From Candidatus Poribacteria bacterium (lineage in GTDB: Bacteria; Poribacteria; WGA-4E; PCPOR2b): a stretch of DNA of 64,000 bases. The stretch covers positions 3,232,001-3,296,000 of the forward strand of contig OZ244042.1 in assembly GCA_965215015.1 (NCBI GenBank). Direction: 5' to 3'. The notes below the pieces were generated by a model. The model saw only the letters and a list, made by a program, of their open reading frames with translations. It had not been told where the DNA came from and searched no databases. Position numbers and translations under genes: made by a program. Of this stretch, positions 1-64,000 are shown piece by piece. Within the stretch, counting starts at the first letter, position 1; every line of letters begins with the position of its first letter.

Positions 1-12
1 GCTGTTGACCGA

Positions 13-600
13 TTGAAACACCTCAAGCCCGACGCGATGATTCGAGGGAATCACGATAAGGTTATTGCTCGCATCGAAGATGGCAGCAATTTCCAACACC
101 TTGCTTACACTAGTGCGATGTGGTCGCGTCTGCAGATACGGCCAGATAACGAAGCGTATTTGGGGTGTATGCCTCAGGGACCGATAACGCTAGAACAGGG
201 GATTCAAATATCACACGGCAGCCCTCACGATGAGGATTTTTACATCCTAACCCATTGGGACGCACGATCAATCCTGCATCAAAGCGAAAGTTGGATCGTA
301 TTTTATGGACACACCCATCTTCCGATGATCTATTCGACGGGATCAAAATTCTCTCAGTATTGTCCAGAAGAGGATGAATCTTACTACAGACTTTCAAAAG
401 ATAAGCAGTATCTAATTAATCCCGGATCCGTTGGCCAACCACGCGATCTCAATCCCAAGGCAAGTTTTGGTCTCCTTGATACCGACGAAAACACCATTTG
501 TATAAAGCGGGTTGGATACGATATTCAAGCCACACAGTGCAAAATCCGCGAAGCTGGGCTGCCCACATGGCACGCTGACCGATTGGCAGCTGGACGCTAA
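13..600 (+). CDS. Metallophosphoesterase (calcineurin-like), probably 5'-truncated by the window edge
   Basis: RGNHD, SHGSP, GHTH and NPGSVGQPRD motifs. The N-terminal DxH motif is missing, so the start probably lies upstream. Confidence 0.85.
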   Translation: MKHLKPDAMIRGNHDKVIARIEDGSNFQHLAYTSAMWSRLQIRPDNEAYLGCMPQGPITLEQGIQISHGSPHDEDFYILTHWDARSILHQSESWIVFYGHTHLPMIYSTGSKFSQYCPEEDESYYRLSKDKQYLINPGSVGQPRDLNPKASFGLLDTDENTICIKRVGYDIQATQCKIREAGLPTWHADRLAAGR

Positions 601-656
601 TTAATATTTAGACTTACCCTCAGCTCCTGACCACTAAGCCCTGACCCTGATTCCCA

Positions 657-1328
657 ATGACCATCACCCAAACCGATAAAGCTGTCATTATTGCAAGTAT
701 CACCACTTTTTTGACATTTCTGATAAATGCTAAGCTCGGTTCAACCTGGTTGCTTTATCTGAACGTGCTCGTGGTGGTGGGGCTGTTTGGTTATGCGAGT
801 CGCCCATGGAACCCGCTCTCGTATCTATCACGTAGCGCGATTTTTGGTGCAATTGCAGCAATTACCTATATTCCACTGGATTGGTTGTTCTCTCAAAATG
901 TTAAGCTGCTCTCCTATTTAAGCTTGCGCGATATTCGGATAGCCGCCGTGCCCTTAAGTTTACTCCTAACTTGGATGATTGCCATAACTATAATCATCTA
1001 CATCTATCATCGTCTCAATGCAAGTTGGGAAAAGCCCTATATCCCCGCGGTGGTTATTGGCAGCGTTGCGTTTGTGGGCAGCACTGTTTTCGACCAATTT
1101 GGCTCTGCACGCTTATGGAACTGGAATGCAATCCGCTTTTCCTATGTTCCCTATATCGGCTCCGTTCCGGTTTGTGTTCCGATAGCACTTGCTCTGACCT
1201 TTTTGCTTTCCCCTTACTACTTCCGTAGACACCATGTCGTTGTGGGAGGTATCCGGTGCGGCCTTTTTATCGGGATAATGCAGCTTCTCTGTTTTATGTT
1301 GTTTCGCTTCATTGGAATATCACATTGA
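657..1328 (+). CDS. Integral membrane protein, unknown function
   Basis: 223-aa ORF with about 6-7 hydrophobic segments, co-oriented between the phosphoesterase and hslV. Confidence 0.7.
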   Translation: MTITQTDKAVIIASITTFLTFLINAKLGSTWLLYLNVLVVVGLFGYASRPWNPLSYLSRSAIFGAIAAITYIPLDWLFSQNVKLLSYLSLRDIRIAAVPLSLLLTWMIAITIIIYIYHRLNASWEKPYIPAVVIGSVAFVGSTVFDQFGSARLWNWNAIRFSYVPYIGSVPVCVPIALALTFLLSPYYFRRHHVVVGGIRCGLFIGIMQLLCFMLFRFIGISH

Positions 1329-1377
1329 AGGAAACCGTTGTTGTGTTTGCCGCACGCTTTAGGCCTAAGGAGTTATA

Positions 1378-1911
1378 ATGATTAAATCGACAACAATTCT
1401 TACAGTACGGCGGAACAATCAAATCGCCATCGGTGGCGATGGACAAGTTACTTTAGGAGATACCGCAATTAAACATAGAGCGAAGAAAATTCGTCGTGCT
1501 TATAACGGTCAGGTACTGTTAGGCTTTGCCGGTTCAGCGGCGGACGCGCTCACTCTGTTTGAGAATCTTGAAAAAAAATTGGATCAGTATCGCGGTAATC
1601 TTCAAAGAGCGGCTGTTGAGTTTGCAAGAGATTGGCGAGGCGATCGCGTCCTCCGTCGGACAGAAGCGTTGTTGGTCGCAGTAGATGCCAAAAGGGGCTA
1701 TCTCCTCTCCGGGAGCGGCGACGTGCTTGAGCCAGATGATGGGGTCTTAGGTATTGGATCCGGCGGTTCTATCGCTCTATCTGCCGCCAGAGCACTTTTG
1801 AAGCACTCTTCGCTCACCGCCAAAGAAATTGTTGAAGAAGCGTTACAAATAACCAGCGACATTTGCGTTTATACCAATAGCAGCATTGAAATTGAAACAC
1901 TTGAGGTTTAA
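1378..1911 (+). CDS. hslV: ATP-dependent protease peptidase subunit HslV
   Basis: N-terminal STTIL nucleophile, [27 protein letters not shown]; AAGGAG RBS. Confidence 0.97.
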
Positions 1912-1961
1912 TTTTAGAATTATTGCTATTCAATAACAGATGTAAAAAACGGAGGTACACA

Positions 1962-3455
1962 TTGGCAACCCTCAATTCTTCATCAAATCCAAAAACATTA
2001 GCAGATGCCCTGACCCCCAAACAGATTGTTGAAGAACTCGATAAATATATTATTGGTCAAGCGGAGGCGAAACGTTCAGTCGCCATTGCGCTTCGCAATC
2101 GAGCCCGCCGACAGATGCTTGAGGATGACATGCGGGATGAAGTCGCACCTAAAAATATCATCATGATTGGAACAACAGGGGTCGGAAAAACCGAAATTGC
2201 GAGGCGATTGGCGCGTTTAGTAGAAGCACCATTTATTAAAGTAGAAGCCTCAAAATATACGGAAGTTGGCTATGTTGGGCGCGATGTAGAAGCGATGATT
2301 CGGGATCTTGCAGACCTTGCAGTCAATATGGTGAAGGCGGAACAGGCGGAGGTAGTCAGGGAAAAAGCCCTTGAACTCACCGAAGAACGGCTCTTAGATT
2401 TTTTGATACCGCCGCCGCGGTCAAAGATGAGCCCTGAGTCTGCTGAAAAAAATGTCGAGATTAGTGATGAGGATAAAGCGGACGCAGGTTCGGACGGGAT
2501 GGAGCAATTATTAGCAGGCCAGCAGCTTGATGTAACTGAACGGTCAGAAGTCAGTGAACAGGAGCAGGAAAGATATCTACGGACGCGGGAAAAGTTTCGT
2601 CAACGACTGAGAGATGGAAAGCTGGAAGATAAGCCTATCGAAATTAATGTAAGCAACCGAACGGTTCCTTTTGTTGAAATCTTCTCTCCAAGTGGCATTG
2701 AGGAGATGGATATCAATTTGAAGGATATGTTTGGGAGTATTCTGCCTAAACAGGAGAAGAAGCGCCGTGTAGCTATCTCTGAAGCCCGTCAGATCCTTGT
2801 GCAAGAAGAGGCGGAGCGGCTGATCGATATGGACCATGTCGTCAGTGAGGCTATTGCGCGCGTGGAAAACTCAGGTATCGTTTTTCTGGATGAAATCGAT
2901 AAGATTGCCGGACGTGAATCCAAGTCAGGCCCCGATGTTTCGCGAGAAGGTGTTCAGCGCGACATCCTACCGATTATCGAAGGAAGTACGGTGATGACAA
3001 AGCACGGTATGGTTCGTACCGATCACATTTTATTTATCGCCTCCGGTGCGTTTCATGTCTCCAAGCCCTCGGATCTCATTCCAGAGTTGCAGGGACGTTT
3101 CCCAATTCGTGTCGAACTGACAAGCTTGAATGAAGGGGACTTCAAACGTATTCTCACCGAACCGAAGAACGCGCTAGAGAAGCAGTATATCGCCATGTTG
3201 AAAACGGAAGGTATCGACGTGACCATTACTAATGATGCGATTGACGAAATTGCTGCCTTGGCTTTTCAGGTGAATGAATCGGTGGAAGATATTGGGGCAC
3301 GCCGGCTCCATACCATCATGGAGAAGCTCTTTGATGAACTCTCCTTCAATGCTCCAGACCTAGGGGAGGAATCGATCACAATCAATGCCGATTACGTCAC
3401 AGAGCAGTTATCTGAAATTGTGAAGGACGAGGATATCAGCAAATATATTCTCTAG
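1962..3455 (+). CDS. hslU: ATP-dependent protease ATPase subunit HslU
   Basis: [55 protein letters not shown] start at 1962 follows GGAGG. Confidence 0.97.
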
Positions 3456-3568
3456 GGTCAGGCGAGGAACGGGATGAGGAATAGTAAAGGGGTGGGTGTA
3501 TTCGGCGGGCGGTGACAGTTAACTCCAAGTATGCCTGCTACTGTTGAGCGATTTATGGTCTATGGTGA

Positions 3569-3613
3569 CGCGGGTTGAATTGCGGTATTACAAACTCAAG
3601 TACGTAACTCCTA
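3569..3613. repeat. Isolated end of the TA-bounded MITE family
   Basis: CGCGGGTTGAATTGCGGTATTACAAACTCAAGTACGTAACTCCTA matches 17885-17929, and in reverse 39747 and 59415. Confidence 0.65.
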
Positions 3614-3694
3614 AAATTGAACCCATCTCCGTTAAAGATTTCTATCTAATTGGCAATAGCAAAATGTCAACACGCCCTGGGCACTCCATGCTTA

Positions 3695-4621
3695 TTAGCT
3701 ATCCATTATAGGAAACGTTTCCAAGAATTGATGAACCTCTTCCACTGTTGGTAAACCGGTGCGCCCACCGAGTTGACAGCAGTTGAGCGACGCGACCGCC
3801 GAAGCGAACCGGACTATTTCCTCAACGCTCCAATCCTGCAAGACGCCATAGATAAACCCACCGTGAAACGCATCCCCTGCCCCGGTGGTATCTACCACAT
3901 CAACGGGGAAGGCTGGAAACGTAAGGAGCCCCGCTTCCCATTTTGCAACACAACCCCGCTCGCCAAGCGTCACGACCGCGATACGCGCGCCAAATTCGCA
4001 AAGTCGCTGCACGATTGCTTCGGGCGACGCACCGGGCATCCATCCCTGTGCAAAAGCTTCTGATACGATGGGGACATCGACCAACGGCAATAGTGACTTG
4101 GTAAGCACTTCACTGTGCCATGTGCCATCTAACACCACAGTAACGCCCGCTGCTTTCGCCCATTTCGCCGCTTGGACCGAGGCTTCATCCGCATTGTCAA
4201 GGTGCAGGACCTTAGCAGATGCAATCTCTTGGCGATCCAGATCTGATAGGGCCAAGGGGGTGTTGGTCTCCCGACGGGAGGTGAAGCAACGTTCACCGGT
4301 GGTCTGATCAACGAGAACGAGCACAGCGCGGGAGAAGACGTTCGGTTCAAGCATCAATCGGCTGACATCTACGCCTTCCTTCCGAAATTCTTCGCGGATG
4401 AACATACCTTCAGGATCATCACCGACTCTTCCAACAAAACGGGTGGAAACACCCAGCCGGGCAAGGGTGACGAGTGCCGTTGCAACAGGACCACCGGATT
4501 GGCGAAGGTATTGAGAAGCACGCCACGATCTACCAAATGCCGGCAGTTGGGGAACGACAAACAGCATATCGGCTGTGCATGCGCCAATTCCAATAACATC
4601 TGGGAAATTGTCTTGATTCAT
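3695..4621 (-). CDS. PfkB/ribokinase-family sugar kinase
   Basis: GGPVATA and VVDTTGAGDAFHGG PfkB signatures. Confidence 0.92.
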   Translation of the reverse strand: MNQDNFPDVIGIGACTADMLFVVPQLPAFGRSWRASQYLRQSGGPVATALVTLARLGVSTRFVGRVGDDPEGMFIREEFRKEGVDVSRLMLEPNVFSRAVLVLVDQTTGERCFTSRRETNTPLALSDLDRQEIASAKVLHLDNADEASVQAAKWAKAAGVTVVLDGTWHSEVLTKSLLPLVDVPIVSEAFAQGWMPGASPEAIVQRLCEFGARIAVVTLGERGCVAKWEAGLLTFPAFPVDVVDTTGAGDAFHGGFIYGVLQDWSVEEIVRFASAVASLNCCQLGGRTGLPTVEEVHQFLETFPIMDS

Positions 4622-4752
4622 GATAATTCCTGATTATCGAGTTCGGAACAAGAGTGAAACGTGAAAACAGTTAGCTTATAGGTTCATTGGGGTGGAAACG
4701 ACCTCCTCACCTACTCACACCAAAGGTTATTATCTTGTGTAAGCCTTACATG

Positions 4753-5595
4753 CTATTTCAGCCCCCAAATCTCCGCCGCGGTGCCGCCTAAAATGCGTTC
4801 GCGCTGGGTATTCGTCAGGAAAGGCAGACCTTCCCGGACAAGCCGCAACTCCTGATCCAGGGTTGGCCAATTGTGCTTGAGACGGTGATGACCTGGGTAT
4901 CCCGTCCCCCACACCATCCGCTCGGCTCCAAAGGCACCTACGAGTCTCTCGATGAATGGATGCACGTCTGTGTAAGGAAAATCCTGGCTAGAGCGACCGG
5001 CCACATCAGATAGTTTCAAATACATATTGTCGTACCGGGCAAGATTAACGATTGGCTGAAACTCCGCTTCGCCCGCATTAATCTGAGGGTAGCCCATGTG
5101 GTCAAGAATCAGTTTTAGGGAAGGATATCGATCTGCAATCGCTGCGACCTGATCGGCAAACTCTGCCCGCAGATGAAATTGAATAACCGCATTCAGCGAA
5201 GCAATCTCTTCCCACATCGGTTCATTCTGACGGGTCAACAAAATCTTTTCGTCGGGATAGTACATCGGGTGAAAGCGAAAGCCTACCAACCCCCGTTCAT
5301 TTATCCAGTAGCGCACTTGTTCCGCATTGTTCGGGTCCTGCGGATCGATCAGACCGTGCCCAACGAAGCGGTTTGGGAAGCGTTCTACCGAATCAGCGAT
5401 GTAGCCGTTGTCCCAAGTGGACCAACTGGTCTGCACCAGCACCGTCCAGTCCACCCCATGCACGTCCATCTCTGCCAATAACTCGTCGACGGTGCCTGGC
5501 TCGTCCGGATAGGAGTTCCAGCTAGGCGAAGTTGGACCGATAGGATATTTGGGTGGGTCAATTTCCCAAACGTGGACGTGGGTATCAACAATCAT
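4753..5595 (-). CDS. Amidohydrolase_2 family (sugar lactonase-like)
   Basis: DTHVH, LDHMG, YLKLS and WGTGYP motifs. Confidence 0.88.
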   Translation of the reverse strand: MIVDTHVHVWEIDPPKYPIGPTSPSWNSYPDEPGTVDELLAEMDVHGVDWTVLVQTSWSTWDNGYIADSVERFPNRFVGHGLIDPQDPNNAEQVRYWINERGLVGFRFHPMYYPDEKILLTRQNEPMWEEIASLNAVIQFHLRAEFADQVAAIADRYPSLKLILDHMGYPQINAGEAEFQPIVNLARYDNMYLKLSDVAGRSSQDFPYTDVHPFIERLVGAFGAERMVWGTGYPGHHRLKHNWPTLDQELRLVREGLPFLTNTQRERILGGTAAEIWGLK

Positions 5596-5606
5596 AAAAG
5601 CTCCCT

Positions 5607-6530
5607 TCAGTCGCTTACTCGCAATGCGGTTTCTTCCTTCATCAATGTCTCCATCATAGCGTGAACTCGCGGCAAATCCTGCGGTCCCACATCCTCAGCA
5701 AAAGGAATGACTGGGCCACCGGACAATCCCGCGTAATCCATAGCGGCATGTAGTGCTGAACCACTGTACCGCCCCCCATCTTCACCTCGAAAATCCTCGA
5801 ACGGCACCATCAGCGCACGGAGGCGTTCCGCTTCTGCCTTATCGCCTGTTGCAAATTTTTGATGCAGCGTCAGGCTCATTCGCGGCACGAAATTCGCCAT
5901 GCCCGAACTGAAACCTACCGCACCGTGCGCCATGTAATCGATGCAAGGATCTTCTGCCATGCCACAGACCATTGCCGCGCGATCTCCCGCCTTCTCTACA
6001 ATTCGATCAAAGGCGTCTAAATCCTCCACCGCATACTTTAGACCAATCACCTCATCCAGCTGACAGAGGCTGATCACATCGTCCACCGGCATAATGTCCA
6101 ACCGTCGCTGGTAAAGGACTGTAGGCAACTGCACCACTTTTGCTATCTCCCTGAGTCCGTTGTAAACGCCGTTGGCAGAGGCGGGACCAACGATTGGCAT
6201 AATCATTACACCCGCAACGCCCAGGGATCGGGCGATATGTCCCATCTCCAAAGCTCTCCCAAATCCTGGACCGATACCCGGCACGATATACGCCGCATCT
6301 CCAGCTTCGTCAAGGAATGTGCCCACCACCGCTTCGTACTCCTCCAGACTGGCATCGTAGACCATGCCGGTGCCGCACTCCGGCATAATGAAATCCACAC
6401 CGTGCTGGATGAGGTAACGGACATTTTTCCGTACTCCTTCCAGATCCACTCGCCGGTCTTCCTTGCGCGGCGTAATGGCAACTACCAAGACGTTGCGGCA
6501 CGCTTCTCGATCCAAGCACTGCTTACCCAT
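5607..6530 (-). CDS. DapA/DHDPS-like aldolase or dehydratase
   Basis: AITP, CGTG, LYQR and IGLKYA (Schiff-base Lys). Confidence 0.82.
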   Translation of the reverse strand: MGKQCLDREACRNVLVVAITPRKEDRRVDLEGVRKNVRYLIQHGVDFIMPECGTGMVYDASLEEYEAVVGTFLDEAGDAAYIVPGIGPGFGRALEMGHIARSLGVAGVMIMPIVGPASANGVYNGLREIAKVVQLPTVLYQRRLDIMPVDDVISLCQLDEVIGLKYAVEDLDAFDRIVEKAGDRAAMVCGMAEDPCIDYMAHGAVGFSSGMANFVPRMSLTLHQKFATGDKAEAERLRALMVPFEDFRGEDGGRYSGSALHAAMDYAGLSGGPVIPFAEDVGPQDLPRVHAMMETLMKEETALRVSD

Positions 6531-6531
6531 T

Positions 6532-7572
6532 TTACGCTCCTTCCCGATATCTCGCTAGTTTCTTCTGAAAAGACTTCCGTTCAAGAACCTCACGATTCAC
6601 CACATTCTCTGGGATTTCGCCCTGCGATACCTGAATCGCTTTCTGACAGTTTAACCTGCCGATGTCTCGGTAGCATTCCTCCGTCAAAGCAATAGCGTGA
6701 GGGGACACAATCACGTTATCCAATTTTAACAACGGTTCATTGGGATCCACCGGCTCTTCTTCAAAGACATCAATACCTGCGGCCCGGATGCGTTTTTCCT
6801 GTAAAACTTGCGTCAAGACACGCTGATCAACTATAGGACCACGGGCGGTGTTGATAAAAAACGCTGTCGGCTTCATGAGTGTGAACTCTCTTTCGCCGAT
6901 CAATCCCCGCGTTTCATCGGTCAGTGGACAGGTGACACACACGTAATCGGATTCGCGCATCACGGTGGGTAGATCAACAATCTCCACGTTCAGGGATTTG
7001 GCAACCTCCGGCGAAACATACGGATCAAATGTCAGGAATCGCATACCGAAAGGTTGTAACAAACGAAACAATTCGGTGGAGATGTTTCCAAGCCCGACCG
7101 ACCCCAGTGTGCGTCCTATTAGGTCAACACCGGTTTCCAACCCTTCTCGCCAAGTGCCCGCGCGTGTTGCACGGTCATACGCAAAAAGGTTTTTTGAGAG
7201 GGCAAACATCAGTCCAATAATGCCTTCCGCCACGGGACGACGCACCCCGCTTGGCGCGATAGCAACCATCACATCTGCTTCTGTCGCCGCTTGGAGATCG
7301 ATATTATCGTAACCGACCCCGTGCCTTGCTATCAGAGTCAATCGATCCGCCCCATCAAATGTCTCGCGGGGATATTTCCCTCCAAGTGCGATGAAGGCGT
7401 CCAATCCGCGTATCTCATCCGGCGGCACAAATGGACGCTCGTGTGCAATAAATGTGTATTCGATGTGCGGCTCCTTGTCTAAGAGATCTAGCCCAACATC
7501 CTTGAATCGAACTTTGCCATCCTCTCCAAGGAAACCGGGGGTCAATCCAACACGGAATTTTTCCTGCGCCAT
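6532..7572 (-). CDS. D-isomer-specific 2-hydroxyacid dehydrogenase
   Basis: GVGYDNID, GLGNI, INTARGPIVD, DVFEEEP, SPH. Probable start is MAQEK at 7572. Confidence 0.9.
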   Translation of the reverse strand: MAQEKFRVGLTPGFLGEDGKVRFKDVGLDLLDKEPHIEYTFIAHERPFVPPDEIRGLDAFIALGGKYPRETFDGADRLTLIARHGVGYDNIDLQAATEADVMVAIAPSGVRRPVAEGIIGLMFALSKNLFAYDRATRAGTWREGLETGVDLIGRTLGSVGLGNISTELFRLLQPFGMRFLTFDPYVSPEVAKSLNVEIVDLPTVMRESDYVCVTCPLTDETRGLIGEREFTLMKPTAFFINTARGPIVDQRVLTQVLQEKRIRAAGIDVFEEEPVDPNEPLLKLDNVIVSPHAIALTEECYRDIGRLNCQKAIQVSQGEIPENVVNREVLERKSFQKKLARYREGA

Positions 7573-7712
7573 AAAGTTCTCTCTTTCTGTTATTGAGTAA
7601 TCTAAGTTTGAACCTGTATAGAATGGATCAAAATCGTTTTGGGGTTTGCTTCGTTTTTTTTCAGCATGAAACGTAAGACAAAAGAACCCGTGAAACATGG
7701 AGCCCCAACCCC

Positions 7713-8096
7713 TCATTTCCAAATTCCGTAAGCGAGCACGTGACCAAGCCAAGCCGCACCCAAACCAAGCACCACATGCACAGCAACGTTGGCAATGGCA
7801 GCATCACTATCGCCCGCTTGCCACAAATTCATCGTTTCATTACCAAATGTCGAGAACGTTGTGAATCCACCTAACAGTCCCATAAAAATAAATAAGCGAG
7901 CCTCCGGACTCAAGAGTCCACGCATCTCTACCCATTGGAAAAGGAATCCGATGAACAAGCAGCCTGTTAAATTGACTGCCAATGTCCCGTAGGGAAATCC
8001 GGTGCCTCTCATCAGATGTTGGATATACCCGCTTAAGAGGTATCGCCCTATTGAGCCAAGGAAGCCTCCCAATCCGACCCAGAGTATTTTCCCCAC
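7713..8096 (-). CDS. crcB: Fluoride efflux channel Fluc/CrcB
   Basis: GGFLGSIGRY, PYGTLAVN and GLLGGFTTFSTF signatures. Confidence 0.95.
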   Translation of the reverse strand: MGKILWVGLGGFLGSIGRYLLSGYIQHLMRGTGFPYGTLAVNLTGCLFIGFLFQWVEMRGLLSPEARLFIFMGLLGGFTTFSTFGNETMNLWQAGDSDAAIANVAVHVVLGLGAAWLGHVLAYGIWK

Positions 8097-8140
8097 ACTA
8101 ATGAACTCCCTTTTTCTTCTACTACCAGTTGGAGTCTACC

Positions 8141-9436
<1,296 letters not shown>

Positions 9437-9459
9437 TCAAAATCTCCTCTTTGTTACGC

Positions 9460-10248
9460 TTATTCGGTCCACAGTTTGCTGTTATCGGTCAGAATCTCCG
9501 GTCCGTCAGAAAGGATAACAACGGTATGCTCGAAAAGCGCGGAGAGGCTGCGATCTGTGGTAACGGCAGTCCAGCCATCGTCAAGCACACGTGCTTCGGA
9601 GTTGCCCATGTTGACCATCGCCTCAATGGCAAGTGTCATGCCTGCCATCAGCCGTACACCCCTGCCCGCATCCCCGTAAGTGGGGATTTGAGGCTCTTCG
9701 TGCAGTTGCCGACCAATTCCGTGCCCGGAGAAATCCCGAACTACCGAGAATCCGTGCGATTCGGCACCGTTCTGTAGCGCAAAGCAGACATCACCTAGTC
9801 GGTTGCCGGATTTTGCTGCCTCAATGGCATGATAGAGAGACGCTCTTGTGACATCAAGCAATTTTTGAGCTTCCGGGGCGATCTCCCCAACCGGAAATGT
9901 GAAAGCGTTATCGCCGTGATAACCGTCCAAAAAGATTGCCGTGTCAATCCCAACAATGTCTCCCTCATTTAGCAGCACATCCTTGCTTGGAATGCCGTGA
10001 ACAATTTGCTCGTTGAGCGACACGCAGATTGTCGCCGGATAAGGATTATGTCCCGGGAATTGATAGCCGAGGAACGATGAGATTCCGCCCAACTCGTTGA
10101 TGGTTTGACGCGAGATCTGATCTAATTCGTAAGTTGAAACGCCGGATTTAATTGCCTCTCCGATTCGCTGCAATATGGTTGATGCGGCTTTACCGCTCCG
10201 TCGCATCGCTTCGATTTCGGATCGGGACTTGATTCTAATTTTTGTCAT
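9460..10248 (-). CDS. map: Methionine aminopeptidase type I
   Basis: VHGIP, GYHGD, GHGIGRQLHEEP, FEHTV. Confidence 0.96.
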   Translation of the reverse strand: MTKIRIKSRSEIEAMRRSGKAASTILQRIGEAIKSGVSTYELDQISRQTINELGGISSFLGYQFPGHNPYPATICVSLNEQIVHGIPSKDVLLNEGDIVGIDTAIFLDGYHGDNAFTFPVGEIAPEAQKLLDVTRASLYHAIEAAKSGNRLGDVCFALQNGAESHGFSVVRDFSGHGIGRQLHEEPQIPTYGDAGRGVRLMAGMTLAIEAMVNMGNSEARVLDDGWTAVTTDRSLSALFEHTVVILSDGPEILTDNSKLWTE

Positions 10249-10280
10249 AATTTGTAGCTTGTAATGCGTAAAGAAGCCCC

Positions 10281-11006
10281 TTACGTATTACGCATTATTT
10301 TTCTATCACTGATAATTTTTATGAGAGCGGATTGTGCGGCGTCCGCTGCCCCCGGAATGTCCCACCGGGCGGGCTGGCGATCTTCGGCCAGATTGCTGAT
10401 ACCGCGCACTTCCAGAAATGGGACGTTGTATAGCGTACAAATATGGGCGGCGGCAGCACCTTCCATACTTTCACACAGCGCATCGAAGCGAGCGTGGAGG
10501 GCATCTCCGACCGCCTGAACGCCGCTGCACTGCGAAACGGTTACAAATGTGCCGCACTTCAGTCCACAAATTTCGGCAGCAGTTGAAACCAGTTGCGAAT
10601 CGAGTGGGAAACGATTGAAGTAAGGCGGGGTCCCGCGCACCAAGGGAATCCCAATCTCGTCCGCAGGTTTCCAACCTTCGGGCGTTACCACGCCGACATC
10701 GCCGTAAATCTCCTCCGTCGCCAGCACAACAGATCGGATCGGCAAATCTGCTGGCACATAAGCGCCGCCGATCCCAAATTGGATAACTAAGTCAGGCAGT
10801 TGCCCCTCAAGTTGACAAGTCAGCGCGTGTGCTGCGTTGACAGTACCGATACCGGTGTGAAGCAGCGTGCATCGCCAGCCGCATAAATTCCCGACAATTA
10901 CTGTTTTGCCTGCGTGTTGGGCGGTTTCGGCGTCTCCGAGAGCACTTTGGATAGCACCGGATTCGAGCTCCGTTGCGCTAACCAGCAGCAGATTCGGCTT
11001 AGCCAT
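10281..11006 (-). CDS. mqnB: Futalosine hydrolase (PNP/UDP family)
   Basis: LLVSATELE, TGIGTVNAA, GIGGAY, EIYGDVG, ESMEGAAAAH, EVRGISN. Start codon uncertain (11006-11021). Confidence 0.85.
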   Translation of the reverse strand: MAKPNLLLVSATELESGAIQSALGDAETAQHAGKTVIVGNLCGWRCTLLHTGIGTVNAAHALTCQLEGQLPDLVIQFGIGGAYVPADLPIRSVVLATEEIYGDVGVVTPEGWKPADEIGIPLVRGTPPYFNRFPLDSQLVSTAAEICGLKCGTFVTVSQCSGVQAVGDALHARFDALCESMEGAAAAHICTLYNVPFLEVRGISNLAEDRQPARWDIPGAADAAQSALIKIISDRKIMRNT

Positions 11007-11145
11007 CTGGTTCATCCTCAATGATATAACCTATTACAATTCATTTTGGCTCATGTCAAAAGGAAGTGCAATATGCTAAGAGCAACCGAGTTTTTTCGGC
11101 AAAACTCGGTTTTTGCTGCACGATTTCTTAATATGAGCCTTCATT

Positions 11146-12537
11146 TTATAGTGGCGCAGCAACAAGCGATCCAATCAATGTATGTGCTGTTACAGACTCG
11201 ACTTTCACACGCACAAGATTGCCAACCTGAGCACTCTCCTTCGGAAACACAGCTGTTTTGAACCCATCCGTCTTTCCTTGGTATCTGTCCGAATCCCGCC
11301 GCGATTCTCCTTCGACCAAAACCGCTACGGTTTCACCGATCAATCCTTGATTGATTTCATGGGAGATGCCCTCTTGCAACGCAATAATCTCCTTCAAACG
11401 ACGCCCTTTCTCTTCCGGGCTCACATCGTCGTCGAGGGTTTTGTGAGCAAGTGTGCCTTCGCGAGACGAATACTTGAACATGAACGCCGAGTCGTAGCGA
11501 ATTTCAGCCATTAGATTGTAAGTCTCCATGAAGTCAATCTCTGTCTCCCCACAGAAGCCGACAATCACGTCTGTGGAGATTGAGAGATTCGGGATGCGCG
11601 CTCGCATTTTGGCGACAAGTTCTCGGTACGCTTCCGCTGTATAAGTACGTCGCATTGTCTCCAGCACCCTTGTTGAACCGGATTGCAGCGGCAGATGGAT
11701 GTAGTTGCAGACCTTATCGCAGCTCGCCATCGCGTCAATTAAGTCATCGGTCGCATCACTCGGATGTGGCGAAGTGAAGCGTATCCGTTCAATCCCCTCA
11801 ACTTCGCTCATTGCGAACAGGAGGTCTCCGAAATTATGCGTTCCATCGTTATACGAGTTCACCGTCTGACCGAGGAGGACAACCTCTTTGAAACCTTCAT
11901 CAACAAGCCGTTTCACATCATCAACTAGCAGGTGTATCGGGATGCTTCGCTCGCGTCCACGTACAAACGGCACAATGCAGAAGGTGCACATCTTGTCACA
12001 CCCACGTTGGATGGTCAACCAGGCGCGAACGCCATCTTTGCGAATGGGAGCAATGTCCGCATAATCCTCGCCTTTATCTAGCTTCAAACCCAGAAATGGG
12101 TCACCTGTCGTCACGGAGTTGATTGCCATCGGTAGATTCCGGTAGGCGTCGGGTCCCAATACGAAATCCACATAAGGTGCAGCATCAATCAGTTTTGTCT
12201 TCATGTGTTGCGCCATGCAACCGCACACACCAAGCACCAAATCGGATTGCCTCCGTTTTCGATGATGTAGGTGTATGAGGCGATTGAGCACCTTCTCTTC
12301 AGCATTTTCGCGGATGGCACAGGTATTAAGAAGCACAACGTTGGCATTTTCTAGCCGATGTGCCATTTCATAGCCATTTCGGGTTAAGATACCCGACATC
12401 AACTCGCTATCGCTCACATTCATTTGACAGCCGTAGGTTTCGATATAGACCCGCCGACCGACCTGTGCCTGAGGTATGCTGACAGGCTCCAACGTTGGAA
12501 CCGCTTTGTATAATGGTAATTGTGTTTTGGGATTCAT
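11146..12537 (-). CDS. miaB: tRNA-2-methylthio-N6-dimethylallyladenosine synthase
   Basis: TYGCQMNVSDSE, NTCAIRENAE, GCDKMCTFC radical-SAM motif, C-terminal TRAM domain. Confidence 0.96.
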   Translation of the reverse strand: MNPKTQLPLYKAVPTLEPVSIPQAQVGRRVYIETYGCQMNVSDSELMSGILTRNGYEMAHRLENANVVLLNTCAIRENAEEKVLNRLIHLHHRKRRQSDLVLGVCGCMAQHMKTKLIDAAPYVDFVLGPDAYRNLPMAINSVTTGDPFLGLKLDKGEDYADIAPIRKDGVRAWLTIQRGCDKMCTFCIVPFVRGRERSIPIHLLVDDVKRLVDEGFKEVVLLGQTVNSYNDGTHNFGDLLFAMSEVEGIERIRFTSPHPSDATDDLIDAMASCDKVCNYIHLPLQSGSTRVLETMRRTYTAEAYRELVAKMRARIPNLSISTDVIVGFCGETEIDFMETYNLMAEIRYDSAFMFKYSSREGTLAHKTLDDDVSPEEKGRRLKEIIALQEGISHEINQGLIGETVAVLVEGESRRDSDRYQGKTDGFKTAVFPKESAQVGNLVRVKVESVTAHTLIGSLVAAPL

Positions 12538-12618
12538 TGCTGTATTAACCTTTATTGAGCTATGCTTTCAGCGTTTTTTTATCGGTATCATTTCCCTCCG
12601 AAACTGTCGAGGACCGGG

Positions 12619-13443
12619 TCACGAAAACCAGAGTTTCATCGCAGTTTCGCCTAAGATGGCAGCTTTTTCCGATTCGCTTAACCCCAAATGTTCCTGAAAG
12701 ATTGCGAGGTGCTGTTGGTACGTTACCTTGGGAATCCAAAGTGATGTCGGAAAGTCGCTACCCCATATACATCTCTCCGGCGTGTAAGTGTCGATGATCT
12801 GCCGGACCCCCTCAAACATATCGCGGCAAGGAAATTCCTCCTCAGATCCGGTGACAATAAATGACAGTTTGGCGTATAGATTCTCGAATTGCGCGAGCTC
12901 CAGAACCGTTTTCAGATTATCAGAATCTGGAAAATCAGCGGCGTTCAAATTGGCACAGTGGTCTAGAACAACAGGAACCTCAGGAAATGCTTTAAGCAGA
13001 TTCGCCAATGAGCGGCAGTTGGGCAGATTAAGTAAAGCGCAGAGTACTACACCCAACCGCTGCGCTGCTTCCCATAGCTGTCGATGTTCCGAGAGGATAG
13101 AGTCATCCGTGGGCCAGCTGGCGGAGACCCGATTTCCGCGGACCCCTATTGCGAGAGCCTCCTCCATCAGACTTACCGATCCTTCGTCAAAGGGATCAAG
13201 GTTCAAAACGCCGGTTGTCCATTCTTGGTTTTCCCGCACAGTATCAATCGTGAGCCGGTTATCATGTTGGTAAACCGTGAAGGTCTGAACGATGACAACG
13301 CGATCGATACTGTTTGCCTCAACCTCGTTTTTCAGGTCTGCTATTGTTCCGCGACCGGGCGGCGGCAGGTAGGGTTCAGGGATTTGCGAATACGTTTCGG
13401 TGTCTTCGGAATAGATATGTGCATGTGTATCGATGATAGCCAT
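12619..13443 (-). CDS. Amidohydrolase_2 family
   Basis: IDTHAH, LDHC, YAKLS, WGSDFP; AAGGAG RBS before ATG 13443. Confidence 0.87.
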   Translation of the reverse strand: MAIIDTHAHIYSEDTETYSQIPEPYLPPPGRGTIADLKNEVEANSIDRVVIVQTFTVYQHDNRLTIDTVRENQEWTTGVLNLDPFDEGSVSLMEEALAIGVRGNRVSASWPTDDSILSEHRQLWEAAQRLGVVLCALLNLPNCRSLANLLKAFPEVPVVLDHCANLNAADFPDSDNLKTVLELAQFENLYAKLSFIVTGSEEEFPCRDMFEGVRQIIDTYTPERCIWGSDFPTSLWIPKVTYQQHLAIFQEHLGLSESEKAAILGETAMKLWFS

Positions 13444-13551
13444 TACTGCTCTCCTTAACGTAAAACGTGATGCGCGAGACATCAAGCGCGGCTCGAAGAG
13501 CCTAGTCATTCGGAAGTGGAATGAACGAATGAGCCCATGACTCCATTGTAT

Positions 13552-14829
13552 TTACTTACCTACTTCTTCGCCTCCATCCATGAAACTCATTTCCTGATTG
13601 CGTTTTCCCAGATTCTGGTATTGCTTTGTCAAGTTCAACACAATCCCTGACCAGAGGATTGCCATCACCATCGCGGTGATAGAATATGCTGCCCCCGGAA
13701 TTGCTAGGACAAAGCCGATCAAGGTAATCACACCGGCACTGCCGCCTTTAGCCAATCGATAACCGAAGGAATCAATGACCTGTTTCGCTCGATAGCGGGC
13801 ATCGAACGACAAAGGGATATAAAAAATCTCTTTCGCGGCTCGAAAAAGAGAGTAATCCAATGCCTTGAAAAGCAGAAATGCGGTCGCCCCACTCCGCAGG
13901 GAAGGTGCTAGAGTCAGCACCGCACCCGCAATCAGATGAATCAGCGGAATGCCCGGATGTAGGATGCGAATCGGTATAAATCGCAATACAAAACCCGCAC
14001 AGAGTTGCAGAACAAAAGCAGAGATACCAAGCCACTGCCCATAAAATCGCCCGTAGAAAGCGGTTCGCATATCTTTGTCAGCAATATCAGTTTCGACCAA
14101 TCCATTAAATCGTAAATCTAACACCGTCGAAACGACCTGCGTCGTCAGAATGAGCAGAAATAGGAAAACGAGATAGCGGGAACGTGCGAGCACCTTCAAC
14201 CCGGTATGTCCCTGTCGGCCGCCCCGCTCTGTGGCTGCGGGTTGTGGCTCACCTGCGGCAGTATAAGCGAACATTGCGAATAGTGCCGCGGGCAGTAACG
14301 AACCTGCTGCGAATAGCAGCAACACTTCAGACCCCAAAGACGGAGCGAGATGCGCGACCAGCGAGCCGCCGGTAACTGAACCGATTGTTGCAATGGCGCA
14401 GAAAGGTCCATTGATCCAACGCGCCTGCTTAGGGTTTAACGTACTATTAACGAGCGACCAATACTGTTCGATGATTAACACAATGTATGCTTCACGGAAG
14501 AGGTAAATCACCGCTGTCGAGATAGCGTAGCCCATCAGAATCAGATTGTAGCAGCTTCCAATCAGGCCCGCGGACAAGATTGACGTCAACAGCAACGCGC
14601 GTTTTGCACCCAACCACGACAGCAGCCTGCCGTAGAGATAAAGCAGCAAGAAGACGCTAGGCGGCACCGCTACCATCACCCGAGGCAAGTTCTTCGCACC
14701 GTAGGCATCGATGAACAAGGAAGTTGATACTGCCCGAATAAACTCGTAGCCGCAGAGCAAAAAGCTGCCTGCCACGGCGATTGAAAGTGCTGCGAGGAGT
14801 GTTCGTTTCGGGAAAATCTGTGTTATCAC
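13552..14829 (-). CDS. TLC/Npt-family nucleotide (ATP/ADP-type) transporter homolog
   Basis: About 11-12 TM segments; YSLFRAAKEIFYIPL..RYRAKQVID..GYRLAKGG resembles the NTT family signature. Confidence 0.75.
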   Translation of the reverse strand: MITQIFPKRTLLAALSIAVAGSFLLCGYEFIRAVSTSLFIDAYGAKNLPRVMVAVPPSVFLLLYLYGRLLSWLGAKRALLLTSILSAGLIGSCYNLILMGYAISTAVIYLFREAYIVLIIEQYWSLVNSTLNPKQARWINGPFCAIATIGSVTGGSLVAHLAPSLGSEVLLLFAAGSLLPAALFAMFAYTAAGEPQPAATERGGRQGHTGLKVLARSRYLVFLFLLILTTQVVSTVLDLRFNGLVETDIADKDMRTAFYGRFYGQWLGISAFVLQLCAGFVLRFIPIRILHPGIPLIHLIAGAVLTLAPSLRSGATAFLLFKALDYSLFRAAKEIFYIPLSFDARYRAKQVIDSFGYRLAKGGSAGVITLIGFVLAIPGAAYSITAMVMAILWSGIVLNLTKQYQNLGKRNQEMSFMDGGEEVGK

Positions 14830-15142
14830 TGTACCAATTCCAATTTTTTGAGCGGTGAGTTCCTATTGTAGCTTACAGACTCGAATCTTGTTCTACTGCT
14901 TGGGCTCGCCTATGGACCTCCTCAAACCGGACGTGGGCGAGGCATCCAAAAAGTGGTTGTCTTGACAGACCAATCCGCGTTAATCGTGGATATGTAGGAC
15001 AGCTTAGTAATATTATTCGTTCAAACCTATACCATAGTATTTACCCTATCGAGCCGCATGTGTAAATATAACCCATTCGTTCCCAAAAGGCAAGCCTCTT
15101 TTTCAAGATGAGAATCTTCCCTACAATGCGTGATATTTGTGC

Positions 15143-15355
15143 AGGGCAATTGCATATAAATTATTGTGTGGCCTGGTATACGACAATCGAAATCGAATCG
15201 TAGCTATAGAGCATACCCTCAATCTGATCGGAGCTTCCTAACCTGTAATCGTGCCGTAACCAATGCACCAACGCACGAATGAACACATCGGTAGTCCGCA
15301 TATAGTAGTCGGTATACTCCGTATGCCGTAACCCCCTTACAAATGCAATTCCCCT
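15143..15355. mobile_element. ~210-bp MITE-like element, copy 1
   Basis: Terminal inverted repeats AGGGCAATTGCAT / ATGCAATTCCCCT; near-identical second copy at 38030-38207. Confidence 0.7.
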
Positions 15356-15425
15356 ACTTTAGATGTGGACACGGTTGATAGAATTTGATATAATGAGATA
15401 ATGTCAAAACAGAGAGGGTGTTATT

Positions 15426-15827
15426 GTGCAACAACAGAACCAACCTGCTAAAAGTGATAAAGGCCTTCGAGGATTCCTTCCTTGGATTATTCTCGGTATA
15501 GGTCTGCTAATCGTGCTTGTGGGGATTATTGTCAGCTCCACGCTAAAAGATAAGTCTCCGCCACGACCTGTGGGACAAGTAGCACGCATCCCGAAAGTCA
15601 ATCTTATTATTCATTCCAACGTTAGTGGGGCGGAAGTCTACCTGAACGATCAACAAAAAGCACTAACTTCTGATACACACCACAAAGCAATGCTATTCAA
15701 CCTAGCACCGAAGACATATCAGATTACGGTGAAGAAACAGGGGTATGCCGATCGGACGGAGACAGTAGAAATCACAGGACAAACCATCTCCCAAACTGTG
15801 GAGATCAATTTGCAACCTGGGGAATAA
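15426..15827 (+). CDS. Membrane-anchored PEGA-domain protein
   Basis: One TM helix, then IHSNVSGAEVYLN...YQITVKKQGY. Confidence 0.75.
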   Translation: MQQQNQPAKSDKGLRGFLPWIILGIGLLIVLVGIIVSSTLKDKSPPRPVGQVARIPKVNLIIHSNVSGAEVYLNDQQKALTSDTHHKAMLFNLAPKTYQITVKKQGYADRTETVEITGQTISQTVEINLQPGE

Positions 15828-15836
15828 TCAAGTGGT

Positions 15837-16877
15837 ATGGACTGGATACGTTTCGGGCACCCCCACTTCCTATATCTGCTATGGGGCACGCCGTTCTTTA
15901 TCTTACTCTACATCTACGCATTTCGGCAAAAGCGAAAGGCGTTCCAACGCTTCAGCAGCCACCATTTTTTCCAAAAGCTCACAGAATCCGTCCACTTTGG
16001 GAAACAGAAGGCAAAAGCGATATTAATGTCCCTCAGCTACACTTTTCTTGTGCTTGCCCTTTCGCGCCCCCAAATTGGAACGACCCTCGAAATAGTCAAG
16101 CGGAGTGGGTTGGATATTATGATCGGATTAGACATTTCCGCGAGTATGTTGGCGGAGGACATCAAACCGAATCGGCTGCTCAAGGCGAAGCACGCCATCT
16201 CTTCGTTTATTGACCGGCTAGAGGGTGATCGGGTGGGCCTGATTGCGTTTGCGGGGGAGAGCTTCGTCCAATGCCCATTGACCATCGACTACGCTGCGGC
16301 GAAACTCTTACTTGATGCCCTCAATGTGGATACTATCTCACAAAGTGGCACCGAGATTAGTCAAGCCATCAAGATCGCGGCATCCAGCTTCAACCAGGAG
16401 GAAGGTAAGTACAAAGTCCTGCTCTTTTTCACAGATGGTGAAGACCACGGAAAGCAGGCAATTGAAGCAACAGAAGCAGCAGCTAACCAGGGGATACACA
16501 TCTACTGTGTTGGTGTCGGTTTGCCCAATCAGGGAACGCCAATTCCGCTTCGCCAGTCGAATGGTGAATTCCGGGGGTATAAGCACGATCGAAATGGCAA
16601 GCCTATCGTGACGAAGCTAGAAGATACGCTGTTACGAGAAATTGCACAACTGACAAACGGAAATTATTACCAAGCCACAGTGGGCGAAGCAGAAATAGAT
16701 CGGCTGATCGCAGAACTGGCGGCAATTGAAAAACGCGAGATTGAGGAACGACAATTTACGCAATATGAGGATCGGTTTCAGTATTTCTTGGCATTCGCCC
16801 TATTATTTTTGGTGTGGGAGTTTCTGCTGTCTGAGTCTCGCCCCAACAAGTCAACCGCTATTAGGGAGGAGATCTAA
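15837..16877 (+). CDS. VWA-domain membrane protein (BatB-like)
   Basis: N-terminal FxxPxxL TM, MIDAS DISASM, DRVGLIAFAG, PLTIDY, TDGEDH, C-terminal TM. Confidence 0.88.
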   Translation: MDWIRFGHPHFLYLLWGTPFFILLYIYAFRQKRKAFQRFSSHHFFQKLTESVHFGKQKAKAILMSLSYTFLVLALSRPQIGTTLEIVKRSGLDIMIGLDISASMLAEDIKPNRLLKAKHAISSFIDRLEGDRVGLIAFAGESFVQCPLTIDYAAAKLLLDALNVDTISQSGTEISQAIKIAASSFNQEEGKYKVLLFFTDGEDHGKQAIEATEAAANQGIHIYCVGVGLPNQGTPIPLRQSNGEFRGYKHDRNGKPIVTKLEDTLLREIAQLTNGNYYQATVGEAEIDRLIAELAAIEKREIEERQFTQYEDRFQYFLAFALLFLVWEFLLSESRPNKSTAIREEI

Positions 16878-16891
16878 CCCCAGTTGCCATT

Positions 16892-17608
16892 TTAAGTGAA
16901 GAACTCCTCATCATGTGGACGCAAATCCAACTCAAACGTCCATGCGCTCGCAGGTTGTTGTACCAAGCTCCAGTACGCTTCAGCGATGTCATCAGGCAAC
17001 AACAACGGTTCATCTTCCGACAACTGGTAACGCTCACGGACGCTCGGTGTGTTGATAACCCCATCAATGATAACATGGGCGACATGAATCCCTTTCGGTC
17101 CCATTTCCCGTGCTAATGCCCATGCCAACCCACGTACCGCAAATTTCGCACTGGAAAAAGCAATCGCCCCCGCTCTGCCGCGGATAGCAGAGGTGGCTCC
17201 TGTGAAGATAATCGCCCCGCTCCTCTTTTCGACCATATCTGGCACCGCCTGTTGGGTGCAGAGGAACGATCCGAAAGCGCAGACCTCCCATGAGCGATGA
17301 AAATCTTCGGCAGTCAATTCGTCAAACTCACCCCACGCTGCGTTACCCGCGTGATTGATGAGAATGTCCACCCCTCCCAATTCCTCGCGGATTGTGTTGA
17401 AGCTAGTTTCAACCATTTGAAAATCGGTGATGTCGGTCGGTAGTGCGAGTGCCTTTGTGCCTGATGCCTCTAGTTCAGCTGCTAGGGTTTGGACATAACC
17501 TGATGAGCGGGCAAGTAACCCTACCTGATACCCTTCAGATGCGAATTTCCGCACGAGCGACGCGCCAAGTCCGGGCCCAACACCTGAAATTACAGCGGTT
17601 TTTTGCAT
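16892..17608 (-). CDS. SDR-family oxidoreductase
   Basis: GVGPGLG, TGATS, FSSAKFA, HVIIDG, WTFELDLRP. Confidence 0.9.
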   Translation of the reverse strand: MQKTAVISGVGPGLGASLVRKFASEGYQVGLLARSSGYVQTLAAELEASGTKALALPTDITDFQMVETSFNTIREELGGVDILINHAGNAAWGEFDELTAEDFHRSWEVCAFGSFLCTQQAVPDMVEKRSGAIIFTGATSAIRGRAGAIAFSSAKFAVRGLAWALAREMGPKGIHVAHVIIDGVINTPSVRERYQLSEDEPLLLPDDIAEAYWSLVQQPASAWTFELDLRPHDEEFFT

Positions 17609-17642
17609 TTTAATTTCTCCCATTTCTGTTTAGATATTTTTC

Positions 17643-17929
17643 TAGAACTTACCCGGTTGAGCCCTCGACGCCAACGCCAGAAAAGGTCCGCAATGTTCAT
17701 CGTTGGTTCAGCCGTGACTCGGGCGGCTGCTACCCCCCCCTAACCCCCCCGCAAGCGGGGAGGAAATCGGCTCAGTCCCCCCCGCAAGCGGAGGGGAAGG
17801 AGCGCAAGCGGGGGGATTAGAGGAGGGTGCCCCGCACGGGGGGAGGGGGGGACGACATATGGGGTATGCCGACTCCCTTAAAGACGCGGGTTGAATTGCG
17901 CTACTACAAACTCAAGTGGGTAACTCCTA
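17643..17929. mobile_element. TA-bounded MITE carrying GCAAGC hairpins
   Basis: Ends TAGAACTTACCCGGTTGAG / CTCAAGTGGGTAACTCCTA form an imperfect inverted repeat. The first ~65 bp match the reverse complement of 40050-40115. Confidence 0.72.
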
Positions 17930-18068
17930 TTTTCAATAGATTCAGTACTTTAACCATACTATCATTACCCCCAATTGATGTCCAGTCCAAAAAATACTGC
18001 AAGTCACACCCCGTAGGTGGGGCCTCTTGCTTCACTCACGCCCGACTTGATACATTTTTCTAAAAAAC

Positions 18069-18097
18069 TTGCATTTAATTTGAGGGATGTGCATAAT
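18069..18097 (+). promoter_or_regulatory. Sigma70-like promoter upstream of the aminopeptidase
   Basis: TTGCAT-N17-CATAAT, with TG upstream of the -10. Confidence 0.5.
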
Positions 18098-18332
18098 TAT
18101 TGTCTGAATCACGGATAAGCGAACGAAGCAGCCACCGCGCTGTCATGCCTTCAGCAAGCCAAATATACAAAAGCCCAACAACCCGACAGAAATCCTCGCT
18201 ACAGCAGAGCGATATGTCTATAGAATCACGATACCAACAATTCCCGCGCTCCAGCGGAGCGCAATGTATATAGCGGGTGATAGGTTTAATCTACATAAAG
18301 ATAAATTCCATATTACGCATTCGGAGGATTAC

Positions 18333-19466
18333 ATGCACGATTCACGATTGGAGAAACTTGCAGATGTACTCACAACCCACTCAACCAAGGTACAGCCCGG
18401 TGAGTATGTTCTGATTGAAGGGTTTGATATTCCACAAGAGATGGTTATTGCCTTAATCCGCGCGGTGCGTGGGGCTGGCGGTATACCGCTCGTCGAGATT
18501 AAGCAGAATCGCATCCAACGCGAGCTGCTCCGAGACGCCGACGAGGAAGGGCTCAAGCTGATGGGTGAATGTGAAGGTTACCGGATGAAACAGGTACAGG
18601 CGTATATCGGCATTCGTGGCAGCCAAAACATCGCCGAGATGTCTGACGTGCCAACAGAGGGGATGCGGGCTTACGAAAAGCACTGGCTGACCCCCGTTCA
18701 CTTCGATATTCGTGTCTCCAAGACAAAGTGGGTAGTGCTACGTTGGCCTTCACCATCAATGGCGCAAAGTGCAAAGATGAGTACCGAAGCATTCGAGGAT
18801 TTCTATTTTGACGTGTGCACACTCGACTACAATCATATGGAAAAGGCAATCTCACCGCTCAAAACCTTGATGGAGGCAACGGACGAAGTTCATATCACTG
18901 GACAAGGAACGGATCTGAAATTCAGCATCAAGGACATCCCCGTCATCCCCTGCACCGGTGAAAGGAATATCCCCGATGGCGAATGCTTTACCGCCCCCGT
19001 CCGTGAATCGGTCAACGGTGTTATCCGCTTTAATACGCCGACGCTCTATCAAGGGACAGTGTTTAACGATATTTGCCTCTACTTTGAGAACGGTAAAATT
19101 GTGGAGGCATCTGCAAATAACAGCGAAAAACTTAACAACATCTTCGATACAGATCCGGGCGCACGATATATCGGTGAGTTTGCTATCGGATTTAATCCGT
19201 ACATCAACGACCCGATGCTTGATATTTTATTCGACGAGAAGATTGCGGGATCTTTTCACTTCACCCCCGGACAGGCATATGAGGACGCAGACAATGGCGT
19301 TCGCTCAAGTGTCCATTGGGACATGGTGATGATTCAAACACCTGAACATGGTGGCGGGGAGATCTCCTTTGATGGGAAATTGATTCGGAAAGATGGCCGG
19401 TTTGTTCTCCCTGAGTTGGATGGACTTAACCCTGAAAATTTGCTGTCGGCATCGGGAGCGGATTGA
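18333..19466 (+). CDS. Aminopeptidase, M29 (AmpS/PepS) family
   Basis: NIPDGECFTAP, GEFAIG, LFDEKI, HFTPG, VHWD; GGAGG before ATG 18333. Confidence 0.93.
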   Translation: MHDSRLEKLADVLTTHSTKVQPGEYVLIEGFDIPQEMVIALIRAVRGAGGIPLVEIKQNRIQRELLRDADEEGLKLMGECEGYRMKQVQAYIGIRGSQNIAEMSDVPTEGMRAYEKHWLTPVHFDIRVSKTKWVVLRWPSPSMAQSAKMSTEAFEDFYFDVCTLDYNHMEKAISPLKTLMEATDEVHITGQGTDLKFSIKDIPVIPCTGERNIPDGECFTAPVRESVNGVIRFNTPTLYQGTVFNDICLYFENGKIVEASANNSEKLNNIFDTDPGARYIGEFAIGFNPYINDPMLDILFDEKIAGSFHFTPGQAYEDADNGVRSSVHWDMVMIQTPEHGGGEISFDGKLIRKDGRFVLPELDGLNPENLLSASGAD

Positions 19467-19470
19467 ACCG

Positions 19471-21561
19471 CTATTTGGTGTCCATCTCTTCAAGACGCCG
19501 GTCAATCTGGCGAAACTGCCAGCCCCACCGGACATTGTAAAGGAACTGCCGAAGATCGAATCGGTTATCGTCGGGCGAATAGGACTCCGCGTGATACGAC
19601 GGTGTCAGTGTCGTCATCTTATGTCGGTTCACAGAATAGTAGTAAAAGAAGCGTTTGACCTTGTCGGCAACCTCTTGAGGTGGGAGATGATTCCACTCAT
19701 GGACTAGCTTCTCAAACATGCTTACAGGGCCGCATCGATCAATCTTCCGCAGCCTGCCGAAGCGACTCAGTTCCTCGTAGGTCATTCCCATATCCACTTC
19801 ATCCTCTTGGGTATATGTCTCAGTGATGGGTTCTAATTCCGCTGTCGGCGGGGCTTCGACGACCTCCATGAGAGCGGGATATCCCAGATGTTCCGCCGCC
19901 CAGCGCAAAAACCGTCGGATGTCCGTCTTACTAATCCCGCCGATTGGGTTCAGATCGGCACTGCTGCAGTCGTATTTTGTCACATATCCTCGAAGGCTCT
20001 CATCCACGTTGGCACTGCCTAAAACCAGCAACGCCCCACGTTTGCCCCGAGTCCACGGCAACAGTTGTGCCATCAGATAAGCCAGGGTCATGCGAATGCG
20101 TGCCTGAATATTCTGCAAGGCGTTATTTTCTGCCTCCGTTCCCCCCTCTATCTTAAACTTCGGGGTTTTCCCAGTGATACTTACAAAAAGAGAGTAGAGT
20201 GCGGCAACGACTGAGTCAATATTCACATTCAGGTGGTAGGAGCCGATTTGGTCAGTCAGTCTTTTTGCGCGATCCCGCGTCGCTTTTGAACTATTTCGCG
20301 TTGCCATGTAGCAGGTGTAAAAGACCCTATTAGCAAATTCACGCGCATCGGTTGGGAGGTAGACACTATCCTCACTTTCACCAGTAATCCGCCGGGCATC
20401 TTGGAGGACCTGTTGGTTGCCCGCCTGCGCCGCCTTTGCAACCATCTGACACATCGAGCCAACGATGGTTGCTACCGACGAGCTATCCGCGCCGCCGGAG
20501 ATTGGCAAGAAATATCCCGCGCCTCCAGAACGTCTCAGGTAGTCCCAGAGCCAGCAGGCGGGACCATAAGCAATCTCTTCTTCCGGTTTATGATAGGTCA
20601 CATCAATTGGGATGGAGGGAGCATGAGAAGAATCTTCGGCGGTTAGGTCAAAATCCGCGCTGATTCGAGGCACCGGATCCGATTGGCTGGCTTGGACCAT
20701 TCGGCTGATAATTGCACCACGTTTAGAGCGCACATCCTCTAGATTAACAGTCGCTGTCACCACTTCGACCTCGTTCAGCGAGAATTGCGACCCCTGCGCC
20801 ACAACCTCTCCATTGATAGCAATCAATGCACATCCATCGAAATAGAGTCGTCCGCCATCGCATCCCTGCTGATTCGCGTAGAGGTAGACACCGCCGCTTT
20901 TCGATGTCGCATTCCGGATGAGATCCACCCGTGTATTTAGTTTGCGAAGTTCGTGATGCGATCCCGACCCATTTGTGATAATTTCGATTCCGTTCAAGCC
21001 AAGATAGATATGTGGGCTATTCGGCGCAAAAAGCTCCTCACAGGTTTCAGCGGCTAGGGCCGTATCACGCGTGGCAATCGCTGCATCACCGAAGGGAACT
21101 GTTTCTTGTCCTGTTATCTCTCGGAGCATACGCGGTAGGTAGTATTCTTCCAACTGCCGTGGACGCTGCCACGCTGCAAACCACCGGGTTTCCCGATAGT
21201 TTCCATCGGCAGCCAGAATCAGCTTGGGACGGATGAGGAGAATCTTTTCATTTAGTGCGAAGATTCGACAGTTGTACCGTACATTCTTGTGCATGACCGG
21301 CATCCCGATGTCGCACAAAATATCGGTCGTCAGATTGCCGTTGAGGATTTCGGCAAGGCACTCCCACGAGTGGAGAAAGGTATCTCCCTCCAAGAAATGG
21401 TCTTCACAACCGTAGCCCGGTATTTCGAGTTCAGGCCCAAGTCGATAGCGCGCCCCGTTTTCCTTGGCTATCTGAATTGACTCGATAATCCGCCCCAGAT
21501 TCCCCTCAAAATCGAGTGCCCATTGGGTGAGGTTGCATGTTGCCAAGGTCGTGAGTTTCAT
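19471..21561 (-). CDS. nadE: Glutamine-dependent NAD+ synthetase, eukaryote-type
   Basis: Nitrilase domain (GPELE, CEEL) plus synthetase domain (SGGADS, NIQAR, PTAELEP). Confidence 0.95.
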
Positions 21562-21582
21562 GAGTTTGAACCTACTACGGTT

Positions 21583-22599
21583 TTACTCCCATGGTTTCAG
21601 GATCATCTTACTGTTCTGATGAGACGACGAAATCTCAAAAGCCCTCTGGATCTCGCTCATCGGGATAACGTGACTAACAAGCAGGTCAATTAACGGTGAT
21701 TCTTGGATGACTTTCATGATGCCCGGAAAATCGCTGAGGTTGTAGTGCCAATTGCCAATGATGGTGAGCCCCTTGCGGATAAGATCCGGACTGACGCGGA
21801 TCGGCAAATCTTGCCCACATTCTCCGACATAAGCGACCTTCCCTTTGCGCCGTGCTGCATCGATACAGAGTCGTTCCGCTTGAACGGTTCCGGAGCAGTC
21901 CAACGCGCAATCCACACCGATCCCATCTGTTAAATCCTTAATTTTCTGAACGATTTCGGGATCGCTTGGATCGAGAACTTCCGCGGCCCCCATCTGCTTC
22001 ACCCGATCAACACGCCACGGTACAGACTCCACAGCGATGACCCGCGCCCCGCGAAACCGCGCATTGACAACCGCACCAAATCCAACCGGACCGATGCCAG
22101 TAATCAGCACGGTATCATAAGCACTCAAGCCCATCGTCTGGAATGCGCCGAATGAGGGCCCCAGCGCACAGCAGGCAAGACCGGCATGTTCATAGGGCAC
22201 CCCTTCTGGAATTTTCGGCAGAATCCAAGAAGGCTTCAGGAGATATTGCGCCATCGTTGCCCGTCCTTCAGGGGCCCCGGTGAACGTTGCAAAATCGTAC
22301 GCGTTTTCGCAGTGAATGTAGTCCCCGTTGACGCACAGGTGACATTTGCCACAGGGGTACTGCGGCATCACGACCACCCGATCTCCCGCTTTGACCTTCC
22401 CCGGCTGTGCTACCTCAACGACCTCTCCTGCTGCTTCGTGTCCGAGAAATTCCGATTTGCCCCCTGACGCATAACCCTTGTATTCGGTACACATCGGTGC
22501 CGCATGAACTTTGACAACAACCCAATCCTCTTTGGGTTGCGGATCTGGAACCTCAGCAAGGCCCGCTTGGCGTTCTCCAAGTATAACTGCTTTTTTCAT
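21583..22599 (-). CDS. Zn-dependent alcohol dehydrogenase (MDR) family
   Basis: GHEAAG, CGKCHLC..C, GIGPVG; ends 21 bp upstream of nadE. Confidence 0.9.
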   Translation of the reverse strand: MKKAVILGERQAGLAEVPDPQPKEDWVVVKVHAAPMCTEYKGYASGGKSEFLGHEAAGEVVEVAQPGKVKAGDRVVVMPQYPCGKCHLCVNGDYIHCENAYDFATFTGAPEGRATMAQYLLKPSWILPKIPEGVPYEHAGLACCALGPSFGAFQTMGLSAYDTVLITGIGPVGFGAVVNARFRGARVIAVESVPWRVDRVKQMGAAEVLDPSDPEIVQKIKDLTDGIGVDCALDCSGTVQAERLCIDAARRKGKVAYVGECGQDLPIRVSPDLIRKGLTIIGNWHYNLSDFPGIMKVIQESPLIDLLVSHVIPMSEIQRAFEISSSHQNSKMILKPWE

Positions 22600-22630
22600 T
22601 TATGGTCTCCTGAGTGTGATTATAATCACG

Positions 22631-22977
22631 ACCCCCCTCGGTCCCCCCGCAAGCAGGGGGAGGCACCTACCCCCCTCGGTCCCCTCGCAAGCAGGGGGAG
22701 AGGCACCTACCCCCCCGGTCCCCCCGCAAGCAGGGGGAGAGGCAATTACCCCCCTCGGGCCTCCCGCAAGCAGGGGGAGGCAATTACCCCCCCGGGCCTC
22801 CCGCAAGCAGGGGGAGGCAATTACCCCCCTCAGTCCCCCCGCAAGCAGGGGGAGAGGTGCCTACCTCCCTCAGTCCCTCCGCAAGCAGGGGGAGAGGTGC
22901 CTACCCCCCTCGGTCCTCCCGCAAGCAAGGGAGAGACAACTACCCCCCTCAGTCTCCCCGCGAGCAGGGGAGAGGCA
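22631..22977. repeat. Tandem array of 9 palindromic units of 37-40 bp
   Basis: Consensus ACCCCCCTCGGTCCCCCCGCAAGCAGGGGG(AG)AGGCAMYT repeated head-to-tail, without unique spacers. Confidence 0.93.
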
Positions 22978-23023
22978 GGGCCCTATGGCTTCTGTTGCAC
23001 TCATTCTTTACATAAGCGTTGGC

Positions 23024-23052
23024 ATTATAGCAAAATTGGGGTGTCATTGCAA
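23024..23052 (-). promoter_or_regulatory. Sigma70-like promoter for adh-nadE
   Basis: Minus strand TTGCAA-N17-TATAAT with extended -10 TG. Confidence 0.65.
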
Positions 23053-23076
23053 GCGTAAAGAAAAAACAAAAAAATC

Positions 23077-23105
23077 TTGACATCCCTTCAAACGTCTGTT
23101 ACCAT
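23077..23105 (+). promoter_or_regulatory. Sigma70-like promoter for ileS
   Basis: TTGACA-N17-TACCAT with TG extension and an upstream A-tract. Confidence 0.65.
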
Positions 23106-23202
23106 ACTGTATTATACTCATCAACCCCTATATCAATATGTGAGACTATTTCAATCATTGACCCGATGAAAAGGGGCCTGAAAGAACGAGGAGATTCACA
23201 CT

Positions 23203-23334
23203 GTGTCATACTCACCATCAACCCCTATATCAATATGCAAGACTGAAAGCCGGAATATACGCCTTTCTATTGGAATTATTTCTATTATCATTATTATTCC
23301 GTCTTGCGATGGTGGGCTGATGCAAACGACGTAA
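23203..23334 (+). CDS. Ile-rich leader peptide (MSYSPSTPISICKTESRNIRLSIGIISIIIIIPSCDGGLMQTT)
   Basis: GAGGAG RBS, GTG start, 8 Ile in 10 codons at 23269-23298, TAA just before a terminator hairpin. Confidence 0.78.
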   Translation: MSYSPSTPISICKTESRNIRLSIGIISIIIIIPSCDGGLMQTT

Positions 23335-23361
23335 ACTCGATTACAGCAGTCATAAAAATAT

Positions 23362-23407
23362 AAACGCCCATCATCGAAAACGATTTCGGTGGTGGGCGTT
23401 TTTGTTT
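23362..23407 (+). terminator. Attenuator terminator of ileS
   Basis: AAACGCCCATCATCGAAA-ACGA-TTTCGGTGGTGGGCGTTT followed by TTGTTT. Its 5' arm can pair instead with CGATGGTGGGC (23307-23317). Confidence 0.82.
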
Positions 23408-23447
23408 GCAGGGAAGTTTATACACGTTTCACGCATAGGAGAAAAGC

Positions 23448-26400
23448 ATGTTCAAAGCTGTAGCCAATACAGTAGACTTTATCGGCCAAGAACATCAAAT
23501 CTTAGATTTCTGGCGCGACAGCGAGGTTTTTCACAAACTCAAGAACCTGCGGCAGGATGGGCCTCGCTGGAGTTTCGTTGACGGACCAATTACTGCCAAT
23601 AACCCAATGGGTGTCCACCACGCATGGGGTCGTACGTACAAAGATCTCTTTCAGCGATTCAAAGCCATGCAAGGCTATCAGACCCGATACCAGAACGGGT
23701 TTGATTGCCAAGGACTCTGGATTGAGGTCAATGTCGAGCGCGATATGGGTTTCAAAGCCAAAAAGGACATTGAAGCCTATGGACTGGATAAATTTGTCAA
23801 CGCCTGCAAGCGGCAAGTACTCCGCCATGCAGCCACGCAGACAGAGCAATCCATACGGCTCGGCTACTGGATGAATTGGAACGATCCGGGTCTCTTGCGC
23901 GAACTAGAGAGGGAAATGGCACAGGATCCCTCACAGACCCTCACTGTGGAGGGGCCGAATGGTCCCATTACGGATACGGTTGAGCAACTTGTGGGAAGAC
24001 TCGGATTACCGGAGTTGGGGGGATCTTACTTCACGTTCTCCAATGAGAACAACTACACCATCTGGACGATGTTGAAGAAATGTTTCGACCGCGGTTGGAT
24101 CTATAAAGGTACCGATGTCATGCCGTGGTGTTCGCGGTGCGATACTGGCATCAGCCAGCATGAGATTGTCACCGACGGATACCGGGAACTCACGCATACC
24201 AGCATCTTCCTTCACTTCCCGCTGCGTAACCGCCCCGGCGAGAGCCTACTGGTCTGGACGACGACACCGTGGACGCTGACGAGCAATGTTGCAGCGGCGG
24301 TGCACCCAGATCTAATCTATGTTTTGGTGGAACAAGGCGAGCATCGTTTCTGGTTGAGCAAGGGGGCGTTAGAGAATGCCATCCGAGGGGGTTATCAGAT
24401 TCTTGCGGAGAAATCGGGCGGCGAATTGGAAGGCTGGACCTATGACGGTCCCTTCGATGAACTGCCAGCCCAACAGGCCTCTGGGGCAGTTGAGGGGCAC
24501 CGCGTTATCCTGTGGGATGAGGTTGGTGAAGCGGAGGGTACAGGGATTGTCCACACCGCACCGGGTTGTGGTGCTGAGGACTTTGAATTGAGTAAAGAAC
24601 ACAGTATCCCTGTCATCGCGCCGTTGGGAGCAGAGGGGATTTATCTCGACGGATTTGACTGGCTGACCGGACGCCAGGTTCACACGGTCGCGGAGGACAT
24701 CTTTGAAAACCTGAAACAGAAAGGGATTGTCTATCGCCTCGAAGACTACACCCACCGCTATCCGGTGTGTTGGCGCTGTGAAGAGGAGCTGGTCTTCCGC
24801 CTTGTGGACGAATGGTTCATCTCAATGGGCGACCAACTCGATAAACCGTATGAGCAGGTGACGGAGGCAGAGAAGGAACAGAATCTGCGCTACCAGATGA
24901 TGGAGGTTGTCCTCAACGAAACTAGGTGGTATCCTGCCTTTGGACTCGCTCGCGAACTCGACTGGCTGCGCAATATGCACGATTGGATGATTTCTAAGAA
25001 ACGCTACTGGGGACTGGCACTACCTATCTACGAATGCGAGGACTGCAACCATTTCCATGTGGTTGGAAGCTTGAAGGAATTGAAGAAACTTGCCGTTGAA
25101 GGTTGGGATGAATTTGAGGGACATACACCACATCGCCCTTGGATTGACGCGGTGAAGATTGCCTGCCCAGGTTGTGGGGCTGCTGTTTCCCGTATCCCGG
25201 ACGTTGGGAATCCTTGGCTGGATGCCGGTATCGTCAGCTTCAGCACGATGCAATATCGCACCGACCGCGACTACTGGCGTCAATGGTTCCCCGCTGATCT
25301 AATCAGCGAGAGTTTTCCGGGACAATTTCGGAACTGGTTCTATTCGCTGATTGCAATGAGTACGGTGATGGAACGGCGTGCCCCGTTTAAGCAAAATTTC
25401 AGTTATGCGACGTTGTTTGCAGAAGACGGACGCGCAATGCACAAATCCTGGGGAAATGCCATCTGGTTTGATGACGCCGCCGAGACGATGGGTGTGGACG
25501 TGATGCGCTGGATGTACTGCGCTGCCAAACCGGAGCAGAATCTGCTCTTTGGCTACAAGCACTCCGATGAGGTTCGTCGCCAAGTTCTCATTCCGTTCTG
25601 GAATGTGTATAGCTTTCTTGTCACTTATGCCAACGTTGATGGCTGGAAACCGGACGCGAATCTGTGGAAGGATACACCACAAAGGTCTGAAAATCTGCTT
25701 GACCGTTGGATTCTCTCCCGCCTGCAAAACACAGTCCGCTCGGTTACGGAGCGTCTGGAAGAATATTCCCCGGATGGTGCCTGCCGTGTCGTTGAATATT
25801 TTCTGGATGATCTGTCAAACTGGTATCTGCGTCGAAGTCGGCGCCGTTTCTGGAAGTCGGAAGCGGATATAGATAAGGAAGCCGCCTATCAGACGCTGTA
25901 CCAGGTTATGGTGACGACCAGTCGGCTGTTAGCACCGTTTGTCCCCTTTGTTACCGAGTCAATTTTCCAAAACTTGGTGTGTTCAGTTGATTCAGATGCC
26001 CCTGAAAGCGTCCACCTCTCCGATTACCCCGCCCTAGAGGAGGCACTGGTCGATACATCGTTGGAAGATGACATGAGGCTTGCCCGGGACTTAATCGGTT
26101 TGGGACGTGCCGCTCGGAATCATTCAGGGATCAAGACACGGCAACCGATTGGACGCATTGCGATCGGTGGAATCTCTGAGAAGCAACAAGCTGCCATCAA
26201 TCGGTTGTCCGCGCTTGTATTGGACGAGTTGAACGTCAAAGAGATCTCTTTCCACGGGGGGATTGACGAGTTCGCGACTTATACAATCAAGCCGAATTTT
26301 AAGCTGCTGGGCCCGAAATATGGGAAGAATGTCCAAGCGATTGCGAAAGCAATGTCAACGGCAAATGCACTCGATCTCAAACGGGAACTCGATGGAAACG

Positions 26401-26807
26401 GTGAATTGGAGATTCAGGCGGACGGTGTGAGTTACAGGCTAGACAGAGCGGAGGTTGATGTGCAATCGGAGAACCGGGCGGGTTACGCTGTCGAGGCAGA
26501 CGCTCACAAGTTTGTCGCCCTCTCGACGGAGTTGACACACGAACTTATCCTCGAAGGTTTCGCACGGGAGTTGGTCAACAAGATTCAGCAGATTCGGAAG
26601 GAAGCCGACTTCAATGTCTCTGACCGGATCGCGCTCAGTTTGGAATCGACGCCAATTGTCCACGAAGCGTTTGACTGTCACCGGGACTACATCACACATG
26701 AGACCTTGACGCTCCACGTCGTTGAGTCGTCAAGTGCAAATGCCTGTCTGAAATCACAGAAGGTCAACGGCGAGGATGCAACAATTGGTGTGGAGCAGGT
26801 GATTTAA
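23448..26807 (+). CDS. ileS: Isoleucine--tRNA ligase, type 2
   Basis: DGPITANNPMGVHH, GFDCQGL, WTTTPWTL, GTGIVHTAP, DWMISKKRYWG, AMHKS, IleRS2-like C-terminus (EGFARELVNKIQ). Confidence 0.96.
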   Translation: MFKAVANTVDFIGQEHQILDFWRDSEVFHKLKNLRQDGPRWSFVDGPITANNPMGVHHAWGRTYKDLFQRFKAMQGYQTRYQNGFDCQGLWIEVNVERDMGFKAKKDIEAYGLDKFVNACKRQVLRHAATQTEQSIRLGYWMNWNDPGLLRELEREMAQDPSQTLTVEGPNGPITDTVEQLVGRLGLPELGGSYFTFSNENNYTIWTMLKKCFDRGWIYKGTDVMPWCSRCDTGISQHEIVTDGYRELTHTSIFLHFPLRNRPGESLLVWTTTPWTLTSNVAAAVHPDLIYVLVEQGEHRFWLSKGALENAIRGGYQILAEKSGGELEGWTYDGPFDELPAQQASGAVEGHRVILWDEVGEAEGTGIVHTAPGCGAEDFELSKEHSIPVIAPLGAEGIYLDGFDWLTGRQVHTVAEDIFENLKQKGIVYRLEDYTHRYPVCWRCEEELVFRLVDEWFISMGDQLDKPYEQVTEAEKEQNLRYQMMEVVLNETRWYPAFGLARELDWLRNMHDWMISKKRYWGLALPIYECEDCNHFHVVGSLKELKKLAVEGWDEFEGHTPHRPWIDAVKIACPGCGAAVSRIPDVGNPWLDAGIVSFSTMQYRTDRDYWRQWFPADLISESFPGQFRNWFYSLIAMSTVMERRAPFKQNFSYATLFAEDGRAMHKSWGNAIWFDDAAETMGVDVMRWMYCAAKPEQNLLFGYKHSDEVRRQVLIPFWNVYSFLVTYANVDGWKPDANLWKDTPQRSENLLDRWILSRLQNTVRSVTERLEEYSPDGACRVVEYFLDDLSNWYLRRSRRRFWKSEADIDKEAAYQTLYQVMVTTSRLLAPFVPFVTESIFQNLVCSVDSDAPESVHLSDYPALEEALVDTSLEDDMRLARDLIGLGRAARNHSGIKTRQPIGRIAIGGISEKQQAAINRLSALVLDELNVKEISFHGGIDEFATYTIKPNFKLLGPKYGKNVQAIAKAMSTANALDLKRELDGNGELEIQADGVSYRLDRAEVDVQSENRAGYAVEADAHKFVALSTELTHELILEGFARELVNKIQQIRKEADFNVSDRIALSLESTPIVHEAFDCHRDYITHETLTLHVVESSSANACLKSQKVNGEDATIGVEQVI

Positions 26808-26937
26808 GGCATCATCTTGAACGGTTACACTTTGGGCTTCAATAAGAGCAATAACTACCCGCTATATCGGTGCGCCCCATGTAACACCTTTTTGCTGTGT
26901 AGGTTGTCAATTTACCTTCCACGCAACAGGTTTATTC

Positions 26938-28581
26938 TCACTCAAGCTTTTGAAGCGACTCCTCAATATCGGCTTTGAGACTTTCATTCCCGTTCTGTTT
27001 CGCAAGTTTCAAGGCAGTTCTGAGGTCTTGCTTCCCCTCCCAAAGACGTTTCAACCCCACCTTCGCATCTCCCCGACAGTAGTATAAATAGGCATCATCG
27101 GGTTCGAGACGGATAGCTGTGTCATAATCGGTAATAGCGGCGGCATATTGCCCTAATTCCTCCTTCGCATATCCCCGGCTGTAGTAAGCATAGACATAAT
27201 CAGGTTTGAGACGGATAGCCGTGTCATAATCGGTAATAGCGGCGGCATATTGCCCTAAGTCTGTTTTTGCATATCCCCGACAGCAATAGGCATAGGCATA
27301 ATCGGGTTCGAGGCGGATAGCCGTGTCATAATCGGTAATAGCGGCGGCATATTGCCCTAAGTCTGTTTTTGCATATCCCCGACAGCAATAGGCATAGGCA
27401 TAATCGGGTTCGAGACGGATAGCTGTGTCATAATCGGTAATAGCGGCGGCATATTGCCCTAAGTACCTCTTCGCATAGCCCCGAAAGGAGTAGGCAATGG
27501 CATAATCGGGTTCGAGGCGGATAGCCGTGTCATAATCGGTAATAGCGGCGGAATGTTGACCTAAATCTGTTTTTGCATTTCCCCGGCTGTAGTAAGCCTC
27601 GGCAAAATCGGGTTTGAGGCGGATAGCCGTGTCATAATCGGTGATAGCGGCGGCATATTGCCCTAAGCTCTCCTTCGCACCCCCCCGGCTGTAGTAAGCC
27701 TCGGCAAAATCGGGTTCGAGGCGGATAGCCGTGTCATAATCGGTAATAGCGGCGGCATATTGCCCTAATTCCTCCTTCGCATCTCCCCGGCTGTAGTAAG
27801 CCTTGGCATAATCGGGTTTGAGACGGATAGCCGTGTCATAATCGGTAATAGCGGCGGCATATTGCCCTAATTCTGCTTTTGCAGCTCCCCGAAGGCAGTA
27901 GACATAGACATAGACATAATCAGGTTTGAGACGGATAGCCGTGTCATAATCGGTAATAGCGGCGGCATATTGCCCTAAGTCTGTTTTTGCATATCCCCGA
28001 CAGCAATAGGCATAGGCATAATCGGGTTTGAGACGGATTGCTGTGTCATAATCAGAGATAGCGGCGGCATATTGCCCTAAGTCTGTTTTTGCATATCCCC
28101 GACAGCAATAGGCATAGGCATAATCGGGTTTGAGACGGATTGCTGTGTCATAATCGGAGATGGCGGCGGCATATTGCCCTAATTCCTTCTTCGCATCTCC
28201 CCGGCTGTAGTAAGCCTTGGCATAATCGGGTTTGAGACGGATAGCCGTGTCATAATCAGAGATAGAGGCGGCACATTGCCCTAACTTCCCCTTCGCATAT
28301 CCCCGACAGCAGTAGGCCTCGGCATAATCGGGCTTGAGGCGGATAGCCGTGTCATAATCGGTAATAGCGGCGGAATGTTGCTCTAACCTTTCCTTCGCAA
28401 AACCCCGAGAGACATAAACATCGGCATAATCGGAGTTGAGGCGGATAGCCGTGTCATAATCAGAGATGGCGGCGGAATATTGCCCTAAGCTCTCCTTCGC
28501 ATCTCCCCGACAGCAGTAGGCCTCGGCAAAATCGGGTTTGAGACGGATTGCGATGTTCATAATCAGTATTGCGATTTTCAT
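26938..28581 (-). CDS. TPR array protein, copy 1 (15 repeats; disrupted 5' end)
   Basis: 34-aa AxAYxxRGxAKxxLGQ..AAIxDYDTAIRLKPD repeats plus a capping helix. Confidence 0.85.
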   Translation of the reverse strand: MKIAILIMNIAIRLKPDFAEAYCCRGDAKESLGQYSAAISDYDTAIRLNSDYADVYVSRGFAKERLEQHSAAITDYDTAIRLKPDYAEAYCCRGYAKGKLGQCAASISDYDTAIRLKPDYAKAYYSRGDAKKELGQYAAAISDYDTAIRLKPDYAYAYCCRGYAKTDLGQYAAAISDYDTAIRLKPDYAYAYCCRGYAKTDLGQYAAAITDYDTAIRLKPDYVYVYVYCLRGAAKAELGQYAAAITDYDTAIRLKPDYAKAYYSRGDAKEELGQYAAAITDYDTAIRLEPDFAEAYYSRGGAKESLGQYAAAITDYDTAIRLKPDFAEAYYSRGNAKTDLGQHSAAITDYDTAIRLEPDYAIAYSFRGYAKRYLGQYAAAITDYDTAIRLEPDYAYAYCCRGYAKTDLGQYAAAITDYDTAIRLEPDYAYAYCCRGYAKTDLGQYAAAITDYDTAIRLKPDYVYAYYSRGYAKEELGQYAAAITDYDTAIRLEPDDAYLYYCRGDAKVGLKRLWEGKQDLRTALKLAKQNGNESLKADIEESLQKLE

Positions 28582-29076
28582 AATCGTTGATAGCGGCGGA
28601 ATGTTGCCCTAATCCCTCCTTCGCATATCCCCCGACTAACGTAAGCATAGGCATAATCGGGTTTGAGACGGATTGCTGTGTCATAATCGGAAATTGCCCC
28701 CTGATAGTCCCCCAACCTTGATTTGTCAGTACCTCGAAGGAGGTGGGTCTTAGCAGATATGGATTGACTCTGTTGCAAAAGCTGTAATCCCTTCAATGGT
28801 GTATGTTATGTTCTTACCCGCCAACTTTGGGGTGCCTTGTGCTGCACCTTCGATGACGTGGTAGTTGGTAGCGATCAGGTGCTGCCGGACAAAAAAGCCG
28901 CTGCCCCGTCCGAGGGGTATACCGTTTCTATCCTGTATCTCTAAAGATACGGTAGCCGCTAGTGCTTTTTCTGCAATCTGTGGTGCGGTTTGCGCGTTGC
29001 TTGTGGGGCAGTATAGCAGCACGATCACAAGTGAAACTAGATGCAGCTGCTCTAATAATTTTTTCTGATGTTTCAT
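28578..29076 (-). pseudogene. 5' part of copy 1: signal peptide, truncated trypsin-like domain and 2 frameshifted TPRs
   Basis: GSGFFV..IATNYHVI (His motif) with no Asp/Ser motifs; frameshifts near 28780, 28629-28633 and 28555-28585. Confidence 0.7.
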
Positions 29077-29430
29077 TGCATCTCCCCTTCGTAAATTCAC
29101 CTGTGTCTAAAAGATTATGTTTCTGTTTTGGATATTAATTTCGCATTTCAGTTTGTAGTAGGGTAATTCATTGCGCTTTCGGACGGGCGATCAATCGCCC
29201 TACTACAAACCTACGCCCTTGCTGTAGTTGCCCGATTCATTGGGCGTTGGCAATGGTGTCAGCGATGAATCGCTGAACGACAAAACTTTGAACGTTCAAC
29301 TGCGTGAGTCCTACTGGTTTTCTTTTGTACGCTATTATACCCTATCCTCTAAAAGTGTTGCAACATTCTGTCTAAATCTGTATTTTAAGATTAACAGGGT
29401 TGATTCTATTCGCCCCTATTTATTATCCTG

Positions 29431-29671
29431 AAAATCGTTCCATCCTGAGCATCCTGATTCTGACAATTTATACCACCCTCCCTGATACCATCATTCATCC
29501 CGTTCGACAGCGACTGGTGTGGAGCAGGTGATTTAAGGCATCATCTTGAACTGTTACGCTTTGGGCTTCAATAAGAGCGGTAACTACCCGCTATATCGGT
29601 GCGAGCCACGTAACACCTTTTTGCTGTGTAGGTTGTCAATTCACCTCCCGCGCAACGGGTTTATTCTCACT
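29431..29671. repeat. Tandem-duplication junction (right flank fused to left flank)
   Basis: 29431-29515 matches 33522-33606 (includes the oxidoreductase 3' end). 29515-29671 matches 26786-26942 (includes the ileS 3' end). Confidence 0.9.
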
Positions 29672-31703
29672 AGTCCACTGCTTGAAGGTGTGCCTCAATT
29701 AAGGCTTTGAGAATTTCATCCCCATTCTGTTGTGCAAGTTTCAAGGCGGTTCTGAGGTCTTGCTTCCCCTCCCAAAGACGTTCCAGCATCATCTTCGCAC
29801 GTCCTCGGTCGTAGTAAGCCCTGGCAAAATCAAGTTTGAGATGGATTGCGATGTCATAATCGGCGATGACAGCGGAATATTGCTCTAAGTGCCACTTCGC
29901 ATTTCCCCGGCCGTAGTAAGCCTCGGCATCATCGGGTTTGAGACGGATAGCCTCGTCATAATCGGCGATAGCGGTGGAATCTTGCCCTAAGTGCCACTTC
30001 GCATTTCCCCGACTGACGTAAGCCCTGGCAAAATCAAGTTCGAGATGGATTGCGATGTCATAATCAGCGATAGCGGCGGAATATTGCCTTAAGTCTGCTT
30101 TTGCATCTCCCCGACTGACGTAAGCATAGGCATCATCAGGTTTGAGACGGATAGCCTCGTCATAATCAGCGATAGCGGCGAAATGTTGTCCTAAGTTTGC
30201 TTTTGCCCTTCCCCGAAAGTAGTAAGCATAGGCATCATCAGGTTTGAGACGGATAACCATGTCATAATCGGCGATGGCGGCGGAATGTTGTCCTAAGTTT
30301 GCTTTTGCCCTTCCCCGATTGGCGTAAGCATAGGCATCATCAGGTTTGAGACGGATAGCCTCGTCATAATCGGCGATGGCGGCGAAATGTTGTCCTAAAT
30401 TCCTCTTCGCATTTCCCCGAAAGTAGTAAGCATCGGCAAAATCGGGCTTGAGACGGATAACCATGTCATAATCGGCGATGGCGGCGGCATATTGTCCTAA
30501 GTGCCACTTCGCATTTCCCCGATTGGCGTAAGCATAGGCATCATCAGGTTTGAGACGGATAGCCTCGTCATAATCAGCGATAGCGGCGGAATGTTGCCCT
30601 AAGTTTGCTTTTGCCCTTCCCCGAAAGTAGTAAGCATCGGCATCATCGGGTTTGAGACGGATAGCCTCGTCATAATCGGCGATGGCGGCGAAATGTTGTC
30701 CTAAATTCCTCTTCGCATTTCCCCGAAAGTAGTAAGCATCGGCAAAATCGGGCTTGAGACGGATAACCATGTCATAATCGGCGATGGCGGCGGAATGTTG
30801 CCCTAAGTTTGCTTTTGCCCTTCCCCGAAAGTAGTAAGCATCGGCATCATCAGGTTTGAGACGGATAGCCTCGTCATAATCAGCGATAGCGGCGAAATGT
30901 TGTCCTAAGTTTGCTTTTGCCCTTCCCCGAAAGTAGTAAGCATCGGCATCATCAGGTTTGAGACGGATAGCCTCGTCATAATCAGCGATAGCGGCGAAAT
31001 GTTGTCCTAAGTTTGCTTTTGCCCTTCCCCGATTGGCGTAAGCATAGGCATCATCTGGGTTGAGGCGGATAGCCGTGTCATAATCAGAGATGGCAGCGGC
31101 ATATTGCCCTAAGTTTGCTTTTGCCCTTCCCCGGCTGTAGTAAGCATAGGCATGATCGGGTTCGAGGCGGATAGCCGTGTCATAATCAGAGATGGCAGCG
31201 GCATATTGCCCTAAGTTTGCTTTTGCCCTTCCCCGGCTGTAGTAAGCATAGGCATGATCGGGTTCGAGGCGGATAGCCGTGTCATAATCAGAGATGGCAG
31301 CGGCATATTGCCGTAATTCCTCTTTCGCCAATCCCCGAAGGACGTAAGCCTCGGCAAAATCGGGTTCGAGGCAGATAGCCGTGTCATAATCAGAGATGGC
31401 GGCGGCATATTGCCCTAAAACCACCTTCACAATTCCCCGGCTGTAGTAAGTATGGACATAATCGGGTTTTAGACGGATAGCCGTGTCATAATCGGTGATA
31501 GCGGCGGCATATTGCCCTAAGTCTACTTTTGCCCTTCCCCGATTGGCGTAAGCCTCGACATAATCTGGGTTGAGGCGGATAGCCTGCATATAGTCCGCAA
31601 TCGCCCCCTGATAGTCCCCCAACCTTGATTTGTCATTACCTCGAAGGAGGTAAGTATCAGCAGATATGGATTGACTCTGTTGCAAAAGCTGTAATCCCTT
31701 CAA
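29670..31703 (-). CDS. TPR array protein, copy 2 (19 repeats)
   Basis: 677-aa ORF of 34-aa repeats with the LWEGKQDLRTALKLA cap. Confidence 0.87.
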   Translation of the reverse strand: MKGLQLLQQSQSISADTYLLRGNDKSRLGDYQGAIADYMQAIRLNPDYVEAYANRGRAKVDLGQYAAAITDYDTAIRLKPDYVHTYYSRGIVKVVLGQYAAAISDYDTAICLEPDFAEAYVLRGLAKEELRQYAAAISDYDTAIRLEPDHAYAYYSRGRAKANLGQYAAAISDYDTAIRLEPDHAYAYYSRGRAKANLGQYAAAISDYDTAIRLNPDDAYAYANRGRAKANLGQHFAAIADYDEAIRLKPDDADAYYFRGRAKANLGQHFAAIADYDEAIRLKPDDADAYYFRGRAKANLGQHSAAIADYDMVIRLKPDFADAYYFRGNAKRNLGQHFAAIADYDEAIRLKPDDADAYYFRGRAKANLGQHSAAIADYDEAIRLKPDDAYAYANRGNAKWHLGQYAAAIADYDMVIRLKPDFADAYYFRGNAKRNLGQHFAAIADYDEAIRLKPDDAYAYANRGRAKANLGQHSAAIADYDMVIRLKPDDAYAYYFRGRAKANLGQHFAAIADYDEAIRLKPDDAYAYVSRGDAKADLRQYSAAIADYDIAIHLELDFARAYVSRGNAKWHLGQDSTAIADYDEAIRLKPDDAEAYYGRGNAKWHLEQYSAVIADYDIAIHLKLDFARAYYDRGRAKMMLERLWEGKQDLRTALKLAQQNGDEILKALIEAHLQAVD

Positions 31704-31983
31704 TGGTGTATGTCATGTTCTGACCCGCCAGTTTTGCGGTGCCTTGTGCTGCACCTTCGATGACGTGGTAGTTGGTAGCGATCAGGTGCTGCCGGACAAA
31801 AAAGCCGCTGCCCCGTCCGAGTCGTATACCGTTTCTATCCTGTATCTCTAAAGATACGGTAGCCGCTAATGCCTTTTCTGCAATCTGTGGTACGGTTTGC
31901 GCGTTGCTTGTGGGGCATTGTAGCAGTGCGATCATAAGTGTAACTAGATGCAGCTGCTCTAACAATTTTTTCTTATGTTTCAT
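31657..31983 (-). pseudogene. Signal peptide plus truncated trypsin-like protease fragment (copy 2), out of frame with the TPRs
   Basis: MKHKKK..SNA/QT, GSGFFV, ATNYHVI; overlaps the TPR ORF in another frame. Confidence 0.7.
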
Positions 31984-32419
31984 CGGATCTCCCCTTCGTA
32001 AATTCACCTGTGTCTAAAAGATTATGTTTCTGTTTTGAATATTAATTTCGCATTTCAGTTTGTAGTAGGGTAATTCATTGCGCGTTCGGACGGGCGATGA
32101 ATCGCCCTACTACAAACCTAAGAGCTTGCTGCGGTTGCCCGATTCATTGGGCGTTGGCAATGGTGTCCTGTGGCGATGAATCGCCAAACGACAAAACTTT
32201 GAACGTTCAACTGCGTAAGTCCTACTCGTTTTCTTTTTTATATTATTATACCCTATCCTCCTAAAAGTATTGCAACATTCTGTCTAAATCTGTATTTTAA
32301 GATTAACAGGGTTGATTCTATTCGCTACTATTTATTATCCTGAAAATCCTTCCATCCTGAGCATCCTGATTCTGACAATTTATACCACCCTCCCTAATAC
32401 CATCACAGGTTTAGTCTCA

Positions 32420-33301
32420 CTAGTCCACTAATTGAAGCAACTCCTCAATTGTGGCTTTGAGATTTTCATCCCCGTTCCGTTTCGCAAGTTTTAAGGCAGC
32501 TCTGAGGTCATGCTTCCCCTCCCAAAGACGTTTCAGCCTTACCTTTGCAAAACCCCGGTTGAAGTAAGCCTCGGCATCATCGGGTTCGAGACGGATAGCC
32601 GTGTCATAATCGGTAATAGCGGCGGAATATTGTCCTAATTCTGCTTTTGCAGCTCCCCGACTGCAGTAAGCCTCGGCATAATCGGGCTTGAGGCGGATAG
32701 CCGTGTCATAATCGGTAATAGCGGCGGCATGTTGCCCTGATTCTGCTTTTGCATATCCCCGAAAGCAGTAGGCCTCGGTATAATCGGGTTTGAGGCGGAT
32801 AGCCGTGTCATAATCGGTAATAGCGGCGGCATGTTGCCCTAAGCTCTCCTTCGCATATCCCCGAAGGCAGTAGGCATCGGCGTAATCGGGTTTGAGACGG
32901 ATAGCTGTGTCATAATCGGCGATGGCGGCGGCATGTTGCCCTAAGAGCAACTTCGCATTTCCCCGAAAGTAGTAAGCCTCGGCATAATCGGGTTTGAGAT
33001 GGATTACGATGTTCATAATCAGTATTGCGATTTTCATAATCGGTGATAGGGGCGGCATGTTGCCCTAATTCCTCCTTCGCATATTCCCCCGACTAACGTA
33101 AGCATCGGCATAATCGGGTTCGAGACGGATAGCCGTGTCATAATCGGCGATGGCGGCGGCATATTGCCCTAATCCCTCCTTTGCGTTTCCCCGAAGGCAG
33201 TAGGCATTGGCATAATCAGGTTTGAAACGGATAACCTGCGTGTAGTCCGCAATCGCCCCCTGATAGTCCCCCAACCTTGCATCTCCCCTTCGTAAATTCA
33301 C
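32420..33301 (-). pseudogene. TPR array copy 3 (about 7 repeats), signal/protease part deleted, in-frame TAG
   Basis: ORFs 33065-33301 and 32420-33058 share one frame, separated by TAG at 33065-33067. Confidence 0.75.
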
Positions 33302-33581
33302 CTGTGTCTAAAAGATTATGTTTCTGTTTTGAATATTAATTTCGCAGCTCAGTTTGTAATGGCGTAATTCATTGAGCGTTTGGACGGGCGATAAATCGCC
33401 CTACTACAAACCTAAGAGCTTGCTGCGGTTGCCGAATTCATCGGGCGTTGGAAATGGTGTCCTGTGGCGATGAATCGCCGAACTACAAAGCTTTGAACGT
33501 TCAACACTATTTATTATCTTGAAAATCCTTCCATCCTGAGCATCCTGATTCTGACAATTCATACCACCCTCCCTGACACCA

Positions 33582-34604
33582 TCATTCATCCCGTTCGACA
33601 GCGACTTCCCGTTTCTCCTCCCAAGATTGCACAATCGCTTCCACAACGCGCAAGGCCTGAAGCCCATCCTTGCCCGTCGGCACCGGCGGACGATTGTTGA
33701 GAAGGTCATCGACAAACGCCTTGACGCGCCACGCAAAGGTGCCGTCAAAGGCGAGCTCCTCCATCCGAAAAATGGAGGGACGGTATTCCTCAACAACCGA
33801 ATCCTCTCGTCGCATCAGGGTGGCAGAACTGAGGACATTATCAACGACAATTTCCGCCTCCGATCCACAGATTTCGAGGCGTTCAATCGGGTGCGTGAAA
33901 TCACTGTCCCAGCTGGCAAGCAGCGAAGCGACGGCGTCGGTTTCATATCGCATGGAGAGTGCCATACTCGTCCAGCATGGGTGCTCATCGGGGTTCGCAT
34001 CTTTGATGCGTGGGTGTGCCATTTGCGAGCAGACCGCAACAATCTCACCGCCGAACCAGTGCAATAGATCGATGGCGTGGGTCTGCAGTTCGTACAGCAG
34101 ATAGTAGGGCCCCTTCCACGTTGAAACTGGTCCCCCCTGCGACAACTTCATGTCGATGTACGCAATCTGTCCACACGCGCCGCTATCAAACCATTCCCGC
34201 GCCTTCGCATATCCCGGCGCAAACCGGCGGTTGTAGTCAATAGCAAGGTGAACGCCTTTCTCCTTCGCTTTTACGACCATCTGCGCTGCTTCATTAATGT
34301 CAAGCGATAACGGCTTCTCGCACATAACATGCTTCCCCGCTTCCAGGCATTCGATGACTGGCTCAAAGTGCATATGGTCAGCCGTGACAACATCAATAGC
34401 GTCACACGCTTCGTTCGCCACCATTTCCTGAATTGACGGATACCAATTGGGAATGCCGAGTTCCTGTGCGCGGTTTTTCGCCTTTTCTTGATCAATATCA
34501 CAAACAGCAACGAGTTCTGCTTGGGGGTGTTCGAGGTATCCCAGTTGATGCCGCATTCCAATTCCGCCACACCCCACGGCTGCCACTTTCAATTTTTTTG
34601 ACAT
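33582..34604 (-). CDS. Gfo/Idh/MocA oxidoreductase
   Basis: VAAVGCGGIG, GKHVMCEKP, NRRF, THAID; start MSKK. Confidence 0.92.
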   Translation of the reverse strand: MSKKLKVAAVGCGGIGMRHQLGYLEHPQAELVAVCDIDQEKAKNRAQELGIPNWYPSIQEMVANEACDAIDVVTADHMHFEPVIECLEAGKHVMCEKPLSLDINEAAQMVVKAKEKGVHLAIDYNRRFAPGYAKAREWFDSGACGQIAYIDMKLSQGGPVSTWKGPYYLLYELQTHAIDLLHWFGGEIVAVCSQMAHPRIKDANPDEHPCWTSMALSMRYETDAVASLLASWDSDFTHPIERLEICGSEAEIVVDNVLSSATLMRREDSVVEEYRPSIFRMEELAFDGTFAWRVKAFVDDLLNNRPPVPTGKDGLQALRVVEAIVQSWEEKREVAVERDE

Positions 34605-34847
34605 TTTGCGTCCTTTCGATTGATCCATCCACAAAGAAACTTTCGTTTGAAATGTAAGGGTATAATAACATATCGCAAGTTTATATGATACAGGTTTCTG
34701 AGTCTCTTGATCTGCCCCAAGAATTATGCTATAATATTGACCAAGTTGGATTGCAAATATGCCGATTTTCCAATATGCCATACACAAATCCAATTCACAA
34801 AACTCGAAAAACTGTGTTCTACACTTCATCACAACCCCATTGAAATC

Positions 34848-37800
34848 ATGATAGCTACCCTGACCAAAGGACAAGTTCTCCTACCGATTGATCGTGAGGT
34901 CCGTACCCGCCTTGAGGCCGGTCGTGCGGATACCTTTCTGCATATCGTCCCGACTGACCATGCCCGTCTCAAGTGGCACCGCGAATATCTAAGGCAGGCC
35001 CCAAACCGAGCTATTGCGGACTTGCACATCTACACCCTCGACAACCTTGTCCGACGGTTTTTCTATAGTCGTCTGAATAGTAGGGGGCGTAGACACACCG
35101 GTGTGGGGATCCAAACAGTGTGGACACACAAAATCACGGAGCAGGAGCAGCTCCCATTTTTGAAACCGCAGCCTGAAACTCGCGTCCCCCACGGAACCAT
35201 AAGGCAGTTGAGAGAAACAGTAAACCAACTCAAGGCAAGTGGGGTAGATTGGCAGCAACTACAAGAAGATTCGATTCCAAACGATGTGGATGCCCCCAGT
35301 AAACTGACAGACCTAATCACCTTTTACAAAGCGTACGAGACACGCCTTGGCTCGCGATGGGTTGATCGCGCGGACATCCATCGCACCGTTTCCGAATACC
35401 TTACCCAGAGCCCAGAGCGCGCAGAAACGTTGATGAAGCAGGTTTTTCCAAACGTTGATTTGGTGGTTGTCAACGGTTTCGATGGATTATTCCCTTACGA
35501 TTTTGCAATTCTGACCGGCATCGCCAACTTGCCATCTATAGGCATGGGTATTGTCTTTGACTTCGATGAACAGAACGAATCCCTCTTTGGGCATGTCAAA
35601 GCGAACTATGATCGATTCCTGAGTTGTGGCTTTGAGGGACATAGGGAGGGGAGAGAAACCCCTGCCTCCGCCCTCAATCGGCACCTCGCCCAAAATCTGT
35701 TCCGCACAGATCGGGGAAGGGGTTCTTCCATTGACAAACTAGCACTTACGGACCAGATCTCCCTGTTGTATCCCCTAAGCCGTGTCCAAGAGGTAGAGGA
35801 AATTGCTACGTTGATTAAACGACTTGTATTGAGCCAGCCCTCACTATCACTGGATCAGATATGCGTCACGTTTTACAAGCTTGACGCTTATGCACCGCTC
35901 ATCCGTGAGATCTTTCCGCTCTACGGCATTCCCTACACCCTGGAATGGAATGAAAGGCTTGAAAATTCTATGGTCGTTGTGTCGATTTTTTCCTTATTAG
36001 AGCGAATTCAAGGGAATGCATCCCCCCGAACTCGAAAGAAGGTTTCACAGAGCTCCTACTTTCAGAGCGATGATTTGGACTCGGTGATTGACGGTTGCGG
36101 CTTAAACGCAGAACTGTCGCCGGACGCTTTTCGAGAAACCTTTGATCGGTTGATGGAAAGCCTAAAAGTCCGTCAGCAGATTCTGAAGGGTAGTTGGGAA
36201 TTCAAAACGCGGTTCGCCTCGCCCCAGATGAACGCCTATCGTCAGTTCCTCAGACTCATTGACGAGTTGGTTGAGTTCCTGATAATGGAGTCTGGAGCTG
36301 AGTCATGTCATTCGCTTGGCAGCTATATCAGTTGGCTCAGATTGATGACTTCAGAATCCACTTATCAGTGGGGAAATTCAAACGATAATGGGGTTCGTAT
36401 CCTGCCGCTCAGCCAAACGAACGATTTATCCTTTGATACTGTCATCTTGGGTGGTTTGGTTGATGGCGAATTTCCCTCAATTTTTCGCTCTGATACTTTT
36501 CTGCCTTCCAAGCGAAGAGGTACGGAATCAGATCGGCTGCGCGAGGACCGTTTTCTTTTTTATCAAGCCCTCACGCTCTATCGAAAGCGGCTGTATCTGC
36601 TGAGTCCACAGCATGATGGTGAAATTGAGTTGGTGCCCTCTTCATTTATTGACGAACTGCAGCGCGCCGCTGAGATTAATACCTCCACGAAGGAAGACAA
36701 TACCCTTTTTAGTACGGAGAATTTCCTCAAAGATTATGGGGCATTTGTTTGGGAACATTCGGAATCGGAGCAAGTCGAGACACCCACTGTCCCTTCGACA
36801 ATGTTACCGACAGTTCGTTTGGTTGCACACAACGTCCGTGTGGAAAAGAGCCGTACTATCTCGCATGAACTTCCGCAGTATGAAGGACAGCTCCTTCCAA
36901 ATTTACTGTCTCCGGTAAGCCTTGACGCGCTCGAACGGCGGCGTGAAAAGATCTATTCGGTGAGCCAATTAGAGGCCTATGGCACGTGTCCATTCCAATA
37001 TTTCTCCAGGCGGGTATTGAGGCTCAAACCAACCGAAAAGGAGGAAACGGGCTTAACAAGCATGAAGAAAGGGAGCTTGGCGCACGAAATCTTGTTTGAG
37101 TTTTACAATCACCGTCGGGATGTCCCTCCAATTTCTGAATGTACGGATGAGGAGTTTGAGGAAGCGCGCAAAGAGCTACAGCAAATCGCACGACGCTATT
37201 TGGATGCGGAGGCGGCTCACCAGTCCAACAGGGCGGAAAAACTGTTTTGGGATATTGAGGTGGAAAGATTCATTGGTGGTCATGGTAGGACCGGTGTCTT
37301 GCCCGCATTCCTTGAGGCAGAGAGGGAACGAAATTTTGAGGTTCAACCCCATCATTTTGAAGTTGGGTTTGGGCCCAGTGATGGATTGGGCCCCACCGAT
37401 CCGTTCCTCGGCAGCGTGGAGGCGATAGCGGTTGGGGAGGTCCTCTTATCAGGAAAAATAGACAGAGTTGAGTTGGGAAATGGGATGTTCGTTATCGGCG
37501 ACTACAAAACAGGCAGCAACACCCCCAAGTTGAACGATATCCTTGAGGGACGTAGCCTCCAATTGCCGCTCTATATCGCTGTCGTAGAACAGCTATTGAA
37601 GGGTCAATCAGCCGCGATTCAAGGTTTTGAGGAAGATCCTGAATCGGTTCAGGGGGTGGGAGGCGTTTACTATGTGCTGCAGGAGGAGAGCGGAACGGAA
37701 CTCGGTATTGGGGACAGAGATTACAACCAAAAAGCGTTTCAGGCTTCATCTCGGAGCGGTCAGCTATTACCCAATTCAAGGTATCAAATCGGGGATACAC

Positions 37801-37991
37801 AGGTTGATTCGGATCCCGATGCGATTGGGTCCATTGTCGGAGTAGCAGTCAGATATGCGAACCAGTACGTCCATTCAATTGCGGATGGGAATTTTCAACT
37901 GACTCCCCACGACAAGACAAAGGTCTGTCGGTACTGCTCGTTCAAACGAATCTGCCGTGTGGGGGTTATTGCAGAAGAGACGCGCCCTTGA
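34848..37991 (+). CDS. AddB/RexB-like protein: inactive helicase plus PD-(D/E)XK nuclease
   Basis: SVSQLEAYGTCPFQYF, GKIDRVE, GDYKTG, LQLPLY, CRYCSFKRIC (Fe-S cysteines). Confidence 0.85.
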   Translation: MIATLTKGQVLLPIDREVRTRLEAGRADTFLHIVPTDHARLKWHREYLRQAPNRAIADLHIYTLDNLVRRFFYSRLNSRGRRHTGVGIQTVWTHKITEQEQLPFLKPQPETRVPHGTIRQLRETVNQLKASGVDWQQLQEDSIPNDVDAPSKLTDLITFYKAYETRLGSRWVDRADIHRTVSEYLTQSPERAETLMKQVFPNVDLVVVNGFDGLFPYDFAILTGIANLPSIGMGIVFDFDEQNESLFGHVKANYDRFLSCGFEGHREGRETPASALNRHLAQNLFRTDRGRGSSIDKLALTDQISLLYPLSRVQEVEEIATLIKRLVLSQPSLSLDQICVTFYKLDAYAPLIREIFPLYGIPYTLEWNERLENSMVVVSIFSLLERIQGNASPRTRKKVSQSSYFQSDDLDSVIDGCGLNAELSPDAFRETFDRLMESLKVRQQILKGSWEFKTRFASPQMNAYRQFLRLIDELVEFLIMESGAESCHSLGSYISWLRLMTSESTYQWGNSNDNGVRILPLSQTNDLSFDTVILGGLVDGEFPSIFRSDTFLPSKRRGTESDRLREDRFLFYQALTLYRKRLYLLSPQHDGEIELVPSSFIDELQRAAEINTSTKEDNTLFSTENFLKDYGAFVWEHSESEQVETPTVPSTMLPTVRLVAHNVRVEKSRTISHELPQYEGQLLPNLLSPVSLDALERRREKIYSVSQLEAYGTCPFQYFSRRVLRLKPTEKEETGLTSMKKGSLAHEILFEFYNHRRDVPPISECTDEEFEEARKELQQIARRYLDAEAAHQSNRAEKLFWDIEVERFIGGHGRTGVLPAFLEAERERNFEVQPHHFEVGFGPSDGLGPTDPFLGSVEAIAVGEVLLSGKIDRVELGNGMFVIGDYKTGSNTPKLNDILEGRSLQLPLYIAVVEQLLKGQSAAIQGFEEDPESVQGVGGVYYVLQEESGTELGIGDRDYNQKAFQASSRSGQLLPNSRYQIGDTQVDSDPDAIGSIVGVAVRYANQYVHSIADGNFQLTPHDKTKVCRYCSFKRICRVGVIAEETRP

Positions 37992-38029
37992 TATATGTGT
38001 CACTTGATTAGGGCAATTGCATGTAAATT

Positions 38030-38207
38030 ATTATGTAGACCTTTATGGTATACGACAATCGAAATCGAATCGTAGCCACAGCGCATACTCTCAATCTTAT
38101 CGGGGCTTTCTAACCAGTGATCGTGCCGTAACCAATGCACCAACGCACGGATGAATACATTAGGAGGCGGCATATAGTAGTAGCATACTCCGTATGCCGT
38201 AACCCCT
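38030..38207. mobile_element. ~210-bp MITE-like element, copy 2 (right end missing)
   Basis: Colinear with 15143-15337. Confidence 0.7.
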
Positions 38208-38563
38208 CTGTGCCACGACGGGGGTTATCCCCAATTTCTGATGGGTCACTGGCCTAACTTTTATAAGGGGGGCAATGCGTCTAGTCTCTTGATCGCTATA
38301 GGTAGATAGAACAGCGACCGATATGCTATAATTATACTAGACATGATGCGTGAAACGTGAAATGTAATTGGATTGTTGCTAGTAGTAAGCCGATTGAGAG
38401 TTGTATGAACCTTTGGTGCGAGTTGGTGAGGAGGTCATTTCCGCATCGTTCAAGTGTTCATTCTGTCAATCTGCGCGAATTTTTTTATTCGTAGAGATTC
38501 GTGAAGTGAACCGACTTACGTTTCATGTTGCACTAGTTATCAGATAAGGAGCAAAATCATCTT

Positions 38564-39721
38564 ATGTATGTTGAAGGACTTTTATCTTCGTTGACCCGTG
38601 TGCAACAAGCGCGCTCTCTACGTGCCTCTTCGTGGGACACAACTGGAAGAAATAACGATGCTTGGAATATTGAACCTAACGAGACGCGCGTCCTCGCTGA
38701 TATAAAGGGACCCGGTTGCATCAACCACATCTGGATGACACAACGCGACGGCTATCGGAATGTTCTCCTACAAGTTTTTTGGGACGATGAAGAACACCCC
38801 AGCGTCCTCTGCCCTCTTGGAGACTTCTTTGGATTGGGCAACGAAATTGTCAATTCCTACGACTCACTGTTGTTCTCCGCATCAACCGCCGGAAACAATC
38901 AGTTCAACACGGGTTGTGCGCTGAATTGTTATATACAAATGCCATTTAACAGGGCCGCACGGATCGAGCTTGTCAACGAAGGCAATGAAATCCACCGTCA
39001 ATACTTCTACATCGACTATGAACTCTATGAGCACCCTCTTGACGATGATGTAGCTTACTTCCACGCCCAGTTTCGTCGGGAAAATCCGTGCGATGGCTGG
39101 GGACACGAGATTCGGGTCAATACGCCGGAAGCGAACATTATCAACGCAGAAAGGCTGGCTTGGGACAATAACTACCTCATCCTCGAAGCAGAAGGACGCG
39201 GCCATTACATCGGTTGTAATCTTTCCATCACCAATTTCCAAGGCACATGGTGGGGCGAAGGGGATGATATGATTTGGGTTGACGGTTATAAATGGCCCCC
39301 CGATCTCCACGGCACGGGTTCGGAGGATTATCTCAACCAGGCGTGGGGTATGCAGCCCAACGCATTTCGGCACAACGGCTCATCAATTTATGAGCGAGAC
39401 ACCGAAGGTTATCAAACCTCGTATGTATTTCATCTCGAAAATCCGGTTCGGTTTGAGAAGGAAATCCGCGCCACCATTGAGCATGGACATGGAAATCATC
39501 TCCGCAATGAAACCTCCTCAGTTGCCTACTGGTATCAACTTGAGCCGCATAAACCGTTCAGTATCCTACCGGTTCAGCAACGTAAGCCGGTGCTCAAAGC
39601 GGAAGATGGAGAGTGGCTCATCGATGAAGCGGCACAAATGCCGCAGTCGGCACCGGTGTTGAACGATGAAATGAAGGCCCTGAGGGCACAATGGGCGGAG
39701 AAACAGAAAACTGAAATGTAA
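38564..39721 (+). CDS. DUF2961 / GH172-like glycoside hydrolase
   Basis: GPGCINHIW, PLGDFFG, WWGEGDD, GTGSEDY, IEHGH, SSVAYWYQ. Confidence 0.9.
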   Translation: MYVEGLLSSLTRVQQARSLRASSWDTTGRNNDAWNIEPNETRVLADIKGPGCINHIWMTQRDGYRNVLLQVFWDDEEHPSVLCPLGDFFGLGNEIVNSYDSLLFSASTAGNNQFNTGCALNCYIQMPFNRAARIELVNEGNEIHRQYFYIDYELYEHPLDDDVAYFHAQFRRENPCDGWGHEIRVNTPEANIINAERLAWDNNYLILEAEGRGHYIGCNLSITNFQGTWWGEGDDMIWVDGYKWPPDLHGTGSEDYLNQAWGMQPNAFRHNGSSIYERDTEGYQTSYVFHLENPVRFEKEIRATIEHGHGNHLRNETSSVAYWYQLEPHKPFSILPVQQRKPVLKAEDGEWLIDEAAQMPQSAPVLNDEMKALRAQWAEKQKTEM

Positions 39722-39746
39722 CGTGATGTATGATTTTTAACTAATG

Positions 39747-40115
39747 TAGGGGTTACGCACTTGAGTTTGTACTAACGGGTTTATTGCGCGTCTTTGAGGG
39801 AGGCGGCACGCTCCGCGCGGCCCCTATCCCCCCGCAAGCGTGGGGATGGGGGGGTACGGCATACGGTGTATGCCGATTACTGTCGGATGAACTGTCGCCG
39901 CCCGATTCATCGGGTGTTGAGAGGCATCTTCGGCGGCGATGAATCGCCCAGGATACCATGACTCTAGCGCACTAGAATACCAGATACTATGGGGCGATAA
40001 TCCTGGCTCAATCGGCCCGGGACATTACGCTATAGTCCGGGTGTTTTCAACCAACGATGCACATTGCGCGCCCTTTTCTGGTGTTGGCGTTGAGGGCTCA
40101 ACTGCGTAAGTCCTA
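39747..40115. mobile_element. TA-bounded MITE with palindromic cargo
   Basis: TAGGGGTTACGCACTTGAG ... CTCAACTGCGTAAGTCCTA, a 19-bp imperfect inverted repeat. Confidence 0.75.
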
Positions 40116-40208
40116 TAATGAATAACCATTATTCGTGAGAGCTTACGGATTCAACGTCAACTGGGCTCATGTACTCATTCTATTCGCTACAATTTTGGGA
40201 GGAGTTGA

Positions 40209-43200
40209 ATGGTCACAACTTTTCAGGGACTCTTGGCATGGATGCTTATTCATGCCAGCGAAACAGAGGGGGATGAAGAAAATCCACCCGACGACACGAC
40301 GGAAGGAAACCTATCAGCAGCAGAAATACAAGAGCAATCGGTAAATCCCGAGCATGACGAGGTTGATGGTTCAGATTCAACGATTGCGCCAAGCGAAAAC
40401 CGACAAGGTAATGAAGAGATAACAGAAACAGATTCGCCTCTAGCTACAGCGGTGGTAACAGATGAAGAACCACATTCCAATGATATTACAGACAAAACTG
40501 TTACAGAGTCGGACGAGCCTTCATCCAAGAGCGCAGCAGAGGTAGCGACATCTTCTGATGATTTTGCGGTTGATGCCCCCACAGAGGAAACCGCCATAGT
40601 CGCAGCCACTGAAGCCGAAGCAGCGGAGGCAATTGCAACAGATTCGGATGAAGAAACAATCAACGAGGCTGAAGCACCCCTTACTTTTGGAGTCATTGAC
40701 GAGATGTACAATTTCATCAATGAATTTCAGCACAGTCAATCGAGTCATCCCGAACGGACTTCCGCTAGCACTCAGGACAGTGTGGGAGGTGTAAACAAGG
40801 CAGCACTCTTTGAACATCCCCCCGCCGAAGGTTATGCACAAATCCAGTATGAGGTAACACTGCCGCAGGTGGAATCCAACGAAAATCTAATTTTACATTT
40901 CAGCATTGGCTTGAGGGATGGCGTTGATTTTGAGCTGCCACATACGAAACCTGATGGGGTACAGTTCGCCATTGAGATTTCGGATGAACGCCGTTTTGAA
41001 AATGTCTCCGAGGCTTGTCAATGGGATGAACACCTTATAGACCTCTCCGATTTTGCTGGGAGCACGGTTCAAGTTGCTTTTCTGACCAACTGCAATGGTG
41101 CCGGTAATACTGACTATGATTGGGCTTTGTGGGGAAATCCGCGTGTCTTAAAGCTGACCCGTACCCCACTGCCGATTGAGCAAGGCGAAAATGAGCCTAG
41201 ATTCAGACGTGGACTTGCCCTAGGACTTTTAGAGCGGGAACCCCCAGAACTCTCGGTTGCCGAATTCGATTTGAAGGCCTCTACGCTGGCTTCCGAAGTT
41301 GCAGATGAACTGAGCCAACAGATACAAGCAAAAACAGAGGCCTCGGTTGTTGAGTTAGCGTTGTACGCAGAACAACCGAGCCTAGAGATTGTAACCGCAG
41401 GCCCGACTGCCGCCCTCGTTACCGCACGAGAGGATTTTGATCTGCAATGTACGGTTCGCAATAACGGATTGGTTCCACTTGAATCTATCCACCAAGCAAC
41501 TGTCGCCATCAATCGGATTAAGCTGCGACGCGGACGAGCTACACAGCCGCTGAAAAGGTTGAACCCCGGCGAAGAAACAACCTTTTCATGGAATATCCGC
41601 AGTTTTTCACGTGAGTCCGTGGCGCGGGCAGTTGTCACACTTCGGTGCCAAATGCCGACAGGTGAAATTCGCCAGACCGTTGAGCAGAATGTGCCACTTT
41701 TACCACCAATCCCTAGAATTTCTAATCAAACCGCTTCGGCTTTACGCACGTATGATCAGAACGGACACGTTATCACCGAAAATCGGCACCTACGCACACT
41801 TTTTGTCAGAGGCAATGGCGGATTTGAATACTGTTTGCTTTTCGCAGCGAAAAATGGGCGTTACCGACAGGCTGCAGCCTGCAATGCAATTTCAGAAATC
41901 CGCTATCATGACTCATCGGGAACCCCTCAACAGATCAAAATTACCCCGACTGTTTACCGCCTCGCAGGCAATAATCGTGGCGAATCAATTGTTTTACTGT
42001 CCTCAGAGGCGCGAGACGATGATGGTGTACTTTGGACTTATGAAGCGCGTTTTTCGTTGTCTGACGAATTCAAACGACTCGAAGTGGAATACAGCCTAAC
42101 TGCGGACCAAGAGCGGGAATTAATCGCTTTCAATGGCCCCATCCTTTACGCAGGCGATGGGGCGTTTGGCAAGCGCAAGACTGCCGCCCTGTTCCCCGGC
42201 TTGGAATTCTTAGAAGGTGATGAATTCTCGTCGAGCCCGCGAGATGTCGCTCCCCCGAACAATAATCGACTGGTCCCCCATCCCTATAAAATTACGGTTC
42301 CGTTGATGGCAGTCGAACATAAAGAAACGCTGATTGGTCTGGTGTGGGATGCGTTGAAAACGTGGGATGGCGAGCACAACATGCTATCGGCGGCTTTTGC
42401 CTCCCCGAATTGGCACAACCATCAAAAGAACCACCTGATGGGTCTGTTTGTGCCTACCGTCCCCGATTGGGTTACAGAGAATCACTTGGCAGCTTCGACA
42501 CCATATCCCCTGAAAGCGAACCGCCCAATAACGATTAAAGCACAGATTATTATCGATGGAAACGCTTCCATTCTGGATGCAATTTCCCACTGGACAGATG
42601 CTTACGGTGTGCCCGAACCACTGAACGCACCGCGCAGCGATAAAGAGGAGATTCTGCTGTCGCGGCACGGCCTCATGCAGACCGTATGGGATGAAGATAC
42701 GGGAAAATCGCAGCACTGTGTTGACTGGGCACCGGGGAATGCTCCCGGTTTCGCAACGCTGCTATGGTATGATTACCTTATCCAAACGCAAAACGATGCC
42801 ATAAAAGATGAATCAGTGAGGCAGCGTGCGCTTGAAATCGTCAAACGCACAGTCCAAGAGGCTGGACCGGGGGGGCCTGAGTTCGACAGATCTTTGCCAC
42901 ATTTTGAAGTGGGAAGCCCCCTTCTACTTTGGGGAAGTTGAAGCAGGATTCCATCGCCTCAAAGAAATTGTGAGACGATGGATCGAGACGCAGGAGGAGG
43001 ATGGCAGTTGGCGTTTTTATCCAATTACCGATCGAGCGAAGACGTTAGGAAATGAAGGAGACGCTGTTTTAGGGACCTGTGCACCCATCGCCCAGATGCT
43101 CCTCAAGCATGCTCGTGTGACGGGTGATTCAGAATCGTTGGAGGCTGGTCTGAAGGGGCTAACGTTCATGGAGAACTTCAAAGTTCCACGCGGTGCCCAA

Positions 43201-44112
43201 ACGTGGGAATGCCCACTTTATGCACCGGATCTCCTCGCTGCCGCCCATGCTGTCGGTGCCTATGTTGAAGCCTACGAAGTCACGAGAGAAAAACGCCACC
43301 TCGAAAGGGCAGAACAGTGGGCAAAAGCGGGTCTACCTTTCCTGTATCATTGGCATCTGCCAGATCGTCCCGGTATGCGCTTTGGCTCTATACCGGTTTT
43401 CGGTTCAACCTTCTATACCCATCCTTGGTTCGGTGTTCCTATTCAGTGGAACGGCTTGGTTTACGCTTATGCCCTTCAGCATCTCGCCCGACACATATCT
43501 GAGAGTCAGAGCCAGTTTTGGTCTAAAATTGCGGAAGGAATTACCGTCAGTGCGATGTACCAGCAATGGACAGAAGGAGATTTGAAAGGGACATACCCTG
43601 ATGGTCTCTACGGTTTCTGTACAGAAGGGCGGGGGCCTCATATCAATCCAGAAGCCCTCATGGTGAACCTCTACGCTTTACGTGGCTTCGATCCGGATAT
43701 CTCTACCGGAATTTGTCGTGTTGATGGCAATCGCATTCACATCAGTACCGGTGCAAAGATCGACGGGTTAAACCATGATGATTCAGATCGACTGACGTTT
43801 ACGCTACGTTATGTCCAAAACGAGACGAGCTATTGTATCATTGCGGGATACGGAAGCCGGTTCGGCGAAACAGAATCTTTAGCGAAACAGGGGCCCGCTG
43901 CCATTCGTACCGGAAGCGGAGGGCTTCCCCTTGTGGACAACCTCTCAACGACTGAATCCGGTTGGTTGTATCGTGAAGAAGAGGACATCATTTTTATGAA
44001 ATACAAGCACCCGATGGGAGCAACAGATTTTGAGGTGCTTCCCCCAGAAAAAGCGGCACCCACTCAAGAGGAGGTTGAGACAGAGACAGAGGAATTTGAA
44101 CCGAATCCATGA
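40209..44112 (+). pseudogene. Large hypothetical protein (~1300 aa) split by a frameshift in a G7 run
   Basis: ORFs 40209-42941 and 42826-44112 join if G7 (42869-42875) becomes G6. Acidic N-terminus, beta-rich middle, helical C-terminus. Confidence 0.7.
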
Positions 44113-44765
44113 TCAGGTGTTTGAGAGAAATTGTGGCAGATCGAGGACTTTTTATCACATTTGAAGGCACGGACGGGGTGGGGAAAACGACCCAAATTCG
44201 GCGTCTATCGGCGGATCTGACCAAAGCCAGCTATGATGTATGCCTGACCCGTGAGCCGGGCGGCACCCCCATCTCCGAGCAGATTCGTGATATGCTGCTG
44301 AATCCAGACCACAGCGAGATGGCAGCAACAACGGAGCTGTTGTTATACGCCGCATCGCGGGCGCAGCACGTCTCAGAGGTTATCAAACCCGCGTTGGCAG
44401 CGGGGAAGATTGTCATCTCCTCCCGGTTCGCAGACGCAACGGTCGTCTATCAAGGCTACGGGCGTGGGTTAGATTTGGACAGGATAAATCACCTGAATCG
44501 AATCGCGACCGAGGGCGTTAGGCCGGATGTAACCTTTGTGTTAGATCTATCGGTAGAGATTGGGTTACAGCGCGTCCAAAGCAGCCGAGGTGGGTTAGAC
44601 CGTTTGGAGAGAGAAAAAATTGAGTTTCATCAACGGCTGCGTGAAGGCTACCGGACGCTGGCGAAACAGGAACCACAGCGTTTCAAGATTATTGATGCCC
44701 AAGCCGATCCAGAGCAGGTATATGCACAGATCCATGCGGTAATCCAACCCCTACTGCAAAAGTGA
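44109..44765 (+). CDS. tmk: Thymidylate kinase
   Basis: FITFEGTDGVGKTTQ, TREPGGT, LLYAASRAQH, YQGYGRG. Confidence 0.96.
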   Translation: MIRCLREIVADRGLFITFEGTDGVGKTTQIRRLSADLTKASYDVCLTREPGGTPISEQIRDMLLNPDHSEMAATTELLLYAASRAQHVSEVIKPALAAGKIVISSRFADATVVYQGYGRGLDLDRINHLNRIATEGVRPDVTFVLDLSVEIGLQRVQSSRGGLDRLEREKIEFHQRLREGYRTLAKQEPQRFKIIDAQADPEQVYAQIHAVIQPLLQK

Positions 44766-45727
44766 GCAGCTTTATGCAAGACGGTATCATCGGACATCAC
44801 CAGATTCTCGAACAGTTGTACCACGCCATTGCATCGAATCGTGTGGCGGGTGCCTATCTGTTCGTTGGCAGTGCCAATGTCGGGAAAGAAACTGTCGCCC
44901 TTCATTTTGCAAAGTCGATTAATTGCCTCACGCCAGATGAGGGAGCCTGCGGCACCTGTTTGCCCTGCCGCAAGGCAGACGATGGGAATCACCCCGACCT
45001 TCAGATTATCCGTCCATCGGGGGCCTGGATCAAGATTGATCAGATCCGCGACTTACAAAAACGGATTATTTATCGTCCCCTTGAAGGGGTACGAAAAGTT
45101 TACATTTTGACCGAAGCGGAACGGCTGAATCTCGAAGCCGCAAACTGTTTGCTCAAAACCCTTGAAGAACCGCCCGCCGAATCGGTCTTAATCCTCTTGA
45201 CCACAAATCTCGATGCGCTACTACCCACAATCCGGTCCCGTTGCCAAATCATCCCTTTCCACCCGTTGGTGATTTCCGAACTTGCTGGGCATCTGATGGA
45301 GCGATTCAACATCAACGACAATCAAGCGTTCTCAATATCAACAACAGCTGGGGGTGCTGTTGGCAAAGCACTGACGCTCCTCCAAGAGGGAGGGGATTGC
45401 AATGAAGAAATTCCTGAGATCATGATTGCCAGCGATCGGTTAGACGCCTTCCGTATTGCTGAGAAATGGAGTCAGCAACCGGAGGCACTCGACCACCTCG
45501 TGACGTGGTATCGCGATCTGGTGTTACTGCACCAAGGGGCTCCCACATCACTGCTTACTCATGTTCATCATGCGGAACAACTGAAACAATTGGCAGCCCG
45601 TTACTCACGGCTGCAATTGCAGTCGGCAATCAAGGCGATTTTTGAAACGAAAGTTATGCTTCAACGCAACGTCAACGCGACTTTGGCTTTGGAGGTTTTG
45701 GCTTTGAAGTTATTGCGTGAACCGTAG
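44762..45727 (+). CDS. holB: DNA polymerase III delta' subunit
   Basis: CGTCLPC, NHPD, AANCLLKTLEEPP, LPTIRSRC; follows tmk. Confidence 0.95.
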   Translation: MSSFMQDGIIGHHQILEQLYHAIASNRVAGAYLFVGSANVGKETVALHFAKSINCLTPDEGACGTCLPCRKADDGNHPDLQIIRPSGAWIKIDQIRDLQKRIIYRPLEGVRKVYILTEAERLNLEAANCLLKTLEEPPAESVLILLTTNLDALLPTIRSRCQIIPFHPLVISELAGHLMERFNINDNQAFSISTTAGGAVGKALTLLQEGGDCNEEIPEIMIASDRLDAFRIAEKWSQQPEALDHLVTWYRDLVLLHQGAPTSLLTHVHHAEQLKQLAARYSRLQLQSAIKAIFETKVMLQRNVNATLALEVLALKLLREP

Positions 45728-46054
45728 CTAATTTTGAGTGTTAAAGCTCACAGATGAGATGAGTTAGTCGTGGTGTTAGATGATTGAGAGGTTACAGGAA
45801 ATGATTGAGACGCATCGTAGTTATCTGAGGCGGGCTCATAAGTATTGTCTGAATTGCAGATACAGTAGATGAAGCGGCTTGCGGGGATACAGATAGGGGG
45901 CTCAGACGGGAGATGGGGCAGGAAGCCTGACCTACGGGGTTGGGGAGGCTTTGTTTTTAGGTTATGGTTGGGAGTTTAAAGGCAGTTGCGTGTTAGTCAA
46001 GTCATATGCTGCAACGGTTGTGGGATTTACGGCACGCGGATTGTGCCTACTATT

Positions 46055-46215
46055 ATGGGTCCCCCTCAATTACATGATTGTCACCGATGGAGATAAGTGG
46101 GAGATATATGAGGTCTTCAAGCGGGTCGCGTTGGAATAACGCTATTGATGAAGTTGGCGTTATCTCAACAACCGGCTCGTAGGAATGCGCTGCAGGCGTT
46201 GGTAATAGGGCAACT
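46055..46215 (+). pseudogene. Gene remnant, possibly restriction-endonuclease-like
   Basis: YMIVTDGDKWEIYEVFK resembles the xTDGxxW segment of HsdR N-terminal-like nucleases; stops follow. Confidence 0.35.
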
Positions 46216-46370
46216 TAACGTAGATTTAAGTGCGATTCGAGTACCTTATGAACCAAACTAGGAAAGCTAGTCCCTAAACACCCCAAAAGCCGATCTTTCC
46301 AATTAGAGGAACGCAGACTGTCGTTCCCTACTCAGACGCAATAAGCGGTAAGCCAAAGAGGAATACAATC

Positions 46371-48281
46371 ATGAGTACATTCTACATTACAACACCGATA
46401 TACTATACCAACGCTGAGCCGCACGCCGGACACGCGTATACAACAATCGCCGCCGACGTGCTCGCAAGATACCATCGTCTCAAAGGGGACGACGTTTTTT
46501 TTCTAACCGGCGTGGACGAGCATGGGGAAAATATCCAAAAAATTGCTGACCAGAAAAATATCTCTCCACAGGCTTACTGCGATCAAATCGCTCCAACGTT
46601 CACGACGCTTTGGGAAAGACTGAATGTATCTTATGACATCTTCCTGCGCACGACGAGTGAATTGCACAAAAGTGGCGTCAGAAAACTCCTGAACACGCTT
46701 TATGAGACAGGCGACATATACAAAGGGAAATACGAAGGCTACTATTGTCGTCCGTGCGAACGCTTTTTTACCGAAAAGGAGCAGTCCAAGGATAGAATCT
46801 GCCCAATCCACAATTTACCTTTGGAATGGGTCGAGGAAGATAACTACTTCTTCGCGCTTTCAAAATATCAAGATCCGTTGATTCAACACATTCACGAAAA
46901 TCCTAAATTCATACAACCGGAGAGCCGTTGCAACGAGATGTTAAACGTTTTAGAGTCAGGGTTGGAGGATGTGAGCATCTCACGATCTTCCGTATCTTGG
47001 GGTATTCCCTTGCCATTCGATACGGAGCATATCTCTTATGTGTGGATTGAGGCCTTGAGCAACTATGTCACTGCCCTTGATTATGCCCAAGATGGGGAAA
47101 GATTTCGTAAATTTTGGCCCGCCGACGTTCACTTGATGGCAAAAGATATAGCGCGGTTTCATGCTCTGATATGGCCCGCCATGCTAATGGCGGTAAAATT
47201 GCCAGTTCCCAAAAAAGTAGTTGCCCACGGCTTCCTGACAAAGGATGGCGAGGCCTTGAGCAAAACGCTTGGTATCTTCATCGATATGGACACTGATATC
47301 GGGACGTACGGGTTGGATGCCTTCCGGTACTATCTATTGCGGGAGTTTAGTTTCGGAAACGATGGCGATTATCGACCAAGCCGTCTCAACACCCGCTATA
47401 ACGCGGACCTCGCAAACGACCTTGGAAACCTGCTCAACCGTACGCTCGGCCTTGTCTCCAAAAACTTCGGCGGCATCCCTGAACCGGCCACATCGGGAGA
47501 ATTTGATTCTGAGATTCAACAGATGGCGCGTGAAACGGTCGAGAAGGTTGATGCCATGATGGAGCAATTGGTCTTTGATATGGCGTTGGAAACGATCTGG
47601 GAGTTTGTACGGCGGATTAACCGGTATATCCAACAAACGCAGGTCTGGACCTTAGCAAAATCGGAAGAAACAAAGGGGCGTATGGGAACAATCCTCTATA
47701 ACAGCATGGAAGCCCTGCGGGTTGTTGCTGTCCTGATTTCTCCCTTCATGCCCGACACCGCCAACCGTATCCGTCAACAGCTTGGACTTGATGGGAGCTT
47801 TAACAATCAAGGATTGGATACGGTCGCTGAGTGGGGCGGCTTACCATCAGGACTGGCACTTGGAAAGCCCGAACCCATCTTTCCTCGGAAGGATACCAAG
47901 AAGTCGAAGCAGGCGAGCAAAGGGAAACCCACGCAAGCGGAGCAACCCACCGATGATAATCTGATCTCCATTGACCAGTTTCAGGAACTGGATTTACGTG
48001 TTGCCGAAGTGATCGCTGCAGAGCGTGTCCTAGACGCAGATCGTCTCCTGAAATTGCAGGTAGATCTGGGAAGTGAGAAGCGTCAAGTCGTCGCGGGTAT
48101 CGCGGCGCATTACGCGCCCGAAGATCTGATCGGAAAGCAGATTATTCTAGTCGCCAACTTGCAGCCCGCCAAGATAAGAGGTATCGAATCGCAAGGAATG
48201 CTGCTCGCAGCTGAAGGTGGAAAAGAGTTGGCAGTGTTGACACTTGAGAAGCGGATGCCGCCGGGGGCACAAGTTCGATAA
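46371..48281 (+). CDS. metG: Methionine--tRNA ligase
   Basis: YITTPIYY, PHAGHAY, TGVDEHG, zinc knuckle, LANDLGNL, C-terminal tRNA-binding domain. Confidence 0.97.
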   Translation: MSTFYITTPIYYTNAEPHAGHAYTTIAADVLARYHRLKGDDVFFLTGVDEHGENIQKIADQKNISPQAYCDQIAPTFTTLWERLNVSYDIFLRTTSELHKSGVRKLLNTLYETGDIYKGKYEGYYCRPCERFFTEKEQSKDRICPIHNLPLEWVEEDNYFFALSKYQDPLIQHIHENPKFIQPESRCNEMLNVLESGLEDVSISRSSVSWGIPLPFDTEHISYVWIEALSNYVTALDYAQDGERFRKFWPADVHLMAKDIARFHALIWPAMLMAVKLPVPKKVVAHGFLTKDGEALSKTLGIFIDMDTDIGTYGLDAFRYYLLREFSFGNDGDYRPSRLNTRYNADLANDLGNLLNRTLGLVSKNFGGIPEPATSGEFDSEIQQMARETVEKVDAMMEQLVFDMALETIWEFVRRINRYIQQTQVWTLAKSEETKGRMGTILYNSMEALRVVAVLISPFMPDTANRIRQQLGLDGSFNNQGLDTVAEWGGLPSGLALGKPEPIFPRKDTKKSKQASKGKPTQAEQPTDDNLISIDQFQELDLRVAEVIAAERVLDADRLLKLQVDLGSEKRQVVAGIAAHYAPEDLIGKQIILVANLQPAKIRGIESQGMLLAAEGGKELAVLTLEKRMPPGAQVR

Positions 48282-48779
48282 CTACGTGAAAAGTGATGCG
48301 TGAAACGTGAAAGTCATTTGTTCATTAGTACATTGGTTCATGAATGAACTTTTGAATCTATGTCCTCTTGAACGATGTAGAAATGACAGTCTCACCCACT
48401 TGCAAAAACCATAGGCTGATAGTAGGGCGATTTATCGCCCGTTGTGACGCGGGTTGAATTGTGTTACCAGGGCGTGTTGACATTTGGTAGTGGGTAGGTC
48501 GAATACTATCGGAACGAAGTTGGGTTGAAAACTCACTCCCGATTTTGTTGCGTTGTGCTGACGTTTACCGAACCGTGGATCCACGGTCTGGTGAGTCTTC
48601 CGGGATGAAAGGCACCGAGACCGGGCCGTGAAACTCAACACCCCATCCGTAGGTCAGGCAAGATGCCCGACCTTCTCACCGGATCCGATACCGGCATGTA
48701 GCCTGTAGGTCGAAATTCATATCTCGACACCTAAATCTCAACAGAACCTACAAACTGAGCTGCGTAACTCTTATGCCAA

Positions 48780-49838
48780 TTAAAACAACCCGGAGATCGA
48801 GATTCGTTGCGAATTTCCGAGGTCATGTGCGTTGAAAGCGTAATCCGCAAAAAGCGCAGTTTCACCAAAACGGAGATGTATGCCCGCCCCGGCTCCGAAT
48901 TTAGCTCCTTCCGCGCCGATGCGGAGAGCAACCACATCAAACAACCAATACTCCCCGCCAAAACGGAATATCCTCTCAGTTCCCCTATCCGTTTGGAGGT
49001 CTTTCCGATCTGTTTCCAAGTCTACACCAAACGTTACCTTACCAATCATCGGCAGTGAAATGCGGTAAGACATACCGAGTCGGAACCGGTGATCTCGGGT
49101 AAATATTGGCTTGTCAGGGGTGTTCCAATGGATCTGTGTGCCGGTGGCATCCGCCAACATCGCTCCAATGTGGAGTCTATCAAACGGCTTGAGCATTAAC
49201 CCAAGATCTAGCCCCAAGCCGTTTCCGCTGTTTTCAAAGAGTGATTGTCTGAGTAGCTTCAGGTTGCCACCGATTGAAAAAATTGGATGAACCTGACGTG
49301 CATAAGAGATTAATAGAGCATTATCTACGTTACTGAAATATCCCGCCACTTCGGGCCGATCGATGTATAATTCACCGGGATCTTTAACTCCATTGCCATC
49401 CTTATCAAGAAAGTCCCCCAAGCGTCCATTGCCATTGACATCTATGAAGGTAGTATATGGGATGTCGTCCACGCCGAGCCGAATCCAACTGATACCCATG
49501 CTCCCGATGCCTTCGATCTGCTGAACATAACTGACAAAGTTGTATTCCACCAAGCCCTTGCTGAGAAAGCCGCCCTGCGCTGCACCAAAAGAATCGGAAT
49601 ACATCGTGGCAAAAGCGCGTCTTTGAATCTGCACAAGTCCGGCGGGATTCCAGTACACCGCTGTGGCATCGTCCGCAATGGATACGAAGCTACTGCCCAT
49701 ACCCAAGGCCCGTGCGCCAACCCCGTGGCTGAGAAATTCCGCTGCCTGGCTGCCTTCATCGGCAAGTGCTGGCATCGGCACGATGGCGAAACCGAGGGCG
49801 ACAGCAAACAAGAAGACGATGGGACCCTTTTCACGCAT
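48780..49838 (-). CDS. PorV/PorQ (UPF0164)-like outer-membrane beta-barrel protein
   Basis: Signal peptide, GVGARALGMG..DDATAVYWNPAGL, DYAF..DLGNSQRIS, terminal Phe. Confidence 0.82.
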   Translation of the reverse strand: MREKGPIVFLFAVALGFAIVPMPALADEGSQAAEFLSHGVGARALGMGSSFVSIADDATAVYWNPAGLVQIQRRAFATMYSDSFGAAQGGFLSKGLVEYNFVSYVQQIEGIGSMGISWIRLGVDDIPYTTFIDVNGNGRLGDFLDKDGNGVKDPGELYIDRPEVAGYFSNVDNALLISYARQVHPIFSIGGNLKLLRQSLFENSGNGLGLDLGLMLKPFDRLHIGAMLADATGTQIHWNTPDKPIFTRDHRFRLGMSYRISLPMIGKVTFGVDLETDRKDLQTDRGTERIFRFGGEYWLFDVVALRIGAEGAKFGAGAGIHLRFGETALFADYAFNAHDLGNSQRISISGLF

Positions 49839-49970
49839 AAAAGTCTATGATATTGAGCATGCCTAAAATCTAAACCATGTCGTATTATGTTATCACAGAT
49901 TTGCATGTGAAACGTAAGGCCTGAAAAATGGCACCCTTCACGTTACGCTGCACGCTTCACGCAACTGGAC

Positions 49971-50070
49971 TAGGACTTATGCACTTCATTAGTAGGGCAC
50001 ACCCATCGCCGAACTAGAAGGCGAAGCCTCTCGAAACGGAGGGGTTGAACCTTCAACTGCATAACGCCTA
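49971..50070. mobile_element. Short member of the TA-bounded MITE family
   Basis: TAGGACTTATGCAC ... AACTGCATAACGCCTA. Confidence 0.6.
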
Positions 50071-50088
50071 TAGACATAAAAACATAGA

Positions 50089-51141
50089 TTATTCTGCAGA
50101 ACTGACAGCAATTTTTATTACCATATCCCCTTCGAGACGGTAGGTGCCGTTGAGTGCGTCAAACCCATCACGGACGCGGGAAAGCGGTAACTCATGACTC
50201 ACCATATCGGCAAACGGGAATTCATTCTTCTCAAGAATTGGTAACCCACGCACAAAGTGTTCGGGGCGGCTTCCCCAGATGGCTTCAAGGCGGATATTTT
50301 TACGCATCAGCAATTGATTGATATTGAAATCAATTGATCCCATATCGACAAAATGTCCAACCTCAACGAAGGTTCCACTCTGTTTCACATAGCCCAAGCC
50401 TTCAGGGGTGGCGGGCAAAAATCCTGCACATTCAAAGACGACATCCGCTCCGCGTCCTTGGGGTGTCTCTGATTTGACCAACTCTGTGCGTTCTTCGACA
50501 GAGGCCACCTCCTCGATGTCGATTGTGACGTCGGCACCCATCCGCTTGGCAAGTTCCAGACGTCTCGCGGGTCCACCGACGACGATGAGTTTCGCTGCGC
50601 CGCTGATCTTCGCACAGATTAACGTTACCAAGCCGATTGCCCCAGCACCCTGAACCACAACGGTATCACCAATCTGCACCTGACCACGCATGACCGCGTG
50701 CACACCGACCGTAAACGGTTCCGTCATCACAGCAGCCTCCGGAGAGGCATCAGTTTTAATGAAGCAGGTGTTCGGATAAGAAAGGTAGATGTAATCGGCG
50801 AACCCACCGCGAAAGTGGGGTGCTTCATCTGGATTCCATTGAAAGCCGTAGGCACCATAGCTGGTCCCCGGCGCGAGGATAACACGATCTCCTTCACGAA
50901 TCGGATTTCCCACATAGTCCGTTTTTACCTCTTCACCAATAGCATCAATAATACCGACGTTCTCATGACCGAGTAATACTTCCCGATCAAATCCGTTTTG
51001 CCAGTTGTGCAGGTCTGTTCCGCAGATCCCTGCTAACTCCTGTCGCAGTAATACTGTATTTGGTGCTGGATCGGGTACAGGATATTCTCGAACATCAAAA
51101 TCCTGTCCGTGTGCAACAACCGCTCTACCTGTTCTTGCCAT
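50089..51141 (-). CDS. Zn-binding dehydrogenase (MDR)
   Basis: GICGTDLH, GHENVG, GAGAIG; start MARTG. Confidence 0.9.
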   Translation of the reverse strand: MARTGRAVVAHGQDFDVREYPVPDPAPNTVLLRQELAGICGTDLHNWQNGFDREVLLGHENVGIIDAIGEEVKTDYVGNPIREGDRVILAPGTSYGAYGFQWNPDEAPHFRGGFADYIYLSYPNTCFIKTDASPEAAVMTEPFTVGVHAVMRGQVQIGDTVVVQGAGAIGLVTLICAKISGAAKLIVVGGPARRLELAKRMGADVTIDIEEVASVEERTELVKSETPQGRGADVVFECAGFLPATPEGLGYVKQSGTFVEVGHFVDMGSIDFNINQLLMRKNIRLEAIWGSRPEHFVRGLPILEKNEFPFADMVSHELPLSRVRDGFDALNGTYRLEGDMVIKIAVSSAE

Positions 51142-51406
51142 TTTTCTTTCTCCTTGTGTGATTTTACAAAAAGGTTTATAATACGTTGAAATCATCACGA
51201 TTATACAAGAATTTACACAAGAGAGCAACGGAAAAACCACTCAAAATAAAACGCAATATTACCTAAGTTGCTACCTGTCGTCCCATTGGTGCTATGTGAA
51301 AAATAATCAACTCTTGAACTAATGAACAAATCGTTTCCACGTTTTCATTTTCTACCCCATCGGAGTGATAAGTGATAACCTGTGTTACCGAGGAGAGCTT
51401 AACATA

Positions 51407-52348
51407 ATGTATAGTGCTGCAAAAATCTTTGAACAGAACCCGAACTTTCCATCCTGTCACGCTTCAACAATCACCGAACTTCCCAACGGCGATCTGCTTG
51501 CTGCATGGTATGCCGGATCACGAGAGGGGGAGAAAGATGTCGCAATATTCAATTCGCGCCGCTTTTACGGCAGTGAGGGTTGGATCGAACCGGAAATGGT
51601 TGTGAACACTCCAGATTGCTCCGAAGGTAACCCTGTCCTGTTTGCCGATGCGAATAATCAGATCTGGCTGTTCTACGTTACGATGTATGGTAGCCGTTGG
51701 ACACAGTGCAAGATGTATTATCAGAAGTCGAGTACGATGGGATATAGCTGGGAGGAAAGTGTCGTTCTCCGTGAGGAGTTGGGATGGATGACGCGCAACA
51801 AACCGCTCCATCTCTCCAACGGTGAAATTTTGCTGCCTGTCTATGATGAACGCAATTGGCATTCAATGGTGATGATCTCCGGCAATGGCGGCGAGACGTG
51901 GGACACGTATGGGGATGTGTCTAGTCCGAAGGGAATTATCCAGCCAACGGTTGTGCAGCGAACCGATGGCAGCCTGCTGATGCTGATGCGCAGCCGGGAT
52001 GGAGAAATCTGGCGTTCAATCTCCGCAGATTTGGGAAGGACCTGGGAGGCGGCGCAGCCGATAAATCTGCCGAACCCGAACAGTGGAATTGATATGGCCC
52101 GCTTGCACAACGGAAATATCGCGCTCGTTTACAATGATACACAGCGTGGACGGACTCCCCTGACGGTCGCGTTATCAACAGACGAAGGGGAGACATGGGA
52201 ATACAAACAGCATCTCGAAACCGAGGCTGGAGAATACTCGTATCCTGCTATTATCCAAGCCCATGATGGCGGTATCCATATCACCTACACCTACCGACGC
52301 ACTAGCATTATGCACGTTGAAGTCGATGAAGAGTGGATTCAAGAATAG
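51407..52348 (+). CDS. BNR-repeat sialidase-like protein
   Basis: CHASTI; Asp-boxes SGNGGETW, SADLGRTW, STDEGETW; EYSYP. Confidence 0.88.
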   Translation: MYSAAKIFEQNPNFPSCHASTITELPNGDLLAAWYAGSREGEKDVAIFNSRRFYGSEGWIEPEMVVNTPDCSEGNPVLFADANNQIWLFYVTMYGSRWTQCKMYYQKSSTMGYSWEESVVLREELGWMTRNKPLHLSNGEILLPVYDERNWHSMVMISGNGGETWDTYGDVSSPKGIIQPTVVQRTDGSLLMLMRSRDGEIWRSISADLGRTWEAAQPINLPNPNSGIDMARLHNGNIALVYNDTQRGRTPLTVALSTDEGETWEYKQHLETEAGEYSYPAIIQAHDGGIHITYTYRRTSIMHVEVDEEWIQE

Positions 52349-52550
52349 TGTAAGTTGTTGATTGTCTATTTAGAAAATCGATCTATCGTTTTTTCTTGTT
52401 GCCTTAAATGTTAAATTGTGATAGAATTATCTATTTGAATCAGGGGTTTCTTAGTCAACAAGTTGACACCCGTCAATCTCACGCCGGGTGCAATCTAAAG
52501 GACGTAAGCCCTGAGTTTCTTAAATTACACACAATTGGAGATTAACCTAT

Positions 52551-54560
52551 ATGCCAAATGCCCTTTTTGTTTACCCTGAGTTCCCGCCATCGTATTGGGG
52601 CTATAAATACGCCTTGGACTTTGCGGGCAAAAAATCAGCCATGCCGCCGCTTGGGCTGCTGACCGTTGCCGGAATGTTCCCGAAAGATTATCAACTCAAA
52701 GTCGTCGATATGAATGTCACCCCGTTGACGGATGCAGACCTCAATTGGGCGGATGTCGTCTTAACCTCCACGATGATTGTCCAAAAAGAATCGTTGTATC
52801 AGGTCGTTCAGCGATGTAACCGGGCCGGGGTGCCGATTGTCGCTGGTGGACCGCATCCAACTTCCTATCATGACAGTATAAGAGAGGAAGCGGGTGGCAA
52901 GGTCGATCACTTTCTCTTTGGTGAAGTGGAGGAAATATTTGATGATTTTCTCACAGATCTGAGAGCAGGAGTCGCCAAAGACGTATACAAGGAAAAAAGA
53001 AAACCGGATATAACAAAAGCACCGTTGCCCCGTTATGACCTCATTAATTTGGACGCTTACGGTTCAATGGCACTCCAATTTTCTCGTGGGTGTCCATTTG
53101 ACTGTGAGTTTTGCGACATCACCAAACTATTTGGTCGTGTGCCGCGCACCAAGAGCAATGAACAGATGATGGCAGAGTTCGATCTGCTTCACCGGCTCGG
53201 TTGGGAGGGCTCGCTTTTTGTCGTTGATGACAATTTCATTGGGAATAAGCGGGATGCGATGCGTTTGCTTCCTGAAGTGATCTCGTACCAAAAGGAAAAA
53301 AATTATCCGTTCAAGCTATTCACCGAAGCTAGCGTGAACCTCGTCGAAATTCCAGAGATGTTGGATGCGATGAGCGATGCTGGCTTTGACATGGTATTTT
53401 TGGGAATCGAAAGCCCGAATGAAGACGCGCTATTGATGACCAAAAAGAAACAGAATACCAACAAACAGGAAGATGCAAGCAGCTATCTGCTCCGTGCCAT
53501 TCGGACGATACAGAACAGCGGCATGGAAGTGACCGGTGGGTTCATTATTGGAATGGATGGTGACAAAGAATTTGATTCGCATATTCGGTTCATTCAAGAG
53601 GCTGGGGTTCCGATGGCGATGGCAGGCTTGTTGACTGCTTTGAAAGAGACCAATCTTTATCATCGTCTCCAACGTGAAGGGCGTCTGCTCGACGAATCTA
53701 CGGGAAACAACACTGATATCACGTTAAATTTTGTACCCGAACTCCCACGCGAACACCTGATAGCCGAATATAGACGGGTCGTCTCCACGCTGTACGACCC
53801 GACTTTGAAGAACTATTTTGAACGCTGCCTCACGTTGATTAAGCATCTCAAGCCTGTCAGCCATCGGAAGGCAACGGTCGGCAAGATGGAGCTAATGGCC
53901 GTCGCTAAATCAATTAAGCGACAGCTTTTCTCCAAACAGGGGCCTGCGTACCTACGGTTTTTGATCAAAGTACTCAAAGATTACCCAAGTATGATTGATA
54001 AGGCGATACGTCTCGCCATTCATGGGTATCATTTTGAGAAAATGACCAGCCAGACAGTTGCTGTTGACAATTTCAAACAGTATCTGACAACAGAGTTTAA
54101 CGCCTTTGAGGAAATTGTATCTGACTCCCATTCGCATCAGGGTTCCGAGCAGCTTATTAAAGTAGGGGTGAGTCGCATTGGAGAAATTCGAGCGCATGCA
54201 CAAGAGCTCTTAGCGCGTGTTTATGCACAATATGAAGACCTCCATGAGGACTTTAGATATAATGCGCGTGACGCGCTTGATGCCTTCCAGAAATCTGTGT
54301 TCAGACACTATTTGGAGGCTGAATTCGGTGCATTTAAGGAAACTGTTTCCCGGTTTGCCAGAGTGGGGGGCGATCGAATCAGTGAAGTTGGTGAGCACGC
54401 GGGTGAACTCCTAGCCCGTGTTCATGCACAATACGAACGGATTCATAAAGATTTTAGATATGGTATCCGCGATTCGCTTATCTCTTTTCAGGAATCTGTG
54501 AAATCTCACCTGGATCAGCTTGTGGGTCCAGTTCCAATCGAAATCAAGAGTTTCGACTAG
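52551..54560 (+). CDS. B12-binding radical SAM protein (DUF4070-type)
   Basis: PPLGLLTVA, GGPHPT, RGCPFDCEFC, VDDNF, FLGIES. Confidence 0.9.
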   Translation: MPNALFVYPEFPPSYWGYKYALDFAGKKSAMPPLGLLTVAGMFPKDYQLKVVDMNVTPLTDADLNWADVVLTSTMIVQKESLYQVVQRCNRAGVPIVAGGPHPTSYHDSIREEAGGKVDHFLFGEVEEIFDDFLTDLRAGVAKDVYKEKRKPDITKAPLPRYDLINLDAYGSMALQFSRGCPFDCEFCDITKLFGRVPRTKSNEQMMAEFDLLHRLGWEGSLFVVDDNFIGNKRDAMRLLPEVISYQKEKNYPFKLFTEASVNLVEIPEMLDAMSDAGFDMVFLGIESPNEDALLMTKKKQNTNKQEDASSYLLRAIRTIQNSGMEVTGGFIIGMDGDKEFDSHIRFIQEAGVPMAMAGLLTALKETNLYHRLQREGRLLDESTGNNTDITLNFVPELPREHLIAEYRRVVSTLYDPTLKNYFERCLTLIKHLKPVSHRKATVGKMELMAVAKSIKRQLFSKQGPAYLRFLIKVLKDYPSMIDKAIRLAIHGYHFEKMTSQTVAVDNFKQYLTTEFNAFEEIVSDSHSHQGSEQLIKVGVSRIGEIRAHAQELLARVYAQYEDLHEDFRYNARDALDAFQKSVFRHYLEAEFGAFKETVSRFARVGGDRISEVGEHAGELLARVHAQYERIHKDFRYGIRDSLISFQESVKSHLDQLVGPVPIEIKSFD

Positions 54561-54587
54561 CCTGTCTGAGTTGTACCTCTCGAAACC

Positions 54588-56348
54588 ATGGGCAGCATCG
54601 AAATTGACGATCTCCACTTCACCTACCCCAGTCGCAATGCGCCAACGTTATGCGGGATAGATGCACAGGTCGATCCCGCAGCGTTCATTTTGCTTACAGG
54701 TCCCACGGGCTGCGGTAAATCAACATTGCTACGGACGTTGAACGGATTAATTTCTCACGCTTCAGGAGGGAAGCTATCTGGCAGCGTCCGTGTCAACGGC
54801 GCAAACGTTACCGAACAACCGATCGCTGTGACGTGCCAACAGGTTGGACTGCTATTCCAGAATCCTGAAGAGCAACTCTTTTGCATTATTGTGGAAGATG
54901 AGATTGCATTTGGATTAGAGAACCTCGGCCTTCCCTCCTACGAAATTGATCGCCGGATCGACGCTGCATTGACGCAGGTCGGGCTCGCCGGATTTAGGAA
55001 TCATCAAATCACTTCACTTTCAAGCGGCCAGAAACAACGGGTTGCCCTCGCGTGTGTATGCGCCATGCAACCACAGATTCTGTTGCTTGATGAACCGACG
55101 AGTTATCTCGATCCGCAAGCCACTCATGACATCCTTGAGATTATCCGTGATTTGAATAGACAGCTTGGGATCACGGTTATTGTTGCGGGCCATCAGGTCA
55201 ATGAGATTGCACCATTGTGCGGGCGCGTGTGGCTCATGAATGACGGCCGATTGGTCTCTGACCTACCGATAGATCAAGCATTTACCGATCTCAAACAGTA
55301 TTCCCAGCTAGGTGTCCAAGTCCCAGAACTGGCGCAAATTGCGGAACAACTCGGTTATTCTGAACGCCCCTTGACCCTTGATCACGCCGTGCGGCTTTTT
55401 GAAAACCCGCCTCAGGATTCAAAGCGACCCCAATTGTATCGGGATAAACTATCTGAGAGGCTTATCGATTCTGAGGCTACATCAAGGGAAAACGAATTAG
55501 CGGATCTAACGCCTCCCCCAACTCAAACCAATCCCGTACATCCTGATAATATTTTGGTAGAGGTTCAAAACCTCTCTTTTCGCTACCCACAAACCTCTGT
55601 TGATGTACTGAAAGGCCTCTCTTTTCAGATTAAGCACAGTGAGGTGGTCGCAATTATGGGGGCAAATGGATCGGGGAAGACGACGCTGCTCTTACATCTG
55701 ATTGCGCTCCTCCGCCCGTCAGTGGGACAAACCTTCATCAAAGGACAGGATACCCAGCGTTGTAAGCCTCGCCATCTCGCAGGTCAAGTGGGGATTGTCT
55801 TTCAGAATCCGGATCTGCTGTTGCAAGCAGCAACGGTCTCCGAGGAGGTGGCTTTCGGTCCGAAAAATTTCAGGCTGTCCCGTCAGGAAGTAGAGGAACG
55901 GCTCGAAGAGATCTTGCCAATGTTTGACTTGGGAGCCCTCAAGACGGATGCTCCCTACGCACTTTCACGAGGACAGCGACAGCGTACCGCAGTCGCTGCC
56001 AGCTTTTCCCTCTACCCCGATCTCCTTCTCCTCGATGAACCGACAACGGGCCAAGATTACTACCACTTACGCCAGCTCATGCGGATACTTCACGAAACCA
56101 TTAGAGCCCAAAACAAAACGGTGATATTCTGTACCCACGATGTCCACCTTACGCTGGAATACGCAAGTCGGGTGTTGCTGCTTCATCGTGGAGAACTCAT
56201 CTTTGATGGGACACCTAACGCTGCTTTTGCGAACCCTGAACGCATAAAGCAGGCGTCGCTTGTCCCACCGCTGACGATGCAACTACAAAGGCTCCAAAAT
56301 GACAGAACTCCATCCTCACACGAAAATCGTTCTCCTCATAATCGTTAG
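54588..56348 (+). CDS. ECF transporter fused double ATPase (EcfA-A')
   Basis: Two Walker A motifs (GPTGCGKS, GANGSGKT), FQNP, LDEPT. Confidence 0.9.
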   Translation: MGSIEIDDLHFTYPSRNAPTLCGIDAQVDPAAFILLTGPTGCGKSTLLRTLNGLISHASGGKLSGSVRVNGANVTEQPIAVTCQQVGLLFQNPEEQLFCIIVEDEIAFGLENLGLPSYEIDRRIDAALTQVGLAGFRNHQITSLSSGQKQRVALACVCAMQPQILLLDEPTSYLDPQATHDILEIIRDLNRQLGITVIVAGHQVNEIAPLCGRVWLMNDGRLVSDLPIDQAFTDLKQYSQLGVQVPELAQIAEQLGYSERPLTLDHAVRLFENPPQDSKRPQLYRDKLSERLIDSEATSRENELADLTPPPTQTNPVHPDNILVEVQNLSFRYPQTSVDVLKGLSFQIKHSEVVAIMGANGSGKTTLLLHLIALLRPSVGQTFIKGQDTQRCKPRHLAGQVGIVFQNPDLLLQAATVSEEVAFGPKNFRLSRQEVEERLEEILPMFDLGALKTDAPYALSRGQRQRTAVAASFSLYPDLLLLDEPTTGQDYYHLRQLMRILHETIRAQNKTVIFCTHDVHLTLEYASRVLLLHRGELIFDGTPNAAFANPERIKQASLVPPLTMQLQRLQNDRTPSSHENRSPHNR

Positions 56349-57147
56349 CTGTCTAGTCATTTTACTCGATAGTCCAATTGCCCTGTGTGCGTGTTTTCTA
56401 GTAAGCCTCTGTTTCCAAGCATCAATCCGGCCGTCATGGCGTCGGATTCGCCTCCTCCTCCTCTTCATTGGATTAGGGACGTGGGGGCTGATTTACAGCC
56501 AAGCCATTTTCTATAATGAGTTCCCTCGAACCGTTATTTTTACGCTTATTCATAAAGACACACCCATAATTGGGGGGGGGACGGGTGGGATTCATCTCTA
56601 TCGCGAGGGTTTGTTTCACGGTGCTGTTCAATCCCTGCGGTTTAACACAACGTTGACAATCAGCTGTTTTATCATTTGGACGACCCAAGCCCGCGACCTC
56701 TTGCTCGCCCTTGTGAAGCTGCGGGTGCCATACAGTCTCGCATTTATGGTGACGACAGGGTTGCGCTACATTCCGCTCATCGGTTCAGATGTGAAAACTG
56801 TAATTCGCTCACAGCACCTACGCGGTTTTCGTTATTTGCAGCTCAATTTTTTTCATGCGATTAGCGGCATCTTAAACAGTGTGCGCCCTATTTTGACTAA
56901 TAACATCCGGCGGGCAACACATCTCGGTGAAGCCGTTGAGAGTCGCGCCTTTTCTCCGGATGCTTCTCATCGTACTTCCCTGCGTGAGTTGCAAACGCGA
57001 GGGCAGGATGTTATCCTAATTGCCGTCTTACTGGTCTGTTTGTTGAGCGTTATCGGTTTGAAGAGTATCTACTTTCTCTATGCTAACGGCCTCTATTATG
57101 CCTCTTGGTTGAGAGGCGCGTACACCTTCGCGCGTGAAGTGTTATAG
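56299..57147 (+). CDS. ECF transporter transmembrane component T
   Basis: LHPHTK, LRYIP, and LRG / SRA coupling motifs. Confidence 0.87.
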   Translation: MTELHPHTKIVLLIIVSCLVILLDSPIALCACFLVSLCFQASIRPSWRRIRLLLLFIGLGTWGLIYSQAIFYNEFPRTVIFTLIHKDTPIIGGGTGGIHLYREGLFHGAVQSLRFNTTLTISCFIIWTTQARDLLLALVKLRVPYSLAFMVTTGLRYIPLIGSDVKTVIRSQHLRGFRYLQLNFFHAISGILNSVRPILTNNIRRATHLGEAVESRAFSPDASHRTSLRELQTRGQDVILIAVLLVCLLSVIGLKSIYFLYANGLYYASWLRGAYTFAREVL

Positions 57148-57178
57148 TCGAGATAAAACTGTACAGGAGACGTGGAAA

Positions 57179-58561
57179 ATGGCAGAACGTATCTTAGTTG
57201 TTGATGATCAAACGGCAATGCAAGATTTATTAACAGACCTGCTCGAACAGCGTGGCGCAGAGCCGGTGGCTGTTGGTCGTGTCGAGGAAGGGTTGGAGAT
57301 GGTTGCTAAAAGCCCCGATGCCTTTGATCTCGTTATCCTAGACCTCGATTTTGGTGAAGGACAGACAAGCGGGCTCGCAGGTTTAGAAGAAATCAAGAAA
57401 ATCAACCCCGCTCTACCGGTCATTATCTTAACAGGCAAAGGCACTATCTCGACCGCTGTCGAAGCAATTAAACTAGGAGCTCAAGAATATGTCGAAAAGG
57501 ATTTCTACATTGAAGAAAATATGGAACTCGCCCTTACACGGCTCAACCACCTGATCCGCGCCACAATCGATAACAAGCGGCTGCGTCGAGAGCGCGAGTT
57601 TTATCGTGAGGAATTGAAGGGACAATACAATATCGTCGGCAAAAGCCGAGCGATTCAACAGGTGCACCAACAAATTGCGGAAGTGGCTTCTATTCCAAGG
57701 CCCGTTCTAATTCGCGGTGAACGTGGAACCGGCAAGGAACTGGTCGCTGCTGCAATCCATAATAACAGCAATCGCCAGAAACGTGCCTTTATCACCATTA
57801 ATTGTGCGGCGCTGGCAGAGGGGCTTCTGGAATGTGAACTCTTTGGGCAGGAAGATAACGCTTTCACAAATTCATCGTTCCGAGAGGGGCGCTTTGTGTT
57901 GGCAGATAGAGGCACGCTCTTTCTCGATGAGATTGGCAATATGTCGGTTGAATTTCAACAGAAGATCCTTCGCGTGCTGGAATATCAGCAGTTTGAGCGG
58001 GTCGGCGGTACAAAGACGATAAAGGTTGATGTGCGGGTTATCGCTGCAACCAATAGCGATATAGAAGCGGATATAGAGGCTGGCAAGTTTCGGGCAGATC
58101 TATATGACCGGCTTGCATTTGAAACGATTTGGCTGCCGCCGTTGCGTGAGCGGAAAGAGGATATTGAACTGTTAGGCTACCATTTCATGGAACGTCTCGC
58201 AGGGGAAGTAGCTGACATCAAACCCAAAAAATTGGCACCGGAGACTTTGGAGTGCTTGAACGCATACGATTGGCCCGGCAACGTCCGCGAACTCAAGTAT
58301 GTTATCGAGCGTATCACATATAAAGTTGAGGGAGATACCATTTCTCCGTATCACCTCCCTCAAGAGATTCTTACCGCCTATTCACGCTCTGATGATGGAG
58401 AGCCCCTCTCGAATCGGTTGGCTCAAGTTGAAAAACAGATTCTCATTGATGTGTACGGGCAGTGTCAGGGGGAGTTGGCAGACATTGCTCACCAACTGAG
58501 CATCCCGCTTGAGTCGCTGAAACAATTGATGCAGAAGCATCGGATTGACGATGTACAGTAG
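57179..58561 (+). CDS. NtrC-family response regulator (REC-AAA+-HTH)
   Basis: ILVVDD, GERGTGKE, LFLDEIG, FRADLYDRL, WPGNVREL. Confidence 0.92.
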   Translation: MAERILVVDDQTAMQDLLTDLLEQRGAEPVAVGRVEEGLEMVAKSPDAFDLVILDLDFGEGQTSGLAGLEEIKKINPALPVIILTGKGTISTAVEAIKLGAQEYVEKDFYIEENMELALTRLNHLIRATIDNKRLRREREFYREELKGQYNIVGKSRAIQQVHQQIAEVASIPRPVLIRGERGTGKELVAAAIHNNSNRQKRAFITINCAALAEGLLECELFGQEDNAFTNSSFREGRFVLADRGTLFLDEIGNMSVEFQQKILRVLEYQQFERVGGTKTIKVDVRVIAATNSDIEADIEAGKFRADLYDRLAFETIWLPPLRERKEDIELLGYHFMERLAGEVADIKPKKLAPETLECLNAYDWPGNVRELKYVIERITYKVEGDTISPYHLPQEILTAYSRSDDGEPLSNRLAQVEKQILIDVYGQCQGELADIAHQLSIPLESLKQLMQKHRIDDVQ

Positions 58562-58608
58562 GACCCGCACAGAATTGAGCCGGAAATAAGATTGGAGGGA
58601 ATCTTATC

Positions 58609-59388
58609 ATGACTACTGAAACAGCAGCAAAAGAGAAAGGTCAAGTTGAACATAACGAAAGCCCCAATTTGAGATCGGCGGAGGCCTGTGCCCAACAACC
58701 TCCACATGTTATAGAAAAGAAAAAAAAACCGCTACCACCGCTGAAGCATGGGGAGAAATTGACACGGGACGAATTTGAGCGGCGTTACGCGGCAATGCCG
58801 CGCCTGAAGAAGGCAGAATTAATTGAAGGATTTGTCTACATGCCCTCACCTGTAAGGACCGATATTCATAGCGACCCCCATGCCCGGATTATAACGTGGC
58901 TTGGCGTCTATTGGACAGCAACACCAGAGGTTCAGTGTGCTGATAATGCAACGGTTCATCTCGATCCTGACAACGAGGTGCAGCCCGATGGGTTGCTCCG
59001 GATTGACAAAGGGGGCACCTCCCTCCTCAGTGATACAGGCTACATCGAAGGGGCACCGGAATTGATTGTCGAAATTGCTGGGACTAGCGCGGACTACGAT
59101 TTGCACGAGAAATTAGACGCCTATCTGCGTAACGGGGTGGCGGAGTACATCGTGTGGCAGACGCAGGAAAAACGACTCGATTGGTTCCACCTTGTCAATG
59201 AGGAATACGTGCCGCTGTTGCCCGATGCGGACGGACTGATAGAAAGCCAAGCATTTCCCGGCTTGCGCCTAGCGGTGAACTCACTAATCGGGGGCAATCT
59301 GGCAACAGTTTTATCCGAATTACAAAAGGGATTGGAAACCGCCGAACATGCCGCATTCGTCAGAAGGTTGCTAGAAAAAAGGAATTAA
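58609..59388 (+). CDS. Uma2-family (DUF820) putative endonuclease
   Basis: AELIEG, QPD, APELIVEI, K..Y..GV.EY. Confidence 0.9.
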   Translation: MTTETAAKEKGQVEHNESPNLRSAEACAQQPPHVIEKKKKPLPPLKHGEKLTRDEFERRYAAMPRLKKAELIEGFVYMPSPVRTDIHSDPHARIITWLGVYWTATPEVQCADNATVHLDPDNEVQPDGLLRIDKGGTSLLSDTGYIEGAPELIVEIAGTSADYDLHEKLDAYLRNGVAEYIVWQTQEKRLDWFHLVNEEYVPLLPDADGLIESQAFPGLRLAVNSLIGGNLATVLSELQKGLETAEHAAFVRRLLEKRN

Positions 59389-59414
59389 ATTTCCAGCCTC
59401 ACATTAAAAGAAAG

Positions 59415-59652
59415 TAGGAGTTGTGCACTCGGGTTTGTAGTCAGGCAATTCAACCCGCAGTAGGTATACGGCGTATGCCGTAACCGTTGTGCCTCAAAAC
59501 GACACCCCGCTTGCGTGGGAAAGGGGGTAAGAACCCCCACCCTCCGCAAGCGAGGGGGAAATAGGTTCAATGAACCTAGAATTGACGGGGTATTTGACGG
59601 GGGCTCTACATTGAGTTGATTGTTGTAGGGGCAATCCTCGTGGTTGCCCTGT
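59415..59652. repeat. Composite intergenic repeats: MITE end, GCAAGC hairpins, GTAG-type REP
   Basis: TAGGAGTTGTGCACTCGGGTTTGTAG; CCCTCCGCAAGCGAGGGGG; GTAGGGGCAATCCTCGTGGTTGCCCT. Confidence 0.6.
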
Positions 59653-59871
59653 TGTGGGTCAATTTTCCAAAATCGAAAATGCCCGGACTTTCACGCGAGA
59701 GTCTGGGGGAATTGAGCCAAGATTGTAGAGAGCAGTATTCTGTCGAGATATGAATATAGACCGCCGAGTTCTGTTGACGTCGGCTTGCCCGATGGTAACA
59801 GCTTGCCGAATTGGTGCTAGCGAAATATCAATACGCCCTAGCAACTTGCGTTATACTATGGGGACAAATAG

Positions 59872-61368
59872 ATGACTGAATCAAAGCAGAGCGACATTGA
59901 CCCACGCCGTCTGGAACTGGCGTCTGATCCGTATCGTCCAGCATACCATTTTCTAGCACCAATCAACTGGATGAACGATCCGAACGGTACCATTTTCTGG
60001 AAAGGTAGGTACCACATCTTTTACCAGTACAATCCCAACGGGGCTTTCCATGGTACAATACATTGGGGACACGCCTCTAGTGCGGATTTGGTTCACTGGA
60101 CGGATCACTCCATTGCGCTGCCGCCCGGGCCGGAGGGAGCAGATCGGGACCAGTGCTATAGTGGTGCAGCGTTTATCAACAAAGAGGGAGTACCTACATT
60201 TATCTATCACGGTTTGCCGGCTGGCATCTGCCTCGCTACGAGCAACGATGATTTGCTTATCAACTGGGATAAACACCCGGCAAACCCGATTATACCCAAT
60301 CCACAGGCGCGAGATGGGTATCGAATCGGTGGTGCCCCATGCGCTTGGGTTGAAGGAGATACCTACTATGCACTGACCGGAAACAGCGGTTCCGCCCCGC
60401 CAGATGTGGCGTATTTATATACCTCCCAAGACCTCGCTCATTGGGAGTATTTGCACCCCTTCTACGAGGGAGGCATTTTCACAGAGTGGGGTGAGGACTG
60501 CGGCTGTCCCGACTTTTTCCGTTTGGGAGATAAACATGTGCTGTCCTTCACTAGCCACCCGCGTGGGGCGCAATTCTACATTGGAACTTACGCCAACCAA
60601 CGGTTCACCCCGGAGCGTCACAAGCGATTAGCACTCGGCGATACCGGCCGGCCCGGTGTCTACAATGAGGGCTTAACGCTGCTGGATGACAAGGGTAGAC
60701 GCATTCTGTTCGGCAGACTCCACGAAGGACGTTATAGTTACGTCCAACGTGCCTCTGGTTGGGCGGGAATGTTTGCCCTTCCGATGGTTTTGTCGTTATC
60801 CGATGACGGCGATCTACTCATGGAACCTGTTCCAGAGCTGGAAGCGTTACGAGGCAATCACACGCACTTTTCCGACATCCAATTGAACCCGGGCGAAGAG
60901 CGTCAGCTTGAAGAGATTAGAGGGGACCAGTTGGAAATTCGAGCGGTGTTTGAATGGGAAAGTGCCGAAGAATTCGGTCTGAAAGTTTGCTGTTCCCCGG
61001 ATGGCGAAGAGCAAACCCTCATCCGTTTTAACCTCAATCCATGGTCAGCCAACCGTGTGCCACAGGAGATTGGACAGCTTCGGGAGTTGATTTTGGACGC
61101 AAATCGGTCTAGCATCAGTTCAGAGGTGAGCAATCGTGAATCACAGCGGTGTACATTGGATCTTCCTTACGGAGAGTCAATAGAATTGCGAGTATTCGTG
61201 GATCGGAGCGTGGTGGAGATTTTCGCCAATGGCCGCCACTACTTGGCAAAGCGCATCTATCCTGCCCGCCCGGATAGCCTCGGCGTACAGCTATTTGCGC
61301 GAGGCGGCAAGGCGACTGTCCGATCGCTGGACGTATGGCGGATGGGGGCAGTTTGGCCCATTGACTAA
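59872..61368 (+). CDS. Glycoside hydrolase family 32
   Basis: WMNDPNG, HWGHASS, YSG, CPDFF, VFVDRSVVEIF. The RDP and EC motifs are altered (GAP, GC). Confidence 0.88.
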   Translation: MTESKQSDIDPRRLELASDPYRPAYHFLAPINWMNDPNGTIFWKGRYHIFYQYNPNGAFHGTIHWGHASSADLVHWTDHSIALPPGPEGADRDQCYSGAAFINKEGVPTFIYHGLPAGICLATSNDDLLINWDKHPANPIIPNPQARDGYRIGGAPCAWVEGDTYYALTGNSGSAPPDVAYLYTSQDLAHWEYLHPFYEGGIFTEWGEDCGCPDFFRLGDKHVLSFTSHPRGAQFYIGTYANQRFTPERHKRLALGDTGRPGVYNEGLTLLDDKGRRILFGRLHEGRYSYVQRASGWAGMFALPMVLSLSDDGDLLMEPVPELEALRGNHTHFSDIQLNPGEERQLEEIRGDQLEIRAVFEWESAEEFGLKVCCSPDGEEQTLIRFNLNPWSANRVPQEIGQLRELILDANRSSISSEVSNRESQRCTLDLPYGESIELRVFVDRSVVEIFANGRHYLAKRIYPARPDSLGVQLFARGGKATVRSLDVWRMGAVWPID

Positions 61369-61434
61369 TTTACAAAACATGACACGATTCTGGTAAGCGA
61401 AGGGTGTAAGTCCCAATTTCATTATCTGAAGGAG

Positions 61435-62232
61435 GTGGCTTCGATGCCTGAAAGCAGAGACAGTTCATTTGAAGGAAATCTAGCGCAACTTGAGCGCGAT
61501 GGATTTCTACTTATCAAGAGTGCCCTCGACATAGAAACCGTCCAGAAATGGCGGGCTAGTCTATATGGGTCCTACGAGCGGGAAGAGTATGACCGTAGAA
61601 ACAGTGTCGGCAATGTATCGTATAACCGGTTGCTAGAGCAGGAGCCAGAGATGACGCGGGCCCTTATCGCACATCCCAGCGTTGCGCCATACCTAAAGGC
61701 AACGCTAGGGAAGCAGTGCCAACTCCGTAGTGTCCGGGCGCGCCTCAACCCTGACGACTACACGCAGGAATGGCACATGGACTTCTACGATTACTGGTAT
61801 CAAGAGGAGAAAGTTGATGCAAGTCGTTTTGTCCAAGGTTTTTGCATGAACACCACTTTTTATCTGACCGACAACACGCCGGGGCGGGCCCGACTCACCT
61901 TTGTCAAAGACCTCTGTCATCAACCGATTCCCGAAAAACTTCGGAGGCATCTTGGGTACACGGAGGACCGAAACAATCTGTTCCAACGTTGGTGTGACGA
62001 ACAGCCACATGCAGACTTGTATCCGATGAGTGGGGATGCGGTGGTGTTCTACAGTCATATCCCCCACCAAGGTGCTAAAATGGGACCCGACCCCGAAGGG
62101 GAGATTCGTGGGAATATCGTTTTTCACTACCAGCAGAACCCGATGTATCCCGGTATCCGCTTTGTCAGTCATCCACAGTTCACGCTCGATGCCCTCGGTT
62201 ATGACGACACTTTTCCCTTCGCAGCAGATTAA
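61435..62232 (+). CDS. Phytanoyl-CoA dioxygenase (PhyH)-like protein
   Basis: WHMD (HxD) and GDAVVF..HIPH distal His. Confidence 0.78.
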   Translation: MASMPESRDSSFEGNLAQLERDGFLLIKSALDIETVQKWRASLYGSYEREEYDRRNSVGNVSYNRLLEQEPEMTRALIAHPSVAPYLKATLGKQCQLRSVRARLNPDDYTQEWHMDFYDYWYQEEKVDASRFVQGFCMNTTFYLTDNTPGRARLTFVKDLCHQPIPEKLRRHLGYTEDRNNLFQRWCDEQPHADLYPMSGDAVVFYSHIPHQGAKMGPDPEGEIRGNIVFHYQQNPMYPGIRFVSHPQFTLDALGYDDTFPFAAD

Positions 62233-62275
62233 ACGCATCTAAAAATTCTCAAAACGACAACGGAGGATACATTCT

Positions 62276-63340
62276 ATGGCAACATTTCGTCCCAAAGTCC
62301 TAATAGCTTGTGATGAGCGCGTCCGTAATGCTTATCTACCACCGGAAGAGATAGAACGGCTTGAAACCTTCGCTGATTGGGAGTGGTTCTCCTGCGAAGG
62401 CGGAAGCATCTATACCACGAACGAAGCCCCCGGAGCGGCAACAGAGCTCTGCGAACATGTCAGCGAGATTAATGGTCTAGTTGTCTGCCACGGCTGTCCC
62501 ACAATTACGTCGGAGGTTATGAGTGCCGCACCCAATCTGAAAATCATCGGTGAACTAGAGGGGGATCGTTTCGCCAGCCGGATTGACTTGGAAGCTGCGT
62601 GGGAGCGGGGAGTCCGCACGGTGGATACCACCAACGGCTCTTCCTATCCGGTCTCAGAGTGGGCGTTGGGGCTTATCCTGATTGCGTTACGCAATGCGGG
62701 GGCGCAATTCCGTCGCATTATCGCCGGTGAGACGACCCGAGATGCGGGCGCACTCAAATATGCTGGTGGACGCCTCACCGGGAAGCGGGTTGGGTTGATC
62801 GGGTGTGGAAATATGGGCAGACGTCTTATCAAGTTTCTCCGCCCGTTCGAGGTTGATATCTGGGTATATGACCCCTATCTACCGCGAGAAATGGCGGAAG
62901 CGGTTGGCTTTCTACAAACCTCACTGGACAATCTGCTGTCGCAGTGCGATGTTATTGTCTGCGTTGCACCGTTGACACCGGGAACACAGCGGATGATTGG
63001 GGAACGCGAACTGAATCTGATTCGGTCCGGTGCGGCATTAGTCAATGTCTCTCGCGGCCCAATTATTGACCCCGACGCACTCATTGCACGCCTCAAACGT
63101 GGGGATATCACCGCCGGATTGGATGTTTTCGATCCGGAACCGATTCCACCCGATAGCGAAATCATCAATCTGCCCAACGTCTTTCTTACACCGCACTTCG
63201 CTTCCTATACCGGCGACGACTATCCGCACTTCTTTGAACTGATGGTAGACGAGTTGAATCGTTTCTTCCACGGTCACGAGACGTTCTTTGATCTGACTCC
63301 GCGCTCACTGGCGAACCGTCGGGGTAGTGAACCGGCTTAG
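62276..63340 (+). CDS. D-2-hydroxyacid dehydrogenase family
   Basis: GCGNMG, VNVSRG, LDVFDPEP, TPH. Confidence 0.9.
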   Translation: MATFRPKVLIACDERVRNAYLPPEEIERLETFADWEWFSCEGGSIYTTNEAPGAATELCEHVSEINGLVVCHGCPTITSEVMSAAPNLKIIGELEGDRFASRIDLEAAWERGVRTVDTTNGSSYPVSEWALGLILIALRNAGAQFRRIIAGETTRDAGALKYAGGRLTGKRVGLIGCGNMGRRLIKFLRPFEVDIWVYDPYLPREMAEAVGFLQTSLDNLLSQCDVIVCVAPLTPGTQRMIGERELNLIRSGAALVNVSRGPIIDPDALIARLKRGDITAGLDVFDPEPIPPDSEIINLPNVFLTPHFASYTGDDYPHFFELMVDELNRFFHGHETFFDLTPRSLANRRGSEPA

Positions 63341-63362
63341 GCAAAGCGTTCAAATAATCCGC

Positions 63363-64000
63363 TTACGCACGCTGCAGGGTGTCCTCCAAACCCATAAGTG
63401 TAGCGTACATTATCTGTACTCGCTTCATTGGAATTGACAGTGCCTGTGCCTCCTCAAGTATCGGGCCGATACACGCCTGAAATTCTGTAGGTATGCCTTT
63501 CTGTATATCTTGGAGGGCGGAGTGCGTCGATTGACTTCCAGCTAAAGGTGATGTCAACACCTTTTTAATCGCTTCTTCTGCAGTCCCTTGACACCAGGTT
63601 TTGACATGGTAGGGGCCAAGATCTATTAAGGGAATTTCTTTCGCTGCAGCCAGTAGCTGAAGTTCTCTGACCATGCCGATATACGCTGTAGCCAGCTGTC
63701 TGTTGGAGAGAACGCCAGCGTTACTCTGCCTAGAGAGGGTAGCAAGTAGACCGATGGGTATCCACCCCACCATTTTTGACCACGTAGCAGACAGGATACC
63801 GTCGGATGCCTGCGTGATAAGCCCCGCCTGTTGAAAAAGGTTCACAATTTCGTCAACGCGTCCTGATGCACCCCCATCAAGTTCGCCAAATTGCGTGCCG
63901 CCGTCGTATGTCCAATTCACGACTCCCGGTGCTGGACGCTCCCCTGCAACAATAGCAAGGGCACCTAGCACTTTTTCCCTTCCAAAGACGTTGACTAACA
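63363..64000 (-). CDS. Ketopantoate reductase (PanE/ApbA)-like, 5' end beyond the window
   Basis: WSK and SALQDI..G.PTE C-terminal motifs. Confidence 0.7.
   Translation of the reverse strand, partial: LVNVFGREKVLGALAIVAGERPAPGVVNWTYDGGTQFGELDGGASGRVDEIVNLFQQAGLITQASDGILSATWSKMVGWIPIGLLATLSRQSNAGVLSNRQLATAYIGMVRELQLLAAAKEIPLIDLGPYHVKTWCQGTAEEAIKKVLTSPLAGSQSTHSALQDIQKGIPTEFQACIGPILEEAQALSIPMKRVQIMYATLMGLEDTLQRA

Follow-up and report, generated by a model that had tools for sequence, protein, structure and literature searches.

Three tandem TPR-array genes in a Candidatus Poribacteria genome: probable relics of an exported protease-TPR family

The locus and its repeat arrays

The window, a 64,000-nucleotide stretch of contig OZ244042.1 from a Candidatus Poribacteria bacterium assembly (GCA_965215015.1), harbors on its minus strand, between positions 26938 and 33301, three tandem paralogs that are composed of 102-bp tetratricopeptide repeat (TPR) units. 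These are referred to here as genes 1, 2 and 3, and they are flanked by two conserved genes. The features of the locus are as follows.

23448..26807, plus strand: ileS, conserved flank and synteny anchor
26938..27093, minus strand: gene 1, capping unit and C-terminal helices (LWEGKQDLRTALKLAKQNG...) with stop codon
27094..28527, minus strand: gene 1, main array of 14 canonical 102-nt units
28528..28652, minus strand: gene 1, broken unit of 125 nt (+23 nt in all), frame shifted
28653..28754, minus strand: gene 1, first TPR unit (AKTHLLRGTDKSRLGDYQGAISDYDTAIRLKPDY), in a frame that differs from those of the stub and the main array
28750..29076, minus strand: gene 1, stub ORF with signal peptide and the start of a trypsin-like domain with the catalytic His (TNYHVIEGA)
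28780..28781, minus strand: gene 1, junction of a 374-nt out-of-frame deletion, from alignment to an intact L017 gene and exact X1 and X5 contigs across it
29670..29825, minus strand: gene 2, capping unit and C-terminal helices with stop codon
29826..31661, minus strand: gene 2, array of a first unit and 17 canonical 102-nt units
31657..31983, minus strand: gene 2, stub ORF with signal peptide and His region
31687..31688, minus strand: gene 2, junction of the 374-nt out-of-frame deletion seen in gene 1
32420..32983, minus strand: gene 3, four canonical units, capping unit and C-terminal helices with stop codon
32984..33109, minus strand: gene 3, broken unit of 126 nt, homologous to that of gene 1 and holding a stop codon
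33110..33211, minus strand: gene 3, canonical unit
33212..33301, minus strand: gene 3, head, in which the second half of the first TPR unit is joined directly onto leader codons of the family (VNLRRGDA)
33582..34874, minus strand: oxidoreductase, which we take from its sequence to be Gfo/Idh/MocA-like; the other conserved flank and synteny anchor

Counting the in-frame 34-aa units together with the first, broken and capping units, genes 1, 2 and 3 contain 17, 19 and 7-8 units, respectively. TRF delimits 102-bp repeats at 27060-28568 (14.7 copies, 85% matches), 29811-31585 (17.4 copies, 83% matches) and 32563-33004 (4.3 copies, 87% matches). These values agree with a preliminary description of this DNA, which reported three tandem paralogs with about 17, 19 and 7 repeats. 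Its term "near-identical" overstated their likeness, as the mean pairwise identity between units is 80% for DNA and 72% for protein, and 83% over the 28 framework residues.

The units are tandem 34-residue helix-turn-helix elements with the signature residues at positions 4, 7, 8, 11, 20, 24, 27 and 32, and their membership of the TPR class is borne out by Pfam TPR_11 matches to the three open frames (E = 1e-132, 1e-125 and 5e-44 for genes 1, 2 and 3) and by their alignment, in register, with consensus TPR proteins from the PDB (E = 8e-70). These frames span 547, 677 and 212 aa, and the C-terminal cap is intact in each. The array frames stay open over 14 units in gene 1 and 18 in gene 2, with both other frames stopped in nearly every unit, and no unit of the main arrays carries a stop or frameshift. 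All three paralogs are interrupted, and the arrays of genes 1 and 2 come after protease-gene stubs. Both the interruptions and the stub context had been overlooked in the preliminary description.

The intact gene family

Judged by sequence, the three genes are copies of an exported HtrA-like protease-TPR gene family that is found in relatives titled Candidatus Poribacteria. The intact form comprises a signal peptide, a trypsin-like protease with His/Asp/Ser, a TPR array of about 3 to 18 units and a conserved C-terminal cap. The signal peptide, judged by eye, is of the Sec type, and we infer from it that family members are exported. In relatives, the ten intact ORFs examined (406-620 aa) have a complete catalytic triad, and the genome of the window itself contains an intact 607-aa paralog that runs from signal peptide through His/Asp/Ser protease and TPR array to the C-terminal cap shared with the window genes. 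The protease part of intact relatives matches the Do/HtrA family model over residues 61-228 with 124.5 bits, against a whole-family cut-off of 416. In these proteins the TPR array takes the place of the HtrA PDZ domains: no PDZ match was found, and in intact members the NCBIfam matches end at the protease domain, with the TPR array next.

The syntenic site, from ileS to the oxidoreductase/addB genes, houses four intact tandem genes in L017 and one intact gene each in L014, L019 and L021. The L021 gene has all three catalytic motifs and no C-terminal cap, and may be cut short. Frameshifted family copies are present in the loci of four relatives (L093, L011, L094 and L095). Elsewhere in the genome of the window, no unit-like DNA exceeds 70% protein identity.

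Lesions of the three window genes

The 374-nt deletion (374 mod 3 = 2) has an identical junction in genes 1 and 2 and has removed the catalytic Asp and Ser, leaving the His region as the sole remnant of the triad. The position of the gene 1 junction is derived from that of gene 2 via the 2907-nt offset between the two genes. In gene 1, the stub ORF meets a stop codon just past the junction, and its Trypsin_2 match, at 19.3 bits, is under the cut-off. The 348-nt stub region of gene 2 (31660-32007) has 94% DNA identity to that of gene 1. The 5' regions of the two genes differ with a pS of 0.095 as against 0.31 for their arrays, a disparity by which the lesions appear to have spread between copies. 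A GGGAG motif lies 7-8 nt upstream of the gene 1 stub ATG (29076). It occurs solely ahead of the ancestral ATG codons of the stubs, and no Shine-Dalgarno-like site was found ahead of the TPR frames of genes 1 and 2. The frame of the gene 2 array is open, and a search for a convincing start site was negative.

The second lesion of gene 1, its broken unit, combines an extra G in a CGGGG run, a 21-nt duplication and one further inserted base; its main array also carries an in-frame 6-nt insertion at 27910-27915. The broken unit is common to genes 1 and 3 (insertions of +23 and +24 nt, respectively) and gives rise to an ATG with a hydrophobic stretch after it (MKIAILIMNIAI...), which could act as a new start or leader. 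Gene 3 contains neither a signal peptide nor a protease part.

The gene 1 lesions were checked against contigs from four runs of two studies, which are short and do not span the arrays, and zero differences were found. Both lesions are matched exactly by contigs of X1 (28400-28674 and 28645-29468) and X5 (28446-28674 and 28696-29483), and the reference form is present at single-copy depth in X2 and X3, which are deep runs. A 39-nt junction word, run once against metagenome contigs, gave no match.

Variation, recombination and selection

Among the 36 canonical units, the six highest Shannon entropies are those of positions 2, 5, 6, 9, 12 and 13 (2.31, 1.89, 2.31, 2.64, 2.67 and 2.89 bits), followed by positions 34 (1.73) and 22 (1.54), and 12 positions are invariant. 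The six positions contact peptide ligands in TPR1 and TPR2A of HOP, and TPR binding positions are hypervariable in general, according to the part of PMC1261162 covered. The wide variation at these positions and their assignment to the groove, both put forward in the preliminary description, are thereby upheld, and the six signatures that it quoted (E-CC-D-ES and so on) are all found in the arrays. The third-base pyrimidine that it noticed at positions 5 and 6 is likewise real (NNC in 36/36 units at 5, NNY in 36/36 at 6); the rule fails at the other four variable positions, with a third base of T or G at 2, of A or G at 12, and of mixed kind at 13. In 244 units from 61 intact ORFs, the top five variable positions are 12, 13, 2, 5 and 9, with position 6 seventh, behind 18. 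The pattern of variable positions characterises the family as a whole, and TPRs generally, rather than being a peculiarity of this locus, and the groove variation of the window arrays is inherited from the family.

The units are mosaics. The four-gamete test fails for 193/300 informative-site pairs, which corresponds to at least 13 recombination events, and a RAKAN cassette is joined to four different first halves, in keeping with the earlier claim that half-repeats are reassorted. The states of the variable codons go together with synonymous markers at codons 10-11, which indicates that old cassettes have been shuffled, not that fresh point mutagenesis has occurred. Framework pS is 0.23-0.31 within the window (0.27), 0.418 between this genome and L017 (equal to the ileS pS of 0.418), and 0.655 against 100 units sampled from the relatives' 244. 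Synonymous sites are more alike within the window than between species, which is concerted evolution.

The ratio of pN at the six codons to framework pS is 1.86 in the window (bootstrap 1.67-2.07), a figure obtained from pairwise counts on paralogous, recombining units, not from an orthologue site model, and with a bootstrap that ignores shared ancestry. Relative to the pS of the same six codons, the ratio from such counts is 1.24. As a raw excess, the value of 1.86 fits the diversifying selection proposed earlier. In intact relatives, the ratio to framework pS reaches 2.23 in the L017/L006 cluster, where six-codon pS is 0.076 and pN 0.51, and 3.34 in one 18-unit gene. The window thus shares the groove-codon excess with intact relatives, which makes diversification alongside concerted evolution a trait of the family.

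Across all unit pairs, framework pN/pS is 0.32, which may reflect selection predating decay only. Framework singleton changes number 7 synonymous and 13 non-synonymous, where the neutral expectation is 24:71, and they strike A20 and P32, both signature residues, as well as G15, which is conserved in the family. With a singleton ratio close to neutral and signature residues struck, framework constraint appears relaxed. For the C-cap, pN/pS is about 0.7 (pS 0.27-0.33, pN 0.18-0.22).

Status of the window genes

On the sequence evidence, we regard the three window genes as probable relics, or pseudogenes, of a birth-and-death family of exported protease-TPR proteins, a reading to which we assign a probability of around 0.6. 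The ancestral gene would have encoded an exported HtrA-like protease with a TPR array in place of PDZ domains. Unequal crossing-over and gene conversion between 102-bp units would have grown and scrambled the arrays, with unit exchange keeping the framework alike through concerted evolution while generating chimeric units. The concave TPR groove, evolving faster than synonymous sites, would select the substrate of the protease. Every copy in the window has lost its protease core and has an interrupted reading frame, and would be in decay. That the main arrays are open, free of stops and frameshifts, is weak evidence against relic status because just ~1.4 stops are expected among 27 singleton changes.

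The binder repertoire envisaged in the preliminary description is not supported as a working one: compared with intact homologues, all three genes are disabled, and for genes 1 and 2 the TPR frames lack a Shine-Dalgarno-like site. The proposal could survive as TPR-only binders, made from internal starts (ATG 28581 in gene 1, TTG 31703 in gene 2 and ATG 33058 in gene 3), whose groove diversity is kept by selection. This is a possible but rather doubtful alternative, which would make sense of the long capped frames, of main arrays without lesions beside closed alternative frames, and of six-codon non-synonymous change in excess of framework synonymous change; moreover, eukaryotic-like proteins of the TPR type from sponge symbionts are able to change how sponge and bacteria interact (PMC13747020, in the part covered). 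However, no Shine-Dalgarno-like motif precedes the starts of genes 1 and 2, that of gene 3 ends 12 nt from its ATG, and the loss of the signal peptide would leave the products in the cytoplasm, unlike the intact family. Recent framework changes look nearly neutral, the lesions appear to have spread between copies, and the like groove-codon excess in intact relatives means that upkeep here is not required. A broader reading is unlikely, namely a secreted counterpart of immune-receptor repeat evolution, in which HtrA-like protease grooves diversified by shuffling and positive selection would be aimed at changing host or competitor proteins, and the window arrays would be alive as decoys, binders or a store of units. 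Here the MKIAILIMNIAI... leader of genes 1 and 3 would provide a new start, or the arrays would feed conversion.

A role as silent donor cassettes, whereby promoter-less and protease-less arrays would supply an expressed protease-TPR gene through gene conversion, might be likened to pseudogene-templated antigenic variation. Recombination is abundant among units and between the three copies, and decayed copies are retained side by side at a conserved site, but the sole intact paralog found in the genome shares no recent tract with the arrays (best DNA match 33 nt, 88%) and has a unit identity of at most 70% in protein, and the locus has no expressed acceptor gene, making this role very unlikely. 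It is more improbable still that the interruptions or arrays stem from errors in the sequencing or assembly of this metagenome-assembled genome. Such errors readily arise in tandem repeats and homopolymer runs, and frameshifted copies occur in several relatives' loci too; however, the contigs of four runs from two studies reproduce the gene 1 junction and broken unit without any difference, and one deletion junction is shared by two diverged copies. Least credible of all is a diversity-generating retroelement (DGR)-like or other targeted mutator that rewrites the first two bases of groove codons. The third bases kept at positions 5 (NNC) and 6 (NNY), with bases 1-2 varying, and the low six-codon pS beside high pN of the L017/L006 cluster would suit it, although strong short-term selection for amino-acid change results in the same third-base retention. 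The reverse transcriptase family PF00078 has 0 matches in this genome (G000; 98% complete, single contig) and in G003, the relative with the strongest signal, whose cluster includes L006, while control genomes were matched. Whichever of the 36 units serves as template, no single base takes more than 46% of mismatches, and the leading base is T or G and not A, whereas a DGR would place nearly all on adenine. The consensus at variable sites includes G, T and C besides A, and variable states are tied to flanking synonymous markers. The DGR-like mutagenesis raised in the preliminary description is therefore rejected, as the suggested search for a reverse transcriptase and an A-rich template repeat found neither the former in the genome nor any unit behaving as the latter.

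Significance

Gene callers would annotate three "TPR proteins" here, which in our reading are really the leftover tails of disrupted protease genes. In the biology of sponge symbionts, it documents well an exported protease-TPR family with rapid turnover, which has 1 to 4 copies at one syntenic site, frameshifted copies in the loci of four relatives, and groove codons that change about twofold faster than synonymous sites. This pattern is the one expected for proteins at an interface with a host or competitor, the window copies themselves being probably out of use. For protein engineering, the arrays represent a natural series of consensus-like TPR scaffolds that vary mainly where designers randomise. 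General knowledge of TPRs is unaltered by this locus.

Comparison with known systems

Diversity-generating retroelements likewise vary the first two bases of a few binding-surface codons, but they involve a reverse transcriptase, a template repeat and adenine specificity that were not found here, and they act on one variable region rather than about 40 units. HtrA/DegP/DegQ proteases (Do family, MEROPS S1C) share with the intact members a His/Asp/Ser protease domain and an N-terminal export signal. They differ in the PDZ domains that the TPR array replaces, and the family-model score of the intact members, 124.5 bits, is well under the cut-off of 416; the window genes retain the His region at most, and gene 3 no protease at all. 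The ESM Atlas clusters named "tetratricopeptide repeat-containing serine protease", commonest in Cyanobacteriota and Acidobacteriota, have the same trypsin-like plus TPR architecture under automatic names, with nothing recorded there on hypervariable grooves or changes in tandem copy number. For TPR-type eukaryotic-like proteins in sponge symbionts, a role in interactions with the host has likewise been proposed (Wu et al. 2026, PMC13747020); those are intact genes, tested singly by expression, and the part of that paper covered does not describe protease fusion or repeat diversification.

The NB-ARC-TPR genes of Ectocarpus form clustered paralogs that are born and die quickly, with TPR fragments left inactivated; single TPR modules are shuffled among them, and they bear signs of diversifying selection (Zambounis et al. 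2012, PMC3341825, in the part covered). In those genes a single TPR corresponds to a 42-aa exon that is shuffled between introns, whereas the window units form a continuous 34-aa tandem DNA repeat that would evolve by unequal crossing-over, and the effector domains differ. In fungal NOD-like receptors (NLRs), TPR, ANK and WD repeats are internally alike and shuffled and undergo concerted evolution, as in the window arrays, and the variable, positively selected sites of their TPRs also line the concave face (Dyrka et al. 2014, PMC4986451, in the part covered). The fungal arrays stand behind a NACHT or NB-ARC NTPase in cytoplasmic, eukaryotic proteins with >85% internal protein identity; no NTPase domain was found by Pfam on the window frames or by NCBIfam on the intact relatives. 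In contrast, the window arrays are bacterial, 72% identical internally and broken, and their family partner is an exported HtrA-like protease.

Broken protease genes and their repeat arrays

The three tandem TPR genes of the window are the tails of broken protease genes, a gene context that the preliminary description overlooked. The features of the locus are as follows.

26938-33301, minus strand: genes 1, 2 and 3, from the stop codon of gene 1 (26938) up to the leader of gene 3 (33301)
27910-27915, gene 1: 6-nt in-frame insertion at a unit start, with an extra Val-Tyr that gives VYVYVY; the sole length change within the main arrays
29145-29312 and 29381-29470: short interspersed repeats in the inter-gene spacers, with about 45-60 copies genome-wide
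around 32300-32420 and 33404-33500: similar spacer pieces after genes 2 and 3

Tandem Repeats Finder (TRF) resolves three 102-bp arrays of 14.7, 17.4 and 4.3 copies, with 83-87% matches, and the open frames of 547, 677 and 212 amino acids match TPR families in Pfam with E-values down to 1e-132. Three-frame translation, anchored on the motif DY..AI.L and taking in the first, broken and capping units, gives 17, 19 and 7-8 TPR units for genes 1, 2 and 3, respectively. These numbers agree with the earlier counts of about 17, 19 and 7, although calling the repeats near-identical was too strong, as mean unit identity is 80% in DNA. A three-unit higher-order period in gene 2 was rejected: TRF reports a period of 306, yet identity at lag 3 is not above that at lags 1-2.

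Genes 1 and 2 start with a 116-codon frame that comprises a signal-peptide-like leader and the beginning of a trypsin-like domain with its catalytic His, followed by a stop; the array sits downstream of this stub in another frame. Alignment with an intact gene reveals a junction common to both, a 374-nt deletion that is not a multiple of three and takes out the catalytic Asp and Ser. A second lesion is common to genes 1 and 3: one repeat unit has grown to 125 or 126 nt through additional bases in a G run, the duplication of 21 nt and the insertion of one further base. The result is a frameshift in gene 1 and a stop in gene 3. Three-frame translation of gene 3 yielded neither leader nor protease. 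Programmed frameshifting is unlikely to join stub to array: the overlap in gene 2, read by eye, shows no slippery site with a stop of the known +1 type behind it, and gene 1 would require three shifts.

Most of a 1.2-kb probe was matched in five public sequencing runs, with no RNA run among the matches listed, and contigs from four of them (X1, X2, X3 and X5), one of which may be the source of the assembly, were compared across the lesions of gene 1. X1 and X5 come from two studies, and their contigs run through both the broken unit and the deletion junction without a single difference; the deep runs X2 and X3 contain the reference form at single-copy depth together with a variant that fits the broken unit of gene 3. 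A scan of metagenome contigs for a 39-nt junction word gave 0 matches. Joints and loose ends of the run contigs within the repeats arise from repeat units and interspersed repeats, and the spacer repeats reach a read depth tens of times the local baseline. In appearance these spacer repeats resemble MITE- or REP-like elements, and they may have helped to bring about the rearrangements.

Variable positions of the repeat unit

Among 36 aligned canonical in-frame units (14 from gene 1, 17 from gene 2 and 5 from gene 3), positions 2, 5, 6, 9, 12 and 13 have entropies of 1.9-2.9 bits, elsewhere the value does not exceed 1.7 bits, and 12 positions do not vary at all. The wide variation first noticed at these six positions is thus borne out. 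Consensus TPR proteins in the PDB align with the unit without a shift of register (E = 8e-70), so that its numbering is the standard TPR numbering. Passages of PMC1261162 give the most variable TPR positions, after Magliery and Regan, as 2, 5, 9, 12, 13, 33 and 34, and the peptide contacts in HOP TPR1/TPR2A as 2, 5, 6, 9, 12 and 13; the claim that the variable positions are those of ligand contact matches this account of HOP.

In 244 units from 61 intact ORFs of relatives, the five most variable positions are 12, 13, 2, 5 and 9, all within the six, and position 6 ranks seventh, behind position 18. Asn occupies position 6 in 144 of these 244 units as against only 4 of 36 in the window, and is also absent there from some intact relatives. 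The remark that codons at positions 5-6 keep a third-base pyrimidine holds for those two positions (NNC in 36/36 units at 5, NNY in 36/36 at 6) but not for the other four.

Such codons had been thought to fit DGR-like mutagenesis as well. A search of the window's own genome (G000) for the reverse transcriptase family PF00078 gave no match, and among five relatives there was none in G003 and G007, with matches in G011, G014 and G022; G003, without such a match, carries the intact four-gene cluster. With each window unit tested as template, adenine-specific behaviour was seen in none. With no PF00078 match in G000 or G003 and a failed template test, a DGR is rejected.

Recombination and codon evolution

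The reassortment of half-repeats described earlier is confirmed by the four-gamete test, which 193 of 300 informative site pairs fail, implying at least 13 recombination events within 102 nt, and by cassettes such as RAKAN and NAKWH, which are joined to several different first halves. What stands at codons 12-13 is associated with the synonymous markers of codons 10-11, which indicates that old cassettes are being shuffled. Synonymous divergence of the framework, the 28 residues outside the six groove positions, is 0.27 inside the window and 0.418 against the relative's locus L017, the latter equal to that of ileS. The window arrays undergo concerted evolution.

By pairwise counts over recombining paralogous units, which are not a site model, pN at the six groove codons of the window is 0.51, which divided by the framework pS of 0.27 gives 1.86 (bootstrap 1.67-2.07), but only 1.24 when the groove codons' own pS is the denominator. 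On the framework basis, the intact L017/L006 cluster gives 2.23 and an intact gene of 18 units 3.34. Of the proposed shuffling plus diversifying selection, recombination stands, and the case for selection is favoured by the ratio to framework pS and weakened by that to the groove codons' own pS. A ratio of 2.73 from nearest-neighbour unit pairs was set aside as biased, because these pairs were picked by framework similarity.

The intact family

An intact paralog elsewhere in G000 encodes 607 amino acids, comprising a leader, a His/Asp/Ser protease, a TPR array and the same C-terminal cap, and ten intact ORFs of 406-620 amino acids in relatives have the same architecture. Against the Do/HtrA model the protease part of intact members scores 124.5 bits, short of the cut-off of 416, a match confined to the domain. 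The titles of 72 related loci name Candidatus or uncultured Poribacteria in 65 cases, 'uncultured bacterium' in 4, Chloracidobacterium in 2 and Opitutia in 1. Relatives of the N-terminal stub occur in 34 of 41 searched genomes, G000 included, and in 19/19 other genomes of the genus.

The position of the locus, with ileS on one side and the oxidoreductase/addB genes on the other, is conserved across relatives. In L017 it is occupied by four intact genes in tandem, and in L014, L019 and L021 by a single gene each, that of L021 without a C-terminal cap and possibly cut short. Frameshifted copies lie in four relatives' loci (L093, L011, L094 and L095), and the family is subject to birth-and-death turnover. 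The member in L093 (G001:C1:5411500-5418500) is in at least 8 frame pieces, namely one with His/Asp, one with Ser and six of TPR repeats, of which the last bears the C-terminal cap, a decay far beyond that of the window copies. Two of the four L017 genes (L017:2638-4611 and L017:9026-10468) keep the protease triad and lack the hydrophobic signal-peptide core (MKHEKEMSSDALT... instead of MKHQKKMLWQLPLVTLVG...); the cluster thus appears to mix exported with non-exported forms. G000:C1:3222223-3224499, about 9.7 kb ahead of the window, contains a 759-aa frame, open at the end of the stretch read, in which a leader and an HtrA-like protease of the same type are followed by a linker rich in proline and a C-terminal region without TPRs, a different architecture on the same protease module.

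Relics or working copies

The tandem TPR repeats with a variable groove were correctly observed, but their interpretation as a binder repertoire holds only in part, as the window locus is a decayed member with lesions in all three copies. We regard these copies as relics, with a probability of about 0.6. They might instead work as TPR-only proteins, which we consider less likely. The arrays contain neither stops nor frameshifts, although almost every unit closes the other frames, a weak point for use because only ~1.4 stops are expected among singletons, and the broken unit provides an ATG and a hydrophobic stretch (frameshift-born leader MKIAILIMNIAI...). Against use, besides the lesions themselves, a Shine-Dalgarno-like GGGAG precedes the ancestral start only, neither gene 1 nor gene 2 has one ahead of its array frame, and recent framework changes are near a neutral mix (7 synonymous to 13 non-synonymous), with signature residues hit. 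With a pS of 0.095, the 5' portions of genes 1 and 2 are moreover more recent than the arrays (pS 0.31) and the caps (pS 0.33), a pattern suggestive of a deletion that gene conversion spread and that was tolerated.

It is unlikely that the arrays serve as donor cassettes, as the sole intact paralog found in G000 has no recent tract in common with them (best 33 nt, 88%). Within 26700-33700, predicted sigma-70 promoters (6 sites against 11.8 in shuffles) and intrinsic terminators (2 against 6.6) were uninformative.

Comparison with known systems

Among the titles and abstract starts listed for Poribacteria TPR-trypsin and HtrA-TPR fusions, no description of the family was found. The architecture is already catalogued, since other phyla are represented in the ESM Atlas by clusters called 'TPR-containing serine protease', and the window contains a decayed representative of an already known type. 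According to parts of PMC13747020, TPR-type eukaryotic-like proteins of sponge symbionts affect sponge-bacterium interactions. The same mode, with a like framework, unit shuffling and variable concave positions, appears in excerpts on the repeat domains of fungal NOD-like receptors (PMC4986451) and on the Ectocarpus NB-ARC-TPR genes (PMC3341825). In contrast to both, the partner of the repeats here is an exported HtrA-like protease, in a bacterium, and no NTPase is involved.
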